DNA of 64,000 bases from positions 1,408,001 to 1,472,000 of the forward strand of contig OY970192.1 of the NCBI GenBank assembly GCA_963708135.1. Reading direction: 5' to 3'. Numbering within the stretch: position 1 is the stretch's first letter; each line of letters begins with the position of its first letter. This document shows positions 1 through 64,000 of the stretch, one piece after another. The position numbers were made by a program, and so were the translations under genes. The notes below the pieces were generated by a model. The model saw only the letters and a program-made list of their open reading frames with translations. It had not been told where the DNA came from and ran no database searches. This DNA comes from an uncultured Gemmatimonadales bacterium. GTDB lineage: Bacteria > Gemmatimonadota > Gemmatimonadetes > Longimicrobiales > RSA9.

Positions 1-1507
<1,507 letters not shown>

Positions 1508-1534
1508 CGGCGGAGAGGTTTCCGCGGTCGGCGG

Positions 1535-1569
1535 GGCCCCCGGTGGGATCTGCACCGGGGGCCTTCGTC
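1535..1569 (+). terminator. Putative intrinsic terminator after groEL
   Basis: Perfect 11-bp stem GGCCCCCGGTG (1535-1545)/CACCGGGGGCC (1553-1563), 7-nt loop, weak TTCGTC tail. Confidence 0.7.
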
Positions 1570-1579
1570 ATGGAGTGGA

Positions 1580-1638
1580 GGGTGAGGATTCGGGTGAGGG
1601 TGAGGGTGAGGACGGGTAGGGGAGTGGGGGCGGGCGGG
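1580..1638 (+). repeat. G-rich tract with (GGGTGA)n repeats; G-quadruplex-prone
   Basis: GGGTGAGGGTGAGGGTGAGGACGGGTAGGGGAGTGGGGGCGGGCGGG: eight G>=3 runs with 1-7-nt loops in 1592-1638. Confidence 0.7.
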
Positions 1639-1707
1639 CTTGACCGTGTCCGGAGGGGGCGACACTTTCGGCGGGCGAGCCTCCGCTACCACCAACCGGA
1701 ATCCGCC

Positions 1708-3141
1708 ATGCGACGCACCCGCAGAACGCCGGCGCTCCCGGCAGCCCTGGTCGCCTGCCTCCTCGGGCCCGTGTCGGCGCGCGCACAGGGCGGCGCGCCG
1801 CAGCCGAAGACGCCGATCGACTGGGGCGCGTACGGCAACGAGAGCGTCCGCGTGCTCTCGAACTACCTGAAGATCAACACCACGAATCCGCCCGGGAACG
1901 AGCTCGAGACGGCAAGGTTCCTCAAGGCGATTCTGGACCGGGAGGGGATCCCGGCCGAGATCCTGGACACGATGGAGCTGGGGCCGAACCGCGCGAACCT
2001 CTACGCCCGCCTGAAGGGCGCCGGGGCGAAGCCGGCCATCGCGCTCGTCAACCACATGGACGTGGTGCCGGTCACGCCGGAGTTCTGGCACGTGCCGCCG
2101 TTCTCGGGCGAGATCCGGGACGGTTACCTGTGGGGCCGCGGCGCGCTGGACATGAAGGGCAACGGCATCGCGCAGCTCATGGCGATGATCGCGCTCAAGC
2201 GGAGCGGGGTGCCGCTCGAGCGCGACATCGTCTTCATCGGCAACGCGGATGAGGAGGTGGGCTCGAAGGGCGCCTACACCTTCGTGGAGCGGCACCCGGA
2301 CCTCCTGAAGGACGTGGGCTTCCTGCTCACGGAGGGCGGCGCCAACGTGGTCCGGAACGGCAGGCTCGACTACTACGGCGTGAGCGTCTCGGAGAAGCGG
2401 ACGTTCTGGCACCGCATCACGGTGCACGGCGTGCCGTCCCACGGCTCCCAGCCCACGAAGGAGAACCCGGTGCCCCGGCTGGTGCGGGCGCTGGACCGGA
2501 TCGCGGCCTATGAGACGCCCCTCGAGGTCACGCCGGCGGTGGAGAAGTTCTTCCACGACATCTCGCGTAACTATGCCGGCGAGCAGCAGGTGTGGCTGGC
2601 GGACGTGAAAACGGCGCTCTCGGCCCCCCGGGCGCGCGCGTGGATCCTCTCCGATCCCTACCGCAACGCCATCCTCCGCAACACGATCTCGGAGACCGCG
2701 CTGTCGGGCTCGAACAAGACCAACGTGATCCCGCCCGAGGCCACGGCCGACCTGGACATGCGGCTGCTGCCGGACCAGGACCCGGATGCGTTCATGGCCA
2801 CGCTGAAGGGGATCGTCGCCGACACGGCCGTGCACTGGGCGCCGCTCATCACGCCGGCACCGCCGATGGACAACCCGATCGACACGCCGCTCTTCCACGC
2901 CATCGAGCGCGCGGCCCACGACCGCGACCCGGACGCGCTGGTGACGACGGTGATGCTGACCGGAGGCACCGACCGGCCGGCGTACCGCCAGCTCGGCATC
3001 GTGACCTACGGCTTCTCGCCGTTCAAGATCGACGCGGAGGAGAGCCACCGGGGCGTGCACGGCAACGATGAGAGGATCCCGGTGGCGCAGGTCGGCTGGG
3101 GGGTGCACCTCCTCTACGACGTGCTCCGCTACGCACAGTAG
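1708..3141 (+). CDS. M20/M25/M40 family metallopeptidase/aminoacylase with signal peptide
   Basis: NHMDVVP, GRGALDMKG, DEEVG, GGTD and HGNDER motifs; basic N-terminus plus hydrophobic stretch ending ARA-Q; start chosen at ATG 1708. Confidence 0.9.
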   Translation: MRRTRRTPALPAALVACLLGPVSARAQGGAPQPKTPIDWGAYGNESVRVLSNYLKINTTNPPGNELETARFLKAILDREGIPAEILDTMELGPNRANLYARLKGAGAKPAIALVNHMDVVPVTPEFWHVPPFSGEIRDGYLWGRGALDMKGNGIAQLMAMIALKRSGVPLERDIVFIGNADEEVGSKGAYTFVERHPDLLKDVGFLLTEGGANVVRNGRLDYYGVSVSEKRTFWHRITVHGVPSHGSQPTKENPVPRLVRALDRIAAYETPLEVTPAVEKFFHDISRNYAGEQQVWLADVKTALSAPRARAWILSDPYRNAILRNTISETALSGSNKTNVIPPEATADLDMRLLPDQDPDAFMATLKGIVADTAVHWAPLITPAPPMDNPIDTPLFHAIERAAHDRDPDALVTTVMLTGGTDRPAYRQLGIVTYGFSPFKIDAEESHRGVHGNDERIPVAQVGWGVHLLYDVLRYAQ

Positions 3142-3274
3142 TGGGCCCTATGCGAGGTTCGGTGGAAACGATCCATCGGCGCACCCCATCGCTCCCTCGG
3201 GTACGCTCCCTCGGGCGACGTCGGCGGCCGCACCCCGCCGGCGCGCCACGACATCCACTCCGCCGGAGACGCCC

Positions 3275-5209
3275 ATGAAGCCCGCCCTTCGCCTCGCGAC
3301 GCCGACCGTGCTCCTCTCCTGCCTCGCCGTGCTCACGCCCGTGACGCCGCTCCTCGCCCAGCGGGGCGGCGTGGCCGCCGTGGCCGACACGTCGGCGTTT
3401 CGGCCGCTCGACCTGCCGGCGCCGAACGTCTATCGCACGGGCTCCGGCCGCCCGGGGCCGGATTACTGGCAGCAGCGCGTGGACTACGGCATCGAGGCCA
3501 CCCTCGACCCGGCGGCCAACGTGGTGCGTGGCCAGGAGCGGATCCACTACTACAACCACTCCCCGACTCCGCTCGGCTACATCTGGATGTTCCTCGAGCA
3601 GAACATCTGTGCGAGGAACAGCGTGACCAACCAGCTGAACCAGCCGCCGCTCGTGTTCCAGGACGCGACGTTCGACTTCTCCTGCAAGGGGTTCGAAGGC
3701 GGGGACGTGCTCGAGTCGATCACGAGCGCAGGTCGGGCCGTCGCGCACGAGGTCTACGGCACCACGGTCCGCGTGGAGCTGCCCCGGCCACTCCCGAGCG
3801 GCGGCGAGGTGACGCTCGACGTCGCGTGGCATTTCTCCGTGCCGCCCTACGGCGCGGGGCGCATGGGGCACGATGGACCGCTGTACGAGGTCGCGCAGTG
3901 GTACCCGCGCGTCGCGGTCTACGACGACGTGCGCGGCTGGAACCACGAGCCCTACATCGGCGCGGGCGAGTTCTACCTCGAGTACGGCCACTTCGACGTG
4001 GCGTTGACGCTGCCCGCCTCCTACCTCGTGGCCGCGACCGGCCGGCTGACCAACCCGGACGAGGTGCTCACCGCGGCCGAGCGAGAGCGGCTCGCCCGCG
4101 CCCGCACCAGCGACTCGCCCGTCGCGATCGTCACGGCGGCGGAGGCCGGCAAGCCGTCCAGCCGACCGGCCGCCTCCGGCACGCTCACGTGGCGCTTCTC
4201 CGCCGACAGTGTGCGTGACTTCGCGTTCGCCGCCGCTCCCACGCTGCGCTGGGACGCCGTGAACTACGACGGGATCCTGGTGGCGACAATGTACCGGCCG
4301 TCCGCGACGTTGTGGACCGAAGCCATCAAGATGGCCCGCTCCGCGATCCAGCATTTCAGCGAGCAGTGGTTCCGCTACCCCTATCCGCATGCCACGACCG
4401 TCGAGGGGCCGATCGAGGGGATGGAGTACCCGATGCTCACCTTCGTCCCCGCCGGTCCGACCCGCTTCGATCTGGAGTGGACGCTCATGCACGAGTTCGG
4501 GCACGAATGGTTCCCGATGGTCGTCGGCTCGAACGAGCGGCTCTATCCGTGGATGGACGAGGGCTTCAACACCTTCATCGACATCGGCGGCGCCGAGACG
4601 TACTTCAGGGGCACGCCCTACGGCGACACGCTCGGACTGACGCCCCTGCACCTCTACCCGGAGCACGCCATCCCGGGCGAGGAGCAGCCGCTCATCGACC
4701 GCCCGGTCGAGCAGCGCGACCTGTTCTGGACCGGCTACCGCAAGCCCGCCCTCATGCTGCGCACGCTGCGCTACGAGGTCCTGGGCAAGGAGCGTTTCGA
4801 CCGCGCGTTCAGGACCTACATCCGCACGTGGGCGTTCAGGCACCCGACGCCGGCGGACTTCTTCCGCGTGATGCGGGACGAGTCCGGCGTCGACCTGGAC
4901 TGGTTCTGGCGCGAGTGGATCTACGAGACGGCCCGCCTCGACCAGGCCGTGGACTCGGTCGGCACCCGGAAAGGCGGCGGCTCCGCGGTGTTCCTCTCCA
5001 ACCGCGGCACCATGGTCATGCCGCTCGAGCTGCGCCTCACGTTCCAGGATGGCACTGCCGAGACCGTCCGGCTGCCCGTGGACATGTGGAACCTCGGCAA
5101 CCGCTTCGAATACCGCGTACCGGGAACGAAGGCGGTCAGGGCGGCCGAGATCGACCCACGCCACGTGCTCCCCGACACGGACCCTGCAAACAACCGCTGG
5201 CCCCGCTGA
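3275..5209 (+). CDS. M1 family zinc aminopeptidase with signal peptide
   Basis: GMEYP and HEFGH-x18-E (WMDEG) gluzincin motif; GGAG RBS before ATG 3275; signal peptide. Confidence 0.92.
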   Translation: MKPALRLATPTVLLSCLAVLTPVTPLLAQRGGVAAVADTSAFRPLDLPAPNVYRTGSGRPGPDYWQQRVDYGIEATLDPAANVVRGQERIHYYNHSPTPLGYIWMFLEQNICARNSVTNQLNQPPLVFQDATFDFSCKGFEGGDVLESITSAGRAVAHEVYGTTVRVELPRPLPSGGEVTLDVAWHFSVPPYGAGRMGHDGPLYEVAQWYPRVAVYDDVRGWNHEPYIGAGEFYLEYGHFDVALTLPASYLVAATGRLTNPDEVLTAAERERLARARTSDSPVAIVTAAEAGKPSSRPAASGTLTWRFSADSVRDFAFAAAPTLRWDAVNYDGILVATMYRPSATLWTEAIKMARSAIQHFSEQWFRYPYPHATTVEGPIEGMEYPMLTFVPAGPTRFDLEWTLMHEFGHEWFPMVVGSNERLYPWMDEGFNTFIDIGGAETYFRGTPYGDTLGLTPLHLYPEHAIPGEEQPLIDRPVEQRDLFWTGYRKPALMLRTLRYEVLGKERFDRAFRTYIRTWAFRHPTPADFFRVMRDESGVDLDWFWREWIYETARLDQAVDSVGTRKGGGSAVFLSNRGTMVMPLELRLTFQDGTAETVRLPVDMWNLGNRFEYRVPGTKAVRAAEIDPRHVLPDTDPANNRWPR

Positions 5210-5227
5210 AGCGGGAAGGAGGACCGG

Positions 5228-6025
5228 ATGAATGCGGATGATCCGGATGGCCGCTGGGCCGAAGAGCCGCCCGACCGGCGCCGGCGGCGGCTGCGCAGCC
5301 GGCTCGGCACGGGTCCGCTCGGCCGGCTCGACCGACCCCGGAAGATCGTGCTGCGCGACTTCGTCGTCTACGAGGTGAAGCTGCTGCTCGACGGTGCCAA
5401 GAGCTTCGCGATCACGTGGGCCGCGCTCGGTGCGGTGGCGCTCGACATGATCGCCCCCGGAGAGCGGCCGGGGCGTCGCTTCTACGCCGTGATGCGGCTG
5501 GGCGAGCGGCTGGATCGGTGGCTCAGCCTGTACGGCATCGCGGAGGCCGCCGAGGCCGACGAGGACGGGATGTTCGGAGTGAGCCGCGCCGGCAGCCCGA
5601 CGCTCCTCGGCCACCTCGAGTCGTTCGTGCACCGGGCCGTGGTGGGAGAGGCCGGGGACCTCCAGGACAATGTCGCGCCCGGGCCGCGACCGGACGCCAG
5701 CGGGACGCCGGCCGCACAGGCCTGGCCGCGTCCTGCCGAGGATGTCTCCGGCGAGCCGGCGCTCTCCCCCTACGTACGGGCGGAGCGCGCCACCCGGTTG
5801 GCCTCCGACCTCTTCGACCGGGCCCTCGCCGCGCTCGACCGCGGCATGGACGCGCTCGACACCGACCGCGAGGCCGGGGAGGAGGAGCCCGCGCCCGACC
5901 GGCCCGAAAGCGCCGCCGGCGCAGCCGGACCGGGCGCGAAGCCCGAGTCCGGGGCTTCTTCCTCCGTGGACGCGGGACCCGCGCCGCCTTCTGGCCTCGA
6001 GACGTCGCCGCCTCAGAGCTCCTGA
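5228..6025 (+). CDS. Hypothetical protein: hydrophobic/helical core plus low-complexity acidic Pro-rich tail
   Basis: AGGAGG RBS at ~5217-5222, coding-like codon usage, fills the gap between flanking genes. Confidence 0.7.
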   Translation: MNADDPDGRWAEEPPDRRRRRLRSRLGTGPLGRLDRPRKIVLRDFVVYEVKLLLDGAKSFAITWAALGAVALDMIAPGERPGRRFYAVMRLGERLDRWLSLYGIAEAAEADEDGMFGVSRAGSPTLLGHLESFVHRAVVGEAGDLQDNVAPGPRPDASGTPAAQAWPRPAEDVSGEPALSPYVRAERATRLASDLFDRALAALDRGMDALDTDREAGEEEPAPDRPESAAGAAGPGAKPESGASSSVDAGPAPPSGLETSPPQSS

Positions 6026-6777
6026 CGGCCGAACGCCCACACGGCCGCTCCCGCCGCCACGCACACGGCCGCGAGCGCGGTGGCGACGGGCCAGAGCACG
6101 GGGACGCGGCTTCGGCCGGCGAGCTGTATCGCCGCCCCGGGGAGGCCGGCGAACGTGTAGCGCGCGACGGGCGCCCAGATCGTCCCCAGCATGCACAGGA
6201 AGTAGAAGGCGAGCCCCGCCCCCGCCGCGCCGCCGGTTCCCGGCACCAGCACGGAGAAGAAGGTCGTCACGGTCACGAGAAGCGCGGCGAACGGCAGCCA
6301 TGCCCCCACCGCGGACGCGAGCGGCGCCAGCGCCGCGCCGGTGAAGAGCAGGCTGGTGACGGCCTCGCACACGACGGTGCCCGCCACCGTGGCGCCGGCC
6401 AGCAGAAGGACCTGCCAGGCGAGCTTGGCGGCTACGAACCCGGCGCGGGAGAGCGGCTTGGTGAGCATGAGGACGGCCGTCCCGGACCGCCGCTCCCCCG
6501 CCACCGCGCCCGCCGCCGCCAGGACGAGCGCGATGGCCACGATCTGGTCCAGGCTCTTCACGAACTGGCGGTACGCATCCGGCGCGACGGCGGGCGGGAG
6601 CACGATGGCGACCCCTGGCTGTGAGCCCGCCATGGAGGACACCAGCGCCGGCGTGAGCTGCGCGAGCACCGGGCTCACGATCCCGAACAGGACGAACATC
6701 CCGACGATCACCGGAAAGTGCCACGTCCGCAGCGACTCGGTCCTCTCCTTGCCCAGGAACGCCCCGAACGCGCTCAC
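6013..6777 (-). CDS. ABC-2 type transporter permease
   Basis: Multiple TM helices; GERRSGT...LTKPLSR...AKL signature; overlaps the ATPase stop. Confidence 0.9.
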
Positions 6778-7706
6778 GCCGCCCCCCCGCCGACCAGCGC
6801 GACGAACGCATCCTCCAGCGTGAGGCGAGCCGCGACCATTCGCCGCAGCGGAAGCCCGGCCGCGGCGACGGCGCGCGGGATCCCGATCTGCGCCGTCTCG
6901 AGGTCCGTGACCCGCACCCGCAGCATGCCCGCCTCCCGGTCCACCTCCCGGACCCAGGGCATGGCCATCAGCGCCGCCTCCAGCGGGGCACCGTCCCCTC
7001 CCACCTCCAGCTCGACCATCGGACCGCCGGTCCGCGCCGCCAGCTCCTCCACGCCTGACTGCGCCACCACCCGACCGCGATCCAGAATCGCCACGCGGTC
7101 ACACACCCGCTCAATGTCGGCCAGGATATGGCTCGAGAAGAAGACCGTCGTCCTGCCGCGCAGAGACGCGATCATCTCGAGGACTTCACGGCGGCCGATC
7201 GGGTCGAGCGCGCTCGTCGGCTCATCCAGCAGCAGCAGCCGCGGCGCATTCACGAGCGCCTGTGCGATCCCGAGCCGCTGCTTCATCCCTCGGGAGAACC
7301 CGCCGATCCGCGTCCCGACCCCGGCGAGCCCCGCCATCTCGAGCAGGACCCCCACGCGTTCCGTGAGGGCCTGCCCCTCCAGCCCGAACAGCCGCCCCGA
7401 CAGCGTCATGAGCTCCCGCGCCGTCATCCACGGGTAGAAGCCCGGAATGTCCGGCAGGAACCCGACCTCCCGCCCCGGCGCCGCTCCGCGCGTCGCGTCC
7501 CGGCCGAGGACGCGCGCCGTCCCCGAGGTCGGGCGGGCGAGCCCCATCAGGATGCGCAGCGTGGTGGTCTTGCCCGCGCCGTTCGGCCCCAGGAACCCGA
7601 ACACCGACCCCTCCGGCACGAACAGTCCCACGCCATCCAGCGCGCGCGTGCCGCCGAACGTCTTGACGAGGCCGGCCGCCTCGATCGCGGCCCGGACCCC
7701 CGTCAC
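6774..7706 (-). CDS. ABC transporter ATP-binding protein (export type)
   Basis: Walker [10 protein letters not shown], signature FSRGMKQ, Walker B LLLDEP, SSH. Confidence 0.96.
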
Positions 7707-8020
7707 CCGCCCTCCTCGCCGCCGTACAGCGCATCGACCGCCCGCCGGGTCCGTTCTCCCCCGCCCGGCTCCGCCTTCGCCTCCGCTCCACCGCCTGGCG
7801 CCGGGCTACCTCGCCCCGCGGCGAAGTAGATGAGCGGTCCAACCAAGTTCAGCAGCACGATCACCGCCACCCAGAACCCCTTGCTCACCGGCACCCGCCC
7901 CCGTCGCGCCAGGTCCACGAGCGCCCACGCCTGGAGCATCACCTGGACCACCGCGAGAACCGTCAGCGCCACGAGCGCCCCCGTCGAGAGCCCCGCCACC
8001 ACGTCCATGAACCTCTGCAC
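7703..8020 (-). CDS. Small membrane protein with PLDc_N (phospholipase D N-terminal-like) domain
   Basis: ALVDL..R...K..WV.VIV.LN.VGP.IYF..GR pattern; 4-nt overlap with the ATPase start. Confidence 0.8.
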   Translation of the reverse strand: MQRFMDVVAGLSTGALVALTVLAVVQVMLQAWALVDLARRGRVPVSKGFWVAVIVLLNLVGPLIYFAAGRGSPAPGGGAEAKAEPGGGERTRRAVDALYGGEEGG

Positions 8021-8054
8021 CGCGTGTCCTCCGGGAAGGGAAGTGTGGCTGCCG

Positions 8055-8085
8055 AATATTTAGGCAATCGTCTAAATATTGTCAA
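8055..8085 (-). promoter_or_regulatory. Operator palindrome overlapping the promoter of the PLDc_N-ABC operon
   Basis: AATATTTAG-N8-CTAAATATT (8055-8080), an AT-rich island in GC-rich DNA; minus-strand TTGACA at 8085-8080, then 17 nt and TAAATA. Confidence 0.75.
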
Positions 8086-8125
8086 CGGGACGCGCTGGAG
8101 CCGGGGGGACAACGGACGGGGCGGC

Positions 8126-8155
8126 TTGACCGTTCCGCGGCCCGCGGGGTATACT
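8126..8155 (+). promoter_or_regulatory. Sigma70 promoter of the thrS leader
   Basis: TTGACC-N18-TATACT. Confidence 0.8.
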
Positions 8156-8184
8156 TCTTCCGACGGTCAACCGGAGCGAACGGC

Positions 8185-8265
8185 ATGCGCGCGAAGCGGA
8201 TTCGGACCACCACGACGACGACGCGGCCCCCCTCGGGAGGCGGCGGTGCGGGGTGCGTCGAATAG
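8185..8265 (+). CDS. Thr-rich leader peptide of thrS (MRAKRIRTTTTTTRPPSGGGGAGCVE)
   Basis: GGAG RBS 8173-8176, ATG 8185, Thr codons ACC ACC ACG ACG ACG ACG (8206-8223), TAG 8263-8265; precedes a terminator and thrS. Confidence 0.88.
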   Translation: MRAKRIRTTTTTTRPPSGGGGAGCVE

Positions 8266-8285
8266 ACGCGAGCTCCGACGATCCG

Positions 8286-8321
8286 ACGCGGCCTCTCGAG
8301 AGCGGGGGGCCGCGTTTTTTT
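8286..8321 (+). terminator. Attenuator terminator in the thrS leader
   Basis: 13-bp stem ACGCGGCCTCTCG/CGGGGGGCCGCGT (two G-U), AGAG loop, T7 run 8315-8321. Confidence 0.9.
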
Positions 8322-8402
8322 ATGGCAGCGGCCGCGGCGGTGCGCCGGTTGCGGGCACTGCGGCGTCGCCTAAGTTGAGCGCACCCTGAACGGTACCGGA
8401 AC

Positions 8403-10331
8403 ATGGCGAACGACGACAGGATCAGAGTCACCCTCCCGGATGGGTCGGTGAAGGAGATGCCGGCGGGCTCGACCGCGCGCGATGTGGCGGAATCGATCGG
8501 CCCGGGGCTGGCCAGGGCGGCGCTGGCGGCGCGGGTGGATGGAGGGGTGGTGGACCTGTCGCGGCCGCTCGAGGGGGACGTGTCGCTCGAGATCATCACC
8601 CCGAAGAGCCCGGGCGCGCTGGACGTGCTCCGGCATTCGGCGGCGCACGTGCTGGCGACCGCCGTCCGGCAGGTGCGGCCGGACGCGCAGATCGGCTTCG
8701 GCCCGGCGATCGAGAACGGCTTCTACTACGACTTCGATGTGGACCACCCCTTCACGCCGGAGGAGCTGGAGGAGATCGAGCGGCACATGGCGCAGGTGGC
8801 GGACGCGGACGATCCCTTCGAGCGGCGGGTCGTGACGGTGGAGGAGGCGCGCGAGCTGTTCGCGGATGACCCGCTCAAGCTGGAGCGGCTGGCGGACTTC
8901 GACGAGAACGAGGTGATCACCGTCTACCGCAACGGCCCGTTCCTCGACCTGTGCCGGGGGCCGCACGTCCCCTCGACCGGGAAGGTGCGGTGCGTGAAGC
9001 TGCTGAACACCGCGGGCGCGTACTGGCGCGGCGACGAGAAGCGGCAGATGCTCCAGCGCATCTATGGCACCGCGTTCTTCAGCGAGCAGGAGCTGAGCGC
9101 GTACCTGCACCAGCTGGAGGAGGCCAGGCGGCGGGACCACCGGAAGGTCGGGCGCGAGCTGGATCTCTTCTTCTTCAGCCCGCTGGCGCCCGGAGCGGCG
9201 TTCTGGACCGGTCGCGGGACCATCCTGTACCACGAGCTGGTGGACTTCATGCGCGGCGTGCTGGCCGGCCGCGGCTACGAGCAGGTGAAGACCCCGCTGC
9301 TCTACAACAAGGCGCTGTGGGAGCAGTCGGGGCACTGGGGCAAGTACCGGGAGAACATGTTCCTGGTCCTGGACAAGGACACGGGCGAGGCGGACGTGTC
9401 GCTCAAGCCGATGAACTGCCCGTCGCATTTCCTGATGTATCTGCGGCACAAGCACAGCTACCGCGAGCTGCCCATCCGCTACGCGACGCAGGACGTGCTG
9501 CACCGCAACGAGGTGACCGGCGCGCTCTCCGGGTTGACACGCGTGCGCCAGTTCCAGCAGGACGACGCGCACATCTTCATCGCCGAGAGCCAGATCGGCG
9601 ATGAGGTCCGGCGCCTCGTCGAGGAAATGCAGCTCGCCTACGGCACCTTCGGACTCGAGTATCGAGTCAAGTTCGGCACCAGGCCCGAGGTGCGCGTGGG
9701 CGACGAGGCGCTCTGGGACCGCGCCGAGAGCGACCTCCAGGCGGCGCTCGACGGCACCGGCGTGCCGTACGAGCTGAACCCGGGCGACGGCGCCTTCTAC
9801 GGCCCGAAGGTCAACTTCCACGTGGCGGACGCGATCGGCCGCACCTGGCAGCTCGGCACCATCCAGCTGGATTACAACAACCCGGAACGCTTCGACCTCA
9901 CCTACGTGGGCGAGGACAACGCCGAGCACCGGCCGGTCGTGATCCACCGCGCCGTTTTCGGGTCCTTCGAGCGCTTCATCGCGATCCTGATCGAGCACTT
10001 CGCCGGGGCGTTCCCGCTGTGGCTCGCGCCCGAACAGGTGCGCGTGCTGCCGATCACCGATGACCTGGCCGCCCCTGCCGGCGAGCTCGCCGCCGCCCTG
10101 CGCGACGCCGGCATCCGCGCGGATGTCGACGCTCGCTCCGAGACCCTCGGCTACCGCATCCGCGAGGCGGAGACCATGAAGGTCCCCTACATGGCCGTCA
10201 TCGGCCAGCGCGAGGCGCAGGCCGGCACCGTGGCCGTGCGGGCGCGCGGCGAGGGCCGGAAGCAGGAAGTGATGGACCGGGAGGCGTTCATCGCACGGCT
10301 GGCGGAGCAGATCTCGGCGCGCAGCCTGTGA
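8403..10331 (+). CDS. thrS: Threonine--tRNA ligase
   Basis: TGS domain, editing HSAAH and DLCRGPH, KPMNCP, RVRQFQQDDAH, GTIQLD, HRA..GS.ERF. Confidence 0.99.
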   Translation: MANDDRIRVTLPDGSVKEMPAGSTARDVAESIGPGLARAALAARVDGGVVDLSRPLEGDVSLEIITPKSPGALDVLRHSAAHVLATAVRQVRPDAQIGFGPAIENGFYYDFDVDHPFTPEELEEIERHMAQVADADDPFERRVVTVEEARELFADDPLKLERLADFDENEVITVYRNGPFLDLCRGPHVPSTGKVRCVKLLNTAGAYWRGDEKRQMLQRIYGTAFFSEQELSAYLHQLEEARRRDHRKVGRELDLFFFSPLAPGAAFWTGRGTILYHELVDFMRGVLAGRGYEQVKTPLLYNKALWEQSGHWGKYRENMFLVLDKDTGEADVSLKPMNCPSHFLMYLRHKHSYRELPIRYATQDVLHRNEVTGALSGLTRVRQFQQDDAHIFIAESQIGDEVRRLVEEMQLAYGTFGLEYRVKFGTRPEVRVGDEALWDRAESDLQAALDGTGVPYELNPGDGAFYGPKVNFHVADAIGRTWQLGTIQLDYNNPERFDLTYVGEDNAEHRPVVIHRAVFGSFERFIAILIEHFAGAFPLWLAPEQVRVLPITDDLAAPAGELAAALRDAGIRADVDARSETLGYRIREAETMKVPYMAVIGQREAQAGTVAVRARGEGRKQEVMDREAFIARLAEQISARSL

Positions 10332-10468
10332 GCCGCGCGCCCGTCCGCTTGCGGGACGGGTTGGATGGTTGGACAGCCCGTGGCGGCGCCCTCCCTGACA
10401 CGGCCTCCGCGTCCGCTCCGGGCCTGCTTCCGCAATCGCTGGTGCCCCGCCTGCCCCGCCGCCCCGCG

Positions 10469-10498
10469 TTGACCCGTGCCCCCCCGCGGCGGTAGTTT
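10469..10498 (+). promoter_or_regulatory. Sigma70 promoter upstream of yicC
   Basis: TTGACC-N18-TAGTTT, then GGAGG RBS. Confidence 0.6.
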
Positions 10499-10520
10499 GT
10501 TCCGCTCTCTGGGAGGCACG

Positions 10521-11405
10521 ATGATCCGAAGCATGACGGGGTTCGGCAGCGCCGAGCAGGTGACGGCCGTAGGCCGCCTGCGCGCGGAGGTGAGGACCGT
10601 CAACCACCGCTTCTTCAGCCCGCAGGTGCGCCTGTCGCCGGCGCTCGAGCGCTTCGAGCCGCAGGTCCGGGAATGGCTGCGCGCCTACCTGCCGCGCGGG
10701 CACGTCACGTGCGCCCTCAGGCTCGATCAGGAGCGTGCGGACGAGGCGGCCGGCGTGCGGCTCGATCTGCCGCGGGCGCGTGCCTACCACCGCGCGCTGC
10801 GTGAGCTGAAGGAGGCGTTCGACCTGCCCGGGGAAGTGGACCTGGCGCTCCTCGGCCGGTTCGGCGACCTGCTCGTCCCGGCCCCGCCCGAGCCCGTCGA
10901 AGTACCGGAGGAGGACGTACGGACGGTGACGGAAGGCGCGGCGCGCGCCGCGGCGGCCATGCGCGAGGAGGAGGGGCGGCGGCTGCTCGCGGACCTGGAG
11001 GAGCGGCTGCGTGGCATCGAGGCGGCCCTGGAGCTGATCTCGGAACGTGCCCCCCGACGGCTGGAGGCGGAGCGCGACCGGCTCCGCTCTGCCATCGCGG
11101 ATCTGGTGGGCGAGATCGGGGTTGATGAGGAGCGCGTCGTGCGGGAGGTGGCGTTCATGGCGGAGCGGTGGGACGTGAGCGAGGAGCTGGTCCGGCTCGC
11201 GTCGCACATCTCGCTCTTCCGCGAGACCGTGGAGAGCGATGCGGTGGAGCCGGTAGGAAAGCGGCTGGGCTTCCTCGTCCAGGAGATGCACCGGGAGACC
11301 AACACCATCGGCTCCAAGGCCAACGACGCCCCCATCGAGCACCAGGTGATCGCCATAAAGAACGAGGTCGAGCGGCTGCGAGAGCAGGTCGAGAACGTGG
11401 AGTGA
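10521..11405 (+). CDS. yicC: YicC/YloC family endoribonuclease
   Basis: MIRSMTGFG start; GKRLGFLVQEMHRETNTIGSKA...REQVENVE end. Confidence 0.97.
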   Translation: MIRSMTGFGSAEQVTAVGRLRAEVRTVNHRFFSPQVRLSPALERFEPQVREWLRAYLPRGHVTCALRLDQERADEAAGVRLDLPRARAYHRALRELKEAFDLPGEVDLALLGRFGDLLVPAPPEPVEVPEEDVRTVTEGAARAAAAMREEEGRRLLADLEERLRGIEAALELISERAPRRLEAERDRLRSAIADLVGEIGVDEERVVREVAFMAERWDVSEELVRLASHISLFRETVESDAVEPVGKRLGFLVQEMHRETNTIGSKANDAPIEHQVIAIKNEVERLREQVENVE

Positions 11406-12052
11406 GCGTGGCCTGCCGTGCCTTCCCCGTCGTGATCGCCGCACCGAGCGGGGCAGGGAAGACGTCTCTCGCGCACGCGCTCGTGGCGCGTCACGCGGAC
11501 CTCGTTTTCTCGATCTCCGCCACCACGCGGGCCGCGCGTTCCCACGAACGTGCCGGGATCGATTACATTTTCACGGATGAGCCCGGCTTCGAGCGCATGG
11601 TCGCGACCGGCGAGCTGCTCGAGTGGGCGGTCGTCCACGGCCGCCGCTATGGCACGCCGCGCAGCGCGGTCGAGAGTGCGCTGGCCGGCGGGCGGAGCGT
11701 CCTGCTCGACATCGACGTGCAGGGCGCGCGGCAGGTCCGCCGCGCCTTCCCGGATGCGGTGCTTATCTTCATCCTCCCGCCCTCGGCCGAGGAGCTCCAC
11801 CGCCGCCTCGCGGGGCGGGGCAGCGAGGGCGGATCGGAGCTGCGGCGGCGCCTGGAGAACGCGCGCGCCGAGCTCGCCTGCGCGGACGAGTTCGATTACG
11901 TGGTGGTGAACGACGAGTTCGAGCGCGCGCTCGGCGCGCTCGAGGCGATCCTGACCGCCGAGCGGCATCGCTGGCGCCGCGCGGCGGACGGCGCGCAATG
12001 GATCGGTCGCCTGGAGGGCGATCTTGCAGACATCCTCAGCAGGAGCGAGTAA
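11402..12052 (+). CDS. gmk: Guanylate kinase
   Basis: APSGAGKTS, SATTR, YGT, DIDVQGA; GTGA overlap with yicC. Confidence 0.97.
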   Translation: MSVACRAFPVVIAAPSGAGKTSLAHALVARHADLVFSISATTRAARSHERAGIDYIFTDEPGFERMVATGELLEWAVVHGRRYGTPRSAVESALAGGRSVLLDIDVQGARQVRRAFPDAVLIFILPPSAEELHRRLAGRGSEGGSELRRRLENARAELACADEFDYVVVNDEFERALGALEAILTAERHRWRRAADGAQWIGRLEGDLADILSRSE

Positions 12053-12055
12053 CCC

Positions 12056-12271
12056 ATGCAGGTATTCACGCCGGGAGAGACCGCGAAGGCGGCCAAGAGC
12101 AAGTACCTCGGTGTCCTCGTCGCGGCCAAGTACGCGCGAGAGCTGAACGCGCTGCCGCGGGAGGCCGTTCCCGCCGGGCTGGAGAAGAAGCTGACCACCC
12201 GGGCGCTGGAGGCCATTACCGGCGGCGAGATCGAGTTCGAGATCACCAAGCGGCACGTGCGCGGAGCCTAG
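12056..12271 (+). CDS. rpoZ: RNA polymerase omega subunit
   Basis: SKY..V.VAAK.AREL...K.TT.ALE; gmk-rpoZ-coaBC synteny. Confidence 0.92.
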   Translation: MQVFTPGETAKAAKSKYLGVLVAAKYARELNALPREAVPAGLEKKLTTRALEAITGGEIEFEITKRHVRGA

Positions 12272-12278
12272 GCGGTCC

Positions 12279-13517
12279 ATGGGCGGGGCGGCGCTGGCCC
12301 CGCGGCGGCCGTGGCGCGGGCGCCGCGTCGTCCTCGGCGTGAGCGGCGGGATCGCGGCGTACAAGAGTGTCCAGCTCGCGCGCGACCTGACGCGGCTCGG
12401 GGCCGAGGTGGATGTCGTCCTGACCCGGGCCGCAGGCGCGTTCGTGGGCGCGCTCACCTTCGAGGCGGTGACCGGCCGCCGCGTGCACGCCAACATCCTG
12501 GCGCCCGGCTACGCGCTCGACCACATCCGCATCGCCCGCGAGGCCGATGTGGTGTGCGTCGCCCCCGCGACCGCCGACCTGCTCGCGCGCGCCGCCCACG
12601 GCGAGGCGGGGGACATGCTCACGGCGGTGCTGCTCGCTACCCGCGCGCCCGTGCTGCTCTGCCCGGCCATGAACGACCGGATGTTCGCCCATCCGCAGAC
12701 GCGGGCAAACCTGCGTCATCTTTCGGATGCTCTCGGCTACCTGATCGTCGGCCCGGCCACGGGGCCGCTCGCCTACGGAGAAGGGGAGGGGCCTGGACGG
12801 CTCGAGGAGCCCGGGACCATCCTGGAGCACATCGGGCGTGCGCTCGCGGGGACCACGGTGCTCTCCGGCCTGCGCGTCGTCGTGACCGCCGGACCGACGC
12901 GGGAAGCGGTGGACCCGGTGCGGTTCCTGTCCAACCGCTCGTCGGGCCGGATGGGCTTCGCGCTGGCGGCGGCGGCCTGGCGCCGCGGCGCCGACGTCCG
13001 GCTGATCGCGGGACCCACGGCCATCGCGCCGCCGGATGGACCGGAGCTGATCCGGGTGGAGAGCGCCGCCGAGATGGAGAGCGCCGTTCGCGCGGCGCTG
13101 CCGGAGGCGGATGTGCTGCTCATGGCCGCCGCGGTCGCCGACTTCCGGCCGTCACGCGCGGCCCCGCAGAAGCTGAAGAAGGAGACGAACCTGGACGCCC
13201 TGCCGCTGGAGCCGGCTGCCGACATCCTGCGTGCCACCCGCGACGCTCGCCGGCCCGGCATGCTCGTCGTCGGATTCGCGCTGGAGACGGAGAACGCACG
13301 TGCGAACGCGCGCGCCAAGCTGGAATCGAAGGGGTTGGACCTCGTGGTGCTGAACGATGCCACGGAGCCGGGCGCCGCCTTCGAGGTGGATACCAACCGG
13401 GTCACGATCCTGGCACGTGAGGGCGGGGAGGAGCCGTTGCCGCTGCTCTCGAAGGACGAGGTCGCGGAGGCGATCCTCGACCGCGTCGAGGCGCTGCGGG
13501 CGCGGCGGGCGTCCTGA
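12279..13517 (+). CDS. coaBC: Phosphopantothenoylcysteine decarboxylase/phosphopantothenate--cysteine ligase
   Basis: GVSGGIAAYK, PATAD, PAMN, TAGPTRE..DPVRF.SNRSSGRMG, AAVADF, GFALET. Confidence 0.98.
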   Translation: MGGAALAPRRPWRGRRVVLGVSGGIAAYKSVQLARDLTRLGAEVDVVLTRAAGAFVGALTFEAVTGRRVHANILAPGYALDHIRIAREADVVCVAPATADLLARAAHGEAGDMLTAVLLATRAPVLLCPAMNDRMFAHPQTRANLRHLSDALGYLIVGPATGPLAYGEGEGPGRLEEPGTILEHIGRALAGTTVLSGLRVVVTAGPTREAVDPVRFLSNRSSGRMGFALAAAAWRRGADVRLIAGPTAIAPPDGPELIRVESAAEMESAVRAALPEADVLLMAAAVADFRPSRAAPQKLKKETNLDALPLEPAADILRATRDARRPGMLVVGFALETENARANARAKLESKGLDLVVLNDATEPGAAFEVDTNRVTILAREGGEEPLPLLSKDEVAEAILDRVEALRARRAS

Positions 13518-14342
13518 ATGCTCGACCGTACGCTCCTTCTCCGCTACCTGCGCCAGCGCGCCGAGCTCGGCGAGCGAGACCTGTTCCTGGACGAGCTGAG
13601 CGCCGCCGAGGTGGTTCGGCTGCTCGGCGGCGCGGACGGCCCGGGGCGGGACTCGGCTCGGCCGGCGCCGAAGGCCCGGACTGCCGCGAAAGCGGCCTCG
13701 GCCGCTTCGGTTCCGCCCGCACGGGCAGTGGCCTCCGCGGCTCTTTCAGCCGCGCCGGGCCGGTCGGCGGAGCCGGTGTCCGCGGGCGCGCAGCCGCTCC
13801 GCGTTCTTTCGGTCGAGGCCGCGGAGTGCACGCGCTGCAGGCTGCACGAGGGGCGCCGCAACGTCGTCTTCGGGGAGGGCAGCGCGTGCGCGCAACTGGT
13901 CGTGGTCGGAGAGGCGCCGGGCGGGGAGGAGGACCGTACGGGGCGGCCCTTCGTGGGGCCGGCCGGCAAGCTTCTCGACCTCCTGCTACTGAGCGCCGGC
14001 TTCGCGCGCGAGCGGGTCTACATCTGCAACGTGCTCAAGTGCCGGCCGCCGCAGAACCGCAACCCGCTCCCGGACGAGGTGGAGCAGTGCGCGCGCTATC
14101 TGCGGGCGCAGCTGGACGTGATCTCGCCCAGGGTGCTGCTTGCGGCCGGCAAGTTCGCCGCGCAGAGCCTGGCCGGCAGTGAACAGAGCATCGGACGGCT
14201 GCGCGGCCGCATACACTCGTACGCAGGGATTCCCCTGGTCGTGACCTACCACCCCGCGTTCCTGCTGCGCAGCCCGCAGTGGACGCGCACGACGTGGGAG
14301 GACTTCCAGCTCGCTCGCAAGGTGCTCGATGAACAGGCGTGA
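13518..14342 (+). CDS. Uracil-DNA glycosylase family 4 (4Fe-4S)
   Basis: CTRCRL, GEAPG.EED.TGRPFVG, NVLKCRPP.NR.P, YHPAFLLR; Ala/Pro-rich N-terminal linker. Confidence 0.95.
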   Translation: MLDRTLLLRYLRQRAELGERDLFLDELSAAEVVRLLGGADGPGRDSARPAPKARTAAKAASAASVPPARAVASAALSAAPGRSAEPVSAGAQPLRVLSVEAAECTRCRLHEGRRNVVFGEGSACAQLVVVGEAPGGEEDRTGRPFVGPAGKLLDLLLLSAGFARERVYICNVLKCRPPQNRNPLPDEVEQCARYLRAQLDVISPRVLLAAGKFAAQSLAGSEQSIGRLRGRIHSYAGIPLVVTYHPAFLLRSPQWTRTTWEDFQLARKVLDEQA

Positions 14343-15717
14343 AGCTTCGGGCGTGGCGACGATGCCCGCCCCCGACCGTCAGCCGCCCTACGCGGCGGAG
14401 GCCGAGATCAGCGTGCTCGGCGGCATGCTGATCGATGGCGATGCCGTGGCCAAGGCGGTGGAGGTCGTCGACGAATCGATGTTCTACCGCGAGGCCAACC
14501 GGCGCGTCTACCGCGCGATGGCCCGGCTGTTCGAGCGCGGGCAGGTCATCGATCCGGTCACGGTCAGCGAGGAGCTGAAGAAGACGGAGGAGCTGGATGT
14601 GGCCGGTGGGATGGCCTACCTGTCCGATCTCCTCGACGCCGTGCCGACGGCCGCCAACGTCGAGTACCACGCGCGCATCGTCCGCGAGCGGGCGCTCCTG
14701 CGCCGGCTGATCGAGGCCTCTTCGCAGATCATCCGCGACTCCTACGAAATCGGCGAGAAGACGGTCGAGGAGATCCTGGACGAGTCGGAGCAGCGCATCT
14801 TCCAGGTCGCGCAGTCGCACGAGCGCGAGGGCTTCGTCTGGATCAAGCGGATCCTCTACTCCGCGTTCGAGCAGATCGAGAAGTGGCAGGCGGTCAAGGG
14901 TGGCATCACCGGCGTCCCGACCGGCTACACCGACCTCGACGAGATGACCGGCGGCTTCCAGCGCGGCGACCTGGTCATCATCGCCGCGCGCCCGAGCATG
15001 GGGAAGACCTCGCTCGTGACCGGCATGGCGCTGCACGCCGCCATCGCGCACCAGACGCCCGCGGCGATCTTCTCCCTCGAAATGTCCAAGGACCAGATCG
15101 TCCAGCGCATGCTCTGCCACGAGGCGCTCGTGGACCTCGGCCGGCTCCGTCGCGGCCGCCTCTCCGACGACGACTTCGTCCGCCTGGCCCAGGCCGCCGG
15201 CCACCTCAACACCGCGCCGATCTGGATCGACGAGTCCGGTTCCCTGAACGTGCTCGAGATGCGCGCCAAGGCCCGCCGCCTCAAGGCGGACCAGCCCGAG
15301 ATCGGCATGATCATCGTCGACTACATCCAGCTCATGCAGTCCTCCGGCAAGTCCGAGAACCGGCAGCAGGAGGTGAGCGACATCAGCCGCGGGCTCAAGT
15401 CGCTGGCCAAGGAGCTCAACGTCCCGATCATCGCCCTGTCCCAGCTGTCTCGCGCTCCCGAGCAGCGCACCGACCACCGCCCGCAGCTCTCCGACCTGCG
15501 CGAGTCCGGCTCGATCGAGCAGGATGCCGATCTGGTCATGTTCCTGTACCGCCCCGAGCGATACGTTACGGACATGGAAGCGGAGGAGAAGGGCATTGTC
15601 GGCCGTGCCGAGCTGATCATCGGCAAGCAGCGCAACGGGCCCACCGGCACGGTCGAGCTGTTCTTCCGGAAGGAATGCACCCGCTTCGAGTCGTTCACCC
15701 GCCGCGAATCGCCGTAG
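14329..15717 (+). CDS. dnaB: Replicative DNA helicase
   Basis: AARPSMGKT, SLEMS, IVDYIQLM, LSQLSR, DLRESGSIEQDAD, KQRNGPTG. Confidence 0.99.
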   Translation: MNRREASGVATMPAPDRQPPYAAEAEISVLGGMLIDGDAVAKAVEVVDESMFYREANRRVYRAMARLFERGQVIDPVTVSEELKKTEELDVAGGMAYLSDLLDAVPTAANVEYHARIVRERALLRRLIEASSQIIRDSYEIGEKTVEEILDESEQRIFQVAQSHEREGFVWIKRILYSAFEQIEKWQAVKGGITGVPTGYTDLDEMTGGFQRGDLVIIAARPSMGKTSLVTGMALHAAIAHQTPAAIFSLEMSKDQIVQRMLCHEALVDLGRLRRGRLSDDDFVRLAQAAGHLNTAPIWIDESGSLNVLEMRAKARRLKADQPEIGMIIVDYIQLMQSSGKSENRQQEVSDISRGLKSLAKELNVPIIALSQLSRAPEQRTDHRPQLSDLRESGSIEQDADLVMFLYRPERYVTDMEAEEKGIVGRAELIIGKQRNGPTGTVELFFRKECTRFESFTRRESP

Positions 15718-15739
15718 CGCCCGCCGGCGCGCTCCCGCC

Positions 15740-17116
15740 ATGGCGAAGGTCCGGACCGTCTTCTTCTGCACCCAGTGCGGCAACGAGGCCCCGCGGTGGC
15801 AGGGCCAGTGCGCGGCCTGCGGCGAGTGGAACACGCTCGTCGAAGAGCCGGCCGGCGGACGGCGCCGCAAGGCGACGTCTTCCCCCGCTGGCCACCGCGC
15901 CGCCGCGCCGGCCGCGGCGCCGATCCGGCTCGCCGACGTCGATGGCGGCGCCACGGCCCGCTGGCGCACCAGCCTGGACGAGTTCGACTTCGTCCTGGGG
16001 GGCGGCCTCGTTCCCGGCTCGCTGATCCTGGTCGGCGGCGAGCCCGGCATCGGCAAGAGCACCATCCTGCTCCAGTGCGCGGCGCGGCTGACCGCGGCGG
16101 GCCGGGCCACGCTCTACGTGTCCGGCGAGGAGAGCGCGGCGCAGGTCCGGTTGCGGGCGGATCGCCTGGCGGGTGGCGCCGGCGACGTCGCCTTCGTGGC
16201 GGAGACGGAGCTCGAGCGGATCCTGGCCCACGCGGAGTCGGCCGCGCCCGCGGTCCTCGTCATCGACTCCATCCAGACCGTGTTCACGACCGAGCTCGAG
16301 GGCGCCCCCGGCAACGTGGGCCAGGTCCGCGAGTGCGCCGCGCGCCTGCAGCGGTTCGCGAAGGAGACCGGCACGGCCATCTTCCTGGTCGGCCACGTGA
16401 CCAAAGGCGGGGTCGTGGCGGGGCCCCGGACGCTCGAGCACATCGTGGATACCGTCCTCTACTTCGAGGGCGCGGGCGGCCTGGATCACCGGGTGCTGCG
16501 CGCCACCAAGAACCGCTTCGGCGGCGTCGACGAGATCGGCGTCTTCCGGATGACCGAAGCCGGACTCGAGCCGGTGGCCAACCCGTCCGAGCTCTTCCTC
16601 GGCGAGCGCACGCGCGGCGTGAGCGGCGCCGCCGTGCTGGCCACGCTCGAGGGAACGCGCCCGCTGCTGGTCGAGGTGCAGGCGCTCTGTGCGCGCGCCA
16701 GCTACGGCGCGCCGCAGCGGGTCGCCACCGGGTTCGATCGGCAGCGCCTGTCCCTCCTCCTGGCGGTGCTCGAGAAGCGCGCCGGAATCGGCTTCGGCCA
16801 GATCGACGTGTTCCTGAACGTCGCTGGCGGCGTCCGCATCGCCGAGCCCGCCGGCGATCTGGCCGTGGCGGCCGCCCTCGCGTCCAGCGTCTTCGACCGC
16901 GCCCTGCCCGCCGACGCCGTCTTCCTCGGAGAGGTCGGGCTCGGCGGCGAGCTGCGGGCCGTCGGGCAGGTCGAGCGGCGGCTCGCGGAGGCCGCGCGGA
17001 TGGCGTTCCGGCGCGCGTTCGTGCCGAGCCGTGCCGTGCCGCCGCGGGTGCCCTCCGGGCTCGAGGCGGTCGGCGTCGGCTCGCTCGGCGAGCTGCTGGG
17101 GAGGCTGTTTCCGTGA
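15740..17116 (+). CDS. radA: DNA repair protein RadA/Sms
   Basis: C4 zinc finger, GGEPGIGKST, KNRFG, Lon-like C-terminal domain. Confidence 0.99.
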   Translation: MAKVRTVFFCTQCGNEAPRWQGQCAACGEWNTLVEEPAGGRRRKATSSPAGHRAAAPAAAPIRLADVDGGATARWRTSLDEFDFVLGGGLVPGSLILVGGEPGIGKSTILLQCAARLTAAGRATLYVSGEESAAQVRLRADRLAGGAGDVAFVAETELERILAHAESAAPAVLVIDSIQTVFTTELEGAPGNVGQVRECAARLQRFAKETGTAIFLVGHVTKGGVVAGPRTLEHIVDTVLYFEGAGGLDHRVLRATKNRFGGVDEIGVFRMTEAGLEPVANPSELFLGERTRGVSGAAVLATLEGTRPLLVEVQALCARASYGAPQRVATGFDRQRLSLLLAVLEKRAGIGFGQIDVFLNVAGGVRIAEPAGDLAVAAALASSVFDRALPADAVFLGEVGLGGELRAVGQVERRLAEAARMAFRRAFVPSRAVPPRVPSGLEAVGVGSLGELLGRLFP

Positions 17117-17805
17117 TCACGGGCGTCGGCGTCGTGCTCGCCGCGGCCGGCTCCGGTCGCCGTCTGGGTGGCGCCCGCAAGCAGTACCGGGAGATCCTCG
17201 GCGTGCCCGCCCTGCTGCGCGCCCTGCGGCCGTTCCTCGATCATCCGGCGGTCGAGGCGGCCGTCGTCGCGCTGCCGCCCGAAGACGTGGCCGAGCCGCC
17301 CGGCTGGCTGCGCGGAATCGATTCGCGCGTCACGCTCGTGGGTGGGGGAGCGGAGCGGGGGGACTCGGTGCGGGCGGCGGTAGAGGCGCTCCCCCCTGGG
17401 ATCGCCACGGTCCTCGTCCACGACGCCGCGCGGCCGCTCGTGACCACCGCCCTGATCGAGCGCGTGCTCGGCGCGCTCCGCGAGGGGAGCGGGGATGGCG
17501 CGGTCGCTGGCCTGCCCGTGGCGGACACGATCAAGGAGGTCGACCCGACCGGCGCCGTCCTGTCCACGCCCGAGCGCTCCAGGCTGCGCGCCGTGCAGAC
17601 GCCGCAGGGATTTCCGCGCGCGGTGCTGCTCGAGGCCCACGCCCGGGCGCGGGCCGAGGGAATCGTCGCAACCGATGACGCCGCGCTCGTCGAGCGCTAC
17701 GGGGGACGGGTCATGGTGGTCGAGGGCGATCCGGACAACCTGAAGATCACCACCGCCCGCGACATTGTCATCGCGGAGGCGATCCTGAGGGCGAGGGGCG
17801 GGTGA
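17113..17805 (+). CDS. ispD: 2-C-methyl-D-erythritol 4-phosphate cytidylyltransferase
   Basis: AAGSGRR.G..KQY, GG.ER.DSV, VHDAARP, QTPQGF, TDD, NLKITT; GTG overlaps the radA stop. Confidence 0.97.
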   Translation: MITGVGVVLAAAGSGRRLGGARKQYREILGVPALLRALRPFLDHPAVEAAVVALPPEDVAEPPGWLRGIDSRVTLVGGGAERGDSVRAAVEALPPGIATVLVHDAARPLVTTALIERVLGALREGSGDGAVAGLPVADTIKEVDPTGAVLSTPERSRLRAVQTPQGFPRAVLLEAHARARAEGIVATDDAALVERYGGRVMVVEGDPDNLKITTARDIVIAEAILRARGG

Positions 17806-18461
17806 GCGCGCCGGTGATGGTGCCGTTCGCGGATCCCGCCGCCCGCGCGCAAGCCGCGGGACGTGTGGCGAACCACCTCCGGGCGGGAGGGCTGATCGCA
17901 TATCCGACCGAGACGGTGTACGGGTTCGGGTGCGCGCTGCGGGCACGGGCGCTCGCCGCACTCGGCGCGCTGAAGGCCCGCGACCGGGACAAGCCGTTCC
18001 TTCTTCTCGTGCGCGGCCGGCGCGATGTCGAGGGACTCCGCTGGTCGTCCGCCGCCCGCCGGCTCGCCGATGCGTTCTGGCCCGGGGCGCTCACCCTGGC
18101 CCTGCCGGCCGGCTCTGCACGGCTGCCGGCGCCGGTGATCGGGGCGGAGGGCGCCGTGGCGGTGCGTGCCTCGCCCCACCCCGCCGTGCGTGCGCTGCTC
18201 GATGCGCTGGGGGAGCCGATCACGTCGACGAGCGCAAATGCGCCCGGCCAGCCGCCGGCCGCCTCCGCGGCGGGGGCGGCCCGGGCGCTGGAGACGCTCG
18301 GCGGCATGGATGTCTGGGTCCTGGACGGAGGAAGCTTGCAGCCATCGCCGCCCTCCACCATCGTCGATTGCTCGGCGTCGCGCCCGCGGGTGCTGCGGGT
18401 GGGCGCCATCCCCGTGGAGCGCTTGCGCGAGGTCGTCGCGGAGATCGATGAGCGAAGCTGA
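17802..18461 (+). CDS. tsaC: L-threonylcarbamoyladenylate synthase (TsaC/YrdC type, no Sua5 C-terminal domain)
   Basis: YPTETVYG, K.R...KP, FWPG.LT, TSTSAN, PSTIVD, LRVG. Confidence 0.93.
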   Translation: MSAPVMVPFADPAARAQAAGRVANHLRAGGLIAYPTETVYGFGCALRARALAALGALKARDRDKPFLLLVRGRRDVEGLRWSSAARRLADAFWPGALTLALPAGSARLPAPVIGAEGAVAVRASPHPAVRALLDALGEPITSTSANAPGQPPAASAAGAARALETLGGMDVWVLDGGSLQPSPPSTIVDCSASRPRVLRVGAIPVERLREVVAEIDERS

Positions 18462-18993
18462 ACTGCCGGGATCCGACGAGACACGCGAAGATCCCCTGGA
18501 GCGACTCCCGACGGGGAGCGCACCCGCCACCTACAACCTCCTCTTCGTGTGCACCGGCAACACGTGTCGGAGCCCGATGGCGGCCGCGATCACGCGCCGG
18601 AAGCTGGAGGATCGCGGCTGGACGCAGGTGGCGGTCGCGTCCGCGGGCGTCGGTGCGGCCGAGGGGCTGCCCGCCGCGCAGAACGCCCTGGCGGTGACGG
18701 CGGTCCACGGCCTCGACCTGTCCGCTCACCGCTCCACTCCGCTTTCCCCCCACATCGTCGCCTGGGCGGACCTCATCCTCGGAATGGCGCCGGCCCACGT
18801 GGAGGGAGCGGTGCGTATGGGCGGAGCTGGACGAGCGGCGATGCTCACGGACTTTCTGGGCGGCCCGCTGGCGGGGCTTCCGATCGACGATCCGTTCGGC
18901 GGGAGCGAGGCCGAATACCGCTCCGCGTTCGAGCAGCTCGATGCGGCCATCGAGGCCGTGCTCAGCCGGCTCGAGCCGATCCTCGCACCCTGA
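18448..18993 (+). CDS. Low-molecular-weight phosphatase, YwlE-like (protein-arginine phosphatase)
   Basis: P-loop CTGNTCRS, SAG, ADLIL.M, I.DPFGG. Confidence 0.88.
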   Translation: MSEAELPGSDETREDPLERLPTGSAPATYNLLFVCTGNTCRSPMAAAITRRKLEDRGWTQVAVASAGVGAAEGLPAAQNALAVTAVHGLDLSAHRSTPLSPHIVAWADLILGMAPAHVEGAVRMGGAGRAAMLTDFLGGPLAGLPIDDPFGGSEAEYRSAFEQLDAAIEAVLSRLEPILAP

Positions 18994-19005
18994 GCGAGCG
19001 CACCC

Positions 19006-19854
19006 GTGCCCACTCCCAGCGCGGCCACCCGCCTCATCACCCTCCTCGGCGACCCGGTGGCGCATTCCCTCTCGCCGGTGATCCAGAACGCGGCCTTCCG
19101 TGCGGCCGGCGTGGACGGCGTCTACCTCGCGCTCCGCTGCGACGAAGCGGAGGCGCCGACGCTGCTCCGCGCCCTGGCCCACGCGGGCGCGGCCGGCAAC
19201 GTGACCCTGCCCCACAAGCGACGTGTCCTGGACGCGCTCGATGAACGCACGCCGGCGGTCGAGCGCACCGGGGCCTGCAACACCTTCTGGCTCGAAGCTG
19301 GTCGGATCCTCGGCGACAACACCAATGTGGCCGGCTTCGCGGCCGCCGTGCGCGCGCTGATCGGGGCGCCCGCGGGGGCTCGCGTGCTGCTGCTCGGGGC
19401 CGGCGGCGCCGCGCGCGCCGCGCTGCTCGCCCTGCTGGAGGCTCGCTCCGATGCCGTCGTGCTGCTCAACCGCACCCGCGAGCGGGCCGAGACGCTTCGC
19501 GATGCGTTCGACCCGCAGCACCGCCGCGTGCGGGTTGCCGCGGATGCTGCGGAAGTCCGGCGGGAGGGATTCGATCTCGTCGTGAACGCAACCTCCCTCG
19601 GGCTCCACGGCGACGACCCGCTCCCGCTCGATCCGGCGCACGTCCACCGCGCGGGCGCCGTTCTCGACCTGGCCTACGCCCCCGGCGGGACGGCGTTGGT
19701 GCGCCGCGCCCTGGCGCTCGGGCTGCCCGCCCGCGATGGCCGGGAGATGCTCCTGCACCAGGGCGCGGCCGCGTTCCGCCGCTGGTGGGGGCGGGAGGCG
19801 CCGCTCGACGCCATGCGCTCCGCGCTCGAGGCCGCCGCCGGCGACGACGCCTGA
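19006..19854 (+). CDS. aroE: Shikimate dehydrogenase (catalytic NTD motif reads NTN)
   Basis: GDPVAHSLSP, NVT.PHK, GACNT, GAGGAARA, NRT, NATSLG, G.EML.HQG. Confidence 0.93.
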   Translation: MPTPSAATRLITLLGDPVAHSLSPVIQNAAFRAAGVDGVYLALRCDEAEAPTLLRALAHAGAAGNVTLPHKRRVLDALDERTPAVERTGACNTFWLEAGRILGDNTNVAGFAAAVRALIGAPAGARVLLLGAGGAARAALLALLEARSDAVVLLNRTRERAETLRDAFDPQHRRVRVAADAAEVRREGFDLVVNATSLGLHGDDPLPLDPAHVHRAGAVLDLAYAPGGTALVRRALALGLPARDGREMLLHQGAAAFRRWWGREAPLDAMRSALEAAAGDDA

Positions 19855-19908
19855 GCCCGGCCGTTCCCGCCATTCCCGCGCCCCGGGCCGCCCGCCACCC
19901 TGGAGGGC

Positions 19909-20745
19909 GTGTCCCACGTCCCCCTTCGCCCCGATCCCGCGCCGACGTCCCATCGACGCGCACCGGCGCGGCCGCCGCCGGTGCTCGCCCTCGCGGGGGT
20001 GCGCTCCGCGCTCCTGGACCTGGTCTTCTCGCCCGTCTGCCTCGGGTGCGACGCGCCGATGGAGGGGGGAGAGGGAAGCCGCCTCGTGTGCGTCTCCTGC
20101 CGCGCGCGCCTGGCGCCGCTACCCGGGCCGGTGTGCGCGCGCTGCGGCGCGCCGCGACTGGAGACCGGCCGCCTCGCCGGGCCGCGCTGCGGAGAGTGCG
20201 GTGAATGGCCGCCAGCGCTCAGGTCGGCACGTTCGGCGTGCCTTCTCGCGGCCCCCGCGGACCGGCTCGTGCATCAGTTGAAGTACCGCGGCTGGCCCGC
20301 GCTCGCCGGACCTCTGGCGCGGCGCATGGCGGAGGTCCCGCTCCCCGAGGATGTCGTCCGGGAAGCACGCATTGTGGTGCCCGTCCCGACTACCCGGGAA
20401 CGGCTGCGCGAACGGGGCTATAATCAGGCGGAACGCCTGGCGGCCGCCTACGCGTTCCGTACCGGCAGGCGGCTGGTCCCGGCCCTGGAGCGCGCCGGCT
20501 CGAGGCGCTCCCAGACCATCTTGCAGCCCGCCGCGCGCGGGGCTAACGTGGCCGGCGCGTTTCGGATCTCGGAGGTCGCCGGATCGGCCGTCCGCGGGGA
20601 GCACGTGCTGCTCGTGGACGACGTGCTGACCACCGGCGCCACGGTCGTAGAATGCGCACGCACGCTCGTCACCGCGGGCGCGCGCTGCGCCAGCGTGATC
20701 ACGTTCGCCCGCGCATGGAGCATCCGCCGGGCGCCAGGAACCTGA
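19909..20745 (+). CDS. comF: ComF family protein (zinc ribbon plus phosphoribosyltransferase fold)
   Basis: Four CxxC pairs, [22 protein letters not shown]; start uncertain. Confidence 0.92.
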
Positions 20746-20759
20746 CAGGGGAGTCGCTC

Positions 20760-21785
20760 ATGGCACAGCAAGGGAAGCCGAGGGCCCGCGTCGCGATCAA
20801 CGGCTTCGGCCGGATCGGCCGCAACATTCTTCGCGCCGCCAAGAAGGCCGGCGCTCCGCTGGACTTCGTGGCCGCCAACGACCTCACCGACAGCGCCACC
20901 CTGGCGCACCTGCTGCGCTACGACTCGGTGCACGGGCGCTACCCGGGTACCGTCGAGGTGAGCGGAAACGGTCTCATCGTGGACGGCGACGAGATCCGCG
21001 TCACGACCGAGAAGGAGCCAGGGGCGCTGCCGTGGAAGGACATGGAGGTCGACCTCGTGTTCGAGGCTACGGGCCGCTTCACCAAGCGGGCTGATGCGGC
21101 CAGGCACCTGGAGGCGGGCGCGCGCAAGGTGATCATCACCGCCCCCGGCAAGGGCGAGGACCTCACCATCGTCATGGGGGTGAACCAGGCCGCCTACGAC
21201 CCGGACCGCCACGACGTGGTCAGCAACGCCAGCTGCACCACCAATTGCCTCGTCCCGGTAGTCAAGGTGATCCTGGACTCGTTCGGCTTCGAGCACGGCA
21301 TCATGACCACGGTACATTCCTATACCAACGACCAGCGGATCCTCGATCTGCCCCACAAGGACCTGCGCCGTGCCCGGGCGGCGGCCATGTCGATCATCCC
21401 GACCACCACCGGCGCCGCGCGCGCCACCGGGCTCGTGATCCCGGAGATCGAGGGGAAGATCGACGGCATCGCCATGCGCGTGCCGACCCCGGACGTCTCC
21501 ATCGTGGACCTCACCGCCAACGTCACGCGCGACGTGAGCGTGGACGCCGTGAACGACGCGTTCCGCGCTGCCGCCGCCGGCCCGCTCGCCGGGATCCTCG
21601 CCGTCGCCGACGAGCCGCTCGTCAGCGTAGACTACACCGGCAACCCCGCCAGCTCGATCGTCGACCTGCCCTCCACTCTGGTGGTCGGCGACCGCATGGT
21701 GAAGGTGCTCTCGTGGTACGACAACGAGTGGGGCTACTCCAGCCGCTGCCTTGATCTCGCGCGGTACATGCTCGAGCGGATGTGA
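20760..21785 (+). CDS. gap: Type I glyceraldehyde-3-phosphate dehydrogenase
   Basis: [28 protein letters not shown]. Confidence 0.99.
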
Positions 21786-21831
21786 TTTTGCAGTAGCGGG
21801 TTGGGAGGTCGAGGTGATGTGACACGCGAAG

Positions 21832-21868
21832 CCGGCGCGAACCGCCATTGACGGGCGGTTCGCGCCGG
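21832..21868 (+). terminator. Strong hairpin downstream of gap (terminator or protein-binding inverted repeat)
   Basis: Perfect 15-bp stem CCGGCGCGAACCGCC/GGCGGTTCGCGCCGG, loop ATTGACG; weak U tail. Confidence 0.55.
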
Positions 21869-21933
21869 TGTTACCGTTCAGTCGCCATCACGTCATTGCC
21901 CGCGGTGCCTTCGCCCCCTGCGGAGGAGTCCGC

Positions 21934-21949
21934 CGGAACCCGGCTTGCA
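21934..21949 (+). promoter_or_regulatory. Sigma54 (-24/-12)-like promoter
   Basis: CGGAACCCGGCTTGCA: GG-N10-GC with TTGCA. Confidence 0.6.
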
Positions 21950-21994
21950 TCTGGCGCGGCAGGTGAGCTCGCCCGCGCGCGCTGGAGGTGCGAA

Positions 21995-22195
21995 ATGGCG
22001 CTACAGAACAGGGAGTTGTCCGGTACCTATCGCTGCCCCGTCTGCGGGCACCGCGATGCGGCCGAGATCAACAGCGAGGAGTCCTACCGCCTCATCCCGT
22101 GCAGCTACTGCGCGACCCCGCTCGAGATCTGGTCACGGGGATCGGATTCCGTGCGCTTCTCGGTCCAGGTCGCGGAGCAGCGGGCGGTGGGGTGA
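21995..22195 (+). CDS. Small (66 aa) zinc-ribbon protein
   Basis: GGAGGT RBS 21984-21989; CPVC...CSYC; followed by its own terminator. Confidence 0.8.
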   Translation: MALQNRELSGTYRCPVCGHRDAAEINSEESYRLIPCSYCATPLEIWSRGSDSVRFSVQVAEQRAVG

Positions 22196-22228
22196 TCCGC
22201 GGAGGGGAAGCTCCCCCGGAGGCGGAGG

Positions 22229-22268
22229 GCGGCCATGGTGCGGCGACGCACCATGGCCGCTTTTCTTT
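22229..22268 (+). terminator. Intrinsic terminator after the zinc-ribbon gene
   Basis: 14-bp stem GCGGCCATGGTGCG/CGCACCATGGCCGC, GCGA tetraloop, TTTTCTTT tail. Confidence 0.88.
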
Positions 22269-22302
22269 GCGCCCCGGCCCCGCCGCCGCGGTGCGCGCCG
22301 CA

Positions 22303-23214
22303 ATGGTGCGTCTCCTCCGGCTCGCGGGGGCGGACGCGGCGTCGCGCACCGGCCGGGCCGGCGAGGCGCCCATCCATTTTCTGGACTCCGGCCGCGGGCC
22401 CGCGCTGGTCCTGCTGCACGGCGGCGGCGGTGGCGGGGCCAACTGGTACCGCCTCATCCCGGCGCTGTCGCCGACGCACCGGGTCCTTGCGCCGGACCTC
22501 CCCGGGTTTGGACTCACGCCTGCGCTCGCGCCCGAAACCGCCGGACCGCTGTCCCGCACTGGCGCCGCCCTTCTCCTGCGTTGGCTGGACGGGCTCGGCA
22601 TCTCCAGCTTCGATGTGGCGGGCACATCCTACGGCGGACTCCTCGCGTTGCGTCTGGCGCAGGCGCGGCCGCAGACGGTGCGCCGCCTCATCCTGCTCGA
22701 CAGCGCGGGCCTGGGGGCCGCCATGCCCTGGCGCGTGCGCCTGGCGACGCTGCGCGGGCTGCGCCGCCTGCTCGCGCGGCCCCGCCGCGAGGGCACCCGC
22801 TGGCTGTTCCGCTCGCTGCTCGTGGCTCGGCCGGAGGCCCTGCCCGCCGGCCATGCGGACGCGCTGCTGGAGTACCTGTGGGCCAGTGCGGCGGCGGCGC
22901 CCCCGGGCTGGCTCGCCCGCGTCCTCGCCGGCTTCGGTGGCCTGGGCGGCCAGAGAGAGGTGGTCCCGCCGGCGGAGCTCTCCGCCATCCACCAGCCTAC
23001 GCTCCTGGTATGGGGCGCGCGCGATGCCTTCTTCCCCCTCGCCCATGCGCGGGCCGCCGCCGAGGCGCTGCCGCGCGGGTTGCTCCGGGTCATCCCGGCG
23101 GCCGGCCACTCGCCCAACTGGGAGACGCCGGAGGAGGTCGCCGCGGCGGCCGGCGCCTTCCTGCCGACCAGGCCGCCGCCGCTTGATGCGAGCCTTCGGC
23201 CCGCGCTACGTTAG
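22303..23214 (+). CDS. Alpha/beta fold hydrolase
   Basis: LLHG, DLPGFG, nucleophile GTSYGG, WGARD, GHSP; start placed at the first ATG after the terminator (uncertain). Confidence 0.88.
   Translation: MVRLLRLAGADAASRTGRAGEAPIHFLDSGRGPALVLLHGGGGGGANWYRLIPALSPTHRVLAPDLPGFGLTPALAPETAGPLSRTGAALLLRWLDGLGISSFDVAGTSYGGLLALRLAQARPQTVRRLILLDSAGLGAAMPWRVRLATLRGLRRLLARPRREGTRWLFRSLLVARPEALPAGHADALLEYLWASAAAAPPGWLARVLAGFGGLGGQREVVPPAELSAIHQPTLLVWGARDAFFPLAHARAAAEALPRGLLRVIPAAGHSPNWETPEEVAAAAGAFLPTRPPPLDASLRPALR
23183..23212 (+). promoter_or_regulatory. Sigma70 promoter for pgk-tpiA
   Basis: TTGATG-N18-TACGTT within the 3' end of the hydrolase gene. Confidence 0.5.
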
Positions 23215-23274
23215 CCTTCCGGCCGCGCTCGGCGGCCGCCACACGACTGGATCGAGAGACGGGATGGGACGGGG

Positions 23275-24489
23275 ATGAACAGGAAGACGGTGAAGGATCT
23301 GCCCGATGCGGCGCTGGACGGGAAGCGGGTCCTGGTGCGGGTGGATTACAACGTGCCGCTGGAGGAGGGCCGGGTCACCGACGACACGAGGATCCGGGCC
23401 ACGCTACCCACGGTGGAGTATCTCACCGCGCGCGGTGCGCGCGTGGTGCTGATCTCCCATCTCGGCCGTCCCGGGGGCGAATGGAACGAGAAGTACTCGG
23501 TGCGTCCGGCGGCGGAGCGCCTCAGAGAGCTGCTCGATGCGCCGGTCCGGTTCGTCGCCGATGTCGTGGGCGCCGAGGCTCATGGCGCCGTGGATGCCCT
23601 CGAGCCCGGGTCGGTGCTCGTGCTCGAGAACTCGCGCTTCCTGGCCGGCGAGGAAACCAACGATCCGAAGCTCGCCGAGGCGCTGGCGGCCCTGGCGGAC
23701 GTGTACGTGGATGACGCATTCGGTGCCGCGCACCGGGCGCATGCCACCACGGTCGGCGTCGCGGAGGTCATGCGCGCCGAGGGCAGGCCAGCCGTGGCGG
23801 GACTTCTCATGGAGCGCGAGCTCCGTTTCCTGGGCGGCGTGCTCGAGAAGCCCGAGCACCCGTTCGTCGCGATTCTCGGCGGCGCGAAGATCTCCGGGAA
23901 GATCGACGTGATCGAGAGCCTCCTGCCGCGCGTGGACCGGCTGCTGATCGGCGGTGCCATGGCGAATACCTTCTTCCGCGCGCTCGGCCTGGAGACCGGC
24001 GCCTCGCTGGTGGAGCAGGATCGCGTGGACATGGCCCGCGCTCTCCTCGACCGCGCCGGGGACAGCCTGGCCCTGCCGGTCAACTGCGTCGTCGCCACCG
24101 AGGCCAGCGCCGATGCCCGCTCCTGGATCGTTCCGCGAGACGCGGTGCCGGCGGAGGCCAAGATCCTGGACATCGGCCCGCGCAGCGTGGCGACCTTCCG
24201 CGAGCTCATGCACGCCGCGCGCACGATCGTCTGGAACGGGCCCATGGGACTCTTCGAGATCGAGGCCTTCAGCCGCGGTACCGATGGCATCGCCCGCGCC
24301 GTGGCCGACGCGACGGAGCGCGGCGCCACCTCCGTGATCGGCGGCGGCGACACGGTGGCCGCGGTCGAGTCCGCCGGCCTGGCGGCACGGATGACCCACA
24401 TCTCGACGGGCGGCGGGGCTTCGCTCGAGTTCCTTGAGGGGCGGACGCTCCCCGGCGTGGCCGTCCTGGACGATCGGGAGGACGCATGA
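23275..24489 (+). CDS. pgk: Phosphoglycerate kinase
   Basis: RVDYNVP, SHLGRP, LENSRF, GGAKISGK, WNGPMG, GGGDT, STGGGASLEFLEG. Confidence 0.99.
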   Translation: MNRKTVKDLPDAALDGKRVLVRVDYNVPLEEGRVTDDTRIRATLPTVEYLTARGARVVLISHLGRPGGEWNEKYSVRPAAERLRELLDAPVRFVADVVGAEAHGAVDALEPGSVLVLENSRFLAGEETNDPKLAEALAALADVYVDDAFGAAHRAHATTVGVAEVMRAEGRPAVAGLLMERELRFLGGVLEKPEHPFVAILGGAKISGKIDVIESLLPRVDRLLIGGAMANTFFRALGLETGASLVEQDRVDMARALLDRAGDSLALPVNCVVATEASADARSWIVPRDAVPAEAKILDIGPRSVATFRELMHAARTIVWNGPMGLFEIEAFSRGTDGIARAVADATERGATSVIGGGDTVAAVESAGLAARMTHISTGGGASLEFLEGRTLPGVAVLDDREDA

Positions 24490-25274
24490 GCCCGCCGCAC
24501 AGGCGGCCGGTCATCGCCGGTAACTGGAAGATGAACAAGGGGCCGGGCGAGACCGCCAGCTTCTTCAATGCGTTCGGGGCGGCCGTCCCGCCGCACGAGG
24601 ACCGCACCATCATCTTCTTCCCGCCCGCCGTCAGCCTCGCTCCAGCGGCCCGCGCGCTCGTCAACCGGCCCGACCTTCTGCTCGGCGTCCAGAACATCCA
24701 CTGGGAGCCGTCCGGGGCCTTCACCGGCGAGACCGGCGGCCCCATGGCGCGGGAGGCGGGCGCCCGTTTCGCCCTCGTCGGGCACTCCGAGCGCCGCCAC
24801 CTGTTCGGTGAATCCGACGAGGACGTGGCCCGAAAGGCTGCCGCCGCCGCGGAAGCCGGCCTGACCCCGATCGTCTGCGTCGGAGAACTGCTCGAGGAGC
24901 GCCGTGCGGGGGCGGTCGAGGCGGTTCTGCTGAGGCAGCTCGGACCCGTGCTCGAGGCGGTGACGCCGGACGTCCTCGCCTCCGCGCTCCTTGCCTACGA
25001 GCCCGTCTGGGCGATCGGCACCGGCGTGAACGCGACCCCCAACGACGCATCCGAGGCGCACGCCATCCTGCGCGCGCGACTCGCCGAGCATCTCGGCCGT
25101 GACGCCGCGGATGCGCTCCCGATCCTGTACGGCGGCTCGGTCAAGCCGGACAACGCGGCCGCGTTGCTGGCGGCCGAAGGCGTCGATGGCGTCCTCGTCG
25201 GCGGCGCGAGCCTCGATCCGACGAGCTTCGCGGCCATCGCGACGGTGCCGGCTTCGCGGGACGCGTCGCCTTGA
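24486..25274 (+). CDS. tpiA: Triosephosphate isomerase
   Basis: AGNWKMN, GAFTGE, GHSERR, AYEPVWAIGTG, YGGSV, LVGGAS. Confidence 0.99.
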   Translation: MSPPHRRPVIAGNWKMNKGPGETASFFNAFGAAVPPHEDRTIIFFPPAVSLAPAARALVNRPDLLLGVQNIHWEPSGAFTGETGGPMAREAGARFALVGHSERRHLFGESDEDVARKAAAAAEAGLTPIVCVGELLEERRAGAVEAVLLRQLGPVLEAVTPDVLASALLAYEPVWAIGTGVNATPNDASEAHAILRARLAEHLGRDAADALPILYGGSVKPDNAAALLAAEGVDGVLVGGASLDPTSFAAIATVPASRDASP

Positions 25275-25340
25275 CGCAGCCCGAGGTCACCGCGATCTTT
25301 ACGGGTTGTCGTTCCCGGGAAAACACGGAGAAAAGTCACG

Positions 25341-25751
25341 GTGTTTACGGCGCTTCTGGTCCTGCTCATCCTCGATGGTCTGCTGCTCATGGTCATCATC
25401 CTCCTCCAGTCGGGGAAGGGCGATGGGCTCGCCGCGATGGGCGGCGGTGTGAGCACCACGGACAGCTTCATGGGCGGGCGACAGGCGGCCACCCTGCTGA
25501 CAAAGGCAACCTGGAGCATGGGCGCCCTGTTCATGGTGCTGGCGTTCGCGCTCTCGATCATGTCCTCGCGCGCGCAGCAGCCGAAGTCGATCCTGCGAGG
25601 CGAGTTCCAGCAGCAGACGGCGCCCGCTCCGCAGCCGGTGATCCCTGGAGCGCAGCCAGCTACGCCGAAGGGCCAGGCCGGTGCGGGTACGGCCCAGCCG
25701 AAGGCGGGCGCGACTCCGGCGCCACAGGGGGCGACTCCGCCGAAGAAGTAG
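25341..25751 (+). CDS. secG: Preprotein translocase subunit SecG
   Basis: Two TM helices, LLQSGKG.GL, L.K.T; tpiA-secG synteny. Confidence 0.96.
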   Translation: MFTALLVLLILDGLLLMVIILLQSGKGDGLAAMGGGVSTTDSFMGGRQAATLLTKATWSMGALFMVLAFALSIMSSRAQQPKSILRGEFQQQTAPAPQPVIPGAQPATPKGQAGAGTAQPKAGATPAPQGATPPKK

Positions 25752-25757
25752 CGGGCG

Positions 25758-25985
25758 TCAGGGCGCCGGCGGAGTTTCCGGGTAGCCGCGGGTGATGCTG
25801 TAGCGGGTCTCGTATGGGCCGAGCGCGCCGCGCCGCGCCCGCGTGAGGAAGGGATAGGGCTCGCTTCGAGCCGGCACGGACGCCTCGCCGGAGCCGGACT
25901 GGCTTCCGCGGGGCGTCGTCTCGCCGGGACGATTGTTCCGCTCGATGATCAGGCGGGTGCGCCGGTCCGTGAGCTTCCGTCTCAT
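25758..25985 (-). CDS. Small hypothetical basic protein (75 aa; MRRKLTDRRTRLIIERNN...)
   Basis: GGAGAG RBS before ATG at 25985; upstream minus-strand promoter; fills the intergenic gap. Confidence 0.5.
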   Translation of the reverse strand: MRRKLTDRRTRLIIERNNRPGETTPRGSQSGSGEASVPARSEPYPFLTRARRGALGPYETRYSITRGYPETPPAP

Positions 25986-26005
25986 GGCGCCGCTCTCCGT
26001 AGGAT

Positions 26006-26047
26006 ACAGACGAAAGGCGCCGGGACCCGCTCGGGTCCCGGCGCCTT
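26006..26047 (-). terminator. Strong hairpin with minus-strand U-rich tail, upstream of the small ORF
   Basis: 15-bp stem AAGGCGCCGGGACCC (26014-26028)/GGGTCCCGGCGCCTT (26033-26047); minus strand ends ...CCTTTCGTCTGT. Confidence 0.65.
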
Positions 26048-26096
26048 CGCATGCGCGGCACGGCGCGCCTGCGCCGCCCGCTCTGAGCCACGCTCG

Positions 26097-26125
26097 AAGA
26101 TAGCGGATCGCAGGGGAGGTCTCAA
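26097..26125 (-). promoter_or_regulatory. Sigma70 promoter (minus strand)
   Basis: TTGAGA-N17-TATCTT. Confidence 0.6.
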
Positions 26126-26160
26126 GGCCCGCCGGGGAACGCAAAGCGCGCCGTCGCGGC

Positions 26161-26190
26161 TTGACTGCCGGCTCCGCGGCCGCCCATTAT
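26161..26190 (+). promoter_or_regulatory. Sigma70 promoter for E1beta-E2-lipB
   Basis: TTGACT-N18-CATTAT; AAGGAG RBS before ATG 26241. Confidence 0.6.
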
Positions 26191-26240
26191 GTCGCTCTCA
26201 CGCGGGGATTCGGGTCGCTGCGCCAGTCGAAGGAGCTCGC

Positions 26241-27293
26241 ATGGCCACCGTTTCTGGGCCGCGCACGCGCGTGGCGGAGAAACCGGAGCACGTCAGGCAT
26301 ACTGAGGAGGGCCGTCCGGTCACGTTTCTGGAGGCCATCCGCGAGGCGCTGTGGGAGGAGATGGAGCGGGATGCGTCGGTCCTCCTGATGGGCGAGGACA
26401 TCGGCGTCTACGGCGGCGCGTTCAAGATGACGGATGGCTTCCTGGCGCGGTTCGGCGAATCCCGAGTGGTGGACACGCCGATCAGCGAAGGCGGCTTCAC
26501 GGGAGCGGCGGCGGGCGCGGCGCACATGGGGCTCCGGCCGGTGGTCGAGATGCAGTTCATGGACTTCGTGGCGTGCGCGTACGAGACGCTGACGAACTAC
26601 ATCGCGACCTCGCGCTGGCGCGGCGCCGGCCCGCTCCCGCTGGTGGTCCGGGGTCCCGTGGGAGGTGGGGTGCGCGGTGGACCGTTCCACTCCCAGAACC
26701 CGGAGATGGCGTTCTTCCACACGCCCGGGCTCAAGATCGTCTACCCGGCCACCACGCGCGATGCCAAGGGGCTCCTCAAGGCGGCGATCCGCGATGACGA
26801 TCCCGTGCTCTTCTTCGAGCACAAGAAGCTGTACCGGATGCCCGCTCTGCGTGAGGTGCTGCCGCCCGGCGACTACGTGGAGCCGCTCGGCAAGGCGCGG
26901 CTGGAGCGCGAGGGTCGCGACGTCACCGTCGTCGCATACGGGATGATGGTGCACGAGGCGCGCAATGCCGCGGAACAGCTTGCCGCGGAGGACGGAATCG
27001 AGGTCGAGGTCCTCGACTTGCGAACGCTGCTCCCGCTGGATGAGGCGGCGATCGTGAAGAGCGTGCAGAAGACGGGGCGGCTCCTGATCGCGCACGAGGA
27101 CACGCGCACGGGAGGCCTCGCCGGCGAGATCGCCATGCGGGTGAGCGAGCAGGCGTTCGAATGGCTGGACGCGCCGATGCTGCGGGTCACCGCGATCGAT
27201 GCGCCCGTCCCGTACGCCGCGGCGATGGAGGACTACTTCCTCCCGCACGCAGCCGACATCGTGGATGCGTGCCGTTACCTGGCCCGCTACTAG
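26241..27293 (+). CDS. 2-oxoacid (pyruvate/branched-chain) dehydrogenase E1 beta subunit
   Basis: GEDIG.YGG, DTPISE, EMQFMDF, HSQNPE, FEHK.LY, DLRTL.PLD. Confidence 0.96.
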   Translation: MATVSGPRTRVAEKPEHVRHTEEGRPVTFLEAIREALWEEMERDASVLLMGEDIGVYGGAFKMTDGFLARFGESRVVDTPISEGGFTGAAAGAAHMGLRPVVEMQFMDFVACAYETLTNYIATSRWRGAGPLPLVVRGPVGGGVRGGPFHSQNPEMAFFHTPGLKIVYPATTRDAKGLLKAAIRDDDPVLFFEHKKLYRMPALREVLPPGDYVEPLGKARLEREGRDVTVVAYGMMVHEARNAAEQLAAEDGIEVEVLDLRTLLPLDEAAIVKSVQKTGRLLIAHEDTRTGGLAGEIAMRVSEQAFEWLDAPMLRVTAIDAPVPYAAAMEDYFLPHAADIVDACRYLARY

Positions 27294-27315
27294 AGAGAAC
27301 ACTCCGGAGTCGAAC

Positions 27316-28707
27316 ATGGCCCGAATCGAAGTGTCAATGCCACAGATGGGGGAATCGATCGCGGAAGGCACCGTGTCGAAATGGCTCAAGCAGCCGGGCG
27401 ACGCCGTAGCGCGCGACGAGCCGCTGCTCGAGATCTCGACCGACAAGGTGGACGCGGAGGTTCCTTCTCCGGCCGCCGGAGTGCTCGCGGAGATCGCGGT
27501 GCAGGAGGGCCAGACGGTCGAGGTCGGCACCGTGGTCGGCTACATTGAGACCGAGAAGGGAGCCGCGGCCGAGAAGGCGCCGCCGGCCGCCGAGCCGCCA
27601 GCCGCCGAGCCGGAGCCCGCTCCCGCGGCGGCTGCGGCTCCGGCCGCGGCCGCGCCCCCCGCCGCGCCGGAGCCGGCGCCGACGGCGGCTGCCCCCGGAG
27701 GGCAGGGCGATGGGCGAACCGAGAGCGCGGAGGAACGCCTCCGCCGCCGGTCCACCCCGGTGGTGCGCCGGATCGCGGCGGAGCACGGCGTGGACCTGGC
27801 GCAGGTGACGGGCACCGGCCACGCGGGCCGGGTCACCAAGCAGGACATCATGGCCTTCCTCGAGAGCCCGGTCCAGGGGGGTGGAGCGCCGCCGCCTGTG
27901 ACCGCGGCGCCGCCCGTGCCGGCCAAGGCTGCCGGAGCGCCGGCCTCGATGGATCAGTTCTGGGAGGCGTTCTACGGTCGCGTGCAGCATCCGGAGTTCC
28001 CGGTGCGGGCGGGCGACCGGGTCGAGCCAATGGACCGGATCCGCAGGCTGACGGCGGACCACATGGTGCGGGCGAAGCGGATCGCGCCGCACGTGCACTC
28101 CTTCATCGAGATCGACTTCACGGCCATCGACCGGGTCCGCTCCGCGAACAGGGAACGCTGGGAGCAGCAGGGCGTGAAGGTGAGCTACACGGCCTTCGTG
28201 GCCTGGGCCTGCGCGCGCATGCTGCAGCGCTTCCCGATGGTGAACGGTACCATCTCGGGCGAGAACATCATCTACCGTGGCGACATCAATCTCGGCATCG
28301 CCGTGGACCTGAATCCCGGACTGATCGTGCCGGTGATCAAGAACGCCGACGAGCTGAACCTGATCGGGATCGCGAAGCGTGTGGCCGACCTGGCGCAGCG
28401 CGCCCGCAACCGGCAGCTCAAGCCCGACGAGATCCAGGGCGCGACCTTCTCGATCACCAACCCCGGGGTGCTCGGGACGATCGTCGGCATGCCAGTCATC
28501 CCGGAGGGCACCTCCGCCATCCTCGGGACCGGCGTGATCGAGAAGCGCGCGGTCGTGATCGATGTCGACGGGGCGGACGCGATCGCCGTGCGGAAGCGGG
28601 CGTTCTTCTCGCTGGGCTACGACCACCGGCTCGTGGACGGGGCGGACGCCGCCCGCTTCCTGGCCGAGCTGAAGGCCCTGCTCGAAGCGTTTCCCGAGGA
28701 CGCATGA
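27316..28707 (+). CDS. Dihydrolipoamide acyltransferase E2 (single lipoyl domain)
   Basis: MPQMGESI.EG, STDKV lipoyl lysine, E3-binding TP.VRR.A.E..GTG..GRVTKQD, DHRLVDG. Confidence 0.96.
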   Translation: MARIEVSMPQMGESIAEGTVSKWLKQPGDAVARDEPLLEISTDKVDAEVPSPAAGVLAEIAVQEGQTVEVGTVVGYIETEKGAAAEKAPPAAEPPAAEPEPAPAAAAAPAAAAPPAAPEPAPTAAAPGGQGDGRTESAEERLRRRSTPVVRRIAAEHGVDLAQVTGTGHAGRVTKQDIMAFLESPVQGGGAPPPVTAAPPVPAKAAGAPASMDQFWEAFYGRVQHPEFPVRAGDRVEPMDRIRRLTADHMVRAKRIAPHVHSFIEIDFTAIDRVRSANRERWEQQGVKVSYTAFVAWACARMLQRFPMVNGTISGENIIYRGDINLGIAVDLNPGLIVPVIKNADELNLIGIAKRVADLAQRARNRQLKPDEIQGATFSITNPGVLGTIVGMPVIPEGTSAILGTGVIEKRAVVIDVDGADAIAVRKRAFFSLGYDHRLVDGADAARFLAELKALLEAFPEDA

Positions 28708-29468
28708 GCAGCCCGGCGGGCCTCGGCACCGCCCTCGCCCGGCGGCCCGAGCCGGCCGGGAACGCGATGCCGCGGGTCCTCGAGGTCTGTCGCCTCGGCA
28801 CGGTGGAATACGGCGAGGCCCTGGCGCTGCAGGACACGCTGGTCCGTCGCCGTCGCGCGCGGGAGATTCCCGACCAGCTGCTCCTCCTCGAGCATCCGCA
28901 CGTGATCACCCTCGGTGCCGCCGCCCGAGAGGAGCACGTGCTGCTCGATGCCGCCGAGCGCCGGCTCCTCGACATCGCGCTCTTCGAGACAGGGCGGGGA
29001 GGCGATGTCACCTACCACGGGCCGGGGCAGCTCGTGGGCTACCCGATCCTCGACCTCAAGCCCGACCGTCGCGACCTGCACCGCTACGTCCGCGACATCG
29101 AGGAGGCGCTCATCCGCGCCCTCGTGACCTTCGGGATTGCGGGCGGCCGGCGGCCGGGCCTCACCGGCGTCTGGGTCGGCGATGAGAAGGTCGTCGCCAT
29201 CGGGGTCCGCGTCTCCAGCGGCTGGATCACCTCGCACGGGTTCGCCTTCAACGTCGACCCCCGCCTCGAGTTCTTCGACGCGATTGTGCCGTGCGGGATC
29301 CGGGAGTTCGGCGTCACCTCGCTCGCCCGGCTGCTGGGGCGACCGGTCCCGGTCGACGCGGTCATGGAGCCGGTCATCGAGGCCTTCAGCGAGGTGTTCG
29401 GACGGGTCGCGCGCGCCGGGGGCCGAACTCCCCCCGAAGGACTTGAAGCCGGGGCCGATCTCGGCTAG
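28704..29468 (+). CDS. lipB: Lipoyl(octanoyl) transferase
   Basis: LEHPHV.TLG, RGGDVTYHGPGQLVGYPI, K..AIG, HGFAFN, IVPCG. Confidence 0.97.
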   Translation: MSSPAGLGTALARRPEPAGNAMPRVLEVCRLGTVEYGEALALQDTLVRRRRAREIPDQLLLLEHPHVITLGAAAREEHVLLDAAERRLLDIALFETGRGGDVTYHGPGQLVGYPILDLKPDRRDLHRYVRDIEEALIRALVTFGIAGGRRPGLTGVWVGDEKVVAIGVRVSSGWITSHGFAFNVDPRLEFFDAIVPCGIREFGVTSLARLLGRPVPVDAVMEPVIEAFSEVFGRVARAGGRTPPEGLEAGADLG

Positions 29469-29471
29469 CTT
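29443..29471 (+). promoter_or_regulatory. Sigma70 promoter overlapping the lipB stop, pointing into the non-coding region
   Basis: TTGAAG-N17-TAGCTT; same -10 as the moaD promoter. Confidence 0.65.
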
Positions 29472-29477
29472 GTCAGC

Positions 29478-29790
29478 ACGCGTTCGGGAGTCGCGGTCGA
29501 TCTCCTGGATGTGGCCGGGCCGGCGGACGTCGCCGGACGGCGTGCTCGGAAGGGAGTTCGGCCCTGACGAGACGGCTGCGGGGTCGCTGGTCGCAGCCGA
29601 AGCCCCACGAGCTCGGGGCGGCCTCGAACGCAGACCGCGCGCTACGAGGTGAGGGATTCGTTACCAGACCGCCGCACGCGGTGGTGAACCGGAACGAAGG
29701 AACGATCCCGCCAGCGGAAAGAAGCCCCCAGAACGCTGCGTGTCAGCGCCTGGGGGCTTCTCACATCCGGGAGGCACTCTCTCACCGCGC
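29478..29790 (+). ncRNA. Candidate large structured ncRNA (~300 nt), family not recognised
   Basis: Own promoter; 12-bp closing helix 29502-29513/29762-29773; seven internal stem-loops; two loop-complement pseudoknots; G-U pairs favour the + strand. Confidence 0.72.
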
Positions 29791-29828
29791 GGCCTCACGC
29801 CACCGGTGGCGCGCGCGCCCCTCCGCTG

Positions 29829-30419
29829 TCAGGGGGGCGGCGCCGGGTGGAAGGCGTCCCCGGGCGGCGGCGGGAACTCGTGGAACTCGAGGTAGCGCCC
29901 CTTCTCCCGCTCGCGCTCGAGCCAGGCGGTGAAGCCGGAATCCATGAGGCCGTTGGACTGGCTCTGCGTGCGCGCGGCGCTTACGGCCAGATCGTTGGCG
30001 TACTCGTTCTGGGGATGGCCGGCGTGGCCCCGGACCCAGCGCCAGTCCACCTCGTGGCGGGCGGCCGAACGGACGAGCCGTTGCCACAGCTCTGCGTTCT
30101 CCACGGGCCCGGTCTTCCGCTTCCAGCCACGGCGCACCCAGCCGCGGACCCACTCGCGCATTCCCCGCACGAGGTACTGCGAGTCGGAGGTGAAGATCAC
30201 GCGGCAGGGGGTGCGCAGCGCCTCGACCGCCTCGAAGGCGCTGCGGATCGCCATCCGGTTGTTGGTCGTGGCGGGCTCGCTCACCCAGTAATCGCGCCGT
30301 GCCCACGCGTTCCCGCGCCACTGCTCGATGAGGCCGGCCGCCCCGCCGGGCGAGTCGCGATCGGTGAACTGCACGCCGAGGCAGGACTCATCGGCGTAGA
30401 TGTAGACCAGGGGTCGCAT
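29829..30419 (-). CDS. rnhA: Ribonuclease HI
   Basis: IYADESC.G...PGG, TTNNRM, TSDSQY, W.WVRGHAGHPQNE.A.DLA. Confidence 0.95.
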   Translation of the reverse strand: MRPLVYIYADESCLGVQFTDRDSPGGAAGLIEQWRGNAWARRDYWVSEPATTNNRMAIRSAFEAVEALRTPCRVIFTSDSQYLVRGMREWVRGWVRRGWKRKTGPVENAELWQRLVRSAARHEVDWRWVRGHAGHPQNEYANDLAVSAARTQSQSNGLMDSGFTAWLEREREKGRYLEFHEFPPPPGDAFHPAPPP

Positions 30420-30460
30420 GGGGCGCCAAGTTCGCCTCGCCGGTCCCACGGCGCAACCGC

Positions 30461-30488
30461 TTGACAGGTGTTCGGGCCGGCGTAAATT
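30461..30488 (+). promoter_or_regulatory. Sigma70 promoter of carA
   Basis: TTGACA-N16-TAAATT. Confidence 0.55.
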
Positions 30489-30528
30489 CGCTCTGGAAAA
30501 CTCTTTGGCCATCCTGCACGGAGGCGAC

Positions 30529-31644
30529 GTGGCTCGGCCCGGCTATCTTCTGCTCGAGGACGGAAGGCGCTTCGACGGCACGCTCATCGGCTCCGAGGGC
30601 AGCGCGGTCGGGGAAGTGGTCTTCAACACCTCGATGACGGGCTATCAGGAGGTGCTGACCGACCCCTCCTACGCTGGCCAGATCGTCACGATGACCTATC
30701 CGCTCATCGGCAACTACGGCGTCAACGGCACGGATGAGGAGTCGGCGCATCCGCAGGTGGCGGGCTTCCTGGTTCGCGAGCTGCCGCCGCTGCACAGCAA
30801 CTGGCGGGCGGAATCGTCACTGGAGTCCTACCTGGAGCGGAGCGGCGTGGTCGGGCTGAGCGGTCTCGACACGCGGGCGCTGACCCGGCACATCCGCTCC
30901 GCCGGAGCGATGCGCGCCGCGATCGCCCCGGCCACGGCGGCGGAGACGGAGGTGGCCGCCCGCATCGAGGCGCATCCCCGCATGGAAGGCCTCGACCTGA
31001 CCGGTGGTGTCTCGACCCAGGCCGACTACGAGATCGCGGCGGCGGGGGAGGAGCGCTTCCACGTGCTCGCCTACGACTTCGGCGTGAAGAGCCATTCGCT
31101 GCGGCTGCTGGCCGAGCGCGGCTGCCGCGTGACGGCCGTCCCCGGCCATGCCGCTCCGGAGGCGCTGCACGAGCGGCGGCCGGACGGCCTGTTCATCTCG
31201 AACGGCCCCGGGGACCCGGAGGCCGTCGCGCACGCGCTCGAGGCGATCCGCCATCTGGCGGACCGCGGCGTCCCGATCTTCGGGATCTGCCTGGGCCACC
31301 AGCTTATTGCGCGCGCCTTCGGCGGGCGGACCTACAAGCTTCGCTACGGCCACCGCGGCGGGAATCATCCGGTGCGGCGGCTGTTGGACGGCGCGGTCGA
31401 GATCACGGCGCAGAACCATGGCTTCGCGGTCAGGGCTGAGGGGGAGACCGGCGTCGAGGGCGCTGCGTCGCTCGTCGTCACGCACGCGAATCTGAACGAC
31501 GGGACGGTGGAAGGCGTGGCGCACCGGGAGCTTCCGGTCTTCAGCGTGCAGTACCACCCGGAAGCCGCTCCGGGGCCCCACGACTCGCGCTACCTGTTCG
31601 ATCGCTTCGTGGATGCGCTCGCGCACGCGCGAGGAGAGACTTGA
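30529..31644 (+). CDS. carA: Carbamoyl-phosphate synthase small subunit
   Basis: GEVVFNTSMTGYQE..TDPSY, SNGPGDP, GICLGHQ, QYHPE; GGAGG RBS before GTG 30529. Confidence 0.98.
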   Translation: MARPGYLLLEDGRRFDGTLIGSEGSAVGEVVFNTSMTGYQEVLTDPSYAGQIVTMTYPLIGNYGVNGTDEESAHPQVAGFLVRELPPLHSNWRAESSLESYLERSGVVGLSGLDTRALTRHIRSAGAMRAAIAPATAAETEVAARIEAHPRMEGLDLTGGVSTQADYEIAAAGEERFHVLAYDFGVKSHSLRLLAERGCRVTAVPGHAAPEALHERRPDGLFISNGPGDPEAVAHALEAIRHLADRGVPIFGICLGHQLIARAFGGRTYKLRYGHRGGNHPVRRLLDGAVEITAQNHGFAVRAEGETGVEGAASLVVTHANLNDGTVEGVAHRELPVFSVQYHPEAAPGPHDSRYLFDRFVDALAHARGET

Positions 31645-31670
31645 CTGGGAGGGGACGGCGGCATTAACGT
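31641..31670 (+). promoter_or_regulatory. Sigma70 promoter ~190 nt upstream of hup/ihf
   Basis: TTGACT-N18-TAACGT. Confidence 0.55.
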
Positions 31671-31862
31671 ATGCGCCCGTCCCTTCTCAACATACGAGCA
31701 CACGCCGGTGATGAATTCCGTGGATCGCGAGCGTCCTTCCCGACCGTCTTCCGGAGCCGGCGTGTTCGTGGGGCGTTGTCCCGTTCGGGGGCGCTATCGA
31801 CGGCATCGATGGGGGCTCGGCTCCCAGGAAACACCCACTCCAGCACCAGGCAGGGAGGTACC

Positions 31863-32162
31863 ATGACGAAAGCCGACCTCGTCGAGCAGGTAGCCAGCGC
31901 GATCGGGCCAGGCATCACGAAGAAGGATTGCGCTCTCGTGGTCGACGGGCTGCTCAACGCGATCAAGAACGCCCTCGCGGACCACAACCACATCGAGATC
32001 CGCGGCTTCGGGACCTTCAAGGTTCGCAAGCGGCGCTCGCGCATGGCGCGCAACCCGCGCACGGGCGACCCGGTCGAGGTGCCCTCGCGGGCGGTGCCGA
32101 TCTTCAAGCCCTCGAAGGACCTCCGCGTCCAGGTGTCGGACGGCACGCACGTCGGGGTCTGA
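31863..32162 (+). CDS. HU/IHF family DNA-binding protein
   Basis: MTKADL, IEIRGFGTF.V..R..R.ARNP.TG, FKPSK; GGAGG RBS. Confidence 0.97.
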   Translation: MTKADLVEQVASAIGPGITKKDCALVVDGLLNAIKNALADHNHIEIRGFGTFKVRKRRSRMARNPRTGDPVEVPSRAVPIFKPSKDLRVQVSDGTHVGV

Positions 32163-32181
32163 GCGCTTGCGGCTCGGCGAG

Positions 32182-32220
32182 GCGCCCCATCCGGATCCTC
32201 CGGGTGGGGCGCTCTGTATT
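32182..32220 (+). terminator. Intrinsic terminator after hup/ihf
   Basis: 14-bp stem GCGCCCCATCCGGA/TCCGGGTGGGGCGC (one G-U), TCTGTATT tail. Confidence 0.7.
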
Positions 32221-32247
32221 TAACGGCATGCGCGACCATGGCGTCTA
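32219..32247 (+). promoter_or_regulatory. ECF-type promoter (probably autoregulatory, leaderless)
   Basis: TTTAAC-N17-CGTCTA ending 6 nt before GTG 32254. Confidence 0.55.
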
Positions 32248-32253
32248 GCGGAA

Positions 32254-32826
32254 GTGAGCACCAGCGTGCGATCGGAGCGGCGGGCGGAGGCGGCGCCGGA
32301 GGACGAGGCGCGGCTGATCGAGCGGGCGCGGGCGGGAGACCGCGAGGCGCTGGAGTGGCTCGTGGCGCGGCACCTCGACGACGTGTACGGCGTCGCGATG
32401 CGGGTCCTGCGGGACCGGGCGCTCGCGCAGGACGCCGCGCAGGATGCGTTCGTGAACGCGATGAACGGACTGGCGCGCTTCCGCGGCGACGCGAGCTTCC
32501 GGACCTGGCTGCTGCGGATCACGATGAACGCGGCCCGTACCCTCGCGCGCCGGCGGGGGCGCCGACGCGAGGTGGCGATCGCGGAGGCCGTCGAAGTGCC
32601 GGGCGGCGGGCACGATCCGGCTTCCGTCGCGGTGATCCGAACCGAGGCCGATCGCGCGCTGGAGGCGCTGGCCCGATTGCCGGAGAAGCAGCGGCTGGCC
32701 GTTTCGCTGCGCGTGCACCAGGGGCTGAGCTATCAGGAGATCGGCGCGCTGATCGATTGCTCGGAGGGCGCCGCGCGCGTGAACTACCATCTGGGCATCA
32801 AGCGCTTGCGGGAGATGGTGAAATGA
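32254..32826 (+). CDS. ECF family RNA polymerase sigma factor
   Basis: AQDAAQDAF, F.TWL.RI..N, LPEKQR, GLSYQEIG. Confidence 0.95.
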   Translation: MSTSVRSERRAEAAPEDEARLIERARAGDREALEWLVARHLDDVYGVAMRVLRDRALAQDAAQDAFVNAMNGLARFRGDASFRTWLLRITMNAARTLARRRGRRREVAIAEAVEVPGGGHDPASVAVIRTEADRALEALARLPEKQRLAVSLRVHQGLSYQEIGALIDCSEGAARVNYHLGIKRLREMVK

Positions 32827-33344
32827 TCGTGCTGAGCTGTGATTCGGTGCGCGAGCGCCTTCCGGAGCTTCTCGCCGGCCGGCTGTCGGTGGCCGACGCG
32901 GACGCGCTGCGGGGGCACCTGGCGGAGTGCGACGCGTGCGCGGCGGACCGGCGCACGATCCAGCATCTGCGTGCCGCGCGGCCCGAAGCTCCGCCCGCGC
33001 TGGGGCTGCGGGTGGTCGAGGCGGTTTCGAGCCGCCGCCCTGCTCCCGTGCTGCTGGTACGGCGGCGCATGCTCGTCGCCGCGACGGCGGCCGCAGCGCT
33101 CCTCGGCGGCAGCATGCTGTACCGGGCGGGGCGGTCCGCTGCACCCGCGACGGCCGTTCCGGACCTGGCCAATGGCACGGCGGCCGTCGCGGTGGGAGCG
33201 GCGGCGCCGGCACTGGATGGGCAGGTGCTCATGCAGGCTCCGCCCGGCAACATCGAGGCGGACGGGCTAGGCGCCGCGGCGTCGTCGCTCGACGATCTTT
33301 CGGTGGGCGAGCTCGAGTCCCTGCTCGCGGAGCTGAAGTCGTGA
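32823..33344 (+). CDS. zf-HC2 transmembrane anti-sigma factor
   Basis: N-terminal C...HLAECDAC (Hx3Cx2C), one TM helix; ATGA overlap with the sigma gene. Confidence 0.88.
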   Translation: MIVLSCDSVRERLPELLAGRLSVADADALRGHLAECDACAADRRTIQHLRAARPEAPPALGLRVVEAVSSRRPAPVLLVRRRMLVAATAAAALLGGSMLYRAGRSAAPATAVPDLANGTAAVAVGAAAPALDGQVLMQAPPGNIEADGLGAAASSLDDLSVGELESLLAELKS

Positions 33345-33913
33345 GGGGACTTCTCGGGGCCGCGCTGCTCGCACTCGTGCTGGCTCCCGGCGCGCTGAGC
33401 GCGCAGCGCGCCGGCGATCCCAGGCGGGCGGCGCTCCAGGCGCAGATACTCGACCGCTTCATGGACCGCGTCTCCCAGCGATTGCAGCTCGACGGCGGGC
33501 AGCGCACGCGGCTCGAGCAGGTGCTGCGGGCGAACGAGACGCGGCGGCGCGAGCTCCAGCGCGATGCCGGCGCGCTGCGGCGCCGGCTCGCCGATGCGAT
33601 CCGCGATCCCGCGACCAGGCCGGGCGAGTTCGAGCATCTGCTGGACGGCATGGCGGACCTCCGCACGCGGGATGCCCGCCTCTGGCGCGACGAGCAGGCG
33701 GCCCTGGCGCAGGTGCTGAACCCACGCCAGCGCGCGGAGTTCGTCGGACTTCGCGTCCAGTTCTACGAGATGGTGCAGCGGCTGCGGCGGGAGCGCGGCG
33801 GACCCGGCGGGCCGCCAGGCCGCGGTCCGGGCATGTCACCCGGCGGCGGTCCTCCCGGCGGTGGACCCGGTCCCGGCGCGTTCCTCACGCCCACGCTCCC
33901 CCCGAGTCCGTAA
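33341..33913 (+). CDS. Periplasmic Spy/CpxP-like helical protein
   Basis: Signal peptide, L.L...QR and VLNPRQR (LTxxQ-like) motifs, Gly/Pro tail. Confidence 0.78.
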   Translation: MRGLLGAALLALVLAPGALSAQRAGDPRRAALQAQILDRFMDRVSQRLQLDGGQRTRLEQVLRANETRRRELQRDAGALRRRLADAIRDPATRPGEFEHLLDGMADLRTRDARLWRDEQAALAQVLNPRQRAEFVGLRVQFYEMVQRLRRERGGPGGPPGRGPGMSPGGGPPGGGPGPGAFLTPTLPPSP

Positions 33914-34004
33914 CCAGCCGCGCGCCGGAGCATTCGGCTCCAGCGCATATGGCGGCCGGAAGACCCACGGATCCCGACGCGGGCCGACACCGCCGGGCAC
34001 CGGC

Positions 34005-34033
34005 TTGATGGAACCCCGCCGCGCGTCTAGCTT
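34005..34033 (+). promoter_or_regulatory. Sigma70 promoter giving a probably leaderless moaD transcript
   Basis: TTGATG-N17-TAGCTT, ATG 6 nt after the -10 box, no RBS. Confidence 0.6.
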
Positions 34034-34039
34034 TCGGGC

Positions 34040-34291
34040 ATGACGATGCGCATCCAGCTGCTCTTCTTCGCGCTCTATCGGGACATGGCGGGCGTGGAAA
34101 CGCTCGAGATCGAGGTCCCTGCCGGCTCCACGGCCCGCGGGCTGGTCGGCCTCGTGCGTGAGCGTGGCGGCGGGCTTGCCCGGCTTCCGGCGGAGCCCGT
34201 CGTCGCCATCAACCGGGAGTATGCCTCCCTCGACGCTCATCTCTCGGATGGCGACGAGCTCGCGCTGCTGCCGCCGGTGGCCGGCGGATGA
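34040..34291 (+). CDS. moaD: Molybdopterin synthase sulfur carrier subunit
   Basis: Ubiquitin-like size, FFA, C-terminal PPVAGG. Confidence 0.95.
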   Translation: MTMRIQLLFFALYRDMAGVETLEIEVPAGSTARGLVGLVRERGGGLARLPAEPVVAINREYASLDAHLSDGDELALLPPVAGG

Positions 34292-34734
34292 GCGTGCGCG
34301 CGGTGGTGACGCGGGAGCGGATCGATCCGGGGGCCGTACTCGCGGCCGTGGGTGCGCCGCAAGACGGCGCCGTGGTCCTGTTCCTCGGTACCGTCCGGGA
34401 CCACAACGAGGGGCAGGCCGTCCGCGGCCTCCGCTACGAGGCGTACGAGTCGATGGCGAACGGGGTGCTGCAGAAGATCGCCGAGGCGGCCGCGACCCGG
34501 CTCGGGACGGAGCGCCTGACGGTCGTGCACCGGGTCGGCGAGCTGGAGGTGGGCGAGACGAGCGTGGCCGTGGCCGCCTCGAGCCCGCACCGCGCCGAGG
34601 CCTTCGATGCCGTGCGGTGGGCGATGGAGGAGATCAAGGCCCGCCTTCCGGTGTGGAAGGAGGAGCGCTACGTGGCCGGCGAGAGCCGTTGGCTCGAGGG
34701 TGCCGTACCGCCCGGATCCGGAGAGCGCCGGTGA
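34288..34734 (+). CDS. moaE: Molybdopterin synthase catalytic subunit
   Basis: F.GTVR, L.YEAY, HRVG.L, S.HR..AF, K...PVWKEE. Confidence 0.96.
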   Translation: MSVRAVVTRERIDPGAVLAAVGAPQDGAVVLFLGTVRDHNEGQAVRGLRYEAYESMANGVLQKIAEAAATRLGTERLTVVHRVGELEVGETSVAVAASSPHRAEAFDAVRWAMEEIKARLPVWKEERYVAGESRWLEGAVPPGSGERR

Positions 34735-35780
34735 GCGAGCTCCTCGATCGGGCCGAGACGGCGCGGCGGACCCTCGAGGGGGAGCGCGCCGGAGACGGAA
34801 TGCGCGACGGCTTCGGACGCCGCATCGAGTACCTGCGCATCTCGGTGACGGACAAGTGCAACCTCCGGTGCGTGTACTGCATGCCCGAGGAGGGGCTGCC
34901 CTGGCTGAAGCGATCGGAGCTGCTCAGCTACGAGGAGATCGGCGAGATCGTGCGCGTAATGGCGGAGATGGGGCTCCGGCGCGTGCGCCTCACCGGGGGG
35001 GAGCCGCTGGTCCGGAAGGACCTTCCGGAGCTGGTCCGCCTGCTCGCCCGGGTTCCCGGGATCGACGACATCGCCCTTTCCACGAACGGCGTGCTGCTCG
35101 CGCCCGTGGCGGAGGAGCTGCGGGACGGCGGCGTCTCCCGCGTGAACCTCTCCCTCGACTCGCTGCGGCCCGGGCGCGTGGACGAGCTCGCCCGCCGACC
35201 CGGGTCCCACGCGCGCATCATGGCCGGCCTGGAGGCGGCGGAACGCGTCGGCTTCGCGCCGCTCAAGATCAACACGGTCGTCATGCGCGGCCGCAACGAC
35301 GACGAGCTCGAGGACTTCGCGCGCGCAACGCTCGATCGGCCCTGGCACGTCCGCTTCATCGAGGTCATGCCGGTCGGCAACAACCTCGGCATCTCGGCGG
35401 ACGAGTACATCTCGGCCTTCGAGATGCTCGAGCGGATCCGCGCGGTGCGCGCGCTGGAGCCGGTGGAAGGACCCGCCGGCAACGGCCCCGCGACCTACTT
35501 CCGCCTGGCGGGAGCCCGCGGAACCATCGGCGTCATTACGCCCATGAGCCACAACTACTGTGAGCGCTGCAACCGCATGCGGCTGACCGCCGATGGAGCG
35601 CTGCGCCCCTGCCTGTTCGGCTCGCTCCAGCGCAACCTGCGCGATCCGCTGCGGACCGGCACGCCGCTTCGCCCGATCATCGAGGAGGTGCTGCGCGTGA
35701 AGCCGGAGCGGCACCACCTCGTGCAGGGCAGCGCCGAGGGCTCGGGCGGGCTCATCGCTCTCTCGCAGGTCGGCGGCTGA
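34731..35780 (+). CDS. moaA: GTP 3',8-cyclase (radical SAM)
   Basis: YLRISVTDKCNLRCVYC, TGGEP, C.RCNR.RLT..G...PCL, C-terminal VGG. Confidence 0.98.
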   Translation: MSELLDRAETARRTLEGERAGDGMRDGFGRRIEYLRISVTDKCNLRCVYCMPEEGLPWLKRSELLSYEEIGEIVRVMAEMGLRRVRLTGGEPLVRKDLPELVRLLARVPGIDDIALSTNGVLLAPVAEELRDGGVSRVNLSLDSLRPGRVDELARRPGSHARIMAGLEAAERVGFAPLKINTVVMRGRNDDELEDFARATLDRPWHVRFIEVMPVGNNLGISADEYISAFEMLERIRAVRALEPVEGPAGNGPATYFRLAGARGTIGVITPMSHNYCERCNRMRLTADGALRPCLFGSLQRNLRDPLRTGTPLRPIIEEVLRVKPERHHLVQGSAEGSGGLIALSQVGG

Positions 35781-35889
35781 GCGTCCTCGGAACCCCTCCA
35801 CGACACCGGCCAGCCTCCCCGGCCCCGTACCTGAAGCCACCCCGTCGGAATCCCCGTAAAGCGGTGAAATTTCGCACCTCCGGGTCGCG

Positions 35890-35918
35890 TTGACACCCCG
35901 GAAGGCGGCCCCTAGTTT
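35890..35918 (+). promoter_or_regulatory. Sigma70 promoter of mdh-sdhCAB
   Basis: TTGACA-N17-TAGTTT. Confidence 0.75.
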
Positions 35919-35950
35919 GCCCCCCGCACGAGTTCCTCTGAAGAGGCTGG

Positions 35951-36883
35951 ATGGCCATGGTCAACAAGATTACGGTCGTGGGCGCCGGGCACGTTGGCGC
36001 GACCACGGCGCAGGGGCTGGCGCGCCGGGAGCTGGCAGGCGAGGTCGTGCTGGTGGACGTCGTCGAGGGAGTGCCGCAGGGGAAGGGGCTCGACCAGTGG
36101 GAGTCGGCCCCGATCGAGGGCTTCGACACGCAGGTGAGGGGAACGAACGACTACGATGCCACGGCGGGCTCGGACGTGGTGATCATCACCGCGGGTATCG
36201 CGCGGAAGCCGGGAATGAGCCGGGACGACCTGCTCAAGACGAACGCCGGAATCGTCCGCCAGGTGTCGGAGAAGATCAAGGCGTCTTCGCCGGACGCCAT
36301 CGTGATCATGGTCTCCAATCCGCTCGACGTGATGGCGTACGTCTGCAAGCGCACGACGGGGTTCCCGCGCGAGCGGGTGGTCGGGATGGCGGGGGTGCTG
36401 GACACGGCGCGCTACCGTTCGTTCATCGCGCGCGAGCTGGACGTCAGCGTGGAGGACATCCAGGCGCTGGTGCTCGGCGGGCACGGCGACACCATGGTGC
36501 CGCTGGCGTCCTACACGACGGTCAGCGGCATTCCCGTTACGCAGCTCGTGGCGCAGGAGCGCATCGAGGCCCTGGTGGATCGGGCACGGAAGGGCGGCGC
36601 GGAGATCGTGGGGCTGCTGAAGACCGGCAGCGCGTATTACGCCCCCGCGGCGGCGGCCGTGCAGATGGCCGAGGCGATCGTGAAGAACAAGCGCCGGATC
36701 CTGCCCTGCTCCGCGTATCTGCAGGGGGAATACGGCCTGGAGGGCCTCTTCCTGGGCGTGCCGTGCAAGCTCGGCCGCAACGGCCTGGAGCAGATCGTGG
36801 AGGTCGAGCTCACGGCGGAGGAGCGGGCCGCGCTCGGCCGCTCGGCCGACGCGGTGCGGGAGACCATGGCCGTGCTCGACTGA
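35951..36883 (+). CDS. mdh: Malate dehydrogenase (LDH-like type)
   Basis: [37 protein letters not shown]. Confidence 0.98.
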
Positions 36884-36931
36884 GCGCCAGTACGGCCCCC
36901 AACGCAACCGGAACAGGACCGCGGAGCCGCG

Positions 36932-37612
36932 ATGCGCCGCCTCGCCACGCTGTACGACTCGACCGTCGGCAAGAAGATCATGATGGCGTCCACGGGCGTC
37001 ATCCTGATCCTGTTCGTGGTCGGCCACATGATCGGGAACCTGCACGTCTACCAGGGGCCGCAGCGCTACAACGAGTACGCCGAGGGCCTGCGCACGTTCG
37101 GCGCTCCGTTCTTCTCGTACGGGCAGACGCTGTGGGTCGTGCGGGTGGTCCTCATCGTCTCGGTGCTGATCCACATCGTCGCCGCGACCCAACTCACGCT
37201 GCGCAGCCGGTCCAGGCGGGATGTCGGCTACAAGAAGTACGACAGCGGCCTCGCCTTCAGCTACGCCTCGCGGACCATGCTCTGGGGCGGCATCATCATC
37301 CTCATGTTCGTGGTCTACCACCTGATGGACCTGACGTGGGGCTGGCTGAACCCGGACTTCGTGCCCGGTGACCCGTACCACAACTTCGTCGCCACGTTCA
37401 GCGTATGGCCGATCGCGCTCTGGTACATCGCGGCGATGATCCCGCTCGGACTGCACCTCTACCACGGCTTCTGGAGCATGCTCCAGACGTTGGGCGCCAA
37501 CAACCCGCGCTACAACGCGTACCGCCGGCCGCTGGCCGCGGTGCTGGCGCTGATCATCGTGATCGGCAACATCTCGTTCCCGATCTCCGTCTTGACCGGA
37601 GTCGTCAGATAG
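36932..37612 (+). CDS. sdhC: Succinate dehydrogenase cytochrome b subunit (five-helix type)
   Basis: GKK..MA.TG, His heme ligands (HMIGN, H, YHL, HL.HG..S..QTLG). Confidence 0.95.
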   Translation: MRRLATLYDSTVGKKIMMASTGVILILFVVGHMIGNLHVYQGPQRYNEYAEGLRTFGAPFFSYGQTLWVVRVVLIVSVLIHIVAATQLTLRSRSRRDVGYKKYDSGLAFSYASRTMLWGGIIILMFVVYHLMDLTWGWLNPDFVPGDPYHNFVATFSVWPIALWYIAAMIPLGLHLYHGFWSMLQTLGANNPRYNAYRRPLAAVLALIIVIGNISFPISVLTGVVR

Positions 37613-37630
37613 CGCGAGGCGAGGCCTGCG

Positions 37631-39544
37631 ATGGAGCTGAACTCGAAGATCCCGGATGGCCCGATCCAGGATAAATGGGCCAATCACCGCTTCGCGATGA
37701 AGCTGGTGAACCCGGCGAACAAGCGGAAGTTCGACGTGATCGTGGTCGGCTCGGGCCTGGCGGGCGCGTCCGCGGCCGCCACCATGGGCGAGCTAGGCTA
37801 CAACGTGCGCTGCTTCTGCTTCCAGGACAGCCCGCGCCGGGCGCACAGCATCGCCGCGCAGGGCGGCATCAACGCGGCGAAGAATTACCAGAACGACGGG
37901 GACAGCATCTACCGTCTGTTCTACGACACCGTGAAGGGCGGCGACTTCCGCTCGCGGGAGGCCAACGTCTACCGGCTGGCGCAGGTCAGCAACAACATCA
38001 TCGACCAGTGCGTGGCGCAGGGCGTCCCCTTCGCCCGCGAGTACGGCGGGCTGCTGGCCAACCGGTCGTTCGGCGGGGCGCAGGTCTCGCGCACCTTCTA
38101 CGCGCGCGGGCAGACGGGACAGCAGCTCCTGCTCGGGGCGTACCAGGCGCTCGAGCGGCAGGTCCGGGCGGGCAAAGTGGAGATGTACTCGCGCCACGAG
38201 ATGCTCGACGTGGTGCTGATCGACGGGCTCGCGCGCGGCATCGTGACGCGCGACCTCGTGACGGGGGCGATCGAGTCCTGGGCCGCCGACGCCGTGGTCC
38301 TCGCCACCGGCGGCTACAGCAACGTCTTCTATCTCAGCACGAACGCGAAGGGCTGCAACGTCACGGCGGCGTGGCGGGCCTACAAGCACGGCGCGGGCTT
38401 CGCCAACCCGTGCTTCACACAGATCCATCCCACGTGCATCCCGCCGCACGGCGCCGGCCAGTCGAAGCTCACGCTGATGAGCGAGTCGCTGCGGAACGAC
38501 GGGCGCGTCTGGGTGCCGAAGCGACCCGACGACAAGCGGCCGCCGAACGAGATCCCCGATCCGGAGCGGGACTACTACCTGGAGCGGATCTACCCGAGCT
38601 TCGGGAACCTGGCACCGCGCGACATCTCGTCCCGCCGCGCCAAGGAGGTAGTGGACGAGGGGCGGGGCGTCGGCCCGAGCGGCGTGGGCGTCTACCTCGA
38701 CTTCCGCGATGCGATCCAGCGGCTCGGGCGGGACGTGGTGGCCGACCGCTACGGCAACCTGTTCGACATGTACGAGAACATCACGGGCGAGAACCCCTAT
38801 CAGGTGCCGATGCGGATCTACCCGGCGCCCCACTACACGATGGGCGGGCTCTGGGTCGACTACAACCTGATGAGCACGATCCCCGGGCTCCACGTGATCG
38901 GCGAAGCCAATTTCTCCGACCACGGCGCGAACCGTCTGGGCGCGAGCGCGCTCATGCAGGGGCTGGCGGACGGCTACTTCGTCCTCCCGCTCACCATCGG
39001 GGACTACCTGGCCAGCACCAAGCCGGCCGCCGTGGCCCCGGACCACGAGGCGTTCAGGGCGGCGGAGGCGGACGTTGCGGACATGACGCGGCGGCTCCTG
39101 GAGGTGAAGGGCTCGCGCACCGTGACGGACTTCCACCGCGAGCTCGGCAAGATCATGTGGGAATACTGCGGCATGGAGCGGAGCGCCGAGGGGTTGACGA
39201 AGGCGCTGGAGCTGATCCCGCAGCTGCGCGAGGAGTTCTGGCGCAATGTCCGCATTCCGGGCCAGGGCGAGGAGCTCAACCAGCAGCTCGAGCACGCCGG
39301 GCGGGTGGCCGACTTCCTCGAGCTCGGCGAGCTCATGTGCTGGGACGCGCTGCAGCGCGATGAGTCGGCCGGCGCCCACTTCCGCGTCGAGCACCAGACC
39401 GCCGAGGGCGAGGCCAGGCGCAACGACGAGGAGTTCGCGTATGCGGCGGTGTGGGAGTTCCGCGGCCCGGGCGAGCGCCCCGCGCTGCACAAGGAGCCGC
39501 TCGAGTTCGAGTACGTCCACTTCTCGCAGCGCAGCTACAAGTAG
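37631..39544 (+). CDS. sdhA: Succinate dehydrogenase/fumarate reductase flavoprotein
   Basis: GSGLAG, RRAHS.AAQGG, QIHPT, HYTMGG, HGANRLG. Confidence 0.98.
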
Positions 39545-39612
39545 CTCGCACGCGACGCCGGCTCGAGCGCCGGCCGCGCGGGCGGCCGCCCCAACATCGA
39601 GGATATGGAGTC

Positions 39613-40368
39613 ATGAACCTCACGCTCCACGTATGGCGGCAGGCGGGCGCGAAGGCCCGGGGCCGCTTCGTGACCTACGCCGCCGAGGACATCAGTCCCC
39701 ACATGTCCTTCCTCGAGATGCTCGACCGGCTGAACGAGAGCCTGATCGAGCGCGGCGAGGAGCCGATCGCCTTCGACAGCGACTGCCGCGAGGGCATCTG
39801 CGGCATGTGCGGCTTCATGATCAATGGCGACCCGCACGGGCCGCTCCCCGCCGCCACCGTGTGCCAGCTCCACATGCGCCACTACAAGGACGGCGACGAG
39901 CTGTGGCTCGAGCCCTGGCGCGCGACCGCCTTCCCGGTGGTCCGCGACCTCGTGGTGGACCGCAGCGCCTTCGACCACATCATCCAGGCGGGCGGCTACG
40001 TCTCCATCCGCACCGGCGCGCCGCCGGACGCCAATTCGATCCCGGTACCCAAGCAGAACGCCGACTCGGCCATGGACGCCGCCGCATGCATCGCCTGTGG
40101 CGCCTGCGTGGCGGCCTGTCCGAACGCCTCGGCCATGCTCTTCACCGCGGCCAAGGTCTCCCACCTCGGCCTGATGCCCCAGGGTCAGCCCGAGCGCTAC
40201 GCCCGCGTCATCGACATGGTGCTCGCACAGGACGCGGACTTCGGCCATTGCACCAACCACGGCGCGTGCCAGAACGCCTGCCCCAAGGCGATCAGCGTCG
40301 ACTTCATCGCGCGGCTCAACCGGGACCTGCGGCACGCGCGCTTCCGGCGCGAGACGGAGCTGGGCTAA
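39613..40368 (+). CDS. sdhB: Succinate dehydrogenase iron-sulfur subunit
   Basis: [31 protein letters not shown]. Confidence 0.97.
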
Positions 40369-40374
40369 GACGAA

Positions 40375-40929
40375 CTACAGCATCGGCGGCGTGACTCCCA
40401 CCTGGTCCTGGTACTTGCCCTTCCGCATGGCGTACGTGATCTCCGGCGCCTCGTCCCCTTGAAAGAACAGGAGCTGGGCCAGCCCCTCGTTCGAATAGAT
40501 CTTGGCGGGGAGCGGCGTCGTGTTGGAGATCTCCAGCGTCAGGTACCCGCGCCACTCCGGCTCGAGCGGGGTGACGTTCACGATGATGCCGCAACGCGCG
40601 TAGGTCGACTTCCCGACGCAGACCACCAGCACATCATTCGGCACGCGGAAAAACTCGAGCGTGCGGGCAAGGGCGAAGGAGCGGGGCGGGATGATGCAGG
40701 AGCTCCCCTTGATGTCCACGAACGAGCGGTTGTCGAACGCCTTCGGATCCACCAGCACGCTGTACACGTCCGTGAACACCTTGTACTCGTCGGCAACCCG
40801 CACGTCGTAGCCGAAGGAGGAGAGTCCGTAGCTGACGACGCCGTCGCGCACCTGGCGGCTCTCGAACGGCTCGATCATCCCATGCTCCTCCGCCATGCGG
40901 CGGATCCAGCGATCGCTCTTGATGGCCAT
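40375..40929 (-). CDS. dcd: dCTP deaminase
   Basis: [35 protein letters not shown]. Confidence 0.98.
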
Positions 40930-41020
40930 CTGGTGCGTGCCTCCGCGGCGACTCGATTCGGGTCCGGCTCGGAGGCGCCAAGTTAGGCGCGAGGCGCCCG
41001 GCGGTGCAAGCGACGTCGGC

Positions 41021-41050
41021 TTGACACCCCCCCGGCGCCCGGGGTATACT
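41021..41050 (+). promoter_or_regulatory. Sigma70 promoter of the nuo operon
   Basis: TTGACA-N18-TATACT. Confidence 0.82.
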
Positions 41051-41063
41051 CCCGCGGCCTGAC

Positions 41064-41081
41064 AAGTGAAGGAATTCACAA
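41064..41081 (+). promoter_or_regulatory. Rex-type operator
   Basis: AAGTGAA-GGAA-TTCACAA versus consensus TTGTGAA-N4-TTCACAA (12 of 14 defined positions), just downstream of the nuo -10. Confidence 0.7.
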
Positions 41082-41102
41082 GTCCTGGAGCGGATTTTTC
41101 GC

Positions 41103-41459
41103 ATGACGGAAACGTACGTGCCGGTCCTGATCCTGCTGTGCGTTTCGGTGATCAACGCCGTCGGGATGGTGGTGGCCTCGCACTTCTTGGGGCCGATCCG
41201 GGCGACGCGGGCGAAGCGGATGCCGTACGAGTCGGGGATGGTGCCGCTCGGGAACGCGCGGGAGCGTTTCTCGGTCAAGTTCTACATGGTGGCGATCCTG
41301 TTCATCGTGTTCGACCTGGAGACGGTCTTCCTGATTCCGTGGAGCGTGGCGTTCCGGAGCCTGGGCTGGTTCGGGTTCTGGGAGATGCTGGTGTTCCTGG
41401 GAGTGCTGCTGGTGGGGCTGGTGTACGTATGGAAGAAAGGAGCGCTCCAGTGGGAGTAG
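41103..41459 (+). CDS. nuoA: NADH-quinone oxidoreductase subunit A
   Basis: PYESG, FY.VAILF.VFDLE, three TM helices, KKGAL.WE. Confidence 0.97.
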
Positions 41460-42133
41460 AGGGGGGGCGCGGAGGTCGGCAGCCGCTGCCGACGGTGGCG
41501 CGCGGCGAGGCGAGCTGGCTGACGACGCGTCTGGACGATCTGGTGAACTGGGCGCGGCGGAGCTCGCTGTGGCCGATGCCGTTCGGCACGGCGTGCTGCG
41601 CGATCGAGATGATGGCGACGGCGGCGTCGAAGTACGACCTGGCGCGCTTCGGCATGGAGCGGATGAGCTTTTCGCCGCGGCAGGCGGACCTTCTGATCTG
41701 CGCGGGGCGGCTGCCGTACAAGATGGCGTCGGTGATCCGCAAGATCTGGGACCAGATGCCGCAGCCGAAGTGGGCGATCTCGATGGGCGCGTGCGCCTCG
41801 TCGGGCGGGGTGTTCGACGCGTACAGCATGGTGCAGGGGATCGACACGATCATCCCGGTGGACATTTACGTTCCGGGTTGCCCGCCGCGTCCGGAGGGGC
41901 TGATCTACGGAATCCTGATGCTGCACGAGAAGATCCGCGGCGAGTCGGTGGTGAACCGTGAGCTGCACGAGCGGCTGCGCTTCGAGGACCCGGAGGCGGC
42001 CGGGAAGCCGAATCTGCCGGCGCGGGTGATCGACGAGCTGGCGCTGCCGTTCGGCAACTCGACGAAGCAGAATCGCGTGAGCGGTCTGGTGTCAACGGGT
42101 GCGCTGTCGCGGCCTTCCGACCGGCAGCCGTAG
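41450..42133 (+). CDS. nuoB: NADH-quinone oxidoreductase subunit B
   Basis: [35 protein letters not shown] start overlapping nuoA. Confidence 0.97.
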
Positions 42134-42141
42134 CGGCAGCG

Positions 42142-44187
42142 ATGGCGGCGGACTTCGGGAAGGGCCTGGAAGGGCTGGAGAGCGGGCCGGCGGCGACGCC
42201 GACGGCCGAGGGGGAGCGGGAGACGATCGGCGCGCCGTCGCATCCCTCGATCGTGGCGCTGCGGGAGCGCTTCGACGGCGCGGTGCTGCACTGGGAGGTG
42301 GTGGCGGGCGACGAGCACGTGGTGTTCGTCGATCCGGAGCGGATCCTGGAGATCGCGGGCTGGCTCAAGGAATCGGCGGACCAGCGCTACCGGTTCCTCA
42401 CGGACGTAACGGCGGTGGACTACGGCGGCGGACGGCCGCTACAGGTGGTCTACCAGCTCTGGTCGCAGGAGCATCGGCGGCAGCTGCGCGTGAAAGCGGA
42501 GCTGCCGCTTTCCGCACTGGAGATCGACTCGCTCGTTCCGCTCTGGAACACCGCCAACTGGCTCGAGCGGGAGGTCTACGACCTGTTCGGCATCCGATTC
42601 CGCGGGCACCCGGATCTCAGGCGGATCATGATGCCGGAGAACTACGCGGAGGGGCACCCGCTGCGGAAGGACTTCCCGCTGCGCGGGCGCTTCAGCCGGG
42701 CGGAGCAGACGCGCCGGGCGCTGGCGCTCGAGGTCGAGGACGTCTACAGCCCCTCGGAGCTGGTCTTCCGTCGGCAGGAGGAGGACGAGCCGCCCGCGAC
42801 GGCGGGGGGCACGGCCGGCAGGGTCGATGTGCCGTCCACGCCGGCGGAGGCGGAGGCGGAGGCGGAGAGCGAGGCATCGGCCGCGCAGAGGGGCGCGGCG
42901 CGGGTCGGCGGCGGCACGCGGACGGTCGAGTACGTGGTCGCCGGCACGCCGCAGATGGGGCCGGACGGGCACCCGCGCGCGGTCCCCCTGGTGAGGGCGG
43001 AGACGGAGAATCCGGACCTGCACGGCGAGCACATGCTCATCAACATCGGACCGCAGCATCCCGCGACACACGGAGTGCTGCGCCTGGTGCTCGAGCTGGA
43101 CGGGGAGACGGTGATCCGGTGCGTGCCGCACATCGGCTACCTGCACTCGAGCTTCGAGAAGCTGGGCGAGTACCGGACGTGGAACCAGATCATCCCGCTA
43201 ACGGACCGCATGGACTACCTGGCGCCGCTGATCTACAACTGCGCCTACGCCATGGCGGTCGAGAAGATGATGGGCGTGACGGTGACGGAGCGCTGCAAGG
43301 TGGTGCGCGTCCTCCTGATGGAGCTGGACCGGATCTTCAGCCATCTGCTCTGGGTGGGCACGACCGCGATCGACATCGGCGCCTTCACGGTGTTCCTGTA
43401 CACGTTCCAGGAGCGCGAGCGGATCTACGACCTGCACGAGGCGCTCACGGGCGCGCGGATCACGACGTCCGCCACGCGCATCGGCGGGATGATGGCCGAC
43501 CTCCCGCCGGGGTGGACGGCGGCGCTCGAGCAGTTCCTGGACACGTTCCCGGCCACGCTCGATGAGGTCGACTCGCTGCTGACGAACAACAACCTGTGGA
43601 TCGGCCGCAACCGGGACGTGGGGGTGATCGGGCCCGAGGACGCCGTGAACTACGGGCTCACCGGACCGAACCTGCGGGCGTCCGGCGTCGCCTACGACGT
43701 GCGCAAGGACCGGCCGTATTACGACTACGAGACGTACGACTTCGACGTGCCGGTGGGCGAGCACGGCGACTGCTACGACCGCTACCTGGTGCGGATGGAG
43801 GAGATGCGGCAGAGCGTGGGGATCCTGCGGCAGGCGCTGGAGCGGCTGCCGGACGGCCCGATCAACGTGGACGACCCGCGCGTGATCCTGCCCGACAAGG
43901 ACGACTGCATGTCCGACATGGAGTCCATGATCCACCACTTCAAGGTGGTCATGGAGGGGGTGCCGGCACCGAAGGGGGAGAGCTGGTTCGGCGTGGAGAG
44001 CTCGAAGGGCGAGCTCGGGATGTACGTCGTGAGCGACGGCGGCTCGAAGCCGGTGCGCTGGCGGGTGCGCGGGCCGAGCTTCATCAACCTCTCGGCGCTG
44101 CCGAAGATGGTCGAGGGCGCGCTGCTCTCGGACGTGATCGCCGTGAACGCGAGCATCGACATCGTGCTCGGGGAGATCGACCGATGA
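42142..44187 (+). CDS. nuoCD: Fused NADH-quinone oxidoreductase subunits C/D
   Basis: NuoC (ERE.YD.FG..F.GHPDL.RI, HPLRKDFPL) and NuoD (NIGPQHPATHGVLRL, GYLH, DR.DY, GEIDR) in one open frame. Confidence 0.95.
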   Translation: MAADFGKGLEGLESGPAATPTAEGERETIGAPSHPSIVALRERFDGAVLHWEVVAGDEHVVFVDPERILEIAGWLKESADQRYRFLTDVTAVDYGGGRPLQVVYQLWSQEHRRQLRVKAELPLSALEIDSLVPLWNTANWLEREVYDLFGIRFRGHPDLRRIMMPENYAEGHPLRKDFPLRGRFSRAEQTRRALALEVEDVYSPSELVFRRQEEDEPPATAGGTAGRVDVPSTPAEAEAEAESEASAAQRGAARVGGGTRTVEYVVAGTPQMGPDGHPRAVPLVRAETENPDLHGEHMLINIGPQHPATHGVLRLVLELDGETVIRCVPHIGYLHSSFEKLGEYRTWNQIIPLTDRMDYLAPLIYNCAYAMAVEKMMGVTVTERCKVVRVLLMELDRIFSHLLWVGTTAIDIGAFTVFLYTFQERERIYDLHEALTGARITTSATRIGGMMADLPPGWTAALEQFLDTFPATLDEVDSLLTNNNLWIGRNRDVGVIGPEDAVNYGLTGPNLRASGVAYDVRKDRPYYDYETYDFDVPVGEHGDCYDRYLVRMEEMRQSVGILRQALERLPDGPINVDDPRVILPDKDDCMSDMESMIHHFKVVMEGVPAPKGESWFGVESSKGELGMYVVSDGGSKPVRWRVRGPSFINLSALPKMVEGALLSDVIAVNASIDIVLGEIDR

Positions 44188-44942
44188 GCGACGGCGCCGG
44201 GGACACGCCCGCCGCGGCGGGGCCGGAGGCGGGGCGGACGCCGCTTCTCGGCGGCAACCCCGGCTGGGCGGGGGAGCGCGGCGACTTCGAGAGCCTCTCG
44301 GAGGCCGAGATCCGGGGCGACAGCTACGTGGGCGAGCGTCCGCGTGCGGGCGCGGAGGCCGGCGGCGCCTGCTCCTATCCGTACCTCGTCCCCGATGGCG
44401 ATCCGGACGCGCCGCTCTTCGAGGGGGCCTACGAGGAGCGGTTCCGGAAGATCCTCTCGCGCTATCCCGACAGACGGGGGGCGCTGCTGCCGACGCTGAA
44501 CCTCGCGCAGGAGCTGCGCGGCTGGCTCTCGCCGGAGAGCATGGCGCGGGTGGCGGAGCTGCTGGAGCTCTCGCCCGCGTACGTGCGCGGCGTCGTGACC
44601 TTCTACACCATGTACAACAAGCGGCCCGTGGGCCGCTACCTGATCCAGGTGTGCACGAACGTGGCGTGCAACCTGTGCGGCGGCGACGCGGTGCTCGAGG
44701 CGTTTCTCGAGGCCACCGGGCTCGAGCCCGGACAGACGGACGAGGAGGGCCGCTACACGGTGATGGAGGTCGAGTGTCTGGGCGCCTGCGGCTTTCCGAC
44801 CGCCGTGCAGATCAACAGCCGTTACTTCGAGAACGTGCGGCCGGAGGACGTACCCGCCCTCCTGGAGGCGCTCGAGGCGGGGGACTCGACCGTACCCGGT
44901 CGGGCTCCGGCCGGTGGCGCCGCGGCGGGGGAGGGGAGGTAG
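44184..44942 (+). CDS. nuoE: NADH-quinone oxidoreductase subunit E
   Basis: TFYTMY, CTNVAC, ECLGAC; ~70-aa N-terminal extension. Confidence 0.95.
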   Translation: MSDGAGDTPAAAGPEAGRTPLLGGNPGWAGERGDFESLSEAEIRGDSYVGERPRAGAEAGGACSYPYLVPDGDPDAPLFEGAYEERFRKILSRYPDRRGALLPTLNLAQELRGWLSPESMARVAELLELSPAYVRGVVTFYTMYNKRPVGRYLIQVCTNVACNLCGGDAVLEAFLEATGLEPGQTDEEGRYTVMEVECLGACGFPTAVQINSRYFENVRPEDVPALLEALEAGDSTVPGRAPAGGAAAGEGR

Positions 44943-44944
44943 CC

Positions 44945-46246
44945 ATGGCGTACCCGTACCGGCACGAGCGCGAGACGCGGGTCCTCTCCGAGTACTTCGG
45001 CGACCCCGAGGCGCGCACCCTCGCCGGCTGGCGCGAGCGGGGCGGCTACGAGGCGCTGCGGAAGGCGCTCGGCATGGAGCGTGGCGCGGTCATCGAGGAG
45101 GTCAAGCAGAGCGGGCTGCGCGGCCGAGGCGGCGCGGGCTTCCCGACAGGCGTGAAGTGGAGCTTCATGCCCAGGGAGCCGAAGGGGCCGCAGTACCTCG
45201 TGATCAACGCGGACGAGTCGGAGCCGGGAGCGTTCAAGGATCGCGAGCTGCTGCGCTGGACGCCGCACCAGCTGGTCGAGGGCGCGCTCATCGGCGCCTA
45301 CGGCATCCAGGCCGCCCACGTCTACATCTACGTGCGCGGCGAGTTCTTCGAGCCCGCCCAGATCGTGGCGCGCGCGATCGAGGAGGCCTACGGCGCCGGG
45401 ATCGCGGGGCGGGACGTCCTGGGTTCGGGCGTCTCGATCGACGTGACGCTGCACGTGGGCGCGGGCGCCTACATCTGCGGCGAGGAGACCGGGCTCATGA
45501 ACTCGCTGGAGGGGCGCCGCGGTCAGCCGCGCATCAAGCCGCCCTTCCCGGCCGCGGTCGGCGCGTTCGGCATGCCGACCACGATCAACAACGTCGAGAC
45601 GCTGTGCGCAGTGCCGCACATCGTGATGAACGGCGCGGCCTGGTACCGCGGCTTCGGCACCGAGAAGAGCCCGGGCACGAAGCTCTACAATGTATCGGGC
45701 CACGTGGTGCGGCGGGGCAACTTCGAGCTGCCGCTGGGATTCCCGCTGAAGGACCTGATCTACGACGTGTGCGGCGGGATCCGGGATGGACGCGAGCTGA
45801 AGGCGGTGATCCCCGGAGGCAGCTCCGTGCCGATCCTGGCCGCGGAGGAGTGCGACATCCCGCTCGACTACGAGAGCGTGGTGAAGGCGGGGAGCATGCT
45901 GGGGACGGCCTCGGTGATCGTGATGGACGATCGCACGTGCATCCTGAAGCAGGTGCGTCGCATGGTGGAGTTCTACGCCCACGAGTCGTGCGGCCAGTGC
46001 ACGCCGTGCCGGGAGGGCACGGAATGGCTGGCCAAGATCCTCCGGCGGATCGAGCGGGGGGAGGGCACGGAGTCGGACCTGGACCAGCTGCTGGACCTGG
46101 GCAGGAACATGACCGGGACGACGATCTGCGTGCTGAGCGACTCGGCGGCGGCGCCGATCGCGAGCTCGATCCAGAAATTCCGGGACGAATACCTCTCCCA
46201 TATCCACGATGGGGTTTGTTCCGCCGCCGCGCCGGCGGCCGTCTGA
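44945..46246 (+). CDS. nuoF: NADH-quinone oxidoreductase subunit F
   Basis: GLRGRGGAGF, NADESEPG, GAGAYICGEET, ESCGQCTPCREG. Confidence 0.98.
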   Translation: MAYPYRHERETRVLSEYFGDPEARTLAGWRERGGYEALRKALGMERGAVIEEVKQSGLRGRGGAGFPTGVKWSFMPREPKGPQYLVINADESEPGAFKDRELLRWTPHQLVEGALIGAYGIQAAHVYIYVRGEFFEPAQIVARAIEEAYGAGIAGRDVLGSGVSIDVTLHVGAGAYICGEETGLMNSLEGRRGQPRIKPPFPAAVGAFGMPTTINNVETLCAVPHIVMNGAAWYRGFGTEKSPGTKLYNVSGHVVRRGNFELPLGFPLKDLIYDVCGGIRDGRELKAVIPGGSSVPILAAEECDIPLDYESVVKAGSMLGTASVIVMDDRTCILKQVRRMVEFYAHESCGQCTPCREGTEWLAKILRRIERGEGTESDLDQLLDLGRNMTGTTICVLSDSAAAPIASSIQKFRDEYLSHIHDGVCSAAAPAAV

Positions 46247-46259
46247 GGTGACAGGATCC

Positions 46260-47945
46260 ATGGCGAACGAGCAGAGCGAAGCGGTCACCTGCACCATCAA
46301 CGGGGTCGAGATCTCGGTCCCGAAGGGGACGCGGATCATCGAGGCGGCCGAGATGGCGGGAATCGGCATCGCCAACTACTGCTACCATCCCGGCCTGTCG
46401 GCGCCGGCGATGTGCCGGATGTGCCTGGTGGAGGTGGAGGGCGCGCCGAAGCTCCAGCCGGCCTGCGTCACGCCCGTGGCGCAGGGGCAGGTGGTCAACA
46501 CCGAGAGCGACCGGGCGCGGGAGGCGCGGGAGGGCAACCTCGAGTTCTACCTGTTGAACCACCCGCTCGACTGCCCGATCTGCGACAAGTCCGGCGAGTG
46601 CAAGCTGCAGGACTTCTCGCACCAGGAGGGGCGCAGGCACGGGCGCAGCAAGGAGGCCAAGCGGGTCCTCAACCAGGACGACTTCGGCGGGCAGGTGCTC
46701 TACGAGGGCGACCGCTGCATCATGTGCACGCGCTGCGTGCGCTTCATGCGCGAGATCGCCGGAAACGACGCCCTGTGCGTGGTGCAGCGAGGTAGCCGCT
46801 CGGTGATCGACACCTTCTTCGACGACGGTCTGGGCGGCGATCTCTGGGCCTCCAACATCATCGACATCTGTCCGGTGGGTGCGCTGCTTTCGAAGGACTT
46901 CCTGCATAAGGCGCGGGTCTGGGACCTGGACAGGGCGCCGTCGATCTGCCCCAATTGCTCGCAGGGCTGCAACATCACCATCCAGTCGCGCGACAACCTG
47001 GCGATGCGGCTGCGGCCGCGCGCGAACCCGGATGTGAACTCGTACTGGATGTGCGACTACGGCCGCTACCGCTATGAGTGGCTGAACATCACCAACAGGC
47101 CGATGACCGCGGCGGCGGCCGAGGCCGTGGGGGGCGGCCTCAACCTGGCCGGCCGGATCGAGCAGCCGCGCATGCGCGACGCGCAGGGACGGCTGCTGGC
47201 GACGACCTGGCAGGAAGCGGTGCTGGCGCTCGTCGAGCGGCTGAAGGACGCGCGCGAGGCGGGCCGCGCCGCCGTCGCCGTCGGCTCCCCGTTCCATGGC
47301 AACGAGGACGCCGGGCTGCTCTCCCGCCTGATCCACGTGCTGGGCAACGGCGAGGCGGTCTACCGCTCGGCCCGAACGGCCGACGAGGTGGCCTGCCCCG
47401 GGTTCCCGCGCCTCGCCCGGCGGCGTGACCTGGCCGCCAACGTGCGCGGGCTCGAGGCGCTCGGATATCGCCGCACCAGCGACGACGCCGCGGCGGGCGG
47501 CCTGGAGGGCCTCGGTCCGGCCGGCAAGGTGCTGCTCGTCCTCGGGGATGCGCTCACGGACCAGGGCGAGGACTTCGGCAGGGACGCCTCGCTGTTCGCT
47601 TACCTTGGCACGGAGTGGACGCCCGCCGCGGCGAACGCGGACTTCGTCCTGCCGGTCACGACCTTCGCCGAGCAGGAGGGCACCTTCACCAATCACGAGG
47701 GCCGGGTGCAGCGCTTCTGGCCGGCCCTGCAGCCGGTCCCGCTGGCACGCCCCGCGTGGCAGGTGCTCGGCGTGGTGCTCGCGGGGCTGGAGGACGGGGC
47801 GGCGCCCGCGAACGCCGGGAGCGCGTTCCTGCGCGTGGCGGAGCTCTACGACGCGTTCGGCGGCCTCAGCTACGCGCAGCTCGGGACGCGTGGCGCGCTC
47901 CTCAATGAGCCGGTGCGGGTGACGGGCGGCGGGGGGGCCTCGTGA
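46260..47945 (+). CDS. nuoG: NADH-quinone oxidoreductase subunit G (short, ~561 aa)
   Basis: CYH...CRMC, NHPLDCPICD..GEC.LQ, CIMCTRC, CPVGAL, CPNCSQGC...C. Confidence 0.95.
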   Translation: MANEQSEAVTCTINGVEISVPKGTRIIEAAEMAGIGIANYCYHPGLSAPAMCRMCLVEVEGAPKLQPACVTPVAQGQVVNTESDRAREAREGNLEFYLLNHPLDCPICDKSGECKLQDFSHQEGRRHGRSKEAKRVLNQDDFGGQVLYEGDRCIMCTRCVRFMREIAGNDALCVVQRGSRSVIDTFFDDGLGGDLWASNIIDICPVGALLSKDFLHKARVWDLDRAPSICPNCSQGCNITIQSRDNLAMRLRPRANPDVNSYWMCDYGRYRYEWLNITNRPMTAAAAEAVGGGLNLAGRIEQPRMRDAQGRLLATTWQEAVLALVERLKDAREAGRAAVAVGSPFHGNEDAGLLSRLIHVLGNGEAVYRSARTADEVACPGFPRLARRRDLAANVRGLEALGYRRTSDDAAAGGLEGLGPAGKVLLVLGDALTDQGEDFGRDASLFAYLGTEWTPAAANADFVLPVTTFAEQEGTFTNHEGRVQRFWPALQPVPLARPAWQVLGVVLAGLEDGAAPANAGSAFLRVAELYDAFGGLSYAQLGTRGALLNEPVRVTGGGGAS

Positions 47946-49237
47946 TGGAGCACCAGGTGCAGGCCCTCTCCCAGACCGCCTACGTCATCATCTCGCTGGT
48001 CAAGGTGGTGGTGATCTTCGGGGTGGTGATGGTGATCGTGGCCTTCCTGACGCTGCTCGAGCGCTGGATCTCGGCCTGGATCCAGGACCGCCTCGGGCCG
48101 AACCGGGTGGGGCCGCGCGGGCTGTTCCAGCCGCTGGCCGACGGGCTCAAGAACATCCTGAAGGAGGAGACCTACCCGGCGCAAGCCTCGCGCGTCTTCT
48201 TCGTCCTGGCGCCGATGCTCTCGATCATCCCGGCGCTGATCACGTTCGGCGTGATCCCGTTCGCTTCGCCGCTGCCCACGCGCTGGGGGCTGGTCGACAT
48301 GATCGTGGCCAACGTGCCGATCGGGATCCTCTTCATCCTGGCGTTCACCGGGATGGGTGTCTACGGGATCGTGATGGCCGGCTGGTCCTCCAACAACAAG
48401 TACGCGTTCCTCGGCGGCCTGCGTGCGAGCGCGCAGATGGTCAGCTACGAGGTGGGGCTGGGGATGAGCCTCATCCCCGTCTTCATGCTCGCGGGCGACG
48501 TGACGCTGCCGCGGATCGTCTGGGAGCAGCAGCAGGGCCTGGGGCTGTGGTTCGCCCTCCCGCTGGGGCTGGCGTTCTTCTTCTTCATCGTCTCGGCGTT
48601 CGCGGAGACGAACCGGCTGCCGTTCGACCTGCCGGAGGCGGAATCGGAGCTGGTGACCGGCTACCACACCGAGTACTCGTCGATGAAGTTCAGCATGTTC
48701 TTCATCGCGGAGTACTCGAACATGCTGACGGCCTCGGCGCTCATGGCCACGCTCTTCCTGGGCGGCTGGGACATCCCGTTCTGGAGCGGCGACAACATGT
48801 TCGTGGCCGCCAACGGCGTGGTGCTGGGAGCGATGCCGGCGTGGTGGAAGACGATCCTGACATTCCTCGCGTTCGCCGTCAAGACGGGCTTCTTCATCTT
48901 CCTCTTCATGTGGGTGCGCTGGACGGTTCCGAGGTTCCGCTATGACCAGGTGATGCACCTCGGCTGGAAGGTGCTCCTGCCATCGGCGCTCGGCTTCATC
49001 GCCCTCATGGGCACCAGCATCCTGGTGCTGGACTCGATCGGGATTCCCTACGGGATCTGGTACGGTCTGATCCTGACCGGGGTCAACCTGGTGGCGTGCG
49101 GGTTGTTCTTCTGGGTGCTGGACCGCGACCGGGTGATCAGCGGCGCGGCAGCGCACGAGCGGCTGGAGACGCTGGACACGCGGGAGGCGGAGCCGGCGGT
49201 GGTGGTCGAGGAGCGTGACTACGAGCCGGTGGGCTGA
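47942..49237 (+). CDS. nuoH: NADH-quinone oxidoreductase subunit H
   Basis: Q.R.GPNRVG, AD..K...KE, ETNR.PFDLPEAESEL..G, PR.RYDQ. Confidence 0.98.
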   Translation: MMEHQVQALSQTAYVIISLVKVVVIFGVVMVIVAFLTLLERWISAWIQDRLGPNRVGPRGLFQPLADGLKNILKEETYPAQASRVFFVLAPMLSIIPALITFGVIPFASPLPTRWGLVDMIVANVPIGILFILAFTGMGVYGIVMAGWSSNNKYAFLGGLRASAQMVSYEVGLGMSLIPVFMLAGDVTLPRIVWEQQQGLGLWFALPLGLAFFFFIVSAFAETNRLPFDLPEAESELVTGYHTEYSSMKFSMFFIAEYSNMLTASALMATLFLGGWDIPFWSGDNMFVAANGVVLGAMPAWWKTILTFLAFAVKTGFFIFLFMWVRWTVPRFRYDQVMHLGWKVLLPSALGFIALMGTSILVLDSIGIPYGIWYGLILTGVNLVACGLFFWVLDRDRVISGAAAHERLETLDTREAEPAVVVEERDYEPVG

Positions 49238-49278
49238 GGCGGCGGAATCCGCGCGCGGGCTGAATCGAAGGAGATGGG

Positions 49279-49772
49279 ATGGCGATCGGGACAAAGCTAA
49301 TGAAACGGCCGGTGGGCACGACCTCCTACCTGCGCGCGACGCTGAAGGGGATGTCGCTCACGTTCCGCCATCTGGTGAACCCGCGGAAGGTCACGCTGCA
49401 GTATCCGGATGTGAAGCCGGAGCTGGCGCCCCGCTGGCGGGGCACGCACCGGATGGCGGTGCACGCCGACGGGCGGCCGAAGTGCGTGGCCTGCGGCCTG
49501 TGCCCGACGATTTGCCCGTCCAACTGCATCCGCCTGGTGCCGGGCGAGGACGACCAGGGCAACCGCTACCCGGTGGTCTACGAGATCGACGAGTTCCGCT
49601 GCATCTTCTGCGGCATGTGCCAGGAGGTCTGTCCCGTGGAGGCGATCCACGTGGGACAGGACTACGAGAACTCGGAGTACACGCGCGAGCGCTTCGTCTA
49701 CGACCTGGACCGGCTGATGGCGCAGGACCATCCGGTCACGATGCTGTGGGACCCGGAGGACCCGGCGGGCCA

Positions 49773-49776
<4 letters not shown>
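49279..49776 (+). CDS. nuoI: NADH-quinone oxidoreductase subunit I
   Basis: T.QYP, CVACGLCPTICP, CIFCGMCQEVCP. Confidence 0.97.
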
Positions 49777-50285
<509 letters not shown>

Positions 50286-50287
50286 GG

Positions 50288-50581
50288 GTGGTCACATTGT
50301 CGCTGGTGCTGGCCTCGATCCTGTTCGCGATCGGCGTGTTCGGCGTGCTGATCCGCCGCAACGCGATCATCCTCTTCATGTGCGTGGAGCTCATGCTGAA
50401 TGCGGCGAACCTCGCGTTCGTGGCGCTCTCGCGCGAGGTGGGGATCGAGGGGCAGGTGTTCGTCTTCTTCGTCATGACGGTGGCGGCGGCCGAGGCGGCC
50501 GTGGGGCTGGCCATCGTGATCTCGATCTTCCGGCACGCCGAGACGGTGGACATGAAGAACTTCAACCTGCTGCGGTGGTAG
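50288..50581 (+). CDS. nuoK: NADH-quinone oxidoreductase subunit K
   Basis: [19 protein letters not shown]. Confidence 0.97.
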
Positions 50582-50582
50582 C

Positions 50583-52610
50583 GTGACCAGCTTCGAGCCG
50601 ACGCTCCTCTGGCTTGTCGTCCTGCTGCCGCTGGCCGGCTTCGTGGTGAACGGGCTCAGCGCGTACGTGGCGCCGGAGCGGAAGTGGATCCCGTCCTGGA
50701 TCGGGCCGGGCGTGGTGCTGGCCGCCTTCATCCTGGCGGTGGTGAACTTCTTCCGGATGCTCGGAGTGGAGGGGGCGGCGCCGGCGATCGTGCACGGGTT
50801 CATGTGGCTGCCGGTGGGCTCGCTCCAGCTGGACGCGTCGCTCCAGCTGGACCAGCTCTCGATGCTCATGACGCTGATCGTCACGGGCGTGGGCTTCCTG
50901 ATCCACGTCTACAGCGTCGGCTACATGAAGGCGGACCGCGGCTACGCCCGCTACTTCGCCTACATCAACCTGTTCATCTTCTTCATGCTGCTGCTGGTGC
51001 TCGGCTCCAGCTTCCCGGTCATGTTCGTGGGCTGGGAGGGCGTCGGGCTGTGCAGCTACCTGCTGATCGGCTTCTGGTTCACGGAGAAGGCCAACGCCGA
51101 CGCGGGCAAGAAGGCGTTCGTCGTGAACCGCATCGGCGACTTCGGCTTCCTCGTCGCCATGCTCATGATCTTCGCCAACACCGGCGCGCTCGATTTCGCG
51201 ACGGTGTTCGACGCCGCGCCCACCGCGTTCCACTACGCGGGCCCCGTGGTCACGTTCATCACGCTCTTCCTCTTCCTCGGTGCGACGGGGAAGAGCGCGC
51301 AGATCCCCCTCTACATCTGGCTGCCGGACGCGATGGCGGGCCCGACGCCGGTCAGCGCCCTGATCCACGCGGCCACGATGGTGACGGCCGGGGTCTACAT
51401 GGTGGCGCGCACGAGCGTGCTGTTCTCGCTGGCGCCGCTGTCGATGGTGGTGGTGGCCGGGATCGGCGCGCTGACGGCGCTTTTTGCCGCCACGATCGGG
51501 CTCGCCCAGTACGACATCAAGAAGGTGCTCGCCTACTCCACCGTCTCGCAGCTCGGCTACATGTTCATCGGCGTGGGCGTGGGCGCGTTCTCGGCCGGAA
51601 TCTTCCACCTCATGACGCACGCCTTCTTCAAGGCGCTCCTCTTCCTCGGCTCGGGCGCGGTCATCCACGCCATGCACGAGGCGCTGCACCACACGCACTC
51701 GAAGTGGGACGCGCAGGACATGCGCAACATGGGCGGGCTGCGGAAATACCTGCCCGTGACCTGGGTGACGATGTGGGTGGCGACGCTGGCGATCTCGGGC
51801 GTCTGGCCCTTTGCCGGTTTCTTCTCGAAGGACGAGATCATCTGGCAGGCTGGCGCTCGGGCGGTCGGGCCGTTCAAGGCCTGGTTCACGATCTTCTGGA
51901 TCATGGCGCTGGTGGCGGCGATCCTGACGGCGTTCTACATGACCCGGCTCATGATCGTGACGTTCCACGGGCGCACGCGGTTGGGCGAGGACGAGCGCCA
52001 CCACATCCACGAGGTGCCGTGGACGATGACCGTGCCGCTGGTGGTGCTGGCCGTGCTCTCGGTCGTGGGTGGCTGGATCAACGTGCCGGAGGGGATCGCG
52101 CGGCTGCCGATTTTGGGCTGGATCCCGCACACCGAGTGGATCCACGACTGGCTGAGCCCCGTGACGCGGGTGGCGGACAACATCTTCGCCGCACACGTGG
52201 GCACGGTGGCGGAGGCGGCGCCCTTCGGCGGTGGGGAGGCGATGTGGGGCGCGATCTCGTTCGCGATCGCGGTGGCCGTGATCGCCATCGGCGCGTCCGT
52301 GATCGTGCGCTGGGAGTACCGGCCGGCGCTGGAGTCGCTGGAACCGAAGGGGATCAAGCGGCTGCTCTACCGGAAGTGGTACATCGACGAGGTCTACGAT
52401 GCGCTGGTCGTGCGGCCGCTCGTCGCCACGTCCCGCTTCTTCTGGCGGGTCATCGACCAGGGGATCGTGGACGGCGCGGTGAACGGCGCCGGGCAGCTGG
52501 CCCGCGGCTTCGGCTGGATCGGCTCGCGCCTGGAGACGGGGCAGCTCAACACGTACGCGTTCGGGGTCGTGATCGGGGTGCTGATCCTGCTCGGCCTCGT
52601 GCTCCTCTGA
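50583..52610 (+). CDS. nuoL: NADH-quinone oxidoreductase subunit L
   Basis: GWEGVG..SY, GKSAQ.P...WLPDAM.GPTPVSALIHAATMV, HAFFKALLF. Confidence 0.98.
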   Translation: MTSFEPTLLWLVVLLPLAGFVVNGLSAYVAPERKWIPSWIGPGVVLAAFILAVVNFFRMLGVEGAAPAIVHGFMWLPVGSLQLDASLQLDQLSMLMTLIVTGVGFLIHVYSVGYMKADRGYARYFAYINLFIFFMLLLVLGSSFPVMFVGWEGVGLCSYLLIGFWFTEKANADAGKKAFVVNRIGDFGFLVAMLMIFANTGALDFATVFDAAPTAFHYAGPVVTFITLFLFLGATGKSAQIPLYIWLPDAMAGPTPVSALIHAATMVTAGVYMVARTSVLFSLAPLSMVVVAGIGALTALFAATIGLAQYDIKKVLAYSTVSQLGYMFIGVGVGAFSAGIFHLMTHAFFKALLFLGSGAVIHAMHEALHHTHSKWDAQDMRNMGGLRKYLPVTWVTMWVATLAISGVWPFAGFFSKDEIIWQAGARAVGPFKAWFTIFWIMALVAAILTAFYMTRLMIVTFHGRTRLGEDERHHIHEVPWTMTVPLVVLAVLSVVGGWINVPEGIARLPILGWIPHTEWIHDWLSPVTRVADNIFAAHVGTVAEAAPFGGGEAMWGAISFAIAVAVIAIGASVIVRWEYRPALESLEPKGIKRLLYRKWYIDEVYDALVVRPLVATSRFFWRVIDQGIVDGAVNGAGQLARGFGWIGSRLETGQLNTYAFGVVIGVLILLGLVLL

Positions 52611-52624
52611 GAAGGGGATAATCC

Positions 52625-54196
52625 GTGTTTCAAGCCATCGGCTACTCGGCCTGGGCGCTGCACTTCCTGATCTGGTTCCCGGTCGTCGGCCTGGTCCTGG
52701 TCTTCCTCGGCTCGGAGGAGGGGGCGAAGCAGACGGCGCTCTGGGCCGCGCTCGTCGAGTTCGTCGTGTCGATCCCGCTCTGGCCGCTCTTCAATCCGGC
52801 CACGGCGTCCTTCCAGTTCGCGAGCTCCACACCGTGGATCCCGCAGTGGGGGATCTCCTACAGCATCGGGATCGATGGGATCAGCCTGTTCCTCGTGCTG
52901 CTCACCACGTTCCTGACACCGCTCACGATCCTGGGCTCCTTCAAGTACATCCAGAAGAGGCAGCGGACGTTCTACGCGATGATGCTCCTGCTGGAGACGG
53001 GGGTGGTCGGCGTCTTCGTGGCGCTCGACCTGTTCCTGTTCTTCACGTTCTGGGAGCTCATGCTGGTGCCGATGTACTTCATCATCGGCGTCTGGGGCGG
53101 GGAGCGGCGCGTCTACGCGGCGGTCAAGTTCTTCCTCTACACGACGTTCGGATCCCTGCTCATGCTGGTGGGGATCCTCTATCTGTTCTTCAAGTACCGC
53201 GCGTTGACGGGCACGGCGTCCTTCGCCTACACGGACCTGCTACAGCTGCCGCTCACGTTTCCGGAGCAGTTCTGGCTGTTCGCGGCGTTCGCCGTCGCGT
53301 TCATGATCAAGGTGCCGGTGTTCCCGTTCCACACGTGGCTGCCGGACGCGCACGTGGAAGCGCCCACGCCCGGGTCGGTGATCCTGGCGGCGGTGCTGCT
53401 CAAGATGGGCGGCTACGGCTTCCTGCGCTTTCTCCTGCCGTTCTTCCCGCACGCGGCGACGAACCCGGTGGTCATCCTCGTGCTCATGATCCTGGGGCTC
53501 ATGGGCATCATCTACGCGGCCTGGGTGGCGGCGGTGCAACCGGACGCCAAGAAGCTGATCGCCTACACGTCCGTGGCGCACATGGGGTTCGTGGTGCTCG
53601 GGATCTTCGCCTTCACCGTCCAGGGGCTGCAGGGCGCGATGATCGTGATGCTCTCCCACGGCGCGACCACGGGGGCGATGTTCCTGCTCCTGGGGATGCT
53701 CTACGAGCGGCGACACACCCGGCTCATCGCCGAGTTCGGCGGCCTGGCGTCCGTCATGCCCGTCTTCGCGGGCGTGTTCGTGCTCACGGCGCTGGCCAGC
53801 ATCGGCCTGCCCGGGACGAGCGGCTTCGTCGGCGAGTTCCTGTCCCTGCTCGGCACGTTCCAGACGCACCCGTGGGCCGCGGTGATCGGCGCCGCCGGCG
53901 TCATCTTCGCCGCCTACTACATGCTGCCGATGGTGCAGAGGATCTGGTTCAACGCGCTGGACAACCCCGCGAACCGGACGCTGCCGGACCTGAGTCGGCG
54001 GGAGATGGTGGTGCTCGCGCCGCTCGTCGCCGTGATGATCTGGATCGGGGTATACCCGAAGCCGTTCCTGGAGCGGATGGAGGTCTCGGTGGTGGAGCTG
54101 CTCCAGACGGTGGAGCAGAAGCGCGTCCCGGCGTCGCCGCTCACGCGGGCGGACGGACCGGTGGCGTCCCCCGACGGTGCGGTTGCCGGGCGCTAG
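52625..54196 (+). CDS. nuoM: NADH-quinone oxidoreductase subunit M
   Basis: FWE..L.P, K.P.FP.HTWLPDAH.EAP, LLKMG.YG, GF.GEF. Confidence 0.98.
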   Translation: MFQAIGYSAWALHFLIWFPVVGLVLVFLGSEEGAKQTALWAALVEFVVSIPLWPLFNPATASFQFASSTPWIPQWGISYSIGIDGISLFLVLLTTFLTPLTILGSFKYIQKRQRTFYAMMLLLETGVVGVFVALDLFLFFTFWELMLVPMYFIIGVWGGERRVYAAVKFFLYTTFGSLLMLVGILYLFFKYRALTGTASFAYTDLLQLPLTFPEQFWLFAAFAVAFMIKVPVFPFHTWLPDAHVEAPTPGSVILAAVLLKMGGYGFLRFLLPFFPHAATNPVVILVLMILGLMGIIYAAWVAAVQPDAKKLIAYTSVAHMGFVVLGIFAFTVQGLQGAMIVMLSHGATTGAMFLLLGMLYERRHTRLIAEFGGLASVMPVFAGVFVLTALASIGLPGTSGFVGEFLSLLGTFQTHPWAAVIGAAGVIFAAYYMLPMVQRIWFNALDNPANRTLPDLSRREMVVLAPLVAVMIWIGVYPKPFLERMEVSVVELLQTVEQKRVPASPLTRADGPVASPDGAVAGR

Positions 54197-54220
54197 CGGC
54201 CCAAGGGCGAAACGGATCCG

Positions 54221-55732
54221 ATGCTCATCGATTACAGCTCGAAGCTCAGCTACTTCTGGGTGCTGCTGCCCGAGATCGTTCTCACGGCATGGGCGATGCT
54301 GGTGCTGCTGGTGGACGTCTTCCAGAAGGGGCACCGGAGCGAGCCGTCCACGCCCGCGATCGGGTGGATCGCGCTGCTCGGGATTCTGGTGGCGGGCGTG
54401 GCCAACGGCCTGCTGCTCGAGTTCCACGAGGCCACGCCGACGGGAGTGATGGCGCTGGACGCGTTCCGCGTCTTCTCGAACTACATCTTCCTGCTCGCCG
54501 GCGCGCTGTTCGTGCTGATCTCGACCCGCTACCTGGACCAGGAGCACATCCGGCTGGGCGAGCTGTATGTGCTCGTGCTGTTCGGGATCGTGGGGATGAT
54601 GGTGTTCGCGGGCAGCCGCGACCTGATGGTCATCTTCCTCGGCCTCGAGCTCATGTCGGTCCCGGTCTATGTGCTCACGGGCGCCAACCGGCGCGATGTC
54701 CGCTCGGCCGAGGGCGCGCTCAAGTACTTCCTGCTGGGAGCCTTCTCGAGCGCCTTCTTCCTGTTCGGCATCGCGCTCATCTACGGCGGTGCGAGGAGCA
54801 CGAACCTGGCGATGGTGGCCTCCGCGATCGGCGTGGACGGGCTCGGCGCGAACACCCTGATCCTGGTCGGCATGGCCTTCCTCGCCGTCGGATTCGGCTT
54901 CAAGGTGGCGGCGGTGCCGTTTCACATGTGGACGCCGGATGCGTACGAGGGCGCGCCAGCGCCGATCACCGGCTTCATGGCGGCGGGCGTGAAGGCGGCG
55001 GCGTTCGCGGCGTTCCTGCGCGTGTTCCTCACGGCGTTCCCCGGCCTCTACGACACGTGGGGCGCGATCCTGTTCTGGATGGCGATCGTCACCATGGTCG
55101 GCGCGAACCTGGTGGCGCTGGTGGAGGGCAACGTGAAGCGGATGCTCGCCTACTCGAGCATCGCGCACGCGGGCTATCTGCTGGTAGCGCTGGCAGCGGC
55201 GAGCGTCATCGGCGCCGCGTCGTTCCTCTTCTACCTCGTGGTCTACACCTTCATGACGGTGGGGGCGTTCGCGGTGGTGCTGGCGGTGGCCGGGCTGCAC
55301 GAGGAGCGGCTGAACGTGGAGGCCTACAGCGGCCTCGGCTGGCGGCAGCCGCTTCTCGGCGTCGTCATGACGATCTTCCTGCTCTCGCTCGCCGGCTTCC
55401 CCCTCACCGGCGGGTTCATCGGCAAGGTGTTCATCCTGCGGGCGGCGGTGGAGCGCGGGCTGGTCTCGCTCGCCGTGATCCTGGCCATGGCCTCGCTCGT
55501 CTCGTACTGGTACTACCTGCGGGTGGCGTGGTTCATGTGGTTCCGGGAGCCGCCCGAGGGCGCGCGGCCGCTGCCGGCGATCGGCGGCGGGTTGAAGTTC
55601 GCACTGGTCCTCGCGGCGCTCGCGGTGGTCGTGCTCGGCGTCTTCCCGGGTGTGATCCTGGGCGCGGCCGAGCGCAGCGCGAGCACGATCGTGCAGTCGC
55701 CCGGGGCGTTGCTGGGGCTGCTGCCGCGCTGA
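54221..55732 (+). CDS. nuoN: NADH-quinone oxidoreductase subunit N
   Basis: E...KYF, FK.AAVPFH.WTPD.Y.GAP, KRMLAYSSI.H, SLAG.P...GF.GK. Confidence 0.98.
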   Translation: MLIDYSSKLSYFWVLLPEIVLTAWAMLVLLVDVFQKGHRSEPSTPAIGWIALLGILVAGVANGLLLEFHEATPTGVMALDAFRVFSNYIFLLAGALFVLISTRYLDQEHIRLGELYVLVLFGIVGMMVFAGSRDLMVIFLGLELMSVPVYVLTGANRRDVRSAEGALKYFLLGAFSSAFFLFGIALIYGGARSTNLAMVASAIGVDGLGANTLILVGMAFLAVGFGFKVAAVPFHMWTPDAYEGAPAPITGFMAAGVKAAAFAAFLRVFLTAFPGLYDTWGAILFWMAIVTMVGANLVALVEGNVKRMLAYSSIAHAGYLLVALAAASVIGAASFLFYLVVYTFMTVGAFAVVLAVAGLHEERLNVEAYSGLGWRQPLLGVVMTIFLLSLAGFPLTGGFIGKVFILRAAVERGLVSLAVILAMASLVSYWYYLRVAWFMWFREPPEGARPLPAIGGGLKFALVLAALAVVVLGVFPGVILGAAERSASTIVQSPGALLGLLPR

Positions 55733-55841
55733 GCTCGAGGGGCCGGCGAGCCGGCGTGCGCGAGGTGGGCTCGGCCGGCGCGCGCGCCGGCCCGCCGCCG
55801 CCGCTCCGCCAATGATCGAAGCGCGAAGGAGAGAGACGGCA

Positions 55842-57215
55842 ATGGAGATCAATCCGCACATCTTCCGCGAATACGACATCCGCGGCGTGGTGAGCCGGGA
55901 CTTCGGGGGCGAGGTCCCGCGCCTCGTCGGGCAATCGTACGCGAGCGAGCTGCGGTCCCGGCGCGGGGGCGAGGAGAGGCTGAGGGTGGCGGTCGGGTGC
56001 GACAACCGGCCGAGCTCGCCGGATCTCAAGGCGCGCGTGATCGAGGGGATCCGCGCGGCGGGCGTCGGCGTCCTGGACGTAGGCACGGTGCCGACACCGG
56101 TCCTCTACTACGTGACGGAGCGCTACGAGACGGACGGCGGACTCCAGATCACGGGCTCGCACAACCCGCCGGAGTACAACGGCTTCAAGATGGTGATCGG
56201 CGGGCGGGCGCTGTACGGTGCCGCCATCCAGCGCCTGCGAGAGCGGATCGAGCGCGGCGAGCTGGAGACGGGGGTGGGCGCGCTGGAGACAAAGAACGTG
56301 CTGCCGATCTACCTGGACGACATCGCCGGCCGCTTCGACCTGTCACGGCCCGTCAAGGTGGTGGCCGACTGCGGCAACGGCACGGGGAGTCTGGTGGCCG
56401 TGAGCCTGCTGGAGCGCATCGGCGCGGAGGTGGTGCCGCTCTACTGCGAGTCCGACGGGACGTTCCCGAACCACCACCCCGATCCCGTCGTCGATGAGAA
56501 CCTGCGCGACCTGGTCGATCGGGTCCGCGCGGAGGGTGCGGAGCTCGGCGTCGCCTTCAATGGCGATGCCGACCGGATCGGGGCTGTGGACGACCGCGGG
56601 CAGATCATCCGGGGCGACATGCTGCTGCTGCTGTTCGGGCTGGACCTCCTCGAGCGGCGCGGGCCGGGGCAGAAGATGATCTTCGACGTGAAGTGCTCGC
56701 AGGCCCTGCCGGAGGTGTTCGGCGCGGCGGGGGGCGAGCCGATCCTGTGGAAGACGGGTCATTCGCTGATCAAGGAGAAGATGAAGGAGACGGGCGCGCC
56801 GCTCGGGGGGGAGCTGTCCGGCCACATCTGCTTCGCGGACGAGTACTTCGGCTTCGACGACGCCCTGTACGCCGCCTGCCGCCTGATCGAGCTCGTGGCC
56901 CGCTCGGCCGAGCCGCTGTCGGCGCGCATGGCCGCGTTCCCCTCCTACGTGTCCACACCGGAGATCCGCGTCGAGGTGCCGGAGGAGGAGAAGTTCGAGG
57001 TGGTGGCACGGGCGGTGGAGCACTTCCGCGCCGGGCACGAGGTCATCGACGTGGACGGGGCGAGGGTGCTATTCGACGGCGGCTGGGGGCTCCTGCGCGC
57101 CTCCAACACGCAGCCCGTCCTGGTGCTGCGCTTCGAGGCGAAGAGCGCGGAACGGCTCGCGCAGATCCGCGGCACGATGGAGGAGTGGCTGCGGGGGCAG
57201 GGAGTGCGGATCTGA
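55842..57215 (+). CDS. Phosphomannomutase/phosphoglucomutase (AlgC-like; metal loop reads NGDAD)
   Basis: IFREYDIRG, TGSHNP, FNGDADR, GELSGH, RASNT.P. Confidence 0.95.
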   Translation: MEINPHIFREYDIRGVVSRDFGGEVPRLVGQSYASELRSRRGGEERLRVAVGCDNRPSSPDLKARVIEGIRAAGVGVLDVGTVPTPVLYYVTERYETDGGLQITGSHNPPEYNGFKMVIGGRALYGAAIQRLRERIERGELETGVGALETKNVLPIYLDDIAGRFDLSRPVKVVADCGNGTGSLVAVSLLERIGAEVVPLYCESDGTFPNHHPDPVVDENLRDLVDRVRAEGAELGVAFNGDADRIGAVDDRGQIIRGDMLLLLFGLDLLERRGPGQKMIFDVKCSQALPEVFGAAGGEPILWKTGHSLIKEKMKETGAPLGGELSGHICFADEYFGFDDALYAACRLIELVARSAEPLSARMAAFPSYVSTPEIRVEVPEEEKFEVVARAVEHFRAGHEVIDVDGARVLFDGGWGLLRASNTQPVLVLRFEAKSAERLAQIRGTMEEWLRGQGVRI

Positions 57216-57216
57216 C

Positions 57217-59958
57217 ATGCTGAAGCGTCCGGTGCGCGTCCTCATCGCGGCGGCAGTGCTGCTCGTCGTGGCACTCACCGGCGGGCGTGCGCTGGTCGGG
57301 CTCTACACGGACGCGCTCTGGTACTCGACGCTTGGCTACGTGGGCGTCTTCTGGACCCGGCTCGGCGCGGGCGCGGCCGTCCGCACCACGGCCGGCGTCG
57401 CGGGCGCCGCCCTCGTCATGTTGAACCTGGGGCTGGTCTCGCGCCGCCTGGGGCCGGTGCACCTGCGGCGCCGCTACGGCAACCTGGAGATCGCCGAGCA
57501 GGTGCCCCGGGCCTATCTGCTGGGGGGCATGGCCGTGACCGCCGTGCTCGCCGGCTGGTGGCTCTCGGGGCTGGAGTTCGGAGGCGACGCGTCGCTCGCC
57601 ATGCTCGCGTGGGTGCGCCACGCCTCGTGGGGCCTCCAGGATCCACTCTTCGGCCACGACGTCGGCTTCTACGTCTTCACCCTGCCCGCGCTGTACCGGA
57701 TCGCCGACTTCCTCTTTCTGGCGCTCGTCTGGAGCGCGCTCCTGGTGCTGCTCGGCTACGTGCTCGTGGGAGGCATCCGCTGGAAGGACAACCGGCCCGA
57801 AGTGGACGACAGCACCCGACTGCACTTCATGTTGCTGGTGGCGGCGCTCGTGGCGCTGCTGGCCGTCCGCTACTGGCTCGGCCGCTACACGCTCCTGCTG
57901 GACGGCTCCGGCTTCGACAACATGCTCGGCTACACGGACGTGGCGGCGAGGCTGCCGGGCCAGCGCGGGCTGGCGGTGATCGCGCTGATCACGGCGGGCA
58001 CCATCGTCTACGGCGCATTGCGGCGGACATGGCTGGCGCCGGCGATCGCGCTGGGAGTGCTGGTGGTCGGGGCGATCGTGCTCGGGCAGGTTTACCCGTC
58101 CCTCGTGCAGAAGCTGCGCGTCGAGCCGAACCAGTACGTGCGCGAGAGCCGCTACATCCGCTGGAGCCTGGAGTTCACGCGCCGCGCCTACGGGCTGGAC
58201 CACCTGGAGCGGCGCATGCTGCCGTACCGGCGGGCCGCGCCGCCGACGTGGAGCTCCGTCGCGGGGGAGCTCGACCGCCTTCCGCTCTGGGACCCGGAGC
58301 CGCTGCGGACCGCCTTCAACCAGATCCAGGCGATCTACGGCTACTACCATTTCCCGCAGGTGGACTACGACCGCTACGCCACGCAGGCCGGGCAGCGGCA
58401 GACGGCGATCGGCGTGCGCGAGTTCTATCCCGAAGGGCTGCCCGAGACCTCCAAGAACTGGCTGACGCTGACGCTCAACCCGAAGTTCCTGCGCGGGGTT
58501 GGGGAGGTGCTGACGCCGGCGGACGCGGCGGGCGCGCAGGGTGAGCCGGTGCTCTGGCTGGGGGATGTCGATCCCGTCGTGCGCAGCCCCGACGCGCCGG
58601 CTTCGGCCGGGCTCACCGAGCCAAGCATCTTCGTGGGGGAGACCACGAGTGGCTACGTCGTGCTGATCCCCGGCCGCGACGGCGCCTTGCGCGGAACCCC
58701 CGGCCGCGACTTCCCCGCGGGCGTCACCCTATCCTCGTGGACCCGCCTGCTGGCGTTCGCCTGGCGCTTCGGGGACAAGAACCTGCTCTTCTCGGGCGAG
58801 CTCACGCCGCAGAGCCGGATCTTCTGGCGGCGCTCGGTCGGCGAGCGGGTGCGCTCGCTCGCCCCGTTCGTCGTCTGGGATCCGGACCCCTACGCGGTGG
58901 TCGCGAACGGGCGCACCTACTGGATCGTGGACGGTTACACCACCTCGACGACGTTCCCCCTCTCGCACCCGCTCCAGATCGACGGGGTGGGCCGGCTCCG
59001 CTACCTGCGCAACAGCGTGAAGGCCACGGTGGACGCGGTCACGGGAGCGGTCGTCTTCTACGACGTGGATCCCGGCGACCCGGTGCTGGAGACCTACGGG
59101 CGCATCTTCACGGGGCTCCTGCGGCCGCTGACGGACATGCCGCAGGCGCTGCGTGTGCACCTGCGCTACCCCGCGCTCTACTTCGAGGCACAGGCCCAGC
59201 TGCTCCAGCAGTACCACCTGGTCCGGCCGGAGGCGTTCTACGCCGGCCAGGACGTGTGGCAGCTGCCCCAGGAGTCCGGCCCGCAGGGGGTCCCTCGCGC
59301 CATGCGGCCGATGTACACGACCATGGCGGTGCCGGGAGGGAAGGCGGCGGAGTTCCTCCTGACCGTCCCGTTCATTGCCCGCGAGCGCCAGAACATGACG
59401 GCGATGCTCATCGCCCGCAACAATGGCGCCCACTACGGCGAGCTGCTGCTGCTGGAGCTGCCGCGCGACCAGCAGATCCCCGGGCCGGGCCAGGTGCAGG
59501 CGCTGATGGAGCAGGATCCGACCATCTCGCCGCAGCTCACGCTCTGGCGTCAGGCGGGCAGCGACGTCAACCTGGGACACCTGCGCATCGTCCCGCTGGA
59601 CAGCTCCTTCCTCTACATCCAGCCGCTGTTCCTGTCGGCGCAGGGGAGCCCGATCCCCGAGCTCAAGCGCGTCATCGTCAGCGACGGCCGGTCCGCCGTC
59701 ATGGACAGCGTGCTCGCCAATGCGGTGCGCGGCCTCTCCAGCCCGAACACAAAGGCAACCGCCGCTCCGGCAGAGACGGCGGCGGCCGCGCCGAGCCTGA
59801 CGCCGCCGCCGGCGACGGGAGCATGGCCACGCCGCGCGCTCGACCTGATGGAGGAGGCGGACCGGCGTCTCCGGGCCGGTGATTTCGCTGGCTTCGGCCG
59901 GGCGTGGGGCGAGCTCCGGACGCTGCTTCGCGGGCTTGCTCCGGACACGGCCCGATGA
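57217..59958 (+). CDS. UPF0182 family membrane protein
   Basis: N-terminal TM helices, DP.FG.D.GFY.F.LP, TR.AYGL, YW..DGYT, Y.RNSVK.TVDA..G, LRYP. Confidence 0.93.
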   Translation: MLKRPVRVLIAAAVLLVVALTGGRALVGLYTDALWYSTLGYVGVFWTRLGAGAAVRTTAGVAGAALVMLNLGLVSRRLGPVHLRRRYGNLEIAEQVPRAYLLGGMAVTAVLAGWWLSGLEFGGDASLAMLAWVRHASWGLQDPLFGHDVGFYVFTLPALYRIADFLFLALVWSALLVLLGYVLVGGIRWKDNRPEVDDSTRLHFMLLVAALVALLAVRYWLGRYTLLLDGSGFDNMLGYTDVAARLPGQRGLAVIALITAGTIVYGALRRTWLAPAIALGVLVVGAIVLGQVYPSLVQKLRVEPNQYVRESRYIRWSLEFTRRAYGLDHLERRMLPYRRAAPPTWSSVAGELDRLPLWDPEPLRTAFNQIQAIYGYYHFPQVDYDRYATQAGQRQTAIGVREFYPEGLPETSKNWLTLTLNPKFLRGVGEVLTPADAAGAQGEPVLWLGDVDPVVRSPDAPASAGLTEPSIFVGETTSGYVVLIPGRDGALRGTPGRDFPAGVTLSSWTRLLAFAWRFGDKNLLFSGELTPQSRIFWRRSVGERVRSLAPFVVWDPDPYAVVANGRTYWIVDGYTTSTTFPLSHPLQIDGVGRLRYLRNSVKATVDAVTGAVVFYDVDPGDPVLETYGRIFTGLLRPLTDMPQALRVHLRYPALYFEAQAQLLQQYHLVRPEAFYAGQDVWQLPQESGPQGVPRAMRPMYTTMAVPGGKAAEFLLTVPFIARERQNMTAMLIARNNGAHYGELLLLELPRDQQIPGPGQVQALMEQDPTISPQLTLWRQAGSDVNLGHLRIVPLDSSFLYIQPLFLSAQGSPIPELKRVIVSDGRSAVMDSVLANAVRGLSSPNTKATAAPAETAAAAPSLTPPPATGAWPRRALDLMEEADRRLRAGDFAGFGRAWGELRTLLRGLAPDTAR

Positions 59959-60042
59959 GCGGCGCGCGGGCGGCGGGATGAGCCGCGGACGGAGGCCTCC
60001 GGAGGCGCTTCCCGAGGCCCGAGCGCAGCGCTCCGACGCGGG

Positions 60043-60071
60043 TTGCACGTGCCCCGGAGCGCCCTTATGAT
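60043..60071 (+). promoter_or_regulatory. Sigma70 promoter for carbamate kinase-sucCD
   Basis: TTGCAC-N17-TATGAT. Confidence 0.6.
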
Positions 60072-60090
60072 TGCGCAGCCGTCAACCGGG

Positions 60091-61041
60091 ATGGACGCTC
60101 CCGCGCGCGCCATCGTGGTTGCGCTGGGCGGCAACGCGCTGCAGCCGTCGGGAGAGCGCGGCGATATCCACGAACAGTTCGCGCACACGCGCGAGAGCCT
60201 GGCGCCGATCGTCGCGCTGGCCCGCGAGGGCTGGCGCATCGCCGTCGTGCACGGCAACGGCCCGCAGATCGGGGATGAGCTGCGGCGCAACGAGGAGGCG
60301 CGCGCGGAGCTGCCGCCCCTGCCCCTCGGGGTGCTGGTCGCGGCCACCGCCGGGTGGATCGGCTACATGATCCAGCAGTCGCTGGAGAACGCGCTCGAGC
60401 GGTCGGGCGTGCGCCGTCCGGTCGCTACCGTGATCACACAGGTCGTCGTGGATCCGGCCGACCCGGCGACGCACGAGCCCACGAAGCCGATCGGGCGCGT
60501 CATGGCGGAGGAGAGGGGCGCGCGGGCGCTGGCGCACGAGCTCGGCTGGACGGTTGGCCCCGTGGATGGTGGCTGGCGCCGACTGGTCCCCTCCCCGCGG
60601 CCGCTAGCGATCGTGGAAGCGCCCGTCATTCGCACGCTCGTCGAGGCGGGCACGATCGTGATCGCGGTGGGCGGTGGCGGAACGCCGGTCTACCGGGACC
60701 CGGTACTGCGACTCGAGGGCGTGGACGCGGTGATCGACAAGGACCGTGCGGCCGCGGTGCTGGCCACCGAGATCGACGCAGAGGCGCTGCTGATCCTGAC
60801 CAACGTGGACGGGGTGTACCGCGGGTGGGGCACGCCGGGGCAGGAGCGGATCGTGCGGCTCACGGCCGCACAGGCGGAGGCGCTGCTGGGGGAGGGTGGG
60901 CTCGGGCGGGGGAGCATGGCCCCGAAGCTGGAGGCCGCGCTCGCGTTCCTGCGCGGCAGCGGCCGGCGCGCCTTCATCGGGCGCCTGGACGAGGGGCTAG
61001 AAACTGTGAACGAACAGGCGGGCACGCTCGTGGTGCCCTGA
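60091..61041 (+). CDS. arcC: Carbamate kinase
   Basis: ALGGNAL, HGNGPQ.G, PTKPIG, RR.VPSP, GGGG.P, AVIDKD, GSM.PK. Confidence 0.95.
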   Translation: MDAPARAIVVALGGNALQPSGERGDIHEQFAHTRESLAPIVALAREGWRIAVVHGNGPQIGDELRRNEEARAELPPLPLGVLVAATAGWIGYMIQQSLENALERSGVRRPVATVITQVVVDPADPATHEPTKPIGRVMAEERGARALAHELGWTVGPVDGGWRRLVPSPRPLAIVEAPVIRTLVEAGTIVIAVGGGGTPVYRDPVLRLEGVDAVIDKDRAAAVLATEIDAEALLILTNVDGVYRGWGTPGQERIVRLTAAQAEALLGEGGLGRGSMAPKLEAALAFLRGSGRRAFIGRLDEGLETVNEQAGTLVVP

Positions 61042-61054
61042 GAGAGCGGGGGAG

Positions 61055-62206
61055 ATGAACATTCACGAGTACCAGGCCAGGGAGATCCTGCGTGCCCACG
61101 GAATCCCGGTTCCGCCGGGTGAGGTGACACGCACGCCGGAGGAGGCGGAGCGGATCGCGGCGGGCTATGGCGGGGCCGTAGTGGTGAAGGCGCAGGTGCA
61201 CGCGGGCGGACGCGGCAAGGCCGGCGGCGTGAAGCTGGCGAAGGACGCGGCCGAGGCGCGCGAGCGCGCCGGCGCGATCCTCGGGATGCGGATCAAGGGC
61301 CTCACGGTGGAGCAGGTGCTGGTCGCGCGCGCCGAGGACATCGCGTCAGAGAGCTACGTGGGGATCGTGGTCGACCGTGCGACGAAGCGGCCGGTCGTCA
61401 TGGTCAGCGCTGAGGGCGGGATCGACATCGAGGAGGTCGCGGCCACCAAGCCGGAGGCGATCCGGCGGCTGGCCGTGGATCCGCGCTACGGGCTGCTCCC
61501 GTTCCAGGCGTACGAGCTGGCGTGCGCGCTCTACGACGACATCGGGCAGCAGCGGGCGTGCGCGCGCATCCTGCGACGGCTCTACGATGCCTTCGTGGAC
61601 AGCGGCGCCTCGCTGGCGGAGATCAATCCGCTGATCACGACGCCGGCGGGCGAGGTGAAGGCGATCGACGCCAAGATGAACATCGACGACAACGAGCTGT
61701 TCCGGCACGCCGACATCGAGGCCCTGCGGGATACGTCCTCGGAGCCGGAGGCGGAGACCACGGCGCGCGAGGCCTCGCTCACCTACATCCAGCTCGACGG
61801 CGACATCGGCGCCGTGGTCAACGGCGCCGGCCTGGCCATGGCCACGATGGATCTCATCAAGTTCTACGGCGGCGAGCCGGCGAACTTCCTGGACATCGGC
61901 GGCTCGTCGAATCCGGACAAGGTGGTCAACGCGCTGAAGATCATCACGAGCGACGAGAACGTCCGGGTCATCCTGTTCAACATCTTCGGCGGGATCACGC
62001 GCTGCGACGACGTGGCGAACGGCATCCTGGAGGCGACGCGCCGCATCGAGATCGGCGTGCCGCTGGTGATCCGGCTGACCGGCACGAACGAGGAGGCAGC
62101 GCTGCCGATCCTCGAGTCGGCCGGCTTCGGGGCCTCCACCTCGATGGACGAGGTGGTTCAGAAGGCGGTGGCGCTGGCCAAGGACTCGGCGGGGGCGAGG
62201 GGCTGA
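61055..62206 (+). CDS. sucC: Succinate--CoA ligase beta subunit
   Basis: [42 protein letters not shown]. Confidence 0.99.
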
Positions 62207-62209
62207 CCA

Positions 62210-63091
62210 ATGTCGATCTTCATAGATGAGAGCACGAAGGTGCTCGTGCAGGGGATCACCGGGCGCGACGGCTCGTTCCACGCCCGGCAGATGATGGAGT
62301 ACGGGACGCGCGTAGTCGCGGGGGTCACGCCCGGCAAGGGCGGCCAGGTGTTCGACGGCGGAGAGGGCGGCACGGCGCCAATCTTCGACACCGTCGAGGA
62401 GGCGGTGGAGGCGACGGGCGCCGACGCCTCGATCATCTACGTCCCCCCCGCCTTCGCCGCGGACGCGATCATGGAGGCGGCCGATGCGGGAATCGGCTTC
62501 ATCGTGGCGATCACGGAAGGCGTGCCGGTGCTCGACATGACGCGCGTGTGGCCCTTCGTCGAGGAGCGCGGCGCGCGCCTGCTCGGGCCGAACTGCCCGG
62601 GGCTGCTCGCACCGGGGAAGTCCAAGATCGGGATCATGCCCGGCCAGATCGCGAGGCCGGGAAGCGTCGGAGTGGTCTCCCGCTCCGGCACGCTCACGTA
62701 CGAGGTCGTCTACCAGCTGACCCGCGCGGGCATCGGCCAGAGCACGTGCGTGGGCATCGGCGGTGATCCGATCATCGGCACCAACTTCATCGATTGCCTT
62801 GCCGCATTCGAGGAGGACGAGGAGACGCGCGCCGTCGTGATGATCGGCGAAATCGGCGGCACCGACGAGCAGATGGCGGCCGCGTTCGTCAAGGAGAAGC
62901 TCTCGAAGCCCGTCGTCGGCTTCATTGCCGGCCAGACGGCGCCACCCGGCCGGCGCATGGGCCACGCCGGAGCGATCATCAGCGGTTCGGCCGGTACCGC
63001 CGCGGAGAAGATCCAGGCGTTCGAGGAGAACGGGATCCGGGTCATGCGGCGGCCGTCCGACGTCGTCGAGTTGATCCGGGAGGTGCTCTGA
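62210..63091 (+). CDS. sucD: Succinate--CoA ligase alpha subunit
   Basis: [31 protein letters not shown]. Confidence 0.99.
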
Positions 63092-63119
63092 CCGGCACCC
63101 CGCCGGCCGGAGCGCGCGC

Positions 63120-63998
63120 ATGCAACTCACCGAGCTGCTCCCCCCGGAGCACCTGTTCGTCCCCCTCCAGGAAGCCACCCTGCGCCAGGCCCTCGGCCGG
63201 ATGCTGCGGGGACTCGCCGCCGAGGGCGCCGTCCGCGACGCCGAGGCCGTCGAGCAGCGGCTTCACGACGGCCCGCGCAGGACGCTCGTGCCGATCGGGG
63301 CGCGAGCCGTCCTGCCGCACTCGCGCACCGAGGCGGTCGAGCGGCTGGTGCTCGCCCTGGGAATCGCCCCGGCACCGCTCGACGGCAGCGACAGCGGCCT
63401 GGCGACGGACCCGCAGCTCGTGGCCCTCGTGCTCGCTCCATCCGAGGCCTCGTCGCTCTATCTCCAGACGGTGGCCACCCTGGCCCGCCTCCTCCGGGAC
63501 GCCGCCCTGGTCGAGCGCCTGCTCGCCGCACGCTCGCCCGAGGAGGTCCTGGCGATCGCGGAGATCCGCGACGCGCCGATCCAGGCGAGGCTCACCGTCC
63601 GCGATGTGCAGGGGCGGCGCCAGAGCGTCGGCCCCCTCACCCCCGTCCGCGAGGCCATCTCGCTCATGGTCCGTCTGGGCGTCAAGGCCGTTCCTGTCGT
63701 CGGCGAGAAGGACGAGGTCCTCGGCATCGTCACCGAGTGGGACATCATGCGCGCCCTGCTGCCGCACGTCCCCCGGACGGCCGACGCCGAGGACGGCGGG
63801 TTCCGCATCCCGGCCGATCTCTACGTGCGCGATATCATGACCCGGTCCGTCCTGTGCATCTCCGAGGACATGGGGCTCGATGAGGTCGCGAACATGATGA
63901 TCAACAAGGACGTCGAGCAGTTCCCCGTCGTCCGCGAAGGCAAGCTCGCCGGCTTTCTCAGCCGCGGCGAGATCATCCGCAAACTCTTCGGACATTGA
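63120..63998 (+). CDS. PTS EIIA (fructose/nitrogen-type) domain fused to a CBS-domain pair
   Basis: N-terminal EIIA-like R...T...AVLPHSR with putative phospho-His; C-terminal tandem CBS (VPVV...VLGIVTE.D; FPVV..GKL.G.LSR). Confidence 0.8.
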   Translation: MQLTELLPPEHLFVPLQEATLRQALGRMLRGLAAEGAVRDAEAVEQRLHDGPRRTLVPIGARAVLPHSRTEAVERLVLALGIAPAPLDGSDSGLATDPQLVALVLAPSEASSLYLQTVATLARLLRDAALVERLLAARSPEEVLAIAEIRDAPIQARLTVRDVQGRRQSVGPLTPVREAISLMVRLGVKAVPVVGEKDEVLGIVTEWDIMRALLPHVPRTADAEDGGFRIPADLYVRDIMTRSVLCISEDMGLDEVANMMINKDVEQFPVVREGKLAGFLSRGEIIRKLFGH

Positions 63999-64000
63999 CG

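Follow-up and report, generated by a model that had tools for sequence, protein, structure and literature searches.

What controls transcription of the threonyl-tRNA synthetase gene in this Gemmatimonadota bacterium? In E. coli, ThrRS binds its own mRNA leader, the translational operator of thrS, and in Firmicutes thrS is controlled by T-boxes, which sense uncharged tRNA directly. The 64,000-nucleotide stretch of DNA analyzed here (hereafter the window) has, upstream of thrS, a small open reading frame with a run of Thr codons followed by a terminator-like hairpin, which raises the question of whether translation of a leader peptide governs the gene. Based on comparison with related genomes, we consider it probable that thrS is controlled by a classical ribosome-mediated (leader-peptide) transcription attenuator that responds to how much charged tRNA-Thr is available.

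The elements that an earlier note on this DNA had listed were all present (Table 1): the promoter, a ribosome binding site before the leader, the 26-codon ORF with its six consecutive Thr codons, a terminator with a T7 tract, and thrS itself, for which the Pfam domains agree with the assignment. The terminator hairpin was counted as 14 pairs here, compared to 13 bp in the note. The promoter-like site is the sole match within 7700-8700, where shuffled sequences are expected to give 0.0, and would place the transcription start near 8162. Because the upstream neighbor gene (7703-8020) lies on the minus strand, the terminator at 8285-8321 ends no upstream gene. The thrS start is 81 nt past the U-tract, and the fold of this 81-nt spacer was no better than that of shuffled sequences (z 0.57), so the idea that this spacer holds a further regulatory structure was rejected.

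Table 1. Features of the thrS leader region, in window coordinates.
Feature	Position	Strand	Remarks
Sigma-70-like promoter, TTGACC-N18-TATACT	8126-8155	+	10/12 matches
Shine-Dalgarno-like GGAG	8173-8176	+	8 nt 5' of the leader ATG
Leader ORF MRAKRIRTTTTTTRPPSGGGGAGCVE	8185-8265	+	26 codons; ATG start, TAG stop; from sequence
Six consecutive Thr codons (ACC ACC ACG ACG ACG ACG)	8206-8223	+	Putative sensor; from sequence
Segment 1	8219-8232	+	Overlaps the last Thr codons; near-copy of the terminator 5' arm
Segment 2a (UCGGGAGGC)	8233-8241	+	Predicted antiterminator 5' strand; partner 8291-8299
Local hairpin centered on the leader stop codon	8246-8279	+	From folds; -18.0 kcal/mol
Terminator-like hairpin	8285-8316	+	14 pairs, 4-nt loop; T7 at 8315-8321
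thrS, threonyl-tRNA synthetase	8403-10331	+	642 aa; Pfam TGS, tRNA_SAD, tRNA-synt_2b, HGTP_anticodon

The combination of leader and terminator before thrS is more than chance, since the whole genome (5.45 Mb, 72% GC) contains 508 sites with a hairpin and T4, and a small ORF with at least five Thr in eight codons joined to such a terminator occurs at two loci genome-wide, one of which is the thrS leader. At the remaining locus the ORF is internal to a Ku gene and counts as a false positive, as does a Trp-containing ORF within a RAMP gene of the same genome. Leaders rich in His, Tyr/Phe and Cys/Met also precede matching biosynthetic genes in this genome; they share the leader-plus-terminator design, but their sensor codons differ and they precede genes of biosynthetic pathways, whereas the thrS leader would regulate an enzyme of translation. 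The T-box covariance model (RF00230) gave no match in 7800-8700 or in the whole genome, while control genomes gave matches, and a permissive Rfam scan of 7800-8700 (E up to 10) returned six weak, chance-level matches, with the Thr_leader family (RF00506) absent.

When thrS upstream regions of relatives were compared, the Thr runs recurred in many of them and the terminator stem covaried. At least four Thr in eight codons were found upstream of thrS at 22 of 102 loci in the forward direction, compared to 2 in the reverse complement and 0.8 in shuffled sequence; for at least five in eight codons the corresponding values were 17, 1 and 0.0. Across these 102 loci none of the other amino acids was clearly in excess, and Thr alone was enriched. 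A Thr-rich small ORF precedes thrS in 23 of the 102 genome loci, and in 19 of these 23 it is followed by a strict terminator, although these recurrence counts are not independent because the genomes compared are related. At loci L009, L012 and L017 the hairpin is homologous but its U-tract is imperfect. In metagenomes, 6 of 69 thrS loci have a Thr-rich ORF, 4 of them convincing. The Thr-rich ORFs of loci L029, L087 and L150/L151, which either have no terminator or are themselves more than 350 nt upstream, are probably due to chance and were set aside.

Among the homologous leaders the Thr codons vary synonymously (ACC 117, ACG 108, ACT 16, ACA 7), an ATG start is found in 35 of 38 distinct leaders, and the distance from the leader stop codon to the terminator arm is 21-34 nt in 18 of 19. 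A Shine-Dalgarno-like motif precedes only 14 of the 38; it is for that reason weak evidence of translation for the family as a whole and was dropped as proof of it. In loci labeled Thermoanaerobaculia, thrS is preceded in 4 of 4 cases by a differently sequenced leader, in which GCCCUGUC before the stop codon is complementary to the terminator arm GACAGGGC; this is an independent-looking version of the same arrangement.

An attenuator requires a helix that competes with the terminator, and here the earlier note stood in part. Its observation that segment 1 nearly duplicates segment 3 was borne out (72% direct repeat, 8219-8243 and 8284-8308), and the duplexes that it proposed between its segments are possible in silico, at -20.9 (1:2), -18.6 (2:3) and -25.2 kcal/mol (3:4). 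An attenuator of the same function that used exactly its helices, with segment 2 (8250-8260) bound to 8219-8230 or to 8284-8295, is nevertheless improbable. The 2:3 helix has a four-pair core, (C/U)GCG with CGCG, that 26-36 of 38 sequences retain and that could add a nested inner stem to the pairing of 8233-8241 with 8291-8299. As an antiterminator, however, the 2:3 helix was set aside as unsupported by the comparison: across 38 distinct leaders 56.0% of its cells were paired, below the shuffled mean of 59.9% and equaled or exceeded by 500 of 500 shuffles, double changes were seen at 2 pairs, and 8250-8260 folds locally with 8266-8278 in every fold of the window.

The homologous terminator hairpin, by comparison, covaries strongly; 90.1% of its cells are paired, with compensatory changes at 10 of 12 pairs, and 0 of 500 shuffles reached this level. 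With moderate confidence we predict that the antiterminator is formed by 8233-8241 with 8291-8299, a pairing exclusive with the terminator. It covaries more weakly than the terminator does: it was 74.1% paired compared to 68.3% in shuffled alignments, with 0 of 500 shuffles reaching 74.1%, and one of its pairs is AU in 12 leaders, GC in 12 and GU in 8. In folding of the growing transcript it enters the minimum free energy structure once 8296-8300 have been transcribed. The segment of each ORF that follows the Thr codons also binds its own terminator arm at -20.3 kcal/mol, compared to -16.1 kcal/mol for permuted pairs, a difference that 0 of 10,000 permutations reached. In this genome the antiterminator can be extended by pairing 8220-8232 with 8303-8316, and 12 nt of segment 1 are 100% complementary to 8304-8315 in the terminator 3' arm. 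Segment 1 can pair either with that arm (8303-8316) or locally with 8235-8245. The resulting local hairpin (8222-8245, -16.2 kcal/mol) was considered as a conserved anti-antiterminator, but comparative support for it was absent, as 58.2% of its cells were paired compared to 54.3% in shuffled alignments, no better than slid controls.

According to the proposed mechanism, transcripts would begin at the promoter in Table 1 and a ribosome would translate the 26-codon leader. With Thr-tRNA plentiful, the ribosome would pass the Thr codons and 8219-8245, and the antiterminator strand would be unwound or covered during synthesis of 8285-8321 by RNA polymerase. This would let the terminator hairpin form, and most transcripts would end at the U-tract. 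With Thr-tRNA scarce, the ribosome would be held on the six Thr codons, leaving 8233-8241 free to pair with 8291-8299 as the latter emerges, and a stall at the early Thr codons would also allow 8220-8232 to pair with 8303-8316. The terminator would be blocked and the polymerase would read into thrS. The most likely outcome is that synthetase output is raised when charged tRNA-Thr is short.

Equilibrium folds were computed with the ribosome placed at different positions. With the ribosome on the Thr cluster, 16 of 21 leaders had a terminator probability below 0.5, and with the ribosome at the stop codon and the 5' side masked it was at least 0.79 in 21 of 21. In the other 5 leaders the terminator is favored at equilibrium wherever the ribosome is placed. 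The window's leader without a ribosome gives the antiterminator at equilibrium (terminator probability 0.00, compared to 0.79-1.00 in the 20 other leaders), and equilibrium folding was rejected as a full model on account of this state and the five leaders. When one ribosome sits at the stop codon of the window's leader and the 5' side is free, the terminator probability is likewise about 0, so that termination must depend on kinetic effects or on ribosomes that follow the first.

The pattern of sensor codons bears on whether the leader is translated. A covariance model built on the thrS leader (R1) was searched in 151 genomes of the order, apparently Longimicrobiales, and gave one match in this genome (97.7 bits) and matches in 62 of the 151. 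The element is patchy; 89 of the 151 genomes are without a match, and in several close relatives thrS is present but the leader is not. Among the best 50 matches, for which the downstream genes were examined, 32 precede thrS and have leaders that contain or are rich in Thr, 11 precede hisG/hisD of the his operon and have His-rich leaders (11/11), 4 precede a GHMP kinase (homoserine-kinase-like) gene and have leaders with Thr/Met/Ile, 2 precede an aspartokinase-type gene and have Thr-rich leaders, and 1 is a partial match without a leader. The his leaders of relatives are similar enough to be matched by the thrS-leader model. That the sensor codons track the regulated gene is an argument for amino-acid sensing through translation.

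This pattern weighs against a reading in which the small ORF is untranslated and the RNA is instead recognized by a protein or a tRNA, through ThrRS autoregulation or a T-box-like contact, or in which the terminator is simply a constitutive damper. The scarcity of Shine-Dalgarno-like motifs and the precedent of the E. coli operator are in keeping with such a reading, but the enrichment is specific to Thr, to the frame and to the strand, the Thr codons differ in their third positions, and both the ATG start and the distance from stop codon to terminator are kept. The same scaffold carries other codons before other genes, the locus matches neither the T-box nor any other Rfam family, and the spacer before thrS is without unusual structure; we regard this reading as very unlikely. 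Less likely still is that leader translation matters but the signal is not specific to Thr, reflecting general stress or coupling such as Rho-dependent polarity or Pro-Pro-Ser pausing, as in drug-sensing leader ORFs, since although RPPS directly follows the Thr run in the window's peptide and diprolyl motifs slow ribosomes, the Pro-Pro pair is not kept in relatives, where RPSP, RLS, RTTG and others occur, whereas the Thr run is conserved and switches with the downstream gene.

The thrS leader is therefore best described as a well-supported classical leader-peptide attenuator, as predicted from sequence. The trpL/thrL/pheM-type mechanism that the earlier note proposed is strongly backed by the comparison, that is, by recurrence, Thr-only enrichment, covariation of the terminator and the switch to His before hisG. 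Sequencing reads add that one DNA run contains the locus; in one RNA run the contigs come from other organisms and align only to conserved parts of thrS (90-99% identity), and none covers 8100-8468. We infer that the leader is translated, that the ribosome stalls, that transcripts end at the U-tract and that read-through goes up when Thr-tRNA is scarce.

As with the T-box of Firmicutes thrS, more ThrRS would be made when tRNA-Thr charging is low, and as with the E. coli thrS operator the result would be ThrRS homeostasis; unlike either, the proposed sensor is the ribosome and not uncharged tRNA or ThrRS. The E. coli thr operon leader, thrL (RF00506), has a Thr-codon run as sensor and the same terminator/antiterminator logic, and the scaffold in relatives also precedes aspartokinase-like and homoserine-kinase-like genes. 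E. coli thrL mixes Thr and Ile codons, whereas the leader described here has Thr-only codons, does not match RF00506 up to E 10, and precedes a synthetase gene and not a biosynthetic operon. In a literature search, poly-Thr attenuators of thrS were not found for either Gemmatimonadota or Acidobacteriota; thrS cases may be listed by Lopatovskaya et al. 2010 (Mol Biol 44:128), which reportedly deals with attenuation of amino-acid and aminoacyl-tRNA operons. Attenuation of thrS as such has a weak precedent, since a study of Streptomyces lividans TK24 already proposes that a leader peptide, thrL, attenuates thrS, and also lists leaders before alaS, leuS and trpS (PMC8079986). The S. lividans peptide (MKRVRPFLETTPGFVPAR) has only two Thr, and one hairpin without a U-tract was found there (PMC8079986), unlike the six consecutive Thr codons, canonical terminator and order-wide conservation seen here. 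For synthetase genes in general, pheST is cited in PMC1262725 as a proteobacterial example of an attenuator. E. coli pheM-pheST likewise has a leader ORF with cognate codons and then an intrinsic terminator before an aminoacyl-tRNA synthetase gene, but the codons are Phe and not Thr, the phylum differs, the RNA is unrelated, and the alternative helices here are predicted.

Tentatively, and with rather less confidence than for the attenuator itself, these data may point to one modular Longimicrobiales attenuator scaffold that is re-aimed by codon swaps, with Thr codons before thrS and aspartokinase genes, Thr/Met/Ile codons before homoserine kinase genes and His codons before the his operon. 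On this view leader-peptide attenuation of thrS would have arisen separately in Thermoanaerobaculia and would rank with T-boxes and ThrRS autoregulation as a third widespread mode of control. A scaffold that carries Thr, His or Thr/Met/Ile codons according to the downstream gene is a natural experiment, and such codon switching comes close to the best support for codon-specific sensing that comparison alone can give. Beside the two textbook modes of thrS control, the predicted leader would be a third way, in which the attenuation principle that has been known longest acts on a gene, and in a lineage, for which there is very little record of it, within a poorly studied phylum and in a genome from which T-boxes are absent. 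Annotators gain a covariance model that covers a small ORF and leader so far left unannotated, and the locus would offer a compact, testable element for the study of transcription-translation coupling outside the model phyla.

Every feature on which the earlier note had built a ribosome-mediated attenuator (promoter, ribosome binding site, Thr ORF, terminator and thrS) was found where it had been placed. The terminator (8285-8321) ends no gene, because the upstream gene lies on the opposite strand. Near-duplication of segment 1 (the end of the Thr codons) in segment 3 (the 5' arm of the terminator) was likewise confirmed, 8219-8243 and 8284-8308 forming a 72% direct repeat, and complementarity between 8221-8232 and 8304-8315 is 100%. 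The genome, a single contig of 5.45 Mb and 72% GC, holds only 508 hairpin-plus-T4 sites, and at only two loci does a small ORF with at least five Thr in eight codons end just before one; the first is the thrS leader and the second lies inside a Ku gene. No T-box was found in the genome, and the leader region matched no Rfam family.

Features of the thrS leader locus (window positions)
Feature	Position	Strand	Remarks
Sigma-70-like promoter, TTGACC-N18-TATACT	8126-8155	+	sole such site within 7700-8700; shuffles expect none
GGAG	8 nt ahead of leader ATG	+	from sequence
Leader ORF, MRAKRIRTTTTTTRPPSGGGGAGCVE	8185-8265	+	from sequence
Six consecutive Thr codons of leader ORF	8206-8223	+	
14-pair hairpin, then T7	8285-8316; T7 at 8315-8321	+	
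thrS, full-length threonyl-tRNA synthetase	8403-10331		next gene after hairpin; domains TGS, tRNA_SAD, class-II core, anticodon-binding
Upstream gene, PLDc_N	7703-8020	opposite to leader and thrS	

A perfect 9-nt inverted repeat, AATATTTAG-N8-CTAAATATT (8055-8080), sits between the thrS promoter and the divergent PLDc_N/ABC-transporter genes; it is very AT-rich for this genome and resembles the operator of a DNA-binding regulator. The stretch GCGGCGGTGCG of the leader ORF (8240-8250) is exactly repeated at 8334-8344, just 3' of the U-tract. The 5' side of the terminator (8275-8296) is 77% complementary to 8327-8348, and read-through transcripts could therefore refold; as a whole, the region downstream of the U-tract folds no better than shuffles. 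Arg-Pro-Pro-Ser immediately follows the Thr run (8224-8235), a motif that varies among relatives, and a diprolyl pause there would leave the ribosome sitting right on the antiterminator strand.

Among 102 thrS loci of relatives with usable upstream DNA, 23 carry a small ORF with at least four Thr in eight codons, followed in 19 by a strict terminator; record titles of the nearest loci give Longimicrobiales, Longimicrobiaceae and Gemmatimonadota. At three more, L009, L012 and L017, the homologous hairpin is present with an imperfect U-tract. The Thr-rich ORFs of L029 and L087 were set aside as chance-like in appearance. Metagenome thrS loci showed a Thr-rich ORF in 6 of 69 cases, four of them convincing, including that of the closest ThrRS relative (78% identity), whose leader is MRGTTTTTTTRPSPRGAVRVLVR. 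Comparison of relatives' upstream regions, as the earlier note had suggested, bears out the Thr runs: within the last 300 nt before thrS, at least four Thr in eight codons occur in 22 of the 102 regions on the coding strand, versus 2 on the reverse complement and a mean of 0.8 in dinucleotide-preserving shuffles (17, 1 and 0.0 for at least five Thr). No other amino acid stands out in this control.

A covariance model built from 21 leaders found one match in the window's genome, the thrS leader itself (97.7 bits), and, among 151 genomes sampled across the order, matched 62 (30/50, 8/50 and 23/50 in the three families). No match at E <0.001 was obtained at any of the 36 loci labelled Gemmatimonadales or Gemmatimonadaceae, nor at the Myxococcota-labelled loci. 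In a Gemmatimonadetes MAG (L037, 991-1127), a 37.9-bit match stands some 340 nt ahead of the start of thrS, the longest distance at any locus; perhaps that start is wrongly set or a small gene intervenes. In one family of the order (L209, L214, and L030 and its genus), the alignment of some ThrRS to the query begins only at residue 73, and Pfam finds no TGS domain in these proteins; the Thr leader is still present.

We inspected the 30 best matches and 20 of the next 21, omitting one from an unpublished genome. Thirty-two stand directly upstream of thrS (for ten of these, thrS was identified by a separate ThrRS similarity search), all with Thr-containing leaders, two of them weak (3 Thr). Eleven precede hisG or hisD and have His-rich leaders (e.g., MNAQRITHRHHHHHGPDG), four precede a homoserine-kinase-like GHMP kinase with Thr/Met/Ile leaders (e.g., MRFCPITTTMTIITRLSRRGGVLAFVR), two precede an aspartokinase-type gene with Thr-rich leaders, and one, partial and leaderless, precedes a DUF1611 gene. 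The leader amino acid thus differs with the downstream gene, so that the sensor codons follow the regulated gene, on a scaffold that is otherwise similar. Thr is encoded by varying synonymous codons (ACC 117, ACG 108, ACT 16, ACA 7), and ATG is the start codon in 35 of 38 distinct leaders. Together, we regard codon switching, synonymous variation and ATG starts as the strongest evidence pointing to a ribosome-read ORF in which the amino acid matters. The unpublished genomes G016 and G019 supplied one thrS leader (L005/L212), one thrS without a leader (L007) and one his leader (L224), and the conclusions are independent of these loci.

The leaders before GHMP kinase (L210, L213, L218, L229) and aspartokinase-like genes (L223, L234), which belong to the threonine pathway, are homologues of the thrS leader and join Thr/Met/Ile or Thr codon runs to a common tail, ...TRLS(R/T)RGGVLA(F/Y)V. 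No second copy before a threonine-pathway gene was found in the window's genome at E up to 0.001.

Helices were compared in an alignment of 40 sequences fitted to the terminator alone. The terminator covaries across relatives: 90.1% of it is paired, and 10 of its 12 pairs show compensatory changes (reached by 0 of 500 shuffles). The helix 8233-8241:8291-8299 is 74.1% paired versus 68.3% when shuffled (0 of 500 shuffles as high; slid partners, 42-62%), one of its pairs occurring as AU 12, GC 12 and GU 8. In an alignment-free test, the post-Thr part of each ORF paired with its own terminator arm at a mean of -20.3 kcal/mol, a value reached by 0 of 10,000 permutations (permuted mean, -16.1), the cognate arm ranking first in 6 of 21 (median rank 3). 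Because relatedness of the sequences inflates such tests, support for 8233-8241:8291-8299 as the antiterminator is moderate. The 2:3 helix of the earlier note, 8250-8260:8284-8295, fell below its shuffles at 56.0% paired, and the local 1:2 hairpin found no support in this alignment. Comparison thus upholds the core of that reading, a Thr-codon leader controlling thrS, and not its helix assignment.

The growing transcript was folded with a ribosome placed ahead of it on each Thr codon in turn. Once 8296-8300 is transcribed, a stem-loop from 8231-8233 to 8299-8301 emerges, with 8233-8241:8291-8299 as outer helix and a hairpin (8246-8279) at its tip; in early stalls the antiterminator helix extends to 8220-8232:8303-8316. 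With the ribosome edge at 8229 or farther upstream (stalls through Thr5), the terminator is absent even from the MFE of the full-length transcript. When the edge is at 8232 (Thr6), the MFE switches to the terminator only past 8312, and the terminator would then need to displace a -38.8 kcal/mol structure. A stall on the Thr codons would probably let 8233-8241 capture 8291-8299 on emergence and block the terminator. A ribosome with its A site at codons 13-21 covers the antiterminator strands (equilibrium terminator probability at least 0.9) and would favour termination.

Across the 21 leaders, equilibrium terminator probability drops below 0.5 in 16 when a ribosome occupies the Thr cluster. It is at least 0.79 in every leader with a ribosome at the stop and the 5' side masked, and in 20 with no ribosome; in five the terminator is always favoured. 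The window's leader is the exception without a ribosome (0.00), and its replete state therefore needs kinetics or trailing ribosomes: termination would occur through fast local 3:4 folding or behind trailing ribosomes.

All four Thermoanaerobaculia-labelled loci have a leader (e.g., MNRTTTTTPTRTTSRTTSSPCR), with a terminator, GACAGGGCC...GGCCCUGUC, that differs from the Longimicrobiales one. Their last sense codons, GCCCUG(U/C)C, are the complement of the terminator 5' arm. The Longimicrobiales model matched just one of the four, weakly (32.4 bits), and this version has either diverged very far from that family or arisen independently.

Other leaders occur in the same genome (G000:C1), outside the window. 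At L111 (5428017-5428121, minus strand), hisG, histidinol dehydrogenase and an aminotransferase follow a His-rich leader, MSSSGALQHGHHAHHHHGPTG..., that has a T7 terminator and is a predicted his-operon attenuator. At L114 (3917707-3917793, minus strand), a DAHP synthase gene follows a Tyr/Phe-rich leader, MHTQPRFYAYYFSYATHATGRE..., that likewise has a T7 terminator. Two similar Cys/Met-rich leaders with strong terminators, MCTCMCGSPVGE... and MCACCMCMRGSPVGETGG... (L113, 4417808-4417882, and L112, 5015007-5015084, both minus strand), stand one ahead of a Cys/Met-metabolism PLP enzyme and the other, unexpectedly, ahead of a RimK-like ATP-grasp protein.

Among synthetase genes, PMC1262725 treats leader-peptide control of pheST as known and that of trpS and leuS in Streptomyces as predicted; PMC2965389 predicts it for hisS paralogues of bacilli, and PMC8079986 for the S. 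lividans genes alaS, leuS and trpS and, weakly, for thrS. For neither Gemmatimonadota nor Acidobacteriota did our literature search find a poly-Thr thrS attenuator described; thrS predictions might be contained in Lopatovskaya et al. 2010, outside that search. The mechanism is of the classical type known from trpL, thrL, hisL and pheM. We infer attenuator function from sequence and comparison alone, and on that footing the thrS leader appears to be a well-conserved addition to the classical leader-peptide attenuators.

Follow-up and report, generated by a model that had tools for sequence, protein, structure and literature searches.

Large, information-rich RNAs are rare in bacteria, and RNase P RNA, tmRNA, the glmS ribozyme and the riboswitches each opened new biochemistry once their function was known. 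In mycobacteria, Ms1 is the stand-in for 6S RNA, a ligand of the sigma-70 holoenzyme and the template of pRNA, and some of the RNAs OLE, ROOL and GOLLD have been reported to assemble via loop-loop contacts. The Gemmatimonadota are a phylum common in soil and barely cultured. Here we analyse one of their loci, located within a stretch of 64,000 nucleotides (the window), and consider it very probable that positions 29478-29768 (+ strand) form a gene in its own right, encoding a structured non-coding RNA, some 290 nt long, whose family is, in the material searched, confined to one class of this phylum.

The closest described systems share some features with this RNA and differ in others. The raiA motif RNA is stand-alone, abundant and highly structured, has a length of a few hundred nucleotides and contains pseudoknots (PMC10861870, PMC12968392). 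Both are stand-alone structured RNAs with pseudoknots and a conserved syntenic position; however, the new RNA occurs in another phylum, has other helices, is multi-copy and gives no match to the raiA Rfam model. It is also reminiscent of OLE, ROOL and GOLLD, which are large information-rich RNAs that emerged from comparative analysis and whose function is little or not established, but it is smaller, has no Rfam match, and shows neither associated protein genes nor a prophage context in the flanks searched at its loci. Like RsmX/Y/Z and CsrB, it has several paralogues per genome, some of them in tandem, and is probably strongly transcribed, whereas its predicted fold is a single compact unit without an array of GGA hairpins, in a genome where CsrA was not found. 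Finally, 6S and Ms1 resemble it in its probable abundance and its own strong promoter, canonical 6S being undetected in its carriers; yet 6S is an end-paired rod of about 180 nt with a large central bubble, and the new RNA is predicted to consist of eight local hairpins, and pairing between its ends is not conserved.

The family is new in that no RNA family described so far matches it. At gathering thresholds, none of the 4227 models of Rfam 15 matched anywhere in the window or in 20 homologous loci, so that the proposed novelty held against this collection; at E values up to 10, the window gave weak matches to the terminator hairpin only (at best 22.4 bits, where the threshold is 70). We found no description of such an RNA in the literature searched. 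The original prediction had also set the RNA apart from RNase P, SRP, tmRNA and 6S, and this distinction is borne out: it has no 6S-type fold, and the housekeeping RNAs sit elsewhere in the genome, with RNase P RNA at C1:3382505 (257.7 bits), tmRNA at C1:1854512 (166 bits) and an SRP-like match, below the cut-off, at C1:953877 (32.9 bits).

The probable transcription unit and its neighbours

Inspection of the open reading frames and of Pfam matches confirmed that the gap downstream of lipB holds no credible gene on the + strand and that rnhA is convergent (Table 1). The promoter read in the original prediction, TTGAAG-N17-TAGCTT at 29443-29471, is present, overlaps the last codons of lipB and is conserved in relatives: by eye, 20 of the 21 listed copies show the pattern CGAA(A/G)G(A/G)CTTG ... 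TAnnnT, always equally far from P1. It is a strong promoter of the sigma-70 type, and its upstream motif is specific to the family. Genome-wide, GAA[AG]GNCTTG-N18-21-TAnnnT has four sites, three of which are at copies of the RNA; within its own genome, the motif is thus nearly private to the new RNA.

At the other end, P8 outside the genome's own taxonomic family is followed by a U run, e.g. UUUCUUUUUUUUUC. In the present copy the tail reads CUUCUCACAUCC and a simple terminator scan made no call, while alignment within the family shows a conserved tail motif, CUUC-NNN-CAUCC. Because of the promoter, the terminator-type hairpin and many G-U pairs (e.g. 31 U-G at one pair of P6), we assign the RNA to the + strand, as originally favoured. 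The convergent orientation of rnhA and the unrelated genes that adjoin the paralogues indicate that the gene stands alone. The wider proposal of a stand-alone large RNA with tertiary structure thus gains support from its own conserved promoter and terminator-type hairpin, from paralogues at unrelated loci, from covariation and from the absence of a matching Rfam family.

Table 1. Coordinates in the window of the predicted RNA, its parts and its flanking genes (PK, long-range pairing)
Feature	Earlier name	Coordinates	Strand	Description
lipB		28704..29468	+	upstream neighbour, outside the RNA; Pfam LplA-B_cat, E 5.3e-45
Promoter (predicted)		29434..29471	+	upstream CCGAAGGAC; -35 TTGAAG 29443-48; 17-nt spacer; -10 TAGCTT 29466-71
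Whole predicted RNA		29478..29768	+	about 290 nt; start inferred from promoter, end from terminator hairpin and conserved tail
P1		29479..29513	+	5' hairpin, 12 bp, 4 G-U; arms 29479-90 / 29502-13; loop 29491-29501 contains GCGGUC
PK1 5' strand		29493..29498	+	GCGGUC, P1 loop; partner GACCGC 29633-29638, P6 loop
P2	H1	29514..29541	+	apical loop GACGU; GACG-type tetraloop in most relatives
P3	H2	29545..29571	+	loop with UUCGG 29557-61
PK2 5' strand		29557..29561	+	UUCGG, P3 loop; partner CCGGA 29689-29693, P7 internal loop
P4	H3	29573..29599	+	loop GGGUCGCUGGU
PK3 5' strand		29584..29590	+	UCGCUGG, P4 loop; partner is PK3 3' strand
P5	H4	29602..29619	+	both-side changes in 4/4 pairs; 92.3% paired
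P6	H5	29622..29649	+	loop GACCGC 29633-38 (PK1 3' strand)
P7	H6	29653..29709	+	base 29653-57/29705-09; apical stem 29668-74/29679-85
PK3 3' strand		29711..29717	+	CCAGCGG, joint between P7 and P8
P8	H7	29722..29759	+	G+C-rich terminator-type hairpin; covarying pairs
3' tail		29760..29768	+	CUCACAUCC
rnhA		29829..30420	-	convergent downstream neighbour, outside the RNA; Pfam RNase_H, E 5.4e-29

The predicted fold and its covariation

All complementarities listed in the original prediction were found again, both by reading the sequence and by a script that checks pair by pair; in the whole-RNA structure this check gives 95 pairs, including 18 tertiary ones. What did not survive is the seven-arm multibranch fold closed by the ends of the molecule. 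The closing helix (29502-13/29762-73, extended by 29486-91/29776-81) is present in this copy, but it is not conserved, since in 38 sequences cognate ends pair no better than non-cognate ends (-20.8 versus -21.6 kcal/mol; Mann-Whitney p 0.86). It was rejected for this reason and because it competes with P1, a 5' hairpin that we add in its place and that covaries: both-side changes occur in 7/8 of its RNAalifold pairs (20 copies), and P1 also appears in the minimum-free-energy fold. As the closing helix is unconserved and its rival covaries, we describe the RNA as eight successive hairpins that three tertiary pairings hold together. Folding energy, proposed earlier as a check, is modestly better than that of shuffled sequences, with z-scores of -2.81 (+ strand) and -2.86 (- strand); it is therefore sequence comparison, rather than energy, that supports the structure.

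The seven hairpins of the original prediction correspond to P2-P8, and each is retained in relatives, where both partners of its pairs have changed. When homologues were folded individually, 50 of 51 formed a P2 hairpin of at least 6 bp, and the P2 loops shown are mostly GACG, with GAAG, GAGA, GCAA, GACA and GAUA as the others. Both-side changes affect 4/4 pairs of P3 (96.6% of cells paired), 7/7 of P4 (97.2% paired), 7/7 of P6, which has a tandem G-A/A-G internal loop in most relatives, and 13/13 of P7. Over 52 distinct sequences, 91.7% of cells in the nested helices are paired, versus 73.1% after shuffling and 41-48% with slid partners, the percentage paired being inflated by an alignment that was fitted to this structure. 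Both-side changes are found in 37/37 nested pairs and none of 500 shuffles reached the observed values, the relatives in these covariation sets not being independent of one another. Length differences between homologues are due to indels within loops.

The two pseudoknots of the original prediction (PK1 and PK3) turn out to be covarying pairings in relatives, and we add a third, PK2, which was absent from it. PK2 and PK3 lie in columns that are unpaired in the model that built the alignment; together they are 96.4% paired, versus 25-51% when slid, with both-side changes in 8/12 pairs versus 2.6 +/- 1.0 in shuffles. Taken separately, PK2 is 96.8% paired with both-side changes in 4/5 pairs (e.g. 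UUGGG/CCCAA, AUCAG/CUGAU and UUGAA/UUCAA), and PK3 is 96.2% paired with such changes in 4/7 pairs, its variants including CACUGG/CCAGUG, CGCCGG/CCGGCG, UUGCUGG/CCAGCAG and CGCUGU/GCAGCG. PK1 called for a different approach, since the all-group MAFFT alignment misplaced the P1 loops of a distant group; cognate and non-cognate loops were therefore compared in a fixed window. A first control (cognate mean 5.76, non-cognate 4.94) was confounded by a core motif common to many loops. With a fixed window of 24 nt, an exact Watson-Crick partner of 6 bp is present in 26/45 cognate versus 15/1208 non-cognate cases, and the variants include ACGGGA/UCCCGU, ACGAGA/UCUCGU, GCGGUG/CACCGC and GCGGCC/GGCCGC. 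In 17 sequences the P6 loop has a non-consensus six-mer, and the consensus partner GCGGUC occurs in none of them. Even among the paralogues of the present genome, the PK1 and PK3 sequences differ from copy to copy yet match within each copy. These comparisons show that the three pairings link the 5' half of the RNA with its 3' half (the P1 loop with the P6 loop, the P3 loop with the internal loop of P7, and the P4 loop with the P7/P8 joint), and that helices and tertiary pairings alike are retained through compensatory changes.

Copies, distribution and expression

The present genome has five copies of the RNA, two of them inside a 540-bp duplication (98% identical). In its taxonomic family, between one and five copies, frequently arranged in tandem, occur in 32/40 genomes, and the RNA is present in 27/32 high-quality genomes. 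A sample of the phylum contains it in 21/151 genomes, all of them from four families (f1, f2, f4 and f5); under strict filters it is found in 9/16 genomes of f2, 9/31 of f5 and 1/71 of f4, and a separate model search of f4 gave 1/41. Divergent copies in f4 were considered and dismissed, a BLAST search with the sole f4 copy having returned four short hits with model scores of at most 13 bits, which is noise. This patchy distribution implies that the RNA is not essential to the class. A pattern scan of genome contigs, whose matches are mostly chance in high-GC genomes and are uninformative on absence elsewhere, gave, among the matches listed, 80 scored loci, of which eight reached E 3e-11 or better, seven of them with the label Gemmatimonadota and the eighth with that of an 'uncultured bacterium'; four further ones scored weakly (E 0.0009-0.0074). 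All named records that carry both the RNA and a taxon label, among the matches listed, are Gemmatimonadota. No match was found in plasmid and phage collections.

The position after lipB, seen at 13 loci in families f1 and f2, is the ancestral locus, and this synteny is retained across genera. The paralogues are at loci without lipB, beside unrelated genes. In L156 and L157, two closely related genomes, the next gene on the same strand encodes an AMP-binding enzyme. No gene neighbour common to the locus types was found in the flanks searched (79/165 frames scanned for the last 20 loci).

In all four metatranscriptome runs examined (from three studies; soil and sediment RNA libraries), contigs from relatives cover the conserved core at a likeness of at least 80%. 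At this likeness they span 29514-29654; the remainder is uncovered, as divergence predicts, and the uncovered flanks carry no information on the transcript ends. The loose ends of the core contigs resemble P5 and P6 of the family. Single core contigs have word depths of 1029.8 (X14), 671.6 (X2) and 657.4 (X7), and the listed contigs over the lipB part have depths of 2-7, although contig depth reflects expression poorly and DNA may be present in such libraries. The stretch itself is strongly represented in one run only, which is a DNA run.

Possible roles and significance

The RNA would act in trans, as a compact and abundant particle, and the likeliest of its possible roles, a reading that we hold tentatively, would be to serve a protein as scaffold or decoy. 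The genome is 97.65% complete, and CsrA (PF02599), Hfq (PF17209) and Ro60/TROVE (PF05731) were not found in it; with these proteins also went, as candidates, a CsrB/Rsm-type sponge, for which the repeated array of GGA hairpins is missing as well, an Hfq-dependent sRNA and a Y RNA. Neither these partners nor, in the flanks searched, a neighbour common to the loci was found, and a scaffold or decoy is something that we can only infer. Regulation by base pairing or in cis probably does not apply. A base-pairing sRNA, whose seeds would be conserved unpaired stretches (the CAUCC of the 3' tail, for instance, or the A/G-rich joint that precedes P8), would be in keeping with multiple and tandem paralogues, as in many sRNA families, and with an own promoter and terminator-type hairpin; however, nearly all conserved nucleotides are engaged in internal pairings and eight helices in some 290 nt go far beyond what a seed requires, which, along with the failure to find Hfq, makes this quite unlikely. 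Very improbable is a cis element, be it a lipB 3' UTR, a riboswitch-like leader, or a terminator of rnhA or lipB with chance structure. The ancestral position directly after lipB and the same-strand enzyme gene in L156 and L157 speak for it, but the promoter is the RNA's own and conserved, paralogues occur away from lipB, and conservation spans the whole 290 nt, beyond P8; a riboswitch or cis leader was rejected because the next gene here is convergent and the neighbours vary between paralogues. That the locus is a repeat, a miniature mobile element or the gene of a small protein is scarcely credible: multiple copies and the 98% identical duplication would suit such an origin, but synteny across genera, helix substitutions that are compensatory and not codon-like, indels confined to loops and the lack of plasmid or phage matches do not.

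Two further readings concern what the particle itself might do. It is unlikely that the RNA is a functional stand-in for 6S, binding RNA polymerase in the manner of Ms1 where canonical 6S is not found. The 6S model RF00013 gave nothing in the present genome at E up to 1, in a search that also misses 9/14 control genomes, and in the phylum sample it was negative in the families that carry the RNA (f1 0/1, f2 0/16, f4 0/71, f5 0/31), with matches in f3 (1/2), f10 (4/13), f11 (3/3) and f12 (3/3). The strong sigma-70-type promoter and the high contig depth in RNA libraries also favour a stand-in. Against it, the RNA is no rod with a central bubble and its end pairing is not conserved, 70 of the 71 sampled f4 genomes have neither RNA, so that 6S in this class may be too diverged for the model, and in phylogenetic terms the complementarity of the two distributions is a single event. 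The synteny anchor for a hidden 6S, ygfA, was not found in the genome. That the RNA is a catalyst, or forms an assembly of RNA only, with loop-loop pairings that build an active site or join copies into a homo-oligomer, we regard as similarly improbable. Its high information density, with many invariant unpaired nucleotides and three covarying tertiary pairings, argues for it, as does a topology in which, with no closing stem, the 5' half pairs the 3' half in the same order (1-6, 3-7, 4-7/8), since this could equally arise between molecules; paralogue-specific matching of the pairings would then keep the RNA species apart. Yet no known ribozyme family matches, covariation is blind to the difference between intra- and intermolecular pairing, and the label of ribozyme is pure conjecture.

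A protein scaffold or decoy remains our preferred reading. It is doubtful, though conceivable, that the RNA represents a new class of large RNAs, a ribozyme built on loop-loop contacts or a self-assembling particle, very abundant in the Gemmatimonadota of soil and sediment and possibly replacing 6S; if 6S were indeed replaced, this would also matter for understanding how that bacterial class adjusts its transcription. The new RNA is a defined object on which a partner protein, catalytic activity or assembly can be tested, and it could readily serve to mark Gemmatimonadota transcripts in metatranscriptomes.

Secondary and tertiary structure of the RNA

The RNA (predicted span 29478-29768, + strand) is a chain of eight hairpins, listed in the table together with the long-range pairings and the flanking genes. 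The complementarities on which the original prediction was built are all present when checked pair by pair with a script. Folding of the single sequence gave z-scores against shuffles of -2.81 on the + strand and -2.86 on the - strand; because the gain is modest and similar on both strands, folding energy alone decides nothing.

Features of the RNA and its flanking genes (window coordinates)
Feature	Position	Strand	Description
lipB	28704-29468	+	Pfam LplA-B_cat
P1	29479-29513	+	5' hairpin; absent from the original prediction
P2	29514-29541	+	H1 of the original prediction
P3	29545-29571	+	H2
P4	29573-29599	+	H3
P5	29602-29619	+	H4
P6	29622-29649	+	H5
P7	29653-29709	+	H6
P8	29722-29759	+	H7; terminator type
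PK1	29493-98 with 29633-38	+	P1 loop GCGGUC with P6 loop GACCGC
PK2	29557-61 with 29689-93	+	P3 loop UUCGG with CCGGA, P7 internal loop
PK3	29584-90 with 29711-17	+	P4 loop UCGCUGG with CCAGCGG
rnhA	29829-30420	-	Pfam RNase_H; convergent to the RNA

Covariation bears out the hairpins originally proposed. The alignment of 56 hits (52 of them distinct) was made with the model, and so fitted to the structure, which favours it. For the 37 modelled pairs in P3-P7 the paired fraction is 91.7%, versus 73.1% in shuffles and 41-48% with slid partners; all 37 have changed on both sides, and the observed measures were reached by none of 500 shuffles. For P1 and P8, covariation is seen in a MAFFT alignment of 20 copies that was not fitted to the structure. 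When 51 homologues were folded singly, 50 gave a P2 hairpin with 6 bp or more, in most cases with a GACG-type tetraloop as its cap. An ACG/CGU core is common to the apical loops of P2 (GACGU, 29526-29530), P7 (CACG, 29675-29678) and P8 (CGUGU, 29739-29743), those of P2 and P7 being well conserved; these loops could constitute a repeated protein-binding site or make tetraloop contacts.

The helix that was thought to join the two ends had to be abandoned. Cognate ends pair no better than non-cognate ones (-20.8 versus -21.6 kcal/mol, p 0.86; 38 sequences, after removal of 13 rows in which no terminator pattern could be recognised), and the helix would occupy the 3' strand of P1. The envisaged multibranch junction, closed by the ends of the RNA, is therefore not the fold.

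Sequence comparison shows three long-range pairings to be real, namely the two pseudoknots already proposed (PK1 and PK3) and a further one, PK2. Counted on columns that are unpaired in the model, PK2 and PK3 are 96.4% paired versus 25-51% when slid, and 8 of their 12 pairs have changed on both sides versus 2.6 +/- 1.0 in shuffles, 0/500 of which reach 8. For PK1, a fixed 24-nt upstream window was searched for the exact Watson-Crick complement of the six-mer in each P6 loop, the six rows with a gapped six-mer being left out; this partner was present in 26/45 cognate versus 15/1208 non-cognate cases (33/45 versus 196/1208 with G-U allowed). Among the 17 rows whose six-mer departs from the consensus, none has the consensus partner and seven have the matching one (ten with G-U); in three more rows the partner lies ~35 nt further upstream, in the bulge of a longer P1. 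The paralogues in the own genome differ in their PK1 and PK3 sequences, each of which matches internally. Rows from the unpublished genomes G016 (loci L008 and L029) and G019 (L014) are part of all four alignments of copies (A1-A4) and were counted in the nested-helix, PK2/PK3 and PK1 tests; the conclusions do not depend on these, or on G015 and G026 (see below), alone.

Copies, promoter and transcription

A BLAST search with 29440-29830 recovered another copy (77% identity) and a portion of a third in the own genome, and matches in 21 of 41 genomes (own and 40 relatives), including 17 of 24 within the same family; a genome often had two or more. R1, a covariance model of the core, detected five full-length copies in the own genome and one weak partial match (E 0.005). 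With R2, a further model made from 56 hits, the RNA was found in 32 of 40 own-family genomes (27 of the 32 high-quality ones), the unpublished G015 being among those counted; carriers have 1-5 copies, several pairs lying 400-1800 bp apart. In a sample of the phylum Gemmatimonadota, strict filters retained it in 21 of 151 genomes (by family, f1 1/1, f2 9/16, f5 9/31, f4 1/71), with none in eight other families; re-examination of f4 gave 1/41 and only noise-level extras. A motif scan, which sets no bound on the distribution, gave 80 named records among the matches listed, of which at least eight reach a model E-value of 3e-11 or lower and four more are weak (E 0.0009-0.0074); seven of the eight strong records listed are labelled Gemmatimonadota, Gemmatimonadales, Gemmatimonadetes or Longimicrobiales and one 'uncultured bacterium'. 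Nothing resembling the RNA was found in plasmid and phage collections.

Tandem copies are frequent in relatives, with two or three like-oriented copies in a stretch of 0.4-2.5 kb (G012:C2:1339901-1342531, G009:C2:193902-195654, G019:C9:52971-53545 and others). Outside the window, the own genome (G000) has two identical copies 110 kb apart (G000:C1:5256524-5256702 and 5366492-5366670), both within a 540-bp duplication that is 98% identical; several sub-threshold, tRNA-sized hits of the tmRNA model lie at 5.358-5.380 Mb, near the second of these.

The RNA is a stand-alone gene on the + strand, as had been proposed: it has its own promoter, a terminator-type hairpin and paralogues beside unrelated genes. 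The promoter, CGAA(A/G)G(A/G)CTTG - ~17 nt - TAnnnT, is kept by eye in 20 of 21 listed copies at a constant distance from the first hairpin, with more CGAA repeats upstream. Its motif occurs at four sites in the 5.4-Mb own genome, three of them at RNA copies, and the remaining two copies have a one-base variant. The fourth site (G000:C1:~3508390-3508447, - strand, outside the window) is followed by a stretch richer in A+T and a small reading frame (~59 codons), not by an RNA copy. G-U pairs are common (e.g. 31 U-G at one P6 pair) and would be A-C mismatches on the opposite strand, in agreement with the strand originally favoured. The G+C-rich P8 forms the 3' end and is followed by a U run in other families; in the own family a conserved CUUC-NNN-CAUCC (window 29760-29768) takes its place, for which no pairing partner accounting for the tail was found. 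Conserved sequence downstream of a terminator is unusual.

Only one run, of soil DNA, contains the greater part of the stretch, and ten RNA runs contain small shares. In four metatranscriptome runs from three studies, with contigs matched at 80% likeness, the conserved core is covered in all four, the longest contigs spanning 29514-29654 (X2) and 29514-29649 (X3). Single-contig word depth is 1029.8 (X14), 671.6 (X2) and 657.4 (X7), listed contigs of the lipB part having 2-7, and summed depth in bin 29563-29613 is 1182 (X2), 17838 (X3), 7171 (X7) and 197937 (X14), figures that cannot rank genes and come from RNA libraries that may contain DNA. As their loose ends resemble P5 and P6 of family members, the contigs derive from relatives and not from the window's organism. 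These data are suggestive of an RNA family that is transcribed and abundant.

Genomic setting

The ancestral order, seen at 13 loci in families f1 and f2, is E2 acyltransferase, lipB, RNA, rnhA and carA, rnhA being convergent as first described. Paralogues neighbour ABC transporters, M28-PDZ peptidases, HEAT/cyclophilin and MscS genes, amidohydrolases and others. Besides the ancestral E2-lipB arrangement, two locus types have the RNA directly after 2-oxoacid dehydrogenase genes: at L152 in the own genome (G000:C1:4171216-4171394, outside the window) its place is between E2 and E3, on the strand opposite to both, and at L160 it lies 3' of an E1 gene. This proximity may be due to chance, since nine further loci have no such neighbour except at the ancestral locus. 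Just upstream of carA, a near-consensus promoter TTGACA-16-TAAATT (30461-30488; 10/12 matches, 0 expected in shuffles) sits inside the longest carA reading frame, which begins at 30418, and the true start is therefore probably further downstream.

Known RNAs and possible function

Rfam 15 gave no match in the whole window at gathering thresholds, and at E up to 10 only weak hits on P8; no family matches the 20 homologous loci either, in keeping with the claimed novelty. No published description was found in the full-text literature, subscription journals and supplements lying outside its coverage. RNase P RNA, tmRNA and SRP-like RNA are located elsewhere in the own genome, and the RNA is not one of these. 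That it would bind RNA polymerase in the manner of 6S or Ms1 is unlikely. The 6S model has no match in the own genome or in 119 sampled genomes of f1, f2, f4 and f5 and matches f10, f11, f12 and one f3 genome (G026), a distribution complementary to that of the new RNA; however, f4 shows neither (new RNA 1/71), the pattern as a whole comes down to one phylogenetic split, and the structure is nothing like 6S, as the original prediction had recognised. In this class, 6S RNA may be highly diverged or absent.

A ribozyme, or an RNA that self-assembles, is equally doubtful. The pairing segments have the same order in the 5' half as in the 3' half, an arrangement that would also allow pairing between molecules. 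Somewhat less probable still is a base-pairing sRNA. Searches of the own genome (97.65% complete) revealed no CsrA, Hfq or Ro/TROVE, which speaks against a sponge of the Csr type, an sRNA that depends on Hfq and a Y RNA, respectively. Cis-acting or repeat explanations are very improbable; comparison of the flanks of ancestral and paralogous loci revealed no shared neighbour gene, and no same-strand gene follows the RNA at the window locus. The family is a strongly promoted, multi-copy RNA with a terminator-type hairpin, nearly all conserved nucleotides of which serve one compact fold. Such an RNA would act in trans as a folded particle, and our tentative preference is that it would be a protein-binding scaffold or decoy.
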